Assembly (NCBI RefSeq): GCF_016125515.1 | Contig: NZ_WGLO01000015.1 | Span: forward strand, 4,381 to 36,380 | Direction: 5' to 3' | Length of the DNA stretch: 32,000 nt | From: Hyphomonas sp. | GTDB taxonomy: Bacteria > Pseudomonadota > Alphaproteobacteria > Caulobacterales > Hyphomonadaceae | Shown: piece by piece, positions 1 through 32,000 of the stretch | How positions within the stretch are numbered: the first letter of the stretch is position 1 | How the letters are laid out: every line of letters starts with the position of its first letter | The notes under the pieces: model-generated | Seen by the model: only the letters and a program-made list of their open reading frames with translations | What the model was told of the DNA's origin: nothing | Databases searched by the model: none | Made by a program: the position numbers and the translations under genes

Positions 1-4
1 ACGA

Positions 5-400
5 ATGATCCTGGTCGACAGTTCGGTCTGGATCGATTTCTTCAACGGCGTTGAAAGTGCCCAAGTGGGCATTCTGGATGCCAGCCTCGGCGAAGTTCCG
101 ATTATTGTTGGCGATCTTATAATGACGGAAGTCTTGCAGGGTTTTCGCTCGACCAGAGATTTTAATGCAGCAAGGACGGCGCTCGATCAGTTTGAGTATC
201 GAGACATGGTGGGCCGGGATATCGCCTTGCAGAGCGCCGGGAACTACCGCTTACTGCGCCGACAAGGCATCACGGTTCGAAAGACCATCGACGTCATTAT
301 CGCGACGTATTGTGTTGAGAACAGTATAGCGCTTTTGCATGCCGACAGGGATTTTGATCCCATGGAAAAGATACTGGGCCTGTCGGTGGTTGCAGGCTGA
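5..400 (+). CDS. vapC: PIN-domain ribonuclease toxin, VapC family
   Basis: 131 aa starting MILVDSSVWIDFF. The PIN acidic residues are recognisable: D5, E42 in TEVLQG, D96 in IDVIIA, and D in HADRDFD. The ATG lies in an ATGA context at 5-8, which fits a 4-nt overlap with an upstream vapB stop that is cut off by the window edge. Confidence 0.85.
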   Translation: MILVDSSVWIDFFNGVESAQVGILDASLGEVPIIVGDLIMTEVLQGFRSTRDFNAARTALDQFEYRDMVGRDIALQSAGNYRLLRRQGITVRKTIDVIIATYCVENSIALLHADRDFDPMEKILGLSVVAG

Positions 401-699
401 TCCGCCCTCGGTTTTCCGCTAACCAGATCGAGCCCTTCGAGGGCCGTGTGCCTCGCCGAGTGCTGCGCCGACTGCACTAGAAACTGAACGATGTCCGAGA
501 AGTAGGCCGCCAGCAGGATGGTCGCGGCATTCAGAAACGTCATTTCCAGCGGGTTTCAGGCAGAAGCGAACGGGTTACGGCCCTGACACTGAACGTGTCG
601 ATAAGCGAGACGATGGCGTCCGGGTGTTCAGGATCGTTTGTGACCTTGTCGGATGACCAGAGACCTTAACCCATGCGGTCTTTCTTTGCGGTCCTCGCC

Positions 700-1716
700 T
701 CAGGCAGGCTGGCGGGCCAATGCGCCGGCATCGATCTCGCGCATTGCATCGGCAATGATCTCGAACGAGCGCCGCCGTTTTTCCGGATCGTACATGTCGG
801 ACACCACCATCAACTCGTCGGCTTGCGTTCGCGCCAGCAATGCGATGATCCCCTTACGGACGGTTTCGGCATTGCCGATGATGCTGAAATTCAGCATGTG
901 CGAGGCTTGCGCACGCTCCTGCGGGGTCCAGTAGGTGTCGATGTCGTCGATCGGCGGCTGGGTCAGCTTGCGTCTCCCGCGTACGAGGTTGGCGAAGGAC
1001 ATCTGCTGCGAGGTTGCAAGATATCTTGCCTCCTCGTCGGTTTCAGCCGCGATGATGTTCACACCGATCAGCGCGTGCGGTTTGGGCTGGCGCGCCGAAG
1101 GCCTGAAGCTACCGCGATAGATCGCGAGCGCCTGATCCAGCATCTGCGGCGCAAAGTGCGAGGCAAAACCGAACGGGAAGCCATAGGCCGCCGCCATCTG
1201 CGCGCCATAGAGGCTCGAGCCCAGAATCCAGAGCGGTACGTTGGAATTCGAACCCGGAACGGCCTCGATCCTCTGTCCAGGTTGCACCGGGCCGAGCCAG
1301 GCTTGCAGCTCGAGCACGTCTTCCTGGAAGTGTTCCGAAGCCGACGGGTCGCGCCGCAGCGCGCGCAGCGTCATCTGGTCTGTGCCCGGAGCGCGGCCGA
1401 GCCCTAGATCGATGCGTCCCGGATAGAGCGCCTCCAGCGTGCCGAACTGTTCGGCAATCACGTACGGCGAATGGTTCGGCAGCATAATGCCGCCCGCGCC
1501 GACGCGGATCGTCTTCGTGCCCGCGGCAATATGCGAGATGACCAGCGAGGTCGCGGCGGTTGTCACGGTCGGCATGTTGTGATGTTCCGCCACCCAGAAG
1601 CGGGTATAGCCCAGCGCCTCGGCATGCTGCGCCAGGCGCCGCGCTTCGTTCAGGGCATCGGCCCGCGTGAAGCCTTCGCGCACCCGGCCGAGTTCAAGGA
1701 TGGAAAGTCGTGCCAT
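700..1716 (-). CDS. LLM-class (luciferase-like) flavin-dependent oxidoreductase
   Basis: 338 aa. The N-terminus MARLSILELGRV...GYTRFWVAEHHNMP is the typical luciferase-like monooxygenase group 1 signature. The + strand ORFs over the same span are antisense shadows. Confidence 0.85.
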   Translation of the reverse strand: MARLSILELGRVREGFTRADALNEARRLAQHAEALGYTRFWVAEHHNMPTVTTAATSLVISHIAAGTKTIRVGAGGIMLPNHSPYVIAEQFGTLEALYPGRIDLGLGRAPGTDQMTLRALRRDPSASEHFQEDVLELQAWLGPVQPGQRIEAVPGSNSNVPLWILGSSLYGAQMAAAYGFPFGFASHFAPQMLDQALAIYRGSFRPSARQPKPHALIGVNIIAAETDEEARYLATSQQMSFANLVRGRRKLTQPPIDDIDTYWTPQERAQASHMLNFSIIGNAETVRKGIIALLARTQADELMVVSDMYDPEKRRRSFEIIADAMREIDAGALARQPA

Positions 1717-1778
1717 GGACGCGCCCTCGTTTCATGCTCTTGCCTAGATGGGGGCTTCGCCCGGTTCGCCAATAGGCG

Positions 1779-2825
1779 TCAGAATCCGGCCGGCGGCGGC
1801 AGTCCTGAAGACGACAGGCAGATCGCCTTGAACCGCGCGCCCATGTCGCTCGGGTCGATCAGCTTGCGCGCCGCCTTGAAAACGTCCTCAGCCGCCTCGG
1901 GATCGGCGTTGACCAGTTGGTTCAGGCGCGCCTGGGCGCCGAGGCCCAACAGGAACATCCCCTGCGGCGTCGGTCCCGCCACGTCCAGCCCGGCCGCTGC
2001 CGCAAGCCGCGCCAGCCGGCCAAAATCCACATCGACGGTCAGGTCAGACGCCCCGGGCATGTCGAGCGGCGAGACCTGCCGGCCCTCGCGGTAAGCGCGC
2101 AATGTGTCGCCCGGCGCCTTGTCGTCCGGCCCGTAATCGATGAACAGCGCGCGCACCGGCGCAGGGCGCGAGACGAGATCGGCCACCACCAGGTCGAGTC
2201 CGACCTGCACCTCCACCACGTCGCCCGCGAGCGCAGTGCCGTGCGGCGGGCGCGGCTCATCTGCGGCGAGGCCGAAGGCAAGGCGCCTCTCGGTATCAAG
2301 GCCCACGACGCATTCGCGCCAGGTGCCATCGTCCTGCCGGAACTGGCGCGCGGGCAGGCAGTCCAGGTATTCGTTTGCCACGATGAGGGCGGGCCCTTCC
2401 GGCACCTGTGCCAACGTCTGGGCGAAGACCGGGCTTGAGGCCTCAAACAACCGTTTCAAGCCGGCTGCGAGCACCGGGCTCGGCTCGACGAAGACCAGCT
2501 GCATGGCGTCGGCGAAAGCATTGCCGCCGGCCGCGCCCGCAGCACGCAGGGCATCCAGCATCAGCTGTCCGCGCCCCGGTCCGATCTCGACCAGATGGAA
2601 ACGGTCCGGCGCGCCCATCGCGCGCCATTCATGCACCAGCCACAGGCCGATCAGCTCGCCGAAGATCTGGCTGGTTTCCGGCGCGGTGATGAAGTCGCGC
2701 CCGATGCCGGGCCGGGCCGCATAATAGCCCGCCTTGGGGTCATGCAGGGCAACCTGCATGAAGGTGGATAGGGGAATGGGGCCGCCCGTCTCGATCAGGC
2801 GTACCAGTCGCTCTTCAATACTCAT
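1779..2825 (-). CDS. Class I SAM-dependent methyltransferase, MidA/NDUFAF7 (DUF185) family
   Basis: The ORF is 1779..2888. I trimmed it to the internal ATG at 2825 (MSIEERLVRLIETGGPIPLSTFMQVALHDPKAGYYA), the conserved family N-terminus. Motifs GDFITAPE-like (RDFITAPETSQIFGELIG) and LVEIGPGRG are present. Confidence 0.8.
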   Translation of the reverse strand: MSIEERLVRLIETGGPIPLSTFMQVALHDPKAGYYAARPGIGRDFITAPETSQIFGELIGLWLVHEWRAMGAPDRFHLVEIGPGRGQLMLDALRAAGAAGGNAFADAMQLVFVEPSPVLAAGLKRLFEASSPVFAQTLAQVPEGPALIVANEYLDCLPARQFRQDDGTWRECVVGLDTERRLAFGLAADEPRPPHGTALAGDVVEVQVGLDLVVADLVSRPAPVRALFIDYGPDDKAPGDTLRAYREGRQVSPLDMPGASDLTVDVDFGRLARLAAAAGLDVAGPTPQGMFLLGLGAQARLNQLVNADPEAAEDVFKAARKLIDPSDMGARFKAICLSSSGLPPPAGF

Positions 2826-2850
2826 CGTGCAATTCAGGCCCTGAAACGCG

Positions 2851-3213
2851 CTATCGCGCCTTTGCCGGAACCAGATAGGCCGCGCCAAATATGCCGGCCA
2901 GTATAATCAGGACCCAGGAGGCCAAAGACCCGAAATCATACACAGGTTGATTGCGGTAGAACCAATGCAGGCCGACATGGACAACGGCGAAAACGCAGAG
3001 CCCGTAACGGCGCGCGGCCCGGTTTCCCGTTTCCGCCAGCAAGATCAGGCCCAAAACGATCGGGACATGCGCCCAAAGGAAGATCTGCTGATCCAGTGAT
3101 GAATACCCGCTGAGCGTGTTCGTGAAGGCGTTCCGGCCCTGGCGCAGGGTCGATTCCAGCTCGTGCGTGATCAGGCACGCCGCGGTCAGCCGGTAAAGGC
3201 GATCTGGTTTCAT
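2851..3213 (-). CDS. Small integral membrane protein, unknown function
   Basis: 120 aa with about 4 hydrophobic helices. A strong SD (GGGGAGGA) lies 6 nt upstream of the ATG at 3213. No family recognised. Confidence 0.6.
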   Translation of the reverse strand: MKPDRLYRLTAACLITHELESTLRQGRNAFTNTLSGYSSLDQQIFLWAHVPIVLGLILLAETGNRAARRYGLCVFAVVHVGLHWFYRNQPVYDFGSLASWVLIILAGIFGAAYLVPAKAR

Positions 3214-3277
3214 GCGCTGTCCTCCCCAGGATGGCGCGCTTGCGGAGCGTCCGTAAAACTACGTATTAATCTTTCGT

Positions 3278-4231
3278 TTATACGCTCTTTTCCTTGCCTT
3301 TCAAGGCGTTCCAAATCAGCCAGGCGCCGCCGATCCACATTGGGGTCGAGAGCAACATGCCCATGGTCAGCCATTCCGGCAGTCCGCTGACAAAAGAATC
3401 CGGTTCGCGGAAGTTTTCGGCAACAGATCGCCCCACGCCGTACAGGATCAGGAAAATTCCTGCCACGAGGCCCGGCCGCTTCAGCGCGCCGAATTTCCAG
3501 ATCAACAAGGACAAGACGAGCAGGGGGAGCCATCCCTCCAGCACTGACTCGTAAAGCTGGCTCGGATGGCGGGCCATTTCGGCGCCCGTATAGGCCCATT
3601 CGCCGGTTTCCCAATTATAGGCCGGCGGTGTCGAGCCCGGCACATAGCCTTCCGGGAAGATCAAGCCGACCGGTGCATCGGTGTGGCGACCATAGAGTTC
3701 GGCGTTCACAAAGTTCGCGATGCGCACGAGGCCGATGCCGATCGGGGCCGTCACGCCCGCGATGTCCCCGACCGAGAGCAGCTTCACGCCGCGCTTGGCC
3801 GCGAAGAACCACAACACGGTCGCGACGCCGAGGATGCCGCCATGGAAGGCCATGCCGCCGTCCCAGATACGGATCACCGTCAGCGGATCGGCGGTCAGCA
3901 CGTCCATCTGGTAGGGCACCATATAGAACAGGACGTAGCCGAGGCGTCCGCCCAGGATGATGCCGATGATGATCCAGAACATCAGGTCATCCATCGCGTC
4001 CTTGCTGAGCGGCGGCTCGCCGCCCCAAAGGTTCGGGCGCTTCAAGAGCTGCATCGCGTACCACCAGGCCCCGCCGATGCCGGCGATATAGCCGAGCGCA
4101 TACCAGCGCAGATGGAAGGTCGGCAGGCCGATGAACCCGAAATCGATCGAGATCAGGGCCGGGCTCCAGCCCGGAAAGTGCAGCGCAGCCTGGGTAAGGT
4201 AAACGCTGAGCGCGGCGAGGAGTTCTGTCAT
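3278..4231 (-). CDS. lgt: Prolipoprotein diacylglyceryl transferase
   Basis: 317 aa polytopic membrane protein. The text is Lgt-like (HLRWYALGYIAGI..., GGRLGYVLFY, IWDGGMAFHGG, RHPSQLYE). Confidence 0.9.
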   Translation of the reverse strand: MTELLAALSVYLTQAALHFPGWSPALISIDFGFIGLPTFHLRWYALGYIAGIGGAWWYAMQLLKRPNLWGGEPPLSKDAMDDLMFWIIIGIILGGRLGYVLFYMVPYQMDVLTADPLTVIRIWDGGMAFHGGILGVATVLWFFAAKRGVKLLSVGDIAGVTAPIGIGLVRIANFVNAELYGRHTDAPVGLIFPEGYVPGSTPPAYNWETGEWAYTGAEMARHPSQLYESVLEGWLPLLVLSLLIWKFGALKRPGLVAGIFLILYGVGRSVAENFREPDSFVSGLPEWLTMGMLLSTPMWIGGAWLIWNALKGKEKSV

Positions 4232-4306
4232 GCGGCGTCTTTTCCCTGTCTGGCGGGCGTCCTATCTGTTAGTCCACCGGCATACCCGGCGCGAAGGAGT
4301 AGCCGC

Positions 4307-4567
4307 ATGGCAGGTACAAATCCACTGCTCGATGACATTGCAAGCCTGATGACCGGCGCCCTCGGTGCCGCGCGCTCGGCAGGCGAGGAAGCCAAGACCG
4401 CCGCGCAGGCCCGCATCCGGGCGCTGATCGCGGACATGGATCTGGCCGGCCGGGACGAAGTGGAGGCCCTCAAGGCAATCGCCACCGCCGCGCTCGACCG
4501 GGTCGACACCCTCGAAGCGCGCATCGCGGCGCTTGAAGCGGCGCAGGCGAAATCCACTGCTTCATAA
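4307..4567 (+). CDS. UbiK/BMFP-family accessory factor (small coiled-coil protein)
   Basis: 86 aa (MAGTNPLLDDIASLMTGALGAA...MDLAGRDEVEALKAI...LEARIAALEAAQ), matching the Brucella BMFP/UbiK pattern. GGAG lies upstream of the ATG at 4307. The 5' two-thirds of the 333-aa track ORF (3566..4567) is antisense to lgt and was discarded. Confidence 0.7.
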   Translation: MAGTNPLLDDIASLMTGALGAARSAGEEAKTAAQARIRALIADMDLAGRDEVEALKAIATAALDRVDTLEARIAALEAAQAKSTAS

Positions 4568-4680
4568 TTCCGCGACTGCACTCGCCCATGGACATTGCCC
4601 GGGCAGCCCGATTTGTTCGGGATTGGATTTGTCATGCGAATCCGGCACCAATTCAGGAAACCCGCAGGGGAGGCGACCGA

Positions 4681-5184
4681 ATGAGCCTTGAGATCGAGAC
4701 TGGCCACGATTTCGAAATCGATCCGCTCGACATTGTCGAAGGGGTGCTGGAAGCCGCCAACTGGCCCTTCGAGCGCGACGAGGAGGGCACCCTTCAGGTT
4801 GTCGCCGAGACGCGCTGGGGCGATATGGGCGCCCTGTTCGCCTACCGGCCGGAGCCTTCTGCGATCCACTTCTCCCTCACCCTCGACGTCAAGGCGATGG
4901 CCGCCAAGCGCAGCGCGATCGCCGAACTCGTGATGCTCGCCAATGAGCGTCTCTGGGTCGGGCATTTCGACTTCTGGTCCGACGACGGTGTCATCATCTA
5001 CCGCTACACCTTCCCGATGGAGGGCCGCGACGAGGTCAGCCCCGGCGAGGTCCGCGCGGTCATCGCCGCGGCGGTCAGCGCGGCCGACCGGTTCATGCCG
5101 GCGTTCAACTTCCTCGTCTGGGCCGGCAAGTCGCCGCGTGAAGCCATCGACGCGGTGATGTTCGAAACTCACGGCGAGGCCTGA
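4681..5184 (+). CDS. YbjN-domain protein (putative chaperone-like)
   Basis: I used the internal ATG at 4681 (MSLEIETGHDFEIDPLDIVEGVLEAANWPFERDEEG), preceded by GGGGAGG. The order lgt, ubiK-like, ybjN-like, proC is a common alphaproteobacterial arrangement. Confidence 0.7.
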   Translation: MSLEIETGHDFEIDPLDIVEGVLEAANWPFERDEEGTLQVVAETRWGDMGALFAYRPEPSAIHFSLTLDVKAMAAKRSAIAELVMLANERLWVGHFDFWSDDGVIIYRYTFPMEGRDEVSPGEVRAVIAAAVSAADRFMPAFNFLVWAGKSPREAIDAVMFETHGEA

Positions 5185-5192
5185 GACCTCCC

Positions 5193-6002
5193 ATGGCCGC
5201 AGCGCCGTCGCTTGTACTCGTCGGGGCCGGCCGCATGGGCGCCGCGCTCGCGCGCGGGTGGTTGAACGCCAAATCGAAGCGCCAGATCACCATCGTCGAG
5301 CCGACCCCTTCGGATGAAGTGGCCAGCTGGGCCGCCGCGGGCAAAGTCACGCTGAACCCCGCGGCAGCGCCGGCCGGCATCCTGGTCGTCGCCGTGAAGC
5401 CGCAGCAATTTGCCCAGGTGGCTGAAGCGATCCGCGGCTTTGCGGGTCCGAAAACCCTCGTCGTCTCGATCATGGCCGGCGTTCGCATCGCGCAGCTCTC
5501 GCGCCGTCTGGACACGGCCCGCATCGCCCGGGCCATGCCCAACACGCCGGGCGCCATCGGGCAGGGCGTCACCGTCTTCTGCGCTGCCCCGGGCCTCAGC
5601 GCGGCCGACAATGAAACGGTCCGCAGCCTGCTCGCGCCGCTCGGCGAAGTGCATGGGCCGGTTGACGAGGGGCTGATGTCCGCCGTCACGGCCCTGTCGG
5701 GCAGCGGCCCGGCCTACCTGTTCCTGCTGGCCGAATCGATGGCCGAAGCTGGCGAGTCCGAAGGCCTGCCGCGCGCCCTGGCCCAGCGCCTCGCCCGCCG
5801 CACGGTCGAAGGCGCCGCCGCCCTGCTTGCCGCCAGCGAAGACGGCCCCGAAGCTCTGCGCCGCGCCGTAACTTCCCCCGGCGGCACCACTCAGGCGGCT
5901 CTTGACATCCTGATGGACACGGGTGGCATGCCTCGATTGTTGAGAGACGCTCTGCGCGCTGCCGCGACCCGCGACCGGCAGCTGTCAAAAGAGGCGGATT
6001 AA
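5193..6002 (+). CDS. proC: Pyrroline-5-carboxylate reductase
   Basis: 269 aa. There is an N-terminal Rossmann motif (LVLVGAGRMGAALARGW) and the C-terminal P5CR signature VTSPGGTTQAAL. Confidence 0.9.
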   Translation: MAAAPSLVLVGAGRMGAALARGWLNAKSKRQITIVEPTPSDEVASWAAAGKVTLNPAAAPAGILVVAVKPQQFAQVAEAIRGFAGPKTLVVSIMAGVRIAQLSRRLDTARIARAMPNTPGAIGQGVTVFCAAPGLSAADNETVRSLLAPLGEVHGPVDEGLMSAVTALSGSGPAYLFLLAESMAEAGESEGLPRALAQRLARRTVEGAAALLAASEDGPEALRRAVTSPGGTTQAALDILMDTGGMPRLLRDALRAAATRDRQLSKEAD

Positions 6003-6020
6003 CCCCGGGAGGCATGGCCC

Positions 6021-6638
6021 TTGGCCAGCGCTGAGAAGATCATCGAGAAGGGGCTCAAAGCAGCCCTCGAGCTGGCTGCGTCGCGGCCCTGGGCAGATAT
6101 TCCGTTGGCGGACATTGCCGCCCGGGCGAAGCTCTCGCTTTCGGACTTTCACGGTGTGGCCGGGCGCGAAGACCTCGTCGAAGCGCTGGATGGCTATTTC
6201 GACAGGGCGATGTCGGCAGACGGCGTGCCAGAAGAAACCTCGCCGCGCGAACGCCTGTTCGATGTCATCATGCTGCGCTTCGAGGCGATGGAGCCCTGCC
6301 GCGCAGGTCTCCTCGAGCTCCTGAAGTTCCGCGAAACCTCGCTCACCCATGTCGTGCGCCTGCCGGGCCATCGCCATGCCAGCGCCGCCTGGGCGCTTGC
6401 CTCAGCCGGTCTCGATAATGATGGCGGCGCGCCGGCCAGCCTGAAACGCATCGCCATTGCCGTTGTCATAGCCCAGGCCGAGCGGGCCTGGCGCAAGGAG
6501 GCCGGCGGCGACTTTGCCCTCACCATGGCCGCGCTCGACAAGGGGCTGCGCCGGGCCGAGGAACGCCTCGGCCAGCTGCGACGGTTTACTGGCCGCGCGC
6601 CCACTTCCAAACCCGAAACCGAAGAAACCGCCACATGA
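6021..6638 (+). CDS. TetR-like helical regulator (family assignment uncertain)
   Basis: 205 aa. The start is TTG at 6021, 8 nt after GGGAGG. The N-terminus (GLKAALELAASRPWADIPLADIAARAKLSLSDFHG) resembles a TetR/AcrR or COQ9-type HTH. The stop overlaps the next ATG (ATGA at 6635-6638). Confidence 0.5.
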   Translation: MASAEKIIEKGLKAALELAASRPWADIPLADIAARAKLSLSDFHGVAGREDLVEALDGYFDRAMSADGVPEETSPRERLFDVIMLRFEAMEPCRAGLLELLKFRETSLTHVVRLPGHRHASAAWALASAGLDNDGGAPASLKRIAIAVVIAQAERAWRKEAGGDFALTMAALDKGLRRAEERLGQLRRFTGRAPTSKPETEETAT

Positions 6639-7726
6639 CCCGTCCCGGACTCGACACAAACCCGCTTGAACTGACGCCTGACTGGTTCAACACGCTGTTC
6701 GGCGAGATCGGCATCGACGCCGACGTGCGCAGCCTGACGGCGAAGTCCATTGGCACGGGCCAGATCGGCGAGAATGTCCGCTTCGTGTTCGACTATGCCC
6801 GCGCCGGCGCGAACGCGCCAAAAACGCTGGTCGGCAAGTTTCCCTCAGCCAATGAAATCAGCGTCGCGACGGCAAAACTGCTTGGCCATTACAAGCGCGA
6901 AGTGATGTTTTACCGGACTTTTCCGAAGGTGGCCGGCCGCATCACGCCCAACGCGCTGTACACGGATTATGACGAGAATACCAATCGCTTCGCCCTGATC
7001 ATGGAAGACATGGCGCCGTCGGAGCAGGGCGACCAGTTGAAAGGCTGCGGCGTCGAGGAGGCGAGGCTCGCGATGGAGGCGGCCGCCGTGCTCCACGCCG
7101 CGCATTGGGAAGATCCGGTTCTGGACGAACATGACTGGCTGCAGGGCTCTGCCAAGGCGCCGCCGCCGGGCCTCGGGCCGGAGCAGATTGCAGGCCTCTG
7201 GGCCGCCTTCAAGGATCGCTACGCTGCGCATATCAACGCTGAACAGATCGAAGTCGGCGACGCCTATGCTGCTAGCTTGCCAAAATGGGGCGATGCCTAT
7301 CAGGGCCCGCACGCGCTGACCCATTCCGATTACCGGCTCGACAACATGCTGTTCGGCAAACCCGGCGCGAAGAAGCCGCTGGCCGTTGTCGATTGGCAGA
7401 CCGCAGGCAAGGGCGCGCCGGCCAATGACGTGGCCTATTTCATCGGCGCCGGTCTGACGCGCGAGGATCGCCCGAAGCATGAGCAGGCGCTGCTGCGCCA
7501 TTATCATGACTGTCTGAAAGCCGAAGGTATCACCAGCTACAGCTTCGAAGATCTCTACACGCACTATCGCTGGTTTTCGTTCTACGGCATCTCGGTGGCT
7601 TTCGCCGCCGCCATGATCGTCAAACAGACCGAGCGCGGTGACGAGATGTTCCTCACGATGCTGCGCCGCCACTCGGCACAGGTGCGCGAGAACAATGGGC
7701 TGGAGCTTCTCAAGGGTCTTGGCTGA
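6635..7726 (+). CDS. Kinase-fold phosphotransferase (APH/EcKL-like)
   Basis: 363 aa. It has the Brenner motif HSDYRLDNMLF, followed by VVDWQ. It is translationally coupled to the upstream regulator-like gene. Confidence 0.75.
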   Translation: MTRPGLDTNPLELTPDWFNTLFGEIGIDADVRSLTAKSIGTGQIGENVRFVFDYARAGANAPKTLVGKFPSANEISVATAKLLGHYKREVMFYRTFPKVAGRITPNALYTDYDENTNRFALIMEDMAPSEQGDQLKGCGVEEARLAMEAAAVLHAAHWEDPVLDEHDWLQGSAKAPPPGLGPEQIAGLWAAFKDRYAAHINAEQIEVGDAYAASLPKWGDAYQGPHALTHSDYRLDNMLFGKPGAKKPLAVVDWQTAGKGAPANDVAYFIGAGLTREDRPKHEQALLRHYHDCLKAEGITSYSFEDLYTHYRWFSFYGISVAFAAAMIVKQTERGDEMFLTMLRRHSAQVRENNGLELLKGLG

Positions 7727-8023
7727 TCGCAGCCTGCCTGAAATTTATCCGTAGCCGGATAGAGTTGGGTTTCGGGCGCCCGCGGCCGTGGTGATTCGGC
7801 GCTTCGCCAAAATGGCCAAAGCGCCAGATTTCGCCTATTTCAAGGCATTTTATACCCGTTTCATTGATGTTTCGCTGATATGCGACGCCTCTTGCGCAAT
7901 TCCAAAAGCGAAGTTATGCGATCCGGCTCTTGGTCGATTATCCGCAAGAAAGAGTTTGTAGCAGCCAGAAACCCCCGTTTTTAGCTGTGTTCCGCGTTCA
8001 CTGTCTTACAGAAGGAAAATGAC

Positions 8024-8449
8024 ATGGCCGTTAAACCGAAAGCCGCTGCCAAGGCCCCGGCAAAAAAAGCACTGGTGAAAAAGGTGCCGGTGAAGAAAGC
8101 GCCGGCTGCCAAAGCGCCTGCGAAGAAGGTCGCCGCGAAAGCCGCCGCCCCCGCGAAGAAAGCAGCACCTGAAGTGCTGACCGTGAAACACCTCGCCGCC
8201 GAAGTTTCGGAAGCGCAGGAAATCTCGAAGAAACAAGCCGAGATGGTTGTCACCGACTTCATCGACCGCATGGGCGGCTACCTGAAAAAGGGCAAGAAGC
8301 TGCGCATCTCCGGCCTCGGCATCTTGCAGGTCCGCGCCCGCCCGGCACGCAAGGGCCGCAACCCGGCCACCGGCGAAGCCATCAAGATCAAGGCGTCCAA
8401 GAAGGTCGCGTTCCGTCCTTCGAAAGACCTGAAAGACCGCGTTCTCTAA
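8024..8449 (+). CDS. HU-family DNA-binding protein with Ala/Lys/Pro-rich N-terminal extension
   Basis: 141 aa. Residues 1-50 are AKKA/PAKK repeats. Residues 51-141 form an HU/IHF fold (ISGLGILQVRARPARKGRNPATGEAIKIKASKKVAFRPSKDLK). It has an AT-rich upstream region and a downstream terminator. Confidence 0.85.
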   Translation: MAVKPKAAAKAPAKKALVKKVPVKKAPAAKAPAKKVAAKAAAPAKKAAPEVLTVKHLAAEVSEAQEISKKQAEMVVTDFIDRMGGYLKKGKKLRISGLGILQVRARPARKGRNPATGEAIKIKASKKVAFRPSKDLKDRVL

Positions 8450-8474
8450 GCCTCGGCTGACAGAGTTTGCCCAG

Positions 8475-8510
8475 CGCCCGGCCAGCGAAAGCTCGGCCGG
8501 GCGTTTTGTT
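8475..8510 (+). terminator. Rho-independent terminator of the HU gene
   Basis: CGCCCGGCC (8475-8483) pairs perfectly with GGCCGGGCG (8495-8503). TTTTGTTT follows. Confidence 0.8.
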
Positions 8511-8573
8511 TCGGACGCTTTCGCGTTGACCGGTTTGGCCTTCCGCCGAAAGATGCCGTCCGGGAGAACGTCC

Positions 8574-9249
8574 ATGACAGATGAGATCGAACGCGCAGCG
8601 CAGGACCTGTTGGCTGAGATCGCTTTGACGCCGCCCAATGCTGCGCCCGGCCAGAACATGCTGTCGCCCAGCGCGCGCCGCGATGTGGGCGCCACGCCGC
8701 TCTGGCGCGCGCATGACGGGCCGGCGACCCTGTTCGTTCATGGCTGGAACGATACGCGCCGGATCTGGCGCCAGTTCGCGCAGGACTTCATCGCCAATTC
8801 GCGCCCCGTTCTCCTGATGGACCTTCCTGCGCATGGGGCTTCCAAGGCGAGCGCTTTCGGCCGGGACGAAGCAGGCCGGTCCTTGCGCGAGGTGTGTGAG
8901 GCCGAGGCGCCGATCGATGCTATCATCGCTCATCGTTCGGCTGCATCGCTACCGCGGCCGCGATGCAGTCCGGTGCCCGGGCCGATAACGTCATCCTGAT
9001 TGTGCCGCCGGTGCTCGGCTGCGAGGCGTGCCAGCGCCGGAGGGCACCGATCCGGCCGTAATCGACCGTGTGCTGAAAATCCCGGCCGACGACGGCCGGG
9101 CTCTGCCGGAAGCCTTCAACTTCGAATCTGCCCTCGCCGATTTCGACGGCAACCTGCTTTTCATCGGGTGTGATGAAGATGACATCTGCCCTCGAAAAGG
9201 CAGAAGGCGATTGAAAGCGCTGCGACATCACCCGATTGAAACAGATTGA
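8574..9249 (+). pseudogene. Alpha/beta-fold hydrolase, disrupted by two frameshifts
   Basis: Frame 0 reads ...ATLFVHGWNDTRRIWRQF...LLMDLPAHGAS...IDAIIAH. The nucleophile elbow AH-S-FGC IATAAAMQSGARADNVILIVPP is readable only after shifting frame at about 8934-8937. That frame stops at 9059-9061. A third frame (9028..9249) carries the C-terminal LLFIGCDEDDICP segment. Confidence 0.7.
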
Positions 9250-9358
9250 TCAGAACCGTCCCGATCGGGAATCTTCCTCGACCAGGGTGGGCGGCCTGGT
9301 GAAGTCTTCCCGTTCGGGAATGTGTCCTTGTCTCGGGTTGGCGATGCCGAAGGACATA

Positions 9359-10274
9359 TCAGTTGAGCAATGATTCGAGGCTTTCGCACTGCGCGGCGTG
9401 CTTTTCCGGGTTCGTGTCTCGCAGTTTCAGGATGTTTTGCAGCTTCCACTGGACGGCGGGCAGGTCCGCCGCGGATGGTAAATCGATGGCGTCGAAGTCC
9501 GGTTCGCCATTGACCAGTGTTCGCAGAAATCGTGCCGCATTGCCGTTCAGGCGCGACTGTACATCTGCAATGAGTGTGACCCGCACTTGCTCCAGTTCGG
9601 CGAGGCTGACCGCATCGACAGTCATGCCGGAGAACTCAGCCTCGAAGACGTTTGATAAGGGTGCGAGGTTCGGGTTCAGCAATTCATGCGGAGGTCTGCT
9701 GGAGCTCGCGACACAGACGAGGAAGGCCCGGAAGAGATCATCCGTAATGCCCTCATGCTCTTAGAGCAGCTTCACATCGAACAGGTCGCGCGGGTGCTGA
9801 CGGTCAAGCGCGGCATGGAGCTTGCCGGCATAGAGATCCTCGAACGCGACCAATCTTGTCTCCGCGAACCCGAATTCGTCCTCGACCGCAGGTGAGACGC
9901 GTTTGGTCTCGGGCTCGAACACAACGCCGCGTGTCACAGGGGAGGTTTCGACCTTCACGGATGCAGCGCCGCGCCGAAACAGGACGCGGGTGGCGCCGCC
10001 GCCACCGCCCGGGATCCGGGTCGCGGTCACGCCTCGCACTTTCGAGCCTGCCGCAGCGATACGGGTCATGGCGGCGTCGATGTCCGTAAGGGATTGCGCG
10101 CGTTCCCTGACCGGCAGGAAGGTCAGATCGACATCGACCGACAGGCGCGGAAGATCACGATAGAGCAGGTTGATCGCCGTGCCGCCTTTCAGGGCAGAAG
10201 TCTTCTTCTGCCGCCACGGCAGGCTGGATATCCACCAGCAGCCGGACCTGATCCACATATCGCTCACGTGCCAT
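9359..10274 (-). pseudogene. abiEii: AbiEii/AbiGii-family nucleotidyltransferase toxin (type IV TA), inactivated
   Basis: The family N-terminus MARERYVDQVRLLVDIQPAVAAEEDF starts at the ATG at 10274. It is one frame off from ALKGGTAINLLYRDLPRLSVDVDLTFLP; an extra base near 10195-10197 explains the shift. An in-frame TAA at 9761-9763 then splits the gene (...RDLFDVKLL*EHEGITDDLFRAFLV...). I verified codon by codon that the 168-aa and 107-aa track ORFs share one frame. Confidence 0.8.
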
Positions 10275-11061
10275 GGCGAGCCTCACTTTGCGGCATCAGC
10301 TCAGGCGGCACGGAGACCTTGTAGTGCGGATGAAACTGTCCTTTGTCAAAGAGGGCGCGGGGCCCCGAGCCGAGGTCGAACCGCTCCGGCGAGAGATGTC
10401 GCCGCCAGGCATGAGCATGCTTGTCGGCAAAAACGAAGAAGAGCCGCTTGACCTTGATGCTGGTGCAGGACGCCAGCAGCTTTTCCAGTCGGCGGGGGCG
10501 CGCGGACACGAGGCCTTCAAAGGCCGTATCGACGATATGAGCGCTCTCATGCTTCGGCAGCTCATCCAGCAATTCAAGGATGGCGCGTTCCGGCGTTGAA
10601 CACTTCAGCAGGCCAACGGGGGAGTCGACCTCCGTCGTTTCCTCATGGGCCTTCATGTCGAACAGTTTGGCGCTGTGCAGCCTGTAGCGGCCCGCCTCAT
10701 CCAGCCGCTTGAGCCAGGTCGGATGGGCTTCGCCATAAAGGTGGACGTCCTGATCGCCGCGCATCGGCAGATAATGGGCGAACCCTTGCAGCTCCAGTGC
10801 GGTCCGTCCGCCAACCACTGATGAATAGTTCATGATGTGCTGCAGCGAGCGCACCACGCGTTGCCAGTCTGCGCCGCCAGCGACAACCTGCGGCCGTCGA
10901 TAGAGGCCGCGCACCACCGGTTCGAGCCAGCCGCTGTCTATGTATTTGTGGGCGAGCATGCGCGTGATGCCATGACGCTCCAGCGTTGACGTATCGACCA
11001 GCTGACCTGGCAGGACGGTCTCCAGCAGCCATTTTAGCTTTGTCTCATTTTGTCGCCTCAT
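10264..11061 (-). CDS. abiEi: AbiEi-family antitoxin/transcriptional regulator (type IV TA)
   Basis: 265 aa from the ATG at 11061 (MRRQNETKLKWLLETVLPGQLVDTSTLERHGITRMLAHKYIDSGWLEPVVRGLYRRP). This is a winged-helix N-terminus typical of AbiEi. Its 3' end overlaps the ancestral abiEii start (ATGGCACGTGA). The 98-codon 5' extension in the track runs through AT-rich promoter DNA and was trimmed. Confidence 0.75.
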   Translation of the reverse strand: MRRQNETKLKWLLETVLPGQLVDTSTLERHGITRMLAHKYIDSGWLEPVVRGLYRRPQVVAGGADWQRVVRSLQHIMNYSSVVGGRTALELQGFAHYLPMRGDQDVHLYGEAHPTWLKRLDEAGRYRLHSAKLFDMKAHEETTEVDSPVGLLKCSTPERAILELLDELPKHESAHIVDTAFEGLVSARPRRLEKLLASCTSIKVKRLFFVFADKHAHAWRRHLSPERFDLGSGPRALFDKGQFHPHYKVSVPPELMPQSEARHGT

Positions 11062-11747
11062 AGGATACAAAATAGCCAATTTTCGAAATTTAGCAAGTGG
11101 AGAGTTTTGAAAATACGCAGACTGGTATACCCAAAGGGTACTAAAACCACCAAACTCGAAACGCGCCGGGTTAAGCGAACACGCCTGTACACACGCCAGC
11201 ACCCAGTGATCACCGTGAGCCGTACAAGGCTCTAAATTCTCGCAAGACGTCGCAAGAGCGTCGCCCCGCAAGGTCAACGGGAACCGATCTAAGTGTTTGT
11301 TGAAGAACACTTTTTTAGCGAAAACTTGCACAGCCTCGGTGGTTCTCGCAAACATGCGAAAGCCGAGCTCCCAAAGACCAAATCGCCGATCTTGCCGGTC
11401 ACGTGCCTGGCGCAGGGGTCACCGGTATCGACGGGCTCGATCACCGCGAACTCTGCCTCGACCGGCAGGTCCTTTCCGCCATCCTCGCCTTCCTCGGATA
11501 CACCTAGCCGGATCTTTTTTTGCCTGATCCTTACCGGAATCTGGCACGCAAACCCCGCTTCCGGCAGGTTTTGGCCCCAATTCCCCGAAATGTGCCGCCC
11601 CGGAACAGGTTTCCAAACGGGCCCCTAACGGGGGTGGCCAAACTCATCTTCCAAGGCAAGGCCGGGCTTAAACCGCCTCGTGTACGGTCCGCTCATACCC
11701 CTGCAGAAGCGGGGTGAAACGCTAAGGACCGTGAAGTGGTTTTTGAA

Positions 11748-12020
11748 ATGAACATGCAGAATGCACGCCCGATGAGTGTCAAAGGCCCGGACGGCCAGAA
11801 GCTCACCCTCGCCGACCTGCCGTCGCCCGGCATCTCCCGCTGGGTCACCCGCCGCAAGGCGGAAGTTGTGGCCGCCGTCCAGGGTGGTCTGTTGACCCGC
11901 GAAAGCGCCTGTGAACGCTACAATCTGACCGAAGAAGAGTTCGAAGGCTGGGAGCGGCTCTACGCCCGTCACGGCGCCAAAGGCCTGCGCACGACCCGCT
12001 TGCAGCAATACCGCCGTTAA
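11748..12020 (+). CDS. sciP: CtrA inhibitor SciP (DUF1153 HTH protein)
   Basis: The text ...LTLADLPSPGISRWVTRRKAEVVAAVQGGLLTRESACERYNLTEEEFEGWERLYARHGAKGLRTTRLQQYRR closely follows Caulobacter SciP. The start is ambiguous: GTG 11736, ATG 11748 or ATG 11754. Confidence 0.8.
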   Translation: MNMQNARPMSVKGPDGQKLTLADLPSPGISRWVTRRKAEVVAAVQGGLLTRESACERYNLTEEEFEGWERLYARHGAKGLRTTRLQQYRR

Positions 12021-12036
12021 CGCGGCGTTTGCCTTG

Positions 12037-12051
12037 TTAAACCTGCCTTAA
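12037..12051 (+). promoter_or_regulatory. CtrA box (TTAA-N7-TTAA) upstream of the fliF-like operon
   Basis: TTAAacctgccTTAA matches the consensus half-sites and spacing exactly. It lies 60 bp upstream of the fliF-like ATG. A GANTC (GAATC) site sits at 12074-12078. Confidence 0.6.
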
Positions 12052-12110
12052 GGCGGGCCTTCTAGCCTTCCGGGAATCTGCCGGCCAAACGGCCGGCCCC
12101 GGAGAGCACG

Positions 12111-12773
12111 ATGGCGCTTGGCAAGACTGCAGACACGGCTCAGGCGGGGCTGCTGCGCCCGCTGGCGCTGCTGGCCTGCGCGCTGGCGCTCGGCCTGCTG
12201 GCCTGGCGCGGCGCCGCCCTGCTGACCGGCCCGGGCGCACCGGTTGCGGCGACCCCCGCCGAAGCTGCGCTCGCCGACATCCTTACCCCGATCGCCGGCC
12301 CCGGCCTTGCGCGCATCAGCGTCGCCTACAATGCCGAAGGTGGCCGCACATTGCTCGTCCTGCTGGACGACGCGGCCGCGCCCCGCATTCCGGAGCTCCA
12401 GCGCATCGCCCCCATCGCCGCCGGCCTGATCCCGGAGCGCGGCGACAAGCTGGTCATCGAAACCGTTGCCTTTGCCGGCGGCCTGCCGGGCCGTCCAGAC
12501 ATGGCGGCCTGGATCGAACTTGCCGCACTGGCCGGCCTCGGCCTGATTGGCGGGGCACTCGCCGTGCTGGCGCGCACCCCGGCGCCGGTCGCCGCCGCGC
12601 CGTCCCAGATCCTTCCGGCCCAGCAGCCAGTGGAGCGTCCGCGTGAGGCGCTCCGGGCCCAGAGACCCGTCGCGGTGTCGACGGACGCCGCCGCGGACCT
12701 CGCGCGCCGCGATCCCGCCCGTGCGGCGGCCGTTGTGCGCGGCTGGATGACGGCCAAGGATGAAACCGCATGA
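12111..12773 (+). CDS. fliF: Miniature FliF-like M-ring protein (TM, single RBM-like domain, TM, FliG-binding tail)
   Basis: 220 aa. TM1 is about aa 15-37 and TM2 about aa 133-155. The periplasmic segment (EAALADILTPIAGPGLARISVAYNAEGGRTLLVLLDD...LQRIAPIAAGLIPERGDKLVIETVAF) resembles the YscJ/FliF ring-building motif (E-L-x-I-x-GV-x-ARVHL...). The C-terminus DLARRDPARAAAVVRGWM resembles the FliF tail that binds FliG-N. An ATGA overlap links it to fliG. Confidence 0.65.
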   Translation: MALGKTADTAQAGLLRPLALLACALALGLLAWRGAALLTGPGAPVAATPAEAALADILTPIAGPGLARISVAYNAEGGRTLLVLLDDAAAPRIPELQRIAPIAAGLIPERGDKLVIETVAFAGGLPGRPDMAAWIELAALAGLGLIGGALAVLARTPAPVAAAPSQILPAQQPVERPREALRAQRPVAVSTDAAADLARRDPARAAAVVRGWMTAKDETA

Positions 12774-13684
12774 GCGCGCTCACCCGCCCCCAGGACACTC
12801 TTGCCCCGGGCCTCGCCCGGTCGGCCCGGTTGATGCGCGCGCTGGGTCCGGACGCGGCCGCGATCTGGGCTGAGCTTGATCCGCAGGAAGCTGCCAGCCT
12901 CAGCGCGGCGATGGACCGTCTCGGCGACGACCCTGCCGGTGAGGCCGAAGCGCTGCGCCGCTTCACCGAAGCCCAGCGCAGCCCCGCCGCCTCGGGCGTG
13001 TGGGCAGACCTTTCAGCGCTCGACACAGCCTTGCTGTCCGGTCTCTTGCGCAACGAGCGCGCGCAGATCGTGGCGCTGGTCCTCTCCCGTCTTACCGGTG
13101 AAGCCGCCGCCCGGTTGCTGCGCGCCTTGCCGCCCACGCTGTCGATCGATGCCATGCAGCGCCTTCTGCATATCGGCGAGGTGCACCCCGCCGCGATGGC
13201 GAGCCTCGAGCAGCACCTGAAGGGCCGCGTCAAGGCGCTGGCCAGGGACGGTGCGCAGGTGGGCGCAGAACGTATCGCCAGGATCTTCGACCGGCTCGAT
13301 CCGCGTGCGGGCACGCTGTTCCTCAGCGCGCTCGAAAAGGCGGAGCCGGGCACGGGCGAGAAAGTCCGCTCCCTGATGTTCACCTTCGACGACCTCGCGA
13401 CGCTGGACGCTGGCGGCATGCAGACATTGCTGGCGGCCGCAGACCGGGCCGTCCTGATCACTGCGCTCAAGGGCGCAAAGGACACAACCGCGGCGGCCTT
13501 CTTCGCCAACGTTACCCAACGTTCCGGAGACCTCCTGCGCGAAGAGATCGCTGCGCTGGGCCCGCTGCGCCGCAGCGATATCGAAGCGGCCCGCACCGAA
13601 CTGGTGGAGCTTGCGCGCCTGCTGATCGGCCGCGGCGAGATCCGAGCGGGCAAGGCTAATGATCTTGACGAGCTGGTCGAATGA
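12770..13684 (+). CDS. fliG: Flagellar motor switch protein FliG
   Basis: 304 aa. Recognisable elements: N-domain (SARLMRALGPDAAAIWAELDPQEAASLSAAM), middle domain (LLRNERAQIVALVLSRLTGEAAARLLRALP), MFTFDDL, LITALKGA, and the charged torque helix (TQRSGDLLREEIAALGPLRRSDIEAAR). Confidence 0.85.
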   Translation: MSALTRPQDTLAPGLARSARLMRALGPDAAAIWAELDPQEAASLSAAMDRLGDDPAGEAEALRRFTEAQRSPAASGVWADLSALDTALLSGLLRNERAQIVALVLSRLTGEAAARLLRALPPTLSIDAMQRLLHIGEVHPAAMASLEQHLKGRVKALARDGAQVGAERIARIFDRLDPRAGTLFLSALEKAEPGTGEKVRSLMFTFDDLATLDAGGMQTLLAAADRAVLITALKGAKDTTAAAFFANVTQRSGDLLREEIAALGPLRRSDIEAARTELVELARLLIGRGEIRAGKANDLDELVE

Positions 13685-14085
13685 CGGCGCGCGCTGTGAA
13701 GTCCGTCACGCCGTTCGACTTCCGGGCCGATTTCGGGCCGCAGCCGGAAGAGGTAGCGGCCGAGGATCCGGCCCGCGTCAGTTTCACGGGCGAGGAGATT
13801 GCCGGCCTGATCGCGCAGGTGCGCGCTGAGACCCTCGCGGAGGTCGCCCGCGTCAAGGCCGAGACCGAGAGCGAACGCCTCGCCGCCGTGACCGCCGAGC
13901 TTGCCCAGGCGCTTGAAGAGATCGCTCAGGTGATGCGCCTGATTGAGTCCAGCCAGTTTCACGCTACAACCGAGGCGCGCCTGCGCAGCCTCATCGATGG
14001 CGCGGCTGCGCGGATCGTTCACGGGCAGGGCGACCTGTTTGCGGCGACCGGGCTGTCGCCCAAGCCGAAGGAAGACCGGACATGA
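13681..14085 (+). CDS. FlbE/FliH-like flagellar assembly protein (short coiled-coil)
   Basis: 134 aa with an Ala/Glu-rich coiled coil. It occupies the flbE position between fliG and fliN, as in the Caulobacter fliF operon. ATGA overlaps occur at both ends. The assignment rests on position and composition only. Confidence 0.5.
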   Translation: MTARAVKSVTPFDFRADFGPQPEEVAAEDPARVSFTGEEIAGLIAQVRAETLAEVARVKAETESERLAAVTAELAQALEEIAQVMRLIESSQFHATTEARLRSLIDGAAARIVHGQGDLFAATGLSPKPKEDRT

Positions 14086-14348
14086 CCGAACCAGGCAATC
14101 CCGCGCTCCACCGCATGTTGATGGACGTTCCGGTGCGCGTTGAAGTCGTGCTCGGCGAAGTGCGCCTGACGATGGAAGAACTGTCGGCGCTGACGCCCGG
14201 CGAAGTGCTCACGCTTGAGAAACAGACCGGTGAGCCGGTCGACATCTACGTGTCCGGCCGCCTGATCGCGCGCGGCAAGCTGGTGGTCGCCGATGGCGAA
14301 CTGGGCGTAACGCTGACCGAGATCGTGGACGCGCGCACGGTCAATTGA
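14082..14348 (+). CDS. fliN: Flagellar motor switch protein FliN (SpoA domain only)
   Basis: 88 aa. The text VPVRVEVVLGEVRLTMEELSALTPGEVLTLEKQTGEPVDIYVSGRLIARGKLVVADGELGVTLTEI is the canonical FliN/SpoA C-terminal domain. Confidence 0.85.
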   Translation: MTEPGNPALHRMLMDVPVRVEVVLGEVRLTMEELSALTPGEVLTLEKQTGEPVDIYVSGRLIARGKLVVADGELGVTLTEIVDARTVN

Positions 14349-14357
14349 AGCGCCCCT

Positions 14358-14390
14358 AAATTAGTTACATCTGGAACTAATTTTCCATTT
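14358..14390 (+). terminator. AT-rich hairpin plus T-tract after fliN (probable terminator; could double as an operator)
   Basis: AAATTAGTT (14358-14366) and AACTAATTT (14375-14383) form a perfect 9-bp inverted repeat with an 8-nt loop. TCCATTT follows. Confidence 0.5.
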
Positions 14391-14406
14391 GGCCTATACT
14401 GGCTGA

Positions 14407-15279
14407 ATGGACACAGGCTTTGCAAAGAATCGCTATCACGATGCGCCCCGCGCCGCCGATTTCACGATCGACCAGGCATGGGAGACCTACAGCGCGGCCG
14501 AACATGACCGTTGGGACCGGCTGTTCCGGCGCCAGCGCGAGGTGACCAAGGGCCGGGCCTGCCAGGCGGCGCTCGATGCGATGAACGCGCTGGAGCTGTC
14601 GCCTTCGGGTATTCCGCACATGGGCCGGTTGTCCGACCGGCTGGAAGTGATGACTGGCTGGCGGGTCGTGCCGGTGGCGGAACTCGTGCCGGACGACATT
14701 TTCTTCGACCACCTTGCCAATCGCCGGTTTCCGGCAGGCGCCTTCATCCGGCCGGAAGCGGAGTTCGATTACCTGCAGGAGCCGGACATCTTCCACGACA
14801 TCTTCGGTCATGTGCCGATGCTGGCGAACCCTGTCTTTGCGGACTTCATGGAGGCCTATGGCAAGGGCGGCCAGCGGGCGATGCGTCTCGGCCAGCTGCA
14901 CAACCTGGCGCGGCTCTACTGGTACACGGTTGAGTTCGGACTTATTCAGGAGGCGGACGGTCTGCGCATCTATGGTGCGGGCATCCTGTCGAGCCCGCAG
15001 GAAACCGTGTTCGCGCTGGAAGATGCGAGTCCCAACCGGATCGGATTTGATGTGCAGCGCCTGATGCGGACCAAATACATCATTGATGACTTCCAGCAGA
15101 CCTATTTCGTGATCGACAGTTTCGATGCGCTTCTGGAGGCCTGCTACCGCGACTTCGGGGATGTGTATGCCGAAGTGAAGGGCGCGTCCGACCTTGAGGC
15201 CCACGAGATCGCGCCGGAAGACCGCGTGATCACCCGCGGCACGCTCGATTATTTCAAGGCGGGCGGCCGTAAGGGCTGA
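14407..15279 (+). CDS. phhA: Phenylalanine 4-monooxygenase
   Basis: 290 aa. It has the aromatic amino acid hydroxylase core (PDIFHDIFGHVPMLANPVFADFMEAYGK, YWYTVEFGLI, IYGAGILSS). Confidence 0.9.
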   Translation: MDTGFAKNRYHDAPRAADFTIDQAWETYSAAEHDRWDRLFRRQREVTKGRACQAALDAMNALELSPSGIPHMGRLSDRLEVMTGWRVVPVAELVPDDIFFDHLANRRFPAGAFIRPEAEFDYLQEPDIFHDIFGHVPMLANPVFADFMEAYGKGGQRAMRLGQLHNLARLYWYTVEFGLIQEADGLRIYGAGILSSPQETVFALEDASPNRIGFDVQRLMRTKYIIDDFQQTYFVIDSFDALLEACYRDFGDVYAEVKGASDLEAHEIAPEDRVITRGTLDYFKAGGRKG

Positions 15280-15411
15280 AGCCTGCACGTGCGGCCGGAC
15301 GCAGCTTGCCTGATCGCGAAGTCTGCACTCAACGGCTCCAGGCCGGGCCCTGGCGTTGCGCTTGGGTACGGTGGTTGGGGCCTTAACCTGAGAGCATTAC
15401 GAGCCGATCTC

Positions 15412-15455
15412 ATACGCATTTGCGTATAAATAAATTCTATGCGCAAACGCGTATA
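15412..15455 (+). promoter_or_regulatory. Twin palindromic operators upstream of the hipB-like gene
   Basis: ATACGCAtttGCGTAT(A) lies at 15412-15428 and TATGCGCaaaCGCGTATA at 15438-15455. Both are versions of TAT-R-CGC-AAA-Y-GCG-TAT. The centres are about 27 bp apart, immediately upstream of the SD AAGGAGGA and the GTG at 15469. Confidence 0.55.
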
Positions 15456-15468
15456 AGGAGGATAGCCT

Positions 15469-15714
15469 GTGGCTGATCTGGTTCGAAGCCCGCGGATGGC
15501 GGGCGATCTGGTGCGCAAGGCACGCCTCGGCGCTGGCTGGACACAGGCCGAGCTCGCGGCTCGCATGCGGGTACGTCAAGCGACAGTGTCCAAACTGGAG
15601 GCAGGAGCGCCGGCGACCCGTATGGAAGTGTTCTTTGACGCCATGACGGCGCTCGGCCTCGACCTTGTCGCCAACAAGCGCGGCGGTAGGGCGGACTTTG
15701 TAAAACTCATCTGA
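15469..15714 (+). CDS. hipB: XRE-family HTH protein, HipB-like antitoxin
   Basis: 81 aa with an HTH (LVRKARLGAGWTQAELAARMRVRQATVSKLEAG). The stop overlaps an ATG (TGATG) that opens a hipA-like reading frame. Confidence 0.7.
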   Translation: MADLVRSPRMAGDLVRKARLGAGWTQAELAARMRVRQATVSKLEAGAPATRMEVFFDAMTALGLDLVANKRGGRADFVKLI

Positions 15715-15885
15715 TGGCGCGCCGGAGCCGGACGCGCAGCGGCTGAGCGTCTATCTCAATGTCCTTTTCGTCGGGCGGTTTGAAGAGGCCGGCACGGGGG
15801 CGGTCTCCTTTGGCTGTGATGCGGGATGGATCGACTGGGCCGGCGCGATGCCGGTCTCGATCTCGATGCCGCTCGGGGCGCAGGC
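15714..15885 (+). pseudogene. hipA: hipA N-terminal remnant (frameshifted and 3'-truncated)
   Basis: The ATG at 15714 gives MARRSRTRSG then a stop. The +2 frame from about 15737 reads QRLSVYLNVLFVGRFEEAGTGAVSFGCDAGWIDWAGAMPVSISMPLGAQAR. This matches the HipA N-terminal coupling domain pattern (L-V-x-LNG-x-VG ... F-x-Y ... W ... P-x-S-x-S-x-PL). The similarity ends where the convergent marR gene begins, and no kinase core is present. Confidence 0.65.
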
Positions 15886-15889
15886 GCGG

Positions 15890-16336
15890 TCAGAAGGCGG
15901 CGGCGATCTGGGCAAGTTCGCGGCGGAGGGATTTACCGTTGGTGGTGAGGTGGGTGTCGACTTCGTCATGAGTGCGGCGCCAGACCGGAACAGCGGCTTT
16001 CAGGAGATCGCGGCCGGCATCGGTGAGGTGGAGACGGCGCGAGCGCCGGTCGTCCTTGTCCGGAACAATTGCGACCAGGCCGCGGCGTTCGAGCGGCTTG
16101 AGATTGGCGGTCAGCGTGGTGCGGTCCATCGCCAGGAAGTCGGCCGCCTCGCCAAGGCGCGGCGCGTTCGGCCGGTTGAGCGACATCAAAAGCGAATACT
16201 GACCATGGCTGATGCCGAACGGGGCGAGCGCCTGGTCGAACCGGCGGGCGAGGGCCCGGGCGGCGCGGTGCACGCCGAGGCAGAGGCAACGTCCATAGAC
16301 TTCGTGCGTGATGCTGAGCGGCAGATCTGTTCTCAT
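15890..16336 (-). CDS. MarR-family transcriptional regulator
   Basis: 148 aa from the ATG at 16336 (…GISHGQYSLLMSLNRPNAPRLGEAADFLAMDRTTLTANLKPLERRGLVAIVPDKDDRRSRRLHLTDAGR). The rest of the 395-aa track ORF is antisense to the GST gene. Confidence 0.85.
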   Translation of the reverse strand: MRTDLPLSITHEVYGRCLCLGVHRAARALARRFDQALAPFGISHGQYSLLMSLNRPNAPRLGEAADFLAMDRTTLTANLKPLERRGLVAIVPDKDDRRSRRLHLTDAGRDLLKAAVPVWRRTHDEVDTHLTTNGKSLRRELAQIAAAF

Positions 16337-16349
16337 GACCGATATATAA

Positions 16350-16373
16350 GTTGACATCAACGTATCTGTCAAC
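16350..16373. promoter_or_regulatory. Inverted repeat in the marR/GST divergent promoter (candidate MarR operator)
   Basis: GTTGAC (16350-16355) and GTCAAC (16368-16373) flank 12 bp. A nested TTGAcaTCAA element is also present. The repeat lies between marR (-) and the GST operon (+). Confidence 0.5.
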
Positions 16374-16414
16374 GAGAACAGGCAGGCTACCTGAAGACAG
16401 AAGGGGAGACCGGG

Positions 16415-17065
16415 ATGCCTGAAGTGACCGGCTACAAGTGGGTTCCGGAATTTGCGCAAGGGTTCGTGCGCGACCTGCGGGTGCGCTGGGCGCTCGAAGA
16501 AGCGGGCATTCCCTATGACGAGCATCTCATCTCGCTGGAGGAGAACGCGTCGCCCGCGCATCTGAAACGCCAACCCTTCGGGCAAGTGCCCGCCTATCGC
16601 GACGGGGCGGTCGACATGTTTGAATCCGGGGCGATCGTCTTGAAGATTGCCGAGCGCAGCGAAGCCCTGATGCCGGCAGATGACCCGGGCCGGGCGCGTG
16701 CCATGAGCTGGATCTTTGCCGCGATGAATTCGGTCGAGCCGCGCTTGATGAATGTGCGCAGTGCAGAGTTGTTCTGGGCCGGCGAGCCCTGGGCGGAGAG
16801 GTTCGGCGCGAAAGCCGCCGAACTCCTGCAGATGCGGCTCGCACGGCTCTCGGACTGGCTGGGTGACAAGCCGTTTCTGGAGGATCGCTTCACAGCCGGC
16901 GATCTCATGATGGCGTGTGTGCTGCGCGAGATTGAGGGGACAGACCACCTGGCGGCATTTCCCAACCTCGAGGCTTATTGTGCGCGGTGCCTGTCGCGGC
17001 CGGGATTCAAGGCGGCGCTGGCGGCGCAGCTGAAGGCGTTTGCGGCCTATGAAGCAGCAACTTGA
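16415..17065 (+). CDS. Glutathione S-transferase family protein
   Basis: 216 aa. The thioredoxin-like N-domain carries QPFGQVPAYRDGAVDMFESGAIVLKI, and a helical C-domain follows. Confidence 0.8.
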   Translation: MPEVTGYKWVPEFAQGFVRDLRVRWALEEAGIPYDEHLISLEENASPAHLKRQPFGQVPAYRDGAVDMFESGAIVLKIAERSEALMPADDPGRARAMSWIFAAMNSVEPRLMNVRSAELFWAGEPWAERFGAKAAELLQMRLARLSDWLGDKPFLEDRFTAGDLMMACVLREIEGTDHLAAFPNLEAYCARCLSRPGFKAALAAQLKAFAAYEAAT

Positions 17066-17075
17066 GGAGGATGTC

Positions 17076-17546
17076 ATGACGGGTCTCGAAAGGAAGGTGC
17101 GCCCCTGTCTCTGGTTCGAGACGGGCGGGGTGAAGGCGGCGGAGTTCTATGTGTCGCTGCTGCCGGACAGCCGGATCGATGCGGTGTTCGAGCATGGCAA
17201 TGCGACCGATCCGATGGTCGTGGAATACACGCTGGGCGGGGCGCCGATGATGCACCTGACGGCGGGGCCGATGTACAAGCAGACACCGGCGGCCTCGATC
17301 AGTGTGCTGACGAAGGATCAGGCGGAGACGGACCGGTTGTGGCAGGCGCTGCTGGAGGGCGGGGGCAAGGAGAGCCGGTGCGGCTGGCTGGCCGACCGGT
17401 TCGGTGTGTCCTGGCAGATCGTGCCGGAGAAGATGGTGCGTCTGTTCCACGATACGGACCAGGTGGCGGCCGCGCGGGCGCGCGCCGCGATGCTGGAGAT
17501 GCGCAAGATCGACATTGCGGCCATCGAAGCCGCGTTTGCAGGGTGA
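17076..17546 (+). CDS. VOC-superfamily protein, 3-demethylubiquinone-9 3-methyltransferase-domain/PhnB-like
   Basis: The ATG at 17076 follows GAGGAGG. The text RPCLWFETGGVKAAEFYVSLLPDSRI...CGWLADRFGVSWQIVP is typical of this family. Confidence 0.7.
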   Translation: MTGLERKVRPCLWFETGGVKAAEFYVSLLPDSRIDAVFEHGNATDPMVVEYTLGGAPMMHLTAGPMYKQTPAASISVLTKDQAETDRLWQALLEGGGKESRCGWLADRFGVSWQIVPEKMVRLFHDTDQVAAARARAAMLEMRKIDIAAIEAAFAG

Positions 17547-18058
17547 TGGAGGACAAGATGACAAACCCGAAGAGGAAGCCAGTGGCAGAGATTGCCGCTG
17601 AAATGGGCGTGAGCCTGCTGTCGCCGCACCTGACGTGCCGGGATTGCAACAAGGCGATCGATTTCTACAAGGCCGCTTTCGGGGCCGAGGAGATGATGCG
17701 CCTGCCAGGACCGGACGGGCGGCTGCTGCACGCTTCGGTGCGCATCAATGGCGAATTGGTGATGCTGAATGATGAGTATCCCGAAATGGGCGGAGCCTCG
17801 CCGCTGGCGCTGGGCGGCACGCCGGTGACGCTGCACCTGATGGTGGATGATGTGGACGCTGCGGCGGCGAAGGCCGTGGCGGCGGGCGCCGAGGTGGTGA
17901 TGCCGGTGGCGGACCAGTTCTGGGGCGACCGGTACGGCGTGGTGAAGGACCCGTTCGGGCACCAATGGTCGATCGCGTCGCCGGTCTGGCCGCCGAAATC
18001 GCCTGAAGAGATGGACGCGGCGCGCGACGCCGCGATGAAGCAGATGGCTGGAGGCTGA
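17546..18058 (+). CDS. VOC/glyoxalase-fold protein (PhnB-like)
   Basis: The text LSPHLTCRDCNKAIDFYKAAFGAEEMMRL...DQFWGDRYGVVKDPFGHQWSIA indicates the fold. The start is either the ATG at 17546 (a TGATG overlap) or the ATG at 17558, 4 nt after GGAGGA. Confidence 0.7.
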   Translation: MEDKMTNPKRKPVAEIAAEMGVSLLSPHLTCRDCNKAIDFYKAAFGAEEMMRLPGPDGRLLHASVRINGELVMLNDEYPEMGGASPLALGGTPVTLHLMVDDVDAAAAKAVAAGAEVVMPVADQFWGDRYGVVKDPFGHQWSIASPVWPPKSPEEMDAARDAAMKQMAGG

Positions 18059-18062
18059 CCTG

Positions 18063-18785
18063 ATGGCCTATATCGACGGGTTTGTGCTGGCGGTGCCGAG
18101 CGCCAAGAAGGACGCCTATCAAAAGATGGCGTCGGACGCCTCGGCGGTGTTCCGCCGGCTTGGCGCCATCGGCTTGGTCGAGAACTGGGGCCTCGATGTG
18201 CCGCAGGGCAAGGTGAACTGTTTCAACTCGGCCGTGATGCGCAGGCCGGATGAGACTGTGATGTTCTCCTGGATCGTCTGGCCGGACCGCGCGGCGCGCG
18301 ATGCCGGCAACAAGGCGATGATGGAGGACCCGGCGTTCGAGGGCATGTCTCCTGAGACGATGCCGTTCGACGGCCAGCGGATGATTTTTGGCGGGTTCGA
18401 ACAGCTGTTCGGCGACGCGCTGGCGGCGCCGGGCATCGTCGACGGGACGCTGATGCCGGTGCCGGCAGGCAGCCGCGCCGCCTATCTGGCGGCGGCGGAG
18501 AAGCTCGCGGCGGTGTTTGTCGAGCATGGCGCGACGTCGGTGGTGGATGCCTGGGGCGACGACTTGCCGGAGGGCAAGGTGAACTCCTTCCATACGGCCG
18601 TTCTGAAGAAGCCGGATGAGAACGTGATTTTCTCCTGGATCAACTGGAAGGACGCGGCGACGCGTCAGGCGGGCTGGGACAAGGCGATGGCCGATCCGCG
18701 GATGGCCGAGTTCAGCCCGGTCACGACTGGCGCGGACCTCGGGCGGATGATCTACGGGACGTTCGAGCCCATCGTGACGGGCTGA
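18063..18785 (+). CDS. Tandem-duplicated DUF1428 protein
   Basis: 240 aa made of two repeats of about 118 aa. Repeat 1 reads YIDGFVLAVPSAKKDAYQKMA...GKVNCFNSAVMRRPDETVMFSWIVWPD...RMIFGGFE. Repeat 2 reads IVDGTLMPVPAGSRAAYLAAA...GKVNSFHTAVLKKPDENVIFSWINWKD...RMIYGTFE. Confidence 0.75.
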   Translation: MAYIDGFVLAVPSAKKDAYQKMASDASAVFRRLGAIGLVENWGLDVPQGKVNCFNSAVMRRPDETVMFSWIVWPDRAARDAGNKAMMEDPAFEGMSPETMPFDGQRMIFGGFEQLFGDALAAPGIVDGTLMPVPAGSRAAYLAAAEKLAAVFVEHGATSVVDAWGDDLPEGKVNSFHTAVLKKPDENVIFSWINWKDAATRQAGWDKAMADPRMAEFSPVTTGADLGRMIYGTFEPIVTG

Positions 18786-18842
18786 CCGGTCCGGAATTAT
18801 TTGCTTGCGAATGAGTTGCAATAAGGGTCGCCGCCCGTTACA

Positions 18843-18861
18843 GCGAATGAGAAACATTCTC
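18843..18861 (+). promoter_or_regulatory. Fur-box-like operator upstream of the TonB-dependent receptor
   Basis: GCGAATGAGAAACATTCTC matches 14 of 19 positions of GATAATGATAATCATTATC by hand alignment. A weaker copy sharing GCGAATGAG lies at 18807-18825 (10/19). Confidence 0.5.
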
Positions 18862-18881
18862 AGTAACTGGTGGTCCTTTAC

Positions 18882-21011
18882 ATGTCCGTTCCGTCTTCAG
18901 ACTTCATTCGCCCGCGCCTCGTTGCGCGCCTTCTGGGCTGTGCGGCGACCCTGGGCATTGGGATCGCTCCAGCGCTGCCGGCGTTTGCCGACGATGCCCC
19001 TGACGAGGTCAAGCGCCAGGAGACCGTCTATGTCTATGGCACCCGTTCGGGCTATACGGAGGATACCTCTCGCGGGGCCACCAAGACCACCACGCCCATC
19101 GTCGAGATTCCGCAGGCCATGACCGTCATTACCGGCGACCTGATGCGCGATCAGGCGATCTCGGGCATGGCAGAGGCGCTTCGCTTCGTGCCAGGTGTGA
19201 CGGTCGCGCAGGGCGAGGGGCACCGGGATGCGCCCGTGCTGCGCGGAAACACGACAACGGCCGATTTCTTCGTCGACGGCGTGCGCGACGATCTCCAATA
19301 CTACCGCGATACCTACAACACCGACCGGATCGAAGTGCTCAAGGGGGCTTCGGGGCTCGTGTTCGGGCGCGGAACGGGCGGCGGCGTGATCAACCGCGTG
19401 ACCAAGCAGGCCGATGGCGAACGGGTGCGCGCGCTGACGCTGGGCGTCGGCTCGTTCGGCTTTGGCCGGGCCAATGCGGATCTGGGCGACGCCATCGCCG
19501 AGGGTGTAGATGGGCGGCTGAACCTTGTTTATGAGCAGGCAGGCAGCTACCGCGACGGTGTGGAGTCTGAGCGCTACGGATTTGCGCCTTCGGTTTCGGT
19601 TGATTGGAGTGAGCGAACAACGCTTCGTCTGTCAGCGGAGCATTTCGTCGATGAGCGCGTGACCGATCGCGGCGTACCGTCGATCAATGGCCGGCCTTTC
19701 AGCGTTTCCGAAAAGGCCTTCTTCGGTAATCCGGACCTCAGTCCCAGCGATGTGACCGTGAGCTCGGTTTCGGCGGTTCTGGAACATGAGTTTTCCGACG
19801 CGCTGACCTTGCGCTCAACCTTGCTCTTCGCGGACTATGAGAAATCTTATCAGAACATCTTCGCGAGCGGCGCAGTGAATGCCCAGGCCGGCACGGTGCA
19901 GCTTGCGGCCTATAACTCGCAGACGGAGCGCCAGAACCTGATCAGTCAGACAGATCTCATCTGGGAGGGGCTGCTGGGAGGGATGGAGCACACGCTTCTG
20001 CTGGGCGTCGAAGCGGGTCGGCAGGAGAGTGACAACCAGCGTGTGGAAGGCCAGTTCCCGGCAGCGGGCGGACTTGAGCGTCTCACGGTCTCGATTGCCG
20101 ACCGGGGGCAGGATGCGGTCGCGGTGTTCGGCCGGCTCTCGCGCGACAACACAAACGACCTCGATCTGTTTGCCGTCTATGTGCAGGACCAGATCAAGCT
20201 CACCGATGACTTGCAGATCGTTGCGGGCGCGCGGTTTGATCGCTTCGACTTTGCGTTTGGAAACCGGCTGGGCGCTGATGCCGCGCGGACCGACGAGTTC
20301 GTGTCGCCGCGCTTCGGCGTTGTCTATCAGCCTGTAGAGGACCTGTCGGTCTATGCCAGCTGGGCCCGGTCGTACCTCCCACAATCGGGCGAGCAGTTTT
20401 CGTCACTGACACCCTCGCAGGCGGATTTCGAGCCGGAAGAATTCGAGAACTCCGAAATCGGCTTGAAGTGGCAGCCTTCGGACGAACTGCTGATCACGGC
20501 CGCGCTGTTCCGGCTTGACCGGACGAACACCCTGTCGCCGGGCGCTGTATCGGGCACGACCGTTCAGACCGGCGCGCAGCGCAGCGAAGGCCTGGAGCTC
20601 GCATTGCAGGGTCAGATCATCGAGGGCTGGGATGTTGCAGCGGCCTATGCCTGGCAAACGGCAGAAATCACCGAGACGACAACTTCAGCCCCGGCTGGCC
20701 GTGAAGTGCCTCTGGTCGCCGAGCAGAGTGCGAGCCTCTGGAACAAGGTCCGTGCGACCGCGCGGCTAGACTTCGGGCTCGGTCTGGTCTGGCAGGACGA
20801 CCGGTTCGCGTCGATCTCGAATGCCGTGGCTTTGCCGGGATATACGAGGGTTGATGCAGCGGCCTATTATCAGCTGTCGGATGACCTGACCCTTCAGCTG
20901 AACCTCGAAAACCTCACGGGCGAGACCTATGCGGCCAGTTCGCACAATGACAACAACATCATGATCGGCGCGCCCCTGACGGCCAAGCTCTCGCTGAGCG
21001 CGCGGTTCTAG
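18882..21011 (+). CDS. TonB-dependent outer-membrane receptor (siderophore-type)
   Basis: It has a signal peptide and a TonB-box-like ETVYVYG. The plug reads IPQAMTVITGDLMRDQAISGMAEALRFVPGV. A beta-barrel follows, ending in the C-terminal ...LSLSARF. I preferred the ATG at 18882 over the GTG at 18870. Confidence 0.85.
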   Translation: MSVPSSDFIRPRLVARLLGCAATLGIGIAPALPAFADDAPDEVKRQETVYVYGTRSGYTEDTSRGATKTTTPIVEIPQAMTVITGDLMRDQAISGMAEALRFVPGVTVAQGEGHRDAPVLRGNTTTADFFVDGVRDDLQYYRDTYNTDRIEVLKGASGLVFGRGTGGGVINRVTKQADGERVRALTLGVGSFGFGRANADLGDAIAEGVDGRLNLVYEQAGSYRDGVESERYGFAPSVSVDWSERTTLRLSAEHFVDERVTDRGVPSINGRPFSVSEKAFFGNPDLSPSDVTVSSVSAVLEHEFSDALTLRSTLLFADYEKSYQNIFASGAVNAQAGTVQLAAYNSQTERQNLISQTDLIWEGLLGGMEHTLLLGVEAGRQESDNQRVEGQFPAAGGLERLTVSIADRGQDAVAVFGRLSRDNTNDLDLFAVYVQDQIKLTDDLQIVAGARFDRFDFAFGNRLGADAARTDEFVSPRFGVVYQPVEDLSVYASWARSYLPQSGEQFSSLTPSQADFEPEEFENSEIGLKWQPSDELLITAALFRLDRTNTLSPGAVSGTTVQTGAQRSEGLELALQGQIIEGWDVAAAYAWQTAEITETTTSAPAGREVPLVAEQSASLWNKVRATARLDFGLGLVWQDDRFASISNAVALPGYTRVDAAAYYQLSDDLTLQLNLENLTGETYAASSHNDNNIMIGAPLTAKLSLSARF

Positions 21012-21029
21012 TCCTGGTGGGCGAGCACC

Positions 21030-22922
21030 TCAGGCGGGCTTGCGGCGGCGCGTTGCGGCAAGGGCGGCGCCGTATTCCGGCACGAGATTGCCGAGAAGGC
21101 GCAGGGCTTCCAAAGTTTCGTGGCGGCGGGCAGCGTCCATCAGTACGCTGATCTGCTTTTCAAGGAGTTCGTTCTGCGGCGGTTCGCAAACGACCCGGTT
21201 GACGCCGTCAACACGGGTCGTCTCGAGCTCTTCATAGGCGTAGGTCAGCGCTTCGTGGCGCTTCTCGCCCTTGCGCATGCCGGTGGTGACGATCTCGATA
21301 TCGACGCCGGGCACCTTGCCCTTGAGGCGGATCATTGTCTCGGCCAGCTGGCGGATGGCGATCGGCTCGCCCATGTCGAGCACGAAAAGCTCGGCATGGT
21401 GCGCTTCGCGCTGCAGGGCGGCGGCCTGGAGGACGAGCGAGGTCGCCTCCTCGATGGTCATGAAGTAGCGGGTGGCTTCAGGATCGGTGATCGTCACCGG
21501 CCCGCCGGCCGCGATCTGGCGCTCGAACAGCGGCACGACGGAGCCGGATGAGCCGAGCACATTGCCGAACCGGACCATGGCGCTGGCCATGCCGGCTTCG
21601 GTGGTGATGCGGCTGATGGCGAGTTCGGCCAGGCGTTTGGTGGCGCCCATGACATTGTCTGGCGCGACGGCCTTGTCAGTCGAGATGAACACGAACTGGC
21701 GCGCGCCCGAGGCGGCGGCGGCCCGGGCGACGTTCACCGCGCCGCCGACATTGGTAAGGATCGCTTCGCAGATGTTCTCTTCCATCAGCGGCACATGTTT
21801 CAGCGCGGCAGCGTGGATGACGATCTCGGGCCTTGATTGCGCGAAGGCTGCATTCATGCGGACAGGGTCGCGGATGTCGCCCAGATGCGAAGTAAACGGC
21901 AGGCTAGGATGGTGTACGCGCAGCAAATGGTCGATCTGGTAGAGATTGAATTCGGACGAGTCGATGATCGTGAGGGCTGCGGGAACGTTCTGCGCGACCT
22001 GCAAGGCCAGCTCTGACCCGATGGAGCCGCCGCCGCCGGTGACCACGATCCGGGCACCGCTGATCAGGTCGCGCACCGGCCGGCGGTCAAGTGCGCGTTC
22101 CGGGCGGGCGAGCAGGTCGGCCGCGCGGATCGGTTCGAGCGTCTGCGCCGTCTCGTCATGGCCAAGCGCCATGATGTCCGCCCGGTGGGTGGAGGCGATT
22201 TCGAGGATACGGGCCATCTGGCCGCGTTCGCGGGCGGGTCCGGTGACGGCGACCCAGGGCGCGCTGCCATAGCGCAGCGAAAGCACGTCGATGACCTCGC
22301 CCAGCGTGTCGAGGTTGCCCATGATCGGCACGCCGCGCACGGCCCGGCCGGGCTGGTCAGAGCTGACCTCGATCAGGCCGAGCACGCGGACGGTCGAGCC
22401 GGCCGCGGAGGCTTCCAGCCGGCGCAGGACGTTGACCCAGCTGTCGGCGTCGCCGACGAGCAAGACCGGCTGGCTCTGGTGCGGCAGGCGCTGGAAGATC
22501 TGCAGCGGCGCATTGGTCGTGCGATAGCGCGCGAACATACGGCCGGCGAAAAGCGCGGCCGTCCATAGGGTGATCGTGACGAGCAGCGTCGGCAAAGGGT
22601 TATGCAGCCGGCCATTCAGGGCCACCATCACCGGCAGATAAAGAAGGACCGACAGGGCGATCCCCTGGATCAGCTTGAACGCGTCGGGCGCGCCGATATG
22701 GCGCCAGACCTGGCGGTGGACGCTGCCGGTGACCAGACCGCACGCCGCCGCCAGCATGAAGGCGGCGGTGGCCAGCAGCCAGGCCTGGACCGGGAAATGT
22801 GAAACATCGCGGTCGGACACCAGCATGGCCAGGTGTGCCAAAGTCATGCCAAGGCCGGCCATCGCCAGGTCGAAGGAAAGCGTGAGTGCCATTGCGCGCC
22901 GGGCGGCGTCTCTGGGGGTCAC
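21030..22922 (-). CDS. Membrane-anchored polysaccharide biosynthesis NDP-sugar 4,6-dehydratase/epimerase (CapD/WbpM/PglF-like)
   Basis: Four N-terminal TM helices are followed by two Rossmann-type regions (VTGGGGSIGSEL, FVFISTDKAVAPDNVMGATKRLAE). I chose the GTG at 22922, which is preceded by GAAGGAG. The ATG at 22892 is an alternative. Confidence 0.8.
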   Translation of the reverse strand: MTPRDAARRAMALTLSFDLAMAGLGMTLAHLAMLVSDRDVSHFPVQAWLLATAAFMLAAACGLVTGSVHRQVWRHIGAPDAFKLIQGIALSVLLYLPVMVALNGRLHNPLPTLLVTITLWTAALFAGRMFARYRTTNAPLQIFQRLPHQSQPVLLVGDADSWVNVLRRLEASAAGSTVRVLGLIEVSSDQPGRAVRGVPIMGNLDTLGEVIDVLSLRYGSAPWVAVTGPARERGQMARILEIASTHRADIMALGHDETAQTLEPIRAADLLARPERALDRRPVRDLISGARIVVTGGGGSIGSELALQVAQNVPAALTIIDSSEFNLYQIDHLLRVHHPSLPFTSHLGDIRDPVRMNAAFAQSRPEIVIHAAALKHVPLMEENICEAILTNVGGAVNVARAAAASGARQFVFISTDKAVAPDNVMGATKRLAELAISRITTEAGMASAMVRFGNVLGSSGSVVPLFERQIAAGGPVTITDPEATRYFMTIEEATSLVLQAAALQREAHHAELFVLDMGEPIAIRQLAETMIRLKGKVPGVDIEIVTTGMRKGEKRHEALTYAYEELETTRVDGVNRVVCEPPQNELLEKQISVLMDAARRHETLEALRLLGNLVPEYGAALAATRRRKPA

Positions 22923-23362
22923 TGACTCAACTCCTTCACAGGGAGCCGCCGAAGCGGCTTGGCTGATTTGTGCCACCGAAGCCGGCCCGCGAAAAGCCGG
23001 AATTCGTTGCAGAGGTGTAATCCATTGCGCGAAATCCCTGACCGGGGGATTCGGCCCTCGCGCCACAGCCGTGGCGGCGCGCCTGCGCAGGTGCGCAGAC
23101 TGCCGTAGCCTCAGGCGCCACGGACCGCGCGAGGGCACGAGATGTGTTCAAATGCTCCAGCACGTTCCGGATGTTCCGACCTTGCACGCTCACCGGTTTT
23201 CCTCTTTCCAGTTGCGCGCCCTGATTGCAAGAGGCCGTACGTCAGTGCGTTCCTTGCCATGTTAATGTTGCACTTTTCAGGTCGCCCATCCGTCCATTTG
23301 CCCGCCCCACGGGCGTCCGGACGTTTTCTTGCGAGTAAGGGAGCGGTTCACGATCGATGCAA

Positions 23363-24409
23363 TCAGTCTGTTCCCAGGATTGCTTGAACGATTTTCCGCG
23401 CTTCATCTCCAAGCCGCGCAGCGCCTGTTTCAAGCCGGTGTCGCCAGGCTGGGCCCCGTGAGACGGCCTCTTCGAGAACAGCGATCAGGTCGTCCGATCT
23501 GCGTTTGGCGGCGAGCGCTTCGACAAGAAGGCCAGCCTGAACAATATCTTTGTCGGACTTAACAGCACTCTCGCCAGCTTCGTGCCGCATAGTCGATACA
23601 ATCAACTTATGAACTGCATACCGCTCCGGAGATGGAACATTCACGAGTGTTCCGAAGCGCGTGAGGATCGCCGCTTCGGTCGTATCTCTCAGCAAGAAGT
23701 CCAGAAAGCGGAGGGGAACAGCATCGGATCGCAGGCTCGGCAGGTTGACCGGAGCGTCCCGGTCGGCGCCGCGATTCGTGGTGAGGACGTCGACCCGGTA
23801 TCCACCAGGGCGAATATAGGTTGCGGCGATGTTGGGGCCTGCCAGGGAAGGAACTGGCGCAAATTCCCTATCGACTGCCTTCAGGACATCGATCAGGGAG
23901 ACGTCGAGTGAGTCATTGAGCGCGACAGATACACCATAGTCTTGTGCGAGATCGACATCCCCGGTTCGTATGGCGGCATTGGGCAGCCTTATGCCAAGAA
24001 GGCCGGCATACGCTTGGAAAGCGATGGTGCCGACAATCACACCTCTCAGGCGGAACACACCAGCCTCCGCGAAAGCGTCTATCACGGCGCCTGTCAGTGC
24101 GTCCGGTTCGGGCAGGCCGGCACCTGAAAGTGAACGCCGGATCGCTTTGCGCGTATCGGCATGCGCCTTCGCATTCATCGCGCGTTCGATGGCCGCCTGG
24201 CGCTCCGGCGTGTCAGCGCCCAGGTACCGTTCGGGCGGGCGGCCCTGCGGGGTCGTCGGTTCCTGCACGTACCAATAGTCTTTTCCTGAGATGCTTCTTT
24301 TTCGGAAGGTCGAGCCCTCTGGAAAATCAGACGCTGTCGCAAGCCGCAGCTGGTCTATCAGCTCAGCGTAGCTGGTCTGGATGACGAGGGGGAGTTCCTG
24401 GATGGTCAT
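23363..24409 (-). CDS. GSU2403-type nucleotidyltransferase-fold protein (uncharacterised; TA/defence-like)
   Basis: 348 aa. The N-terminal region carries FRKRSISGKDYWYVQEP. The NTase core is GVIVGTIAFQAYAG...IRTGDVDLA. The helical C-terminus reads PERYAVHKLIVS...KSDKDIVQAGLL. A hand count of 23581-23700 gives 63/120 G+C, against 46/60 in 22081-22140. Confidence 0.65.
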   Translation of the reverse strand: MTIQELPLVIQTSYAELIDQLRLATASDFPEGSTFRKRSISGKDYWYVQEPTTPQGRPPERYLGADTPERQAAIERAMNAKAHADTRKAIRRSLSGAGLPEPDALTGAVIDAFAEAGVFRLRGVIVGTIAFQAYAGLLGIRLPNAAIRTGDVDLAQDYGVSVALNDSLDVSLIDVLKAVDREFAPVPSLAGPNIAATYIRPGGYRVDVLTTNRGADRDAPVNLPSLRSDAVPLRFLDFLLRDTTEAAILTRFGTLVNVPSPERYAVHKLIVSTMRHEAGESAVKSDKDIVQAGLLVEALAAKRRSDDLIAVLEEAVSRGPAWRHRLETGAARLGDEARKIVQAILGTD

Positions 24410-24439
24410 TTACCGGCAAAATACAAAAATGCCGGTAAA
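24409..24439. promoter_or_regulatory. Perfect 10-bp inverted repeat overlapping the start codon of the NTase-fold gene
   Basis: TTTACCGGCA (24409-24418) and TGCCGGTAAA (24430-24439) are separated by the 11-nt spacer AAATACAAAAA. No SD is visible between the repeat and the ATG. Confidence 0.5.
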
Positions 24440-24504
24440 AGTCAATAGTCGTAATGATTTCAATCCACTTACCACACGAAAATCCTCTCGTATCGTAAGG
24501 GTGA

Positions 24505-24885
24505 TCAGGGCGTGACGGTCATCTCCAGCAGCAGGACCGCTTCGATCATTTCGTCCGAAAGTTCAATAGCGAGCGGCCTCACGAAGGGCCGGGCATGGCT
24601 TGCCCGGCGAGCGTCCACACGCCGTCACCGCGCCCCGATTACGGCTTGCCGAATATCGATTATCCCTTCCGCGGCCACGACACCCTGATCACCGCCTGCG
24701 GCAGGCTCTGCATGCACAGCAAGAAGATCAACATCTCCACCGTGCTCGCCGGTCAGCGCGTCGGCCTGAAGGAAGTCGATGACGGCATCTGGCTCGTCTC
24801 GTTCATGCAATACGACCTCGGATACGTTGATCTCGAGGCAAGGACACTACAAACTGTCGACAACCCGTTCGGGGCGAAAGTGTAA
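24505..24885 (+). pseudogene. 5'-truncated DDE (rve) transposase fragment, IS481-like C-terminus
   Basis: The open frame begins after the TGA at 24502-24504. It reads ...FDHFVRKFNSERPHEGPGMACPASVHTPSPRP...RLCMHSKKINISTVLAGQRVGLKEVDDGIWLVSFMQYDLGYVDL. This is the tail of the integrase core (YN-x-ERPH) plus the C-terminal domain. No N-terminal HTH or DDE residues are upstream. Confidence 0.65.
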
Positions 24886-24942
24886 CCTATCTCTCCGGAA
24901 CATTCTGTTACCTATGTGTCCGGGTCGGACAAAAAGGGGGGG

Positions 24943-25019
24943 TGGTGGGCCCGGCAGGACTTGAACCTGCGACCAAACCGTTATGAGCGGTCCGCTCTAA
25001 CCAACTGAGCTACAGGCCC
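24943..25019 (-). tRNA. tRNA with CAT anticodon (elongator Met or lysidine-modified Ile2)
   Basis: 77 nt: GGGCCTG-TA-GCTC-AGTTGGTTA-GAGC-G-GACCG-CTCATAA-CGGTT-TGGTC-GCAGG-TTCAAGT-CCTGC-CGGGCCC-A-CCA, which folds as a cloverleaf. The G1-C72 pair excludes an initiator. The variable-loop and T-arm text resembles E. coli ileX. Confidence 0.85.
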
Positions 25020-25119
25020 CTGAACAGGTCGTTTAGGCGCCGCACGTGTGCCATGCAACGGCCTTGTTCGGGTTCGAAGACGGGCGTACCGGTTTTGAAT
25101 AACGGAAAAGGAGTTTCCG

Positions 25120-25917
25120 ATGATGCGTCCTGTGTATTCCATGGTGGCGCTGCTGCTGGCCGTTGCCCCCGTCGCCTGCGCCCAGATGCCGATGACCGGC
25201 AAGATGGCGCCGATGGGTGAAGGTTCCAGCATGATGGGAATGATGAATCACAATTCGATCCAGCCCGAGACAACGCTTCAGATCAATGCCGAAGCGAGCA
25301 TCAACCGGGCGCCCGACATGGCCTACATCACGGCCGGCGTGACCGAGGAGCGTGCGACCGCCAGTGACGCGATGGCCGCCCAGTCCGAAGCGATGAACGG
25401 CGTGTTCAAAGCCCTCACCGATGCCGGCATTGCGTCGAAGGACCTGCAGACCTCGGGCCTGAGCCTCTATCCGCGCTATGACTATGTCGAAGTGAAACAG
25501 CGTGATGGCAGCTCGCGCGGCGAGCAGAAGCTCGCCGGTTATGTGGCCACGAACCAGGTGACGGCGCGCGTGCGCGACCTCGCCACGCTGGGCGCCACGA
25601 TCGACAGCCTTGTCAAAGCAGGCGGCAATACCTTCTCCGGCGTCACGTTCGCGATCGAGAATGACAAGGAGATCAAGAACCAGGCCCGCACGCAGGCCAT
25701 GAAGGACGCGATTGCGAAGGCCGAGCTGTACGCCTCGGCGGCCGGTCTTAAGGTCGCGCGGATCGTGACCATCACCGAAGGCTACGAATATGCGCCGCAG
25801 CCGATGATGATGGCGCGTTCTGAAAAGATGATGGATGCGGCGGAACCCACGCCTGTTTCGGGCGGCGAGATCGGCGTGACCGCCAGCGTCAGCGTTCTGT
25901 TCGAACTGACGAAGTAA
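25120..25917 (+). CDS. SIMPL-domain periplasmic protein (Bp26/Omp28-like, DUF541)
   Basis: 265 aa with a signal peptide. The text INRAPDMAYITAGV...DLQTSGLSLYPRYDY...AGYVATNQVTARVRDL...GGEIGVTASVSVLFEL indicates the family. AAAGGAG lies upstream of the ATG. Confidence 0.8.
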   Translation: MMRPVYSMVALLLAVAPVACAQMPMTGKMAPMGEGSSMMGMMNHNSIQPETTLQINAEASINRAPDMAYITAGVTEERATASDAMAAQSEAMNGVFKALTDAGIASKDLQTSGLSLYPRYDYVEVKQRDGSSRGEQKLAGYVATNQVTARVRDLATLGATIDSLVKAGGNTFSGVTFAIENDKEIKNQARTQAMKDAIAKAELYASAAGLKVARIVTITEGYEYAPQPMMMARSEKMMDAAEPTPVSGGEIGVTASVSVLFELTK

Positions 25918-25981
25918 GCTTCAAGGGGCGGCGCTCATTCGGGAGCCGCCTCGTTGGCCGGTGGGAAAAAGCCGAAGCGCC

Positions 25982-26947
25982 TTACAGGTAGCCTTCCGCG
26001 AGCAGGTCTTTCATGTCGATCAGGCCGAGCGGACGGCCGGTATCATCGACGACAAAGGCGTTCGAGATACGGTTCTCGCTGAGGCGCTTGATCACGAACT
26101 GCATGCGTTCTTCCGGTTCGATCGTGCGCGGATTGGCCGTCATCACATCGCCTGCCGGGGCGCCGGCCTTGCCCGCCATCATCGCCCGGCGCAGGTCGCC
26201 GTCCGTGACCATGCCGACGAGCGCGCCCTCGGCGCTGACCACGCCGGCGCAGCCCTTGCGGCCTTCCGAGACGGCGAAGACAAGCGCTTCGAAGCTCGCA
26301 TCGGCGTTGACCAGCGGCATCGCATCCTTCTGTTCACGGACATAATCACCGGCCGTCTGCAGCGAGCGGCCGAGCTTGCCGCCCGGATGACGGAAGCCAA
26401 AATCTTCCCGCGAGAAGCCGCGCCGCGCCATCAGAACGATGGTGAGCGCATCGCCGAGCGCGAGCGCCATCGTGGTGGAGGAGGTGGGCGCCAGGCCGTT
26501 CGGGCAGGCTTCGGCGACGGTCGGCATTTCGAGCAGCACGTCCGAGTAACGGCCAAGGGTCGATTCGGCGGCGCGGGTCATGGCGATCACCGGGATCTCG
26601 TTTCCCTTGCAGTAGCGCAAGAGGTCGACCAGTTCGCGGCTTTCGCCGGAATACGAAATCGCTATGACCACGGAGCCCGGCACCAGCATGCCGAGATCGC
26701 CATGGCTCGCTTCGGTCGGGTGGATGAAGAAGGCGGGCGTTCCGGTGGAGGCGAGGCTCGCCGCAATCTTCTGGCCGATATGGCCAGACTTGCCGACGCC
26801 GGCGACCACCACGTGGCGGTCGGTCGACAGGATCACGTCCACGGCTTCGATGAGCGTGTTGCCCAGCGCGCTCTCCAGCTTGTCGAGGGCGTCGCGCTCG
26901 GTGCGGATGACGCTACGGGCGAGGTTCAGGTCTGAATTTGCGCTCAC
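25982..26947 (-). CDS. kdsD: Arabinose-5-phosphate isomerase (KpsF/KdsD; SIS + tandem CBS)
   Basis: 321 aa. The SIS motif is VVVAGVGKSGHIGQKIAASLASTGTPAFFIHPTEASHGDLGM. CBS pairs occupy the C-terminus. The start is GTG at 26947. Confidence 0.85.
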   Translation of the reverse strand: MSANSDLNLARSVIRTERDALDKLESALGNTLIEAVDVILSTDRHVVVAGVGKSGHIGQKIAASLASTGTPAFFIHPTEASHGDLGMLVPGSVVIAISYSGESRELVDLLRYCKGNEIPVIAMTRAAESTLGRYSDVLLEMPTVAEACPNGLAPTSSTTMALALGDALTIVLMARRGFSREDFGFRHPGGKLGRSLQTAGDYVREQKDAMPLVNADASFEALVFAVSEGRKGCAGVVSAEGALVGMVTDGDLRRAMMAGKAGAPAGDVMTANPRTIEPEERMQFVIKRLSENRISNAFVVDDTGRPLGLIDMKDLLAEGYL

Positions 26948-27039
26948 GGTTCAAGGACTCCCGGGCCGGTGCAGGACAGCGAGCGGGGTTGTGCGGGAGA
27001 CGCGCGGGTTCGGCAAGTGCCCGGGTGCGCGCGAGCCCG

Positions 27040-28272
27040 TCAGCGCTGGGTCTGGCGCAGCACGTAGTCGGAGATTTCCGGGCTGGGGCGGGCAGGCTTG
27101 GTTTGACGGGCCTGATACTCGGCGACCGACAGGCCGGCGGCCTGGGCGGCGAGGGCTTCGGTCTGACGGGCTTCGTACTCGCTGACCGAGAAGCTGGCGC
27201 CGGGTGCGGGCAGGGCCGGCGACGGCTGGACTTCGGCGACATCGTCGGACCCGTCGCCTTCAACCACCAGCATTTCCTCGGCTTCGCCTTCATCCGTGGT
27301 GTCGGCGAGCGCGAAGTTTACCGGATCGGCCTTGTAGGCGCTCAGCGGCTTGCCGTTCAGCATCGGCTCGGCGGCATCGTTCGGGTTGGCCGGCACCTGG
27401 ACGGCGGCAAACACCGTGGAGCCGCGCAGGGTGGGGGAGACTTCAGCGGGGTCGCCATAGGTGGCGAAAGCGGCTTCGACGAGCGAGGCGACGTGCGCGT
27501 TTCGCGACTTGGCGGTGGCGCCGCCGAGCATCACGACGATCACGCGGTGACCATCACGTTCGGCCGAGGTCATCAGGTTGAAGCCAGAGGCGCGGGTGTA
27601 GCCGGTCTTGATGCCATCAACGCCGACAACCTCGCCGATGAGGTCGTTATGGTTCTTGTAGACCATCCGGCCCCAGGCGAATTTCTGGTTCTGGAAGTAG
27701 TGATAATACTGGCTGTGCTGCTCAAGCAGCGCGTCGGCGAGCAGGGCGAGGTCGTGGGCCGTGGTGATCTGTGCTGTGTTCGGCAGGCCGGATGCGTTCT
27801 TGAAGGTTGTGTTCTCAAGGCCGAGATCCCTGGCTTTCTCGGTCATCCGGGCGGCGAACTTGCGCTCGCTGCCGGCCAGGTGTTCGGCGATGACAACGGC
27901 CACGTCGTTGGCGGATTTGGTGACGAGCGCGAGGATCGCGTCCTCGACCTTGATCTTGGTGCCGGCCTTCAGTTTGAGGTTCGACGGCGGCTGGGCGGCG
28001 GCGTTTTTGGACACCGTCATCTTGTCGGTGAGTTTCACGTCTCCGGCGTTGATCGCATCGAACAGCAAGTAAAGCGTCATCACCTTGGTGAGTGAGGCGG
28101 GATAGCGGGAATCCTCGGCATTGCGCTCATGGAGGATTTCGCCGGTATCGGCATCCATCACGAAGGCGGCGTATTTTTCAGCAAGCGCGCTGGGGGCAAG
28201 AACCAGCGCAGTCGACCCGATGGCAATCGAGACAGCCGCGGCGCGGTACAAGGAACGACTGAGCAGCGCCAT
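27040..28272 (-). CDS. Serine-type D-Ala-D-Ala carboxypeptidase (peptidase S11) with repeat-bearing C-terminal tail
   Basis: It has a signal peptide, SxxK (ASLTK), SxN (KSAND) and KTG (IKTGYT). The C-terminal 51 aa carry three copies of the S/V-x-E/D-Y-x-A/L-RQT motif. Confidence 0.85.
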   Translation of the reverse strand: MALLSRSLYRAAAVSIAIGSTALVLAPSALAEKYAAFVMDADTGEILHERNAEDSRYPASLTKVMTLYLLFDAINAGDVKLTDKMTVSKNAAAQPPSNLKLKAGTKIKVEDAILALVTKSANDVAVVIAEHLAGSERKFAARMTEKARDLGLENTTFKNASGLPNTAQITTAHDLALLADALLEQHSQYYHYFQNQKFAWGRMVYKNHNDLIGEVVGVDGIKTGYTRASGFNLMTSAERDGHRVIVVMLGGATAKSRNAHVASLVEAAFATYGDPAEVSPTLRGSTVFAAVQVPANPNDAAEPMLNGKPLSAYKADPVNFALADTTDEGEAEEMLVVEGDGSDDVAEVQPSPALPAPGASFSVSEYEARQTEALAAQAAGLSVAEYQARQTKPARPSPEISDYVLRQTQR

Positions 28273-28504
28273 GATTCAGGCAACCTCCAAAACTCGAAAC
28301 CCCGGCACTCCCGGAACAAAGCTAGATTCGGCCAAACCGGTTGACCACTGCTTAACACAGCGATTCCGCTGACACTTTCGTAAAACATGCAAGATGAGTG
28401 CAAGTTGAACGACAAATGCTTAATGTTGCACCGCACAAAATTTATTGCATCTGCGAGGGCGGTGTGCTATTCAAAGGGCACCTGATTGAAGAAGGAATCC
28501 CCGA

Positions 28505-28921
28505 ATGGCCAAGACTGCTGACTCTGCAACCCGCGCCAAAGCGGAAGCCCGCCCTGCTGCTGCGACCACCAAGAAACTGGAAGCCGGCATGGACCAGATG
28601 GCCGATTTTGCCTCCAAGATGACCGGATTCACCGAAGGCAGCGTCAAAGCGCTGACCGACAGCGCTGTCGCTTCGACCGAAGTGATCCGCGAGATCGGCA
28701 ACCGAAATGTCAGCTTCATGACCTCTGCCATGGAGCAGGGTGTCGAACTGACCCAGACGCTGGCCAGCGTGCGCGACCCGAAAGAGATGTTCGAGATCCA
28801 GACCGCGTTCGCCAAGTCGATGTTCTCGGCTTTCACCACCGAACTGACCGCCCAGACCGAGCTTTGCGTCAGCGCCTGGCGCAACGCCGCGAAGCCCTAC
28901 ATGGCGTCCTTCTCGAAATAA
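28505..28921 (+). CDS. Phasin-family protein (PHA granule-associated)
   Basis: 138 aa, helical and Ala/Thr/Glu-rich. The text FEIQTAFAKSMFSAFTTELTAQTEL is typical of alphaproteobacterial phasins. An AT-rich promoter lies upstream and a strong terminator downstream. Confidence 0.7.
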   Translation: MAKTADSATRAKAEARPAAATTKKLEAGMDQMADFASKMTGFTEGSVKALTDSAVASTEVIREIGNRNVSFMTSAMEQGVELTQTLASVRDPKEMFEIQTAFAKSMFSAFTTELTAQTELCVSAWRNAAKPYMASFSK

Positions 28922-28972
28922 GATACCGGGGCCCGGTGGGCCGGGAGGCTCTCCCGGCGCTGTAGAGTTGAA

Positions 28973-29006
28973 GGGCTGGACCTGATGGGTCCGGCCCTTT
29001 TTCGTT
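28973..29006 (+). terminator. Rho-independent terminator of the phasin gene
   Basis: GGGCTGGACC (28973-28982) pairs with GGTCCGGCCC, including one G-U pair. TTTTTCGTTT follows. Confidence 0.8.
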
Positions 29007-29088
29007 TGGAGCTGACCCCGCGTCCGGCTTGCGACTCGGCGGCGCTGGCCACACTATGGGCGCTGGCGACGCGGGCGGGAGCCAGGCG

Positions 29089-30408
29089 ATGACATTACAC
29101 GACCGGCAGGGGCTGGAACTGACAGGGGCTTCGCCGCGTGCGGCGGAGCTGTTCGACCTGGGGTGTAGCCGCTTTGCCCGGTTTTGCGGCGATCCGATCG
29201 AGCCGTTCCGGGAAGCCCTGGTCGATTCCCCCGAATTCGGCATGGCGCTGGTCGCAAAGGCCTGGATCTATGCCATGTCGACCGAACCGCAGGCGACCGC
29301 GAGCGTGCGCCGGATGGTGGACGACCTTGAAGACATGCCGCTTGGCCCCCGCGAAGAGGGCCATGTCCGGGCGCTGAAACTGGCCATGACGACGGAATGG
29401 ACGGCGGCGGCCCGCGCGCTGGACCTGCATGGGGCGGCCTATCCGTGCGACCTGATCGGGCTGATGGCGGGCCACCAGGTGGATTTCCTGACCGCGAATG
29501 CGCGCAACCTGCGCGACCGGATCGCCCGGGCGCTGCCGGCCTGGGAGGGGGTGCCGGGACGGTCTCACCTGCTCGGCATGCTGGCTTTCGGCCTTGAAGA
29601 GATGGGCGATTATCGCCGCGCCGAGGCCGCGGGGATGAAGGCGCTGGAGCTGGATGCCGATGACAGCTGGGCCCACCATGCAGTGGCCCATGTGATGGAA
29701 ATGCAGGGGCGCGCCGCCGAAGGGCGCGATTTCATCCTGCGGCGGCGCGCGCACTGGGCGCAGCCGGAGAATTTCCTCAAGGTGCACAATTGGTGGCACC
29801 TGGCGCTCTGTCATCTGGAGCTTGGCGAACTCGACGTGGCGCTCGCGCTTTATGATGAGGAAGTGCGCGGCGAGCCGACGACGGTGGCGCAGAACCTGGT
29901 GGACGCCTCGGCGCTGCTGTGGCGGATCCATCTGCTGGGTGGCGATACGGGAGAGCGCTGGGACGAACTGGCGGACACATGGACCCAGCATGCCGACGGC
30001 AAATGCTATCCTTTCAACGATGTGCATGCCGCGATGGCCTATATCGGCGCCGGCCGGCGCAGCGACGCAACGGATCTGGTGAAGATCGCCCATGAGGGCA
30101 GTCCGGACCACGAGATGAACCGCTGGATGCGCGAAACAGGGGAACCGCTGATCGACGGTTTCCTGCATTTTGACCGCGGCGAATTCCCCGCCGCCATTGA
30201 ACCCTTGATGCGGGCACGCCAGATAGCAAACGCGTTCGGGGGCAGTCATGCCCAGCGCGACGTGATCGACTGGACTCTCATCGAAGCGGCATTACGGGGC
30301 AAGAACCTGGCGGTTGCGCGGGCGCTGGTCCAGGAACGCCTCGCGCTGCGTCCCGATAGCCGCGTGAATCTCGCCTTTGCCCGCCGCGCCGGTTTGCGCG
30401 CGCATTGA
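29089..30408 (+). CDS. TTC38-family tetratricopeptide repeat protein
   Basis: From the ATG at 29089: MTLHDRQGLELTGASPRAAELFD. The text ...LLGMLAFGLEEMGDYRRAEAAGMKALELDADDSWAHHAVAHVMEMQGR matches the TTC38 pattern. The ATG at 29056 is an alternative start. Confidence 0.7.
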   Translation: MTLHDRQGLELTGASPRAAELFDLGCSRFARFCGDPIEPFREALVDSPEFGMALVAKAWIYAMSTEPQATASVRRMVDDLEDMPLGPREEGHVRALKLAMTTEWTAAARALDLHGAAYPCDLIGLMAGHQVDFLTANARNLRDRIARALPAWEGVPGRSHLLGMLAFGLEEMGDYRRAEAAGMKALELDADDSWAHHAVAHVMEMQGRAAEGRDFILRRRAHWAQPENFLKVHNWWHLALCHLELGELDVALALYDEEVRGEPTTVAQNLVDASALLWRIHLLGGDTGERWDELADTWTQHADGKCYPFNDVHAAMAYIGAGRRSDATDLVKIAHEGSPDHEMNRWMRETGEPLIDGFLHFDRGEFPAAIEPLMRARQIANAFGGSHAQRDVIDWTLIEAALRGKNLAVARALVQERLALRPDSRVNLAFARRAGLRAH

Positions 30409-30427
30409 ACCAACAGGACCCCAACCC

Positions 30428-30829
30428 ATGCCCGGTTTCATCGACTTCAAGACGCTCGAACGGCCCTCAAGCCCGAACACCGCCTTGCTGGCGCCCGAAG
30501 GGTTTACCCCCACGGCAACGCCGGACGGCGCCGCGCCGGTCTACAACGCCGCGCCGGCCGAGCTTTATGCGCGGGCCCTGAACGCAGTCGCCGCCAAGCC
30601 GAACTGGCAGCTGGGCGAGAAGGACGACGCCGGATTGCGGCTCAGGTTCGTGGCAGTTTCGGCGCTGATGCGGTTCAAGGATGACGTCGATCTCATGATC
30701 CTGCCGGCAGATGGCCAGCCGGGCAAATCCACGTTCGCTGCCTATTCGCGATCCCGCGTGGGCTATTCCGACCTCGGCGCAAACCGCAAGCGTCTCGACG
30801 CCCTTTCGGGCGCGTTGATGGCGCCTTGA
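30428..30829 (+). CDS. DUF1499-domain protein
   Basis: 133 aa from the ATG at 30428 ([25 protein letters not shown] ... [10 protein letters not shown] ... [21 protein letters not shown]). Confidence 0.65.
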
Positions 30830-30900
30830 ATTCGGGCACATCTGCAATGAAGCGCCAAATGCATCTTCAAACTCGAGCAGGAACGTATATCTTGTCAGAC

Positions 30901-31287
30901 ATGAACCTCGCTCTCGACCCGATCCGGATGGCGGGACCGCCTGTGCCGGGCACGCCCCCCGGGGGCGGAGCGCCGGGCGAAGGTGATGGAACGAGTTTCG
31001 ACCTCGCCACCGAAACGCGGATCAAGACCAAGAAGCCGTCGCTCTACCGCGTCCTGCTGCTGAATGACGACTACACGCCGATGGAATTCGTCGTGTTCAT
31101 CCTCGAGCGGTTTTTCAACCGTTCGCGGGAACAGGCGACCCGGATCATGCTGCACGTCCACCAGAAGGGCGTCGGCCTGTGCGGGGTCTATACCTACGAG
31201 GTTGCCGAAACCAAGGTAGCCCAGGTGCTGGATCTTGCCCGACGACACGAACACCCGCTCCAGTGTGTCATGGAGAAAGAAGACTAG
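30901..31287 (+). CDS. clpS: ATP-dependent Clp protease adaptor ClpS
   Basis: The core reads [61 protein letters not shown]. It carries a Pro/Gly-rich N-terminal extension. The start is uncertain (30901 or 30928). Confidence 0.85.
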
Positions 31288-31332
31288 ACGCCCCATATGA
31301 AAAAAGACGAACGTTCCTAATCACACGACCTT

Positions 31333-32000
31333 ATGAAAAGGCTGCACTCCTTGCCCCGTCTCTCCCAATCTCTCGAAACGGCTCTTGAAAAGGCACTCTC
31401 GCTCGCGAACGAACGCGACCACGAGTACGCCACACTGGAGCACCTGCTGCTGGCTCTGACAGAAGACGAGCATGCGCGCGATGTGATGGGGGCTTGCAAG
31501 GTCAACATTGACGAGCTTCGCGCCGACCTGACGCGCTATATCGATGAAGAGCTTTCGAGCCTGATCGTCGATGGCAGCGAAGGCCGCGTGCAGCCGACCG
31601 CGGCGTTCCAGCGCGTCGTGCAGCGCGCCATCCTGCACGTGGAAAGCTCGGGCCGCGAGGAAGTGACGGGCGCCAACGTGCTGGTGTCAATCTTCTCCGA
31701 GCGCGAAAGCCATGCCGCCTACTTCCTGCAGGAGCAGGACATGACCCGGTATGACGCGGTCAATTACATCTCGCATGGCGTGGCCAAGCAGCCCGGCATG
31801 TCGCGCCCGTCCACGCCGCGCGGCGCAGACTCCTCGGAAGAAGAACCCGTGAAACAGGGCCACGAAGCGCTCGACACCTATTGCGTGAACCTCAACGCGC
31901 GCGCCCGGGCCGGCAAGATCGATCCGCTGATCGGCCGCGACATGGAAGTGAACCGGTGCATCGAAGTGCTTTGCCGGCGTAACAAGAACAACCCGATCCT
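31333..32000 (+). CDS. clpA: ATP-dependent Clp protease ATP-binding subunit ClpA (5' part, runs off window)
   Basis: My own translation is ...[43 protein letters not shown]...[30 protein letters not shown]. This covers the Clp N-domain repeats and the start of AAA+ module 1. The start is the ATG at 31333 or the TTG at 31351. There is no stop within the window. Confidence 0.85.
   Translation, partial: [222 protein letters not shown]

Follow-up and report, generated by a model that had tools for sequence, protein, structure and literature searches.

A 220-residue FliF paralog encoded between sciP and fliG in Hyphomonas

The gene that precedes fliG in a 32,000-nt stretch of Hyphomonas sp. DNA (hereafter, the window) encodes a protein of only 220 residues, here termed mini-FliF, that is homologous to the flagellar M-ring protein FliF. 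Its periplasmic domain is the core of ring-building motif 3 (RBM3) and not a domain of the RBM1/RBM2 type; RBM1, RBM2 and the β-collar are missing. The best reading of the data is that mini-FliF is a FliF paralog cut down to two functions, seating in the inner membrane and holding FliG; that this membrane-anchored protein docks FliG and works in the assembly of the polar rotor is, in our judgment, somewhat the better bet. FliF itself is regarded as a core protein that is universal, single-copy and ~550 aa long. No description of the mini-FliF family was found in the literature on short or truncated FliF, on fliG2/fla2 or on HNE_1391–1394, and its members appear as 'hypothetical protein' in NCBI records, with neither a Pfam nor an NCBIfam model. 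The features of the locus are collected in Table 1.

Table 1 Features of the mini-fliF locus in window coordinates. Residue numbers refer to mini-FliF; hydropathy peaks are given as centers of 19-residue windows.
Feature	Positions	Strand	Remarks
sciP (CtrA inhibitor, DUF1153)	11736..12020	+	NF051866 equivalog, 132.9 bits (cutoff 100); PF06627, 2.9e-38
CtrA-type box TTAAACCTGCCTTAA (TTAA-N7-TTAA, perfect)	12037..12051	+	Read from sequence; putative CtrA site
Leader stem-loop	12065..12107	+	3' arm spans Shine-Dalgarno GGAGAG (12101-12106)
mini-fliF	12111..12773	+	220 aa, ATG start; FliF paralog without RBM1, RBM2 and β-collar
TM1, ~residues 17-39	12159..12227	+	Hydropathy peak 20-30; AF2 helix 5-39
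Periplasmic RBM3 core, residues 48-120	12252..12470	+	AF2, Foldseek and profile alignments
TM2, ~residues 131-153	12501..12569	+	Hydropathy peak 140-147; AF2 helix 131-153
C-terminal two-helix tail, residues 191-215	12681..12755	+	Motif A..LARRDPARAAAVVRGWM; predicted FliG-N docking
fliG paralog, 304 aa	12770..13684	+	Pfam FliG_N, FliG_M and FliG_C all match
Protein X, conserved coiled-coil, 134 aa	13681..14085	+	FlbE/FliH position; ATGA-coupled on both sides
fliN paralog, 88 aa, SpoA domain only	14082..14348	+	PF01052, 3.3e-23; TIGR02480, 89.5 bits (cutoff 84.05)

Searched as a single protein, mini-FliF matched no family in Pfam or NCBIfam and did not reach the curated FliF thresholds; its homology to FliF emerged only from family profiles. 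Of the two Pfam models that an earlier note on this DNA had named, PF01514 matched neither mini-FliF nor any of 30 relatives at E values up to 10, whereas PF08345 was weakly matched by 11 of the 30 (best E = 0.024). When the family was compared with 12 full-length FliFs by hhalign (98.2%, E = 4.8e-14), residues 80–218 aligned with FliF 359–537, placing β2-α2-β3 from FliF residue 359 onwards, and the preceding α1-β1 segment aligned best with FliF 242–266 (RBM3a) at E = 7.6e-5, as against E = 0.16 for RBM2. The family profile also retrieved Salmonella FliF from the PDB (E = 2e-6), with mini-FliF residues 80–213 matched to FliF 396–559 and the RBM3 core corresponding to FliF 396–438 (β2-α2-β3) and 240–267, and full-length FliFs in turn match the family profile at E = 5e-7. 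Foldseek searches with the AF2 model returned FliF S-ring/RBM3 chains (8z4g, 8z4d and 6sd3; E ~1e-2, probability 1.0) and also domain 2 of PrgK (4oyc; E = 0.07). The earlier note had described a single RBM of the YscJ/FliF kind and considered the RBM3/S-ring region and the β-collar entirely absent. A single RBM is indeed present and the collar is gone, but the domain is an RBM3 core and not of the PF01514 type, so that part of what was thought lost has been kept; the prospect raised there that profile searches might find no RBM or tail similarity at all did not materialize, since the profiles align both the RBM3 core and the tail with FliF.

Hydropathy, the AF2 model and the alignment of the tail with the FliF C terminus bear out the proposed order of a transmembrane (TM) helix, one RBM, a second TM helix and a tail resembling the FliG-binding segment of FliF. 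The ~90 periplasmic residues, a length that had also been read correctly, form a confidently predicted α-β-β-α-β unit (pLDDT 88–96) composed of α1 (49–62), β1 (67–73), β2 (79–86), α2 (87–104) and β3 (113–119). Where FliF carries a β-collar of ~110 residues between β1 and β2, the mini-FliF model has a turn of five residues; the spacing across this link, taken between the equivalents of R68 and L84, is 11–16 residues in 107 of 107 family members, which leaves no collar in any of them. In the TM1 region, R33 is nearly invariant; TM2, which aligns with TM2 of FliF, is preceded by conserved F121-A122 and E136. The tail, modeled as helices 191–200 and 202–215, is where the cytoplasmic part of these proteins is best conserved, and P202, R210 and W212 hardly vary there; the tail motif, DPxxAAxxxRxWM, aligns with ...MSDNDPRVVALVIRQWM of Salmonella FliF and with the full-length FliF consensus ...DPExAARVVRGWL.

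This reduced architecture is a stable property of a large family. All 116 close homologs are 207–238 aa long, the wider family comprises >100 clusters at 50% identity (all 202–239 aa, none with a collar), and the profile matched 245 representatives, mostly of 200–235 aa. At each of the ~40 loci examined, the gene order is sciP-mini-fliF-fliG-X-fliN, with sciP directly upstream of a mini-fliF of 212–226 aa; this module was recovered at 31 genome loci, in a scan covering Hyphomonas-level genomes, and in distant members at 23–30% identity. A word-index protein search with the alignment of distant members returned four proteins. The closest pairs of mini-fliF genes have a dN/dS of ~0.19–0.2; the median is 0.385 (range 0.19–0.59), comparable to 0.295 for fliG, and mini-FliF changes more rapidly than do FliG and FliN. 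None of the relatives surveyed has a full-length fliF at this position, and tblastn turned up no additional fliF within 10 kb of loci L001–L033; the seven full-length FliF queries were the nine recovered with the family profile minus P0380 and P0382. A plasmid collection contained no relative. Two full-length FliF representatives belong to other bacteria, where their genes are part of ordinary flgB-flgC-fliE-fliF-fliG-fliH-fliI clusters.

The four genes from mini-fliF to fliN are joined by three 4-nt ATGA overlaps, one at the fliG start (12770–12773), where the earlier note had placed it, and two more at the fliG/X and X/fliN junctions. The adjacent FliG matches PDB FliG chains at E = 1e-28, and its AF2 model resembles in fold the full-length FliG proteins of Salmonella and Aquifex (E = 1e-13); its TIGR00207 score is below the cutoff (129.5 versus 226.7). 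The charged residues of its torque helix (K, R, EE, R) are conserved, and FliG proteins of the module keep ALKGA, QR(S/A)G, LREE, PxRRS and MFTFDDL. The FliM-binding EHPQ motif reads ERAQ in the FliG of the window's clade and is kept in many other members; the operon has no fliM. Protein X is encoded at all loci, with invariant F12, D17, F18 and G115-Q116..L119-F120 (DGQGDLF), and matched nothing significantly in Pfam, NCBIfam or the PDB. The module stands alone amid housekeeping genes and adjoins cell-cycle regulators. Relatives have flhF-like, flhG-like and ctrA genes 3' of fliN. Upstream, both the sciP gene and the CtrA box that had been reported hold up, the former as an equivalog match and the latter as a sequence motif that sits 74 nt ahead of the start codon of mini-fliF. 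At all loci inspected, the same sciP/mini-fliF intergenic region contains a box that is identical to this one or nearly so (TTAA-N7-TTAA or TTAA-N7-TTTA). Published ChIP tables for H. neptunium assign a CtrA peak to the adjacent sciP and none to HNE_1391–1393.

Hyphomonas neptunium also bears on the number of FliF proteins per genome. Its published tables list a fliF of ordinary size, HNE_0242 (232121–233720, ~533 aa, COG1766), within a motility island that also encodes its own FliG-like (COG1536) and FliN proteins, whereas sciP (HNE_1390), HNE_1391, fliG (HNE_1392) and HNE_1393 form a separate cluster. HNE_1391–1393 are expressed and, in a divJ mutant, are upregulated together with other flagellar genes. 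Since HNE_0242 exists in addition to the sciP-linked cluster, mini-FliF is probably not the sole FliF of its organism; synteny, together with this one related species, suggests that a full-length FliF is likewise encoded in the genome from which the window derives.

We infer a FliF-like membrane topology, binding of the tail to FliG, self-association of the RBM3 core and use of mini-FliF in the flagellar motor, in the following manner. Mini-FliF would be inserted as a hairpin, with both termini in the cytoplasm as in FliF, and would present to the periplasm only the RBM3 core, RBM1/RBM2 and the β-collar being gone. Beyond TM2 and a disordered Pro/Ala-rich linker, the two-helix tail would co-fold with the N-domain of the FliG paralog, which the overlapping, translationally coupled next gene would supply; FliG would then recruit the FliN paralog, with X probably joining. 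The outcome would be a membrane-tethered FliG/FliN rotor sub-assembly, controlled by CtrA/SciP and timed to polar flagellum biogenesis, in which mini-FliF would act beside the full-length FliF encoded elsewhere and would not replace it. Isolated RBM3 that includes the collar forms rings and drives MS-ring oligomerization (PMC8786727); because the ring-forming constructs had the collar, the collar-less core may not form rings alone.

Shortness and the failure of curated models to match could suggest a recent in-frame deletion or a functionless, decaying remnant. We consider this highly improbable: length and architecture are kept down to 23% identity and across >100 clusters, synteny and ATGA coupling are strict, dN/dS is 0.2–0.4, conservation extends to the tail motif and to structural residues, and relatives have no full-length gene here. 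The view that the gene does not look like a simple decay product thus stands, with dN/dS below 1, whereas the same 116 homologs, >100 clusters and ~40 loci refute the proposal that a non-motile lineage has suffered a recent in-frame deletion; a full-length FliF at this very locus in close relatives, which would have betrayed a recent lesion, was seen at none of these loci. The earlier note had also envisaged a radically simplified MS-ring, with mini-FliF as the organism's only M-ring protein. The gene does occupy the fliF slot of a Caulobacter-type sciP-fliF-fliG-flbE-fliN order, but this reading is very unlikely given the ~533-aa fliF that H. neptunium possesses as well. In FliF, the rod and the export gate are housed by RBM1 and RBM2. 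That mini-FliF lacks RBM2 and the collar speaks against its forming a ring of that kind, there being no known way to hold FliPQR and the rod without them; in addition, motors of H. neptunium seen by cryo-ET are cited as ordinary flagellar motors.

More serious is the suggestion that the products of the module form a separate assembly outside the flagellum, in which mini-FliF, FliG, X and FliN make up a secretion-incompetent ring or patch that never enters a motor, such as a polar landmark or cell-cycle sensor encoded between sciP and ctrA. With a FliF, a FliN and a COG1536 protein of its own in H. neptunium's motility island, the flagellum may not need the module, which would favor such a role, as would the isolation of the module beside cell-cycle regulators, the lack of any rod- or export-gate-housing part in mini-FliF, the missing fliM and the degenerate EHPQ of the window's clade. 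Nevertheless, we regard it as unlikely: stator-contacting charges in FliG, and an EHPQ that is kept in many members, are difficult to account for unless MotA and FliM are partners; in relatives, the operon is followed by flhF-like and flhG-like genes; and in the divJ mutant, its regulation parallels that of flagellar genes. Of the earlier idea of a scaffold for a non-flagellar FliG/FliN assembly, the scaffold is therefore retained and the non-flagellar part set aside, the evidence linking the assembly to the flagellum and not away from it. Less likely still is that mini-FliF joins full-length FliF in a heteromeric MS-ring, or forms a concentric ring around the MS-ring through RBM3–RBM3 contacts, and so adds a second type of FliG docking site to the same motor. 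The retention of RBM3, the domain through whose lateral contacts the stoichiometry of the MS-ring is fixed (PMC8786727), and the presence of two FliF-like and two FliG-like proteins in H. neptunium are in its favor, but collar-less subunits would leave gaps in the β-collar barrel, and the faster evolution of mini-FliF relative to FliG and FliN counts against it.

Like FliF (PF01514 + PF08345; 6SD1–6SD5, 7CG7 and 8Z4D), mini-FliF has two TM helices around a periplasmic ring-building domain, the α-β-β-α-β core of RBM3, a conserved F-A/S after β3 and a two-helix C-terminal tail with the common motif DPxxxAxx(I/V)RxW(M/L), and both genes lie directly upstream of, and coupled to, fliG. The two differ in size (500–580 aa for FliF versus 220 aa), in the loss of RBM1, RBM2 and the collar from mini-FliF, and in location: mini-fliF lies between sciP and, in relatives, ctrA, full-length fliF in the flagellar island. 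The module corresponds to the class II operon of Caulobacter crescentus (sciP / fliF-fliG-flbE-fliN; CC_0903 and CC_0905–0908; under CtrA-box control) in its gene order, with sciP, a gene of the FliF type, fliG, a small gene and fliN, and in its CtrA-type box. There, however, fliF is full length and the only copy known, whereas in the present case the gene is cut down and the full-length copy sits in a separate island. SctJ/PrgK/EscJ of the injectisome inner-membrane ring share the RBM fold and are, like mini-FliF, small ring-building membrane proteins, but SctJ has a lipoprotein N terminus, two RBMs and no FliG-binding tail; the profile similarity of mini-FliF is to RBM3, TM2 and the tail of FliF and not to SctJ, and its neighbors are flagellar-type genes. 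SpoIIIAG and SpoIIIAH of the sporulation ring are likewise single-RBM membrane proteins, but with one N-terminal TM helix, no FliG-docking tail and no flagellar context, and no sequence match between them and mini-FliF was found. The RBM of SpoIIIAG has a β-insertion analogous to the FliF collar. Another short FliF-like protein is P0370 (275 aa, PF08345 only), with TM, RBM3, TM and a FliF-type tail and neither RBM1 nor RBM2; unlike mini-FliF, it retains an insert as long as the collar, and none of fliG, fliN and sciP adjoins its gene.

In FliF, RBM3 and the collar set the 34-fold symmetry for FliG docking. Mini-FliF would be a natural and widely conserved minimal construct of RBM3 core, TM helices and predicted FliG-docking tail, in which the role of RBM3 without a collar and the loading of FliG onto a membrane ring could be studied; it also raises the question of why a polar flagellate should have two FliF/FliG/FliN sets. 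Its fixed place beside sciP (and ctrA in relatives) makes the module a candidate for connecting rotor assembly with the cell-cycle circuit of the Alphaproteobacteria. As a tentative extension, to which we give perhaps one chance among several, Hyphomonas and its relatives may build a second complex of the FliF/FliG/FliN type on a minimal, collar-less RBM3 ring, either as a rotor-only structure without an export gate or as an extra ring of the MS/C-ring; if so, the position of its genes between sciP and ctrA would tie rotor assembly or pole identity to the CtrA circuit.

Turning to the gene itself, its GC3 of 0.83 is similar to that of adjacent genes. A 522-aa antisense ORF at 12454–14022 was rejected as a high-GC artifact owing to its atypical GC2 (0.70) and its position opposite three conserved genes. 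A scan for sigma-70 promoters found nothing, terminator-like sites were no more frequent than expected by chance, and the mini-fliF leader had no match in Rfam. For the leader stem-loop, RNAalifold gave −31.7 kcal/mol with 17 pairs, two of them with compensatory changes, and although the arm sequences vary, the Shine-Dalgarno sequence, 5 nt upstream of the ATG, is paired in 16 of 18 minimum free energy folds computed for leaders of different clades.

Mini-fliF is an ATG-initiated reading frame whose position and length agree with the earlier note. A Shine-Dalgarno sequence (GGAGAG) lies 5 nt before its start, and its GC3 (0.83) is in line with that of neighbouring genes. The stop codon shares ATGA with the fliG start, bearing out the proposed translational coupling, and 4-nt overlaps likewise join fliG to X, the gene for a 134-aa protein, and X to fliN. 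The upstream sciP and CtrA box already reported were also recovered, and such a box is present in the sciP–mini-fliF spacer of each locus inspected. The gene after fliN in the window encodes phenylalanine hydroxylase. The order from sciP to fliN mirrors that of Caulobacter, sciP / fliF-fliG-flbE-fliN, with X corresponding by position to FlbE/FliH; the likeness suggests descent of the reduced gene from an ancestral class II operon. X itself carries PFxFRxDF near its N terminus and DGQGDLF near its C terminus, with a coiled coil between the two motifs, and matched no known family in Pfam or NCBIfam. A 522-aa antisense ORF (12454-14022, minus strand; GC2 0.70) opposite mini-fliF, fliG and X was treated as a high-GC artefact.

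Coordinates of the mini-fliF module in the window, and of the genes that follow it in relatives' loci (L038, L041, L042)
Feature	Position	Strand	Remarks
sciP			upstream of mini-fliF; NCBIfam equivalog, 132.9 bits (cutoff 100)
CtrA-type box	12037-12051		perfect TTAA-N7-TTAA; 74 nt 5' of mini-fliF start codon
mini-fliF	12111-12773	+	ATG start; 220 aa
fliG	12770-13684		directly after mini-fliF; 304 aa, N, M and C domains
X	13681-14085		between fliG and fliN; 134 aa, conserved in each locus
fliN			after X; 88 aa, TIGR02480 above cutoff
FlhF-like / MinD-FlhG-like / ctrA genes	L038 12371-15134; L041 12426-15093; L042 7570-8271		after the module

As a single sequence, mini-FliF matched nothing in Pfam or NCBIfam. 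A profile of 30 homologues recovered 245 proteins from 1.84 billion representatives, more than 100 of them 200–235 aa long, and reached nine full-length FliFs (506–572 aa; E 5e-7 to 1e-5) via the last 150–170 residues. Against the PDB, a 107-member profile matched Salmonella FliF (E 2e-6), aligning positions 80–213 with FliF 396–559, which runs from the end of RBM3 through TM2 into the C-terminal tail; a second, weaker alignment paired 41–68 with FliF 240–267. Profile–profile comparison with 12 full-length FliFs aligned residues 80–218 with FliF 359–537 (98.2% probability, E 4.8e-14), and the alpha1-beta1 piece alone matched the start of RBM3 (FliF 242–266) at E 7.6e-5, versus 0.16 for the equivalent RBM2 piece. 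The two TM segments of the earlier note are evident by hydropathy as two hydrophobic segments, and AlphaFold2 predicts helices at 5–39 (TM1) and 131–153 (TM2), an alpha-beta-beta-alpha-beta unit at 49–119 (pLDDT 88–96) and, after TM2, a disordered linker followed by tail helices at 191–200 and 202–215. In Foldseek a KH domain ranks top and the remaining leading matches are FliF S-ring/RBM3 chains (probability 1.0), although their E is no better than ~1e-2 since the TM helices disturb the overall superposition; PrgK domain 2 is also listed. The beta1-beta2 turn has 5 residues where FliF carries a ~110-residue beta-collar, and the beta1-beta2 link is 11–16 residues long in all 107 family members. 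Together, the profile alignments, the modelled fold and this short link identify mini-FliF as TM1, an RBM3 core, TM2 and a predicted FliG-binding tail. The earlier claim that RBM3 is absent is thus reversed by the alignments and the AlphaFold2 model: RBM3 is the domain kept, while RBM1, RBM2 and the collar are lost.

Mini-FliF matches FliF in TM topology, RBM3 core, tail motif and fliG adjacency, but departs from it in RBM1/2, collar and length, and fails all curated thresholds. We class it as a paralogue rather than as an orthodox FliF. The family was not found as a Pfam or NCBIfam model or described in the literature searched; some members are labelled just 'FliF/YscJ' in JGI annotations. 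A different short FliF-like protein (P0370, 275 aa; 8001-8828 of locus L045) has a TM, an RBM3 with a collar-length insert, a second TM and a FliF-type tail. PF08345 is its sole match, and its neighbours are ABC-transporter and GGDEF genes, none flagellar.

The short form is conserved. Among 116 close homologues (39–100% identity), all are 207–238 aa except three shorter entries (137–192 aa), and the wider family spans 202–239 aa with identity down to 21–23%. The same five genes occur in the same order at 31 genome loci, including those of cultured H. polymorpha PS728 and H. johnsonii MHS-2, with no full-length fliF found within 10 kb of the module; sciP-mini-fliF-fliG-X-fliN also surrounds five distant members (23–30% identity). 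Pairwise dN/dS for mini-fliF is ~0.19–0.2 in the closest pairs (median 0.385), against 0.295 for fliG, 0.364 for X, 0.147 for fliN and 0.074 for sciP, all upper estimates because dS is near saturation. Conservation is highest at structural positions (G63, R68, L84, D86, F121, A122, E136) and in the tail motif (P202, A206, R210, W212). Conserved length, gene order, dN/dS and family-wide positions exclude a recent deletion or lesion; the earlier note's suggestion that the gene is no simple decay product holds, and the in-frame deletion also entertained there does not survive the survey of orthologue lengths. Four loci (L004, L005, L007 and L013) with the Hyphomonas-type order sciP-mini-fliF-fliG-X-fliN-phhA, at 58–72% identity, come from MAG records titled Acidobacteria bacterium or Candidatus Sulfopaludibacter; mis-binning or mislabelling of the contigs is the probable explanation.

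Several features connect the module with the flagellum. The neighbouring FliG adopts a complete FliG fold (E 1e-13 against its Salmonella and Aquifex counterparts) and retains MFTFDDL and, by alignment to Vibrio, Aquifex and Thermotoga FliG, the stator-contacting ALKGA, QRSG, LREE and PLRRS. Its FliM-binding EHPQ (residues ~93–100) is kept in many family members, is EHPQ or EHAQ in H. johnsonii-type members and reads ERAQ in the window's clade. After fliN, a complete Hyphomonas genome (CP051230.1) and a TARA contig carry genes for an FlhF-like GTPase of the SRP GTPase type and a MinD/FlhG-like ATPase, then ctrA (NF045991, ~410 bits, cutoff 350); on a third contig ctrA lies two genes away. In these relatives a whole rotor operon therefore lies between sciP and ctrA.

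The FliF tail is known to co-fold 1:1 with FliG-N, as structural work by Lynch (2017) and Xue (2018) is reported to show. Isolated FliF RBM3 that keeps its collar assembles into rings and drives MS-ring oligomerization, for which polar flagellates require extra factors such as FlhF (PMC8786727). From ring formation and co-folding we derive a model in which mini-FliF would form a hairpin in the inner membrane, its tail would capture the FliG produced from the translationally coupled gene downstream and lateral association of copies would proceed through the RBM3 core, yielding a FliG/FliN sub-assembly that is tethered to the membrane and would serve the polar rotor beside full-length FliF. A membrane-anchored FliF paralogue that docks FliG and works in polar rotor assembly is thus the reading we favour, with moderate confidence. 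An independent non-flagellar ring built from the module is a less likely rival.

The H. neptunium motility island contains fliL (HNE_0241), fliF (HNE_0242; 232121-233720, ~533 aa, COG1766, best match Caulobacter CC_0905), a hypothetical gene, fliN (HNE_0244) and fliP, as well as a ~363-aa COG1536 'motor switch' protein (HNE_0246); elsewhere lie sciP (HNE_1390), hypothetical HNE_1391, putative FliG HNE_1392 and hypothetical HNE_1393 (supplementary tables of a CtrA study of H. neptunium, PMC7200025). By synteny HNE_1391 is the putative mini-FliF, so that, going by H. neptunium, mini-FliF is probably not the sole FliF. Its role as sole minimal MS-ring is accordingly very improbable, and a ring built jointly with FliF, either heteromeric or concentric, is a less likely alternative to the favoured reading. 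HNE_1391-1393 are expressed and, in a divJ mutant, rise together with flgD, fliK and flagellin; they have no assigned CtrA ChIP peak.

The mini-fliF leader (12065-12107) folds into a nested hairpin (−31.7 kcal/mol; 2 compensatory pairs by RNAalifold in close relatives) whose 3' arm pairs with the Shine-Dalgarno sequence (12101-12106). The latter is likewise paired in 16 of 18 leaders sampled across clades, with differing arm sequences; Rfam has nothing that matches the hairpin. The structure may act as a gate on translation, for instance by telling transcripts that read through from sciP apart from those of the internal CtrA promoter. A terminator-like hairpin (CGCCGTTAACGCGGCG), followed by a T-rich stretch, extends across the sciP stop codon (12012-12027), just 5' of the CtrA box; the number of such sites in the region is not above chance expectation. 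Between the HU gene and sciP lies an AbiEi/AbiEii type IV toxin-antitoxin pair (9359-11355, minus strand), with a lower GC3 (0.67) in AbiEi and an AbiEii ORF that spans just profile positions 16–168 of 238 and may be split. The matching slot in a relative (L001, 7093-9330) holds a 745-aa TIR + WD40 gene instead, and the HU–sciP interval therefore looks like a variable defence-gene slot.

Follow-up and report, generated by a model that had tools for sequence, protein, structure and literature searches.

The 32,000-nucleotide stretch of Hyphomonas sp. DNA that we analysed (hereafter the window) carries, at 23363..24409 on the minus strand, a gene that starts with ATG and encodes a 348-residue protein with a nucleotidyltransferase fold, as defined by the open reading frame and its translation, Pfam and an AlphaFold model. 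A Polysacc_synt_2 (CapD-like) gene on the same strand (21030-23138) lies downstream. On the other side is a relic of an IS481-family transposase (24505..24885, plus strand), which comprises the C-terminal 126 codons without a start codon and has 67-69% identity to the C-terminal 120 residues of annotated IS481-family transposases. It is followed by a tRNA-Met(CAT) gene (24943..25019, minus strand) at the edge of a low-GC islet; no convincing att-type direct repeats of the tRNA end were found around the islet. The nucleotidyltransferase gene has a GC content of 0.597 and a third-position value (GC3) of 0.62, compared to 0.76-0.88 for the GC3 of the neighbouring genes, which supports a foreign composition. 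A preliminary description of this DNA, made from the letters alone, had already noted the lower GC content and the setting between a polysaccharide gene and a transposase relic next to a tRNA, and both observations hold.

The protein belongs to the Pfam family PF12281 (NTP_transf_8, GSU2403-type), the profile of which it matches over residues 106-315 with an E value of 2.9e-61 and a score of 207.6 bits, far above the gathering cut-off of 26.3 bits, covering model positions 3-216 out of 218. The family assignment proposed earlier is therefore correct, and the motifs on which it was based are present in the translation (GKDYWYVQ, residues 42-49; VGTIAFQ, 126-132; GDVDLA, 150-155). The nucleotidyltransferase motif set is complete, with hG[ST], [DE]x[DE] and, on the following strand, a third acidic residue (D207), and G127-T128, D151-x-D153 and D207 are invariant across the relatives in our alignment (A1). 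Judged by these residues, the PF12281 core is catalytically intact. The core and the first C-terminal helices (residues 106-315, from the Pfam envelope and the invariant columns) are encoded by 23465..24094 on the minus strand. The N-terminal domain (residues 1-100), which we propose as the operator reader on the basis of secondary structure, profile searches and operator-linked residues, corresponds to 24110..24409 on the same strand. In the AlphaFold model (pLDDT 88), an N-terminal unit consisting of a helix (residues 8-23), three strands (34-40, 43-49 and 61-65) and a 29-residue helix is followed by the alpha/beta core and by five C-terminal helices (261-345), in line with the helical C-terminal domain anticipated from the sequence. 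A Foldseek search with the full model returned only weak nucleotidyltransferase matches, the first being 5uvd at an E value of 5e-4, followed by CD-NTases. Searches of NCBIfam, PADLOC (PADLOC-DB 2.0, no family at E ≤ 1) and PHROGs with the protein gave no match, and a PDB sequence search with the family profile yielded spurious PPR-repeat matches only.

The start of the gene is covered by a perfect inverted repeat (24409..24439) with 10-nt arms and an 11-nt loop, which we propose to be an operator. The arms are TTTACCGGCA (24409-24418) and TGCCGGTAAA (24430-24439), and the terminal base of the repeat is the A of the ATG. The centres of the two half-sites are 21 bp apart. Because the repeat arm directly abuts the ATG, a purine-rich Shine-Dalgarno sequence is absent. 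All of this agrees with the preliminary description, which had reported the repeat with its 11-nt spacing and the missing Shine-Dalgarno sequence. The exact pattern occurs only once in the 3.2-Mb genome.

The preliminary description had made its reading depend on whether the repeat is conserved upstream of homologues. Our comparison set consisted of 80 fetched homologous loci with 42-92% protein identity, giving 81 loci with the window included, and a palindrome was counted when it spanned 27-33 nt in all, had arms of 8 nt or longer and was located no more than 110 nt upstream of the start. Such a palindrome is present in 69 of the 81 loci, compared to 0.9% of shuffled sequences and 3.2% of random genomic windows, so the inverted repeat is conserved far beyond chance. 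Its position and its span of approximately 30 bp are constant across the loci, while its sequence varies. The half-sites fall into classes (TTACCGGCA, TTATCGGCA, TTGCCACCA, TTACCACCA, TTGGAGACA, TTGTAAACA, TTATACGCA, TTATACCTT, TTATAAGA and GTTGCCT), and these classes track the maximum-likelihood tree of the protein and not the taxonomy of the host; three of them occur, for example, within the Caulobacteraceae. Each locus of the TTACCGGCA type has a single copy of the pattern, which abuts the gene; the exception is an orphan copy in one locus (L040), and apart from this orphan no additional operator copies were found in other parts of the genome or of the loci. Two paralogues in a single genome (L020 and L035) have the same operator, and there is therefore no insulation between them, which counts against regulation of each gene by its own product.

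The repeat coincides with a predicted promoter. A sigma-70-like site (24418..24445, minus strand), composed of TTGACT (24445-24440), a 16-nt spacer and TATTTT (24423-24418), ends 8 nt before the ATG and is the only such site in the region 23100-24600. This places the predicted transcription start so close to the ATG that the mRNA of the gene is probably leaderless. Relative to this promoter, one arm of the repeat falls within the spacer and the other covers the predicted start of transcription, with the -10 box in the loop. The clade offers 28 distinct upstream sequences, in which the -35 box keeps its TTG, and TAtttT at the 3' end of the loop and the direct junction between arm and ATG are likewise conserved; no conservation is seen further upstream of the promoter. 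In distant clades, the arms themselves resemble -35 and -10 hexamers (GTTATA... and ...TATAAC), and a second copy of the palindrome is often present 45-70 nt upstream. The palindrome thus has the properties expected of an autoregulated unit: overlap with the predicted core promoter, a conserved position and specificity for the gene.

The preliminary description had offered two explanations for the repeat, one of which was an mRNA hairpin that gates translation. According to this explanation, a hairpin in the mRNA (or in single-stranded DNA) buries the start codon, and compensatory changes keep the arms paired. Several observations are compatible with it: the RNA fold of the region has a predicted energy of -18 kcal/mol (z = -2.95), the arms co-vary with pairing preserved, mismatches between the arms are G.T in 10 cases and A.C in only 2, as a sense-strand hairpin would tolerate, and several relatives reside in conjugative-element regions whose DNA is transferred single-stranded. 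However, in the only promoter-like site the -10 box falls within the loop and the -35 box precedes the distal arm, and that arm is therefore outside the predicted transcript. In the distant clades, the arms look like promoter hexamers, and the span of approximately 30 bp is constant while the division between arm and loop is variable, which fits half-sites with a fixed spacing better than a stem. Moreover, 13 of the 25 arm mismatches are not wobble pairs, and many loci have two tandem copies of the palindrome, as operators often have. We consider a hairpin very unlikely. The repeat is probably an operator, an interpretation that is well supported by the comparative evidence.

If the repeat is an operator, the next question is which protein reads it. 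Clustering of the 3,201 ORFs that flank the gene in the window and in the 80 loci revealed no conserved neighbouring gene beyond local synteny, which bears out the earlier claim that the gene is solitary and has no partner ORF. Pfam recognises none of the small ORFs beside the gene, either in the window or in six relatives, and none of these ORFs encodes a DUF1488 protein. Because no neighbour is conserved, the operator has only one constant companion that could act in trans, namely the nucleotidyltransferase itself. The proteins that keep the TTACCGGCA operator (30 in number, down to 51% identity with the window protein) have 79 invariant columns. Two lineages that switched operator changed 14 of these 79 columns, and 11 of the 14 are in the N-terminal domain (hypergeometric p of about 6e-4). 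The columns of that domain altered together with the operator include T34, R36, R38, I40 and S41 on strand 1, as well as Q49, T52 and others. A one-base change in the operator is accompanied by R38Q, and a multi-base change by R36L, I40R, S41K and Q49R. In addition, 9 of the top 30 class-specific columns are within residues 26-60. This correlation between operator and N-terminal domain points to the beta-sheet as the putative reading element. The most likely explanation of the repeat is that the protein's own N-terminal domain binds it as a dimer, the other possibility raised in the preliminary description; both the tracking of protein clades by the operator and the match between operator switches and N-terminal substitutions argue for it. 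From these comparisons we infer that the N-terminal domain binds DNA and that the protein represses its own gene.

A profile of residues 1-105 of the protein matches 980 clusters among 1.84 billion representative proteins, always at the N-terminus, and the ten representatives tested combine the domain with PF12281 (or are fragments), sometimes with a C-terminal DUF1488 domain as well. A Foldseek search with the N-terminal domain alone gave nothing at E < 0.1 among known folds. In Pfam, sub-threshold hits were obtained to SSV1_ORF_D-335 for 4 of 32 members (best E value 0.0027) and to Arm-DNA-bind_3 (PF13356) for 1 of 32 (E value 0.017); the hhalign comparison with Arm-DNA-bind_3 was not significant (E value 0.094), although the alignment is topologically consistent. 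That the N-terminal domain matches no known DNA-binding fold leaves room for a different regulator, either of the conjugative element or of the host, that would read the operator in place of the nucleotidyltransferase; many relatives are located inside conjugative elements that encode repressors of their own. However, the cassette occurs in unrelated contexts without a common neighbour, and in the genome studied here the exact operator is present only at this gene, with the rest of the element absent. A separate regulator also fits poorly with the observations that, even among loci from a single host family, such as the Caulobacteraceae with three classes, the operator goes with the protein clade and that operator switches coincide with substitutions in the N-terminal domain. 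We regard reading by another regulator as improbable, if somewhat less so than a hairpin.

The gene and its predicted control region appear to form a unit of transfer. In blastn comparisons of the window with 13 relatives, the alignments cover only 24447-23360, so that homology begins at the -35 box and ends with the stop codon; the closest relative alone extends the alignment by approximately 70 nt, to 24516. Judging from these boundaries and the lack of conserved neighbours, the gene moves as a compact single-gene cassette made up of promoter, operator and ORF. Its distribution is patchy: within the genus it is found in 29 of 51 good-quality genomes, with one to three copies each. Genes of the PF12281 type are also present on 457 plasmids, of which 216 are conjugative, and pSymA of Sinorhizobium meliloti 1021 has both the gene (at 114672-115715) and a repeat of this kind. 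By contrast, a tblastn search of 50,697 phage records gave 0 matches.

The closest relatives (85-92% identity) are located directly after trbL-trbF-trbG-trbI and a DUF2274 gene, at the end of a conjugation cluster. Upstream of the gene, the window and these conjugative-element copies have only 107 nt in common, and the IS481 relic starts where the common sequence ends. The islet therefore has the look of a remnant end: it resembles the last gene of a conjugative element, the rest of which may have been lost through IS action. The 107 nt, which the window shares with loci L017 and L018, include a second, degenerate palindrome (24468..24499) with 12-nt arms, an 8-nt loop and two mismatches. Its half-site, CTTACCAC, is similar to that of a different operator class in the PF12281 family, and its counterpart in L017 and L018 is perfect and in the same place.

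Other relatives are found in a variety of settings. One has a relaxase-associated DUF3363 gene on one side and ArdC, SSB and Fic genes on the other, one is 38 nt after an integrase gene amid HipA, VapBC and HigBA genes, one (L165) is between Rhs/ArdA and HEPN/CBASS genes, and one abuts a gene for an MmeI-type restriction enzyme; some are surrounded by ordinary transport and catabolic (metabolic) genes. The preliminary description had expected mobile or defence contexts over housekeeping ones for the homologues, and the conjugation, toxin-antitoxin and CBASS settings agree with this.

Aminoglycoside and lincosamide nucleotidyltransferases typically have a helical C-terminal domain and are encoded by mobile single genes. 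The likeness of our gene to these suggests another function for the enzyme, namely modification of an antibiotic or other small molecule, or a metabolic reaction, with self-regulation as in BirA or NadR and DNA binding controlled by the substrate or product. The plasmid copies that lie amid transport and catabolic genes, of which there are several, would suit such an enzyme, as would the absence of PADLOC matches and of an antitoxin partner. However, no resistance nucleotidyltransferase family was matched in Pfam or NCBIfam, the structures that come closest are those of an uncharacterised fungal nucleotidyltransferase-like protein and of CD-NTases, every one a weak match, and the settings that recur are those with conjugation, toxin-antitoxin and defence genes. 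A small-molecule or metabolic enzyme is, in our estimate, unlikely, but less so than either a hairpin or a separate regulator.

Taken together, the explanation that we favour, and that we think somewhat likelier to be right than wrong, is that the locus is a foreign, self-repressing single-gene cassette at the end of a conjugative insertion that was truncated by an IS481 element. The cassette would consist of the sigma-70 promoter, a 31-bp palindromic operator lying over it, and a leaderless ORF. Two copies of the protein would bind the two half-sites via their N-terminal beta-sheets, 21 bp apart and hence on one face of the helix, and with the half-sites at the promoter spacer and the transcription start, binding would shut off transcription of the gene itself. 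The steady-state level of the protein would then be low, with a burst of synthesis upon entry into a cell that lacks the protein or upon titration of the repressor. For a role in conflict on behalf of the mobile element, which could be growth arrest (addiction), defence or establishment in a new host, we see about one chance in three. In such a role, the protein would act by nucleotidylation of nucleic acid or protein, following a logic like that of fused toxin-antitoxin proteins. A role as a toxin or in defence is offered here as a hypothesis. A broader proposal, which we consider possible and rather doubtful, is that PF12281 represents an unrecognised class of conflict modules that repress themselves and are carried by conjugative elements and plasmids. 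Each of these modules would be made of one polypeptide, with a new type of beta-sheet DNA-binding domain that co-evolves with its cognate palindrome, fused to a toxin, defence or establishment effector that bursts into expression when repression is missing.

The family is widespread, with about 1,000 clusters at 50% identity, and the comparative data give it a concrete anatomy: a self-contained promoter, an operator and a predicted leaderless ORF. They also provide candidate specificity residues (T34, R36, R38, I40, S41 and Q49), paired with natural operator variants, so that the cassette family may serve as a natural series for the co-evolution of protein-DNA specificity. The N-terminal domain is a possible new DNA-binding fold, and the cassette as a whole is a candidate single-gene module of conjugative elements.

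With regard to known systems, the PF12281/GSU2403 family has been described by annotation only. Hundreds of alphaproteobacterial relatives match the window protein in length and domain order, but neither the operator nor the cassette structure nor the mobile setting found here figures in the family description. A literature search for the function of PF12281/NTP_transf_8 found none, GSU2403 appearing only as a gene in an RNA-seq table. The family itself is known, and what appears new is the cassette architecture with an operator that seems to co-evolve with the protein.

The AbiEi/AbiEii (MenA/MenT) systems share with the cassette a nucleotidyltransferase-fold effector, a promoter with an inverted repeat, and a patchy, mobile distribution. 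AbiEi acts at a promoter with inverted repeats, by negative autoregulation. In a forced alignment, the catalytic motifs and a K...R...KD motif of AbiEii are colinear with those of the 348-residue protein. The kinship with AbiEii/MNT toxins suggested in the preliminary description did not hold up, however. Membership in the AbiEii/MenT (DUF1814) family was rejected, with no PF08843 match at E ≤ 1, an hhalign comparison against 24 AbiEii proteins giving an E value of 0.053 and a probability of 1%, and nothing in PADLOC. No AbiEi/MenA antitoxin gene is adjacent (there is no conserved neighbour in the 80 loci, and the small flanking ORFs have no Pfam match), and a HEPN partner of the MntA/HepT type is a neighbour only in L165 and absent from the window. 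A true AbiEi/AbiEii pair is encoded elsewhere in the same window. The organisation differs as well: AbiEi is the product of a separate gene, whereas in the cassette the candidate DNA-reading part is fused to the enzyme and, according to the model, is not a winged helix. Fused toxin-antitoxin or defence proteins such as CapRel and EzeT are likewise single polypeptides without a partner gene in a mobile or defence-island setting. In CapRel and EzeT, however, the second domain neutralises the toxin in cis, whereas the extra domain of the PF12281 protein appears to control transcription.

The N-terminal domain may be compared with the Arm-type domains (integrase N-terminal/AP2-like), with which it has in common the order of a strand, an SGK-type turn, a strand with W/Y, a strand ending in LG, and a helix. 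It differs from them by an additional N-terminal helix and by the 29-residue C-terminal helix, and the likeness is below significance in both hhalign and Foldseek. For the proposed regulatory logic, there is an analogy with BirA, NadR and PutA, each an enzyme in which an N-terminal domain binds DNA at a palindrome overlapping the promoter and thereby represses the enzyme's own gene. Those proteins use helix-turn-helix or ribbon-helix-helix domains and have housekeeping functions, whereas the putative reader described here is a unit of a helix, three strands and a helix, carried as mobile cargo.

Upstream of the nucleotidyltransferase gene, a second palindrome lies at 24468-24499 of the window, with the promoter on one side and the IS481 relic (24505-24885, plus strand) on the other. 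It consists of the arm CTTACCACACGA, a loop of 8 nt and a complementary arm with two mismatches, and is perfect, i.e., without mismatches, in two of the homologous loci fetched for comparison (L017 and L018). Its half-site is similar to the operator class TTACCACCA, which is found in a distant clade, and the palindrome could represent a former operator or act as a terminator.

In one locus (L040), an orphan copy of the proposed TTACCGGCA operator is present in reversed orientation at 5206-5234, 67 nt past the stop codon of the gene, and is followed by an ATG and a short frame. It resembles the remnant of another cassette that is convergent with the first. In Aquisalinus luteolus (L048), the operator is kept despite the homologue being broken into two frames of 140 and 232 aa; given this split, the homologue is probably a pseudogene. 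Across the 81 homologous loci, mismatches between the repeat arms comprise 10 G.T versus 2 A.C, with 13 of other kinds, a strand asymmetry that is unexplained by the operator model.

The tRNA-Met and the IS481 relic form a block (window 24519-25012) that is matched with 77% identity in Hyphomonas sp. BRH_c22 (L024, 5752-6243). The block is located downstream of the gene in BRH_c22 but upstream in the window, suggesting a rearrangement around the tRNA-Met next to the IS481 relic. In Hyphococcus luteus (L165), the homologue resides inside a dense defence island with an Rhs toxin, an ArdA fragment, a 310-aa HEPN protein, a DEAD helicase and a CBASS system (patatin/CD-NTase/Cap15).

In one clade, with operator class TTATACGCA, the small uncharacterised domain DUF1488 (PF07369) is fused C-terminally to the nucleotidyltransferase, giving products of 436-476 aa (L054, L067, L082 and others). 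DUF1488 has been reported to be a frequent integron cassette gene (bioRxiv 10.1101/2025.06.18.660453).

Elsewhere, the window contains a canonical AbiEi antitoxin gene with AbiEi_3 and AbiEi_3_N domains (10264-11355, minus strand). The reading frame of the AbiEii toxin gene downstream of it is broken by an in-frame TAA, leaving only a 168-aa ORF (9761-10267). Together the two genes (9437-11355, minus strand) make up a type IV toxin-antitoxin pair that has decayed.
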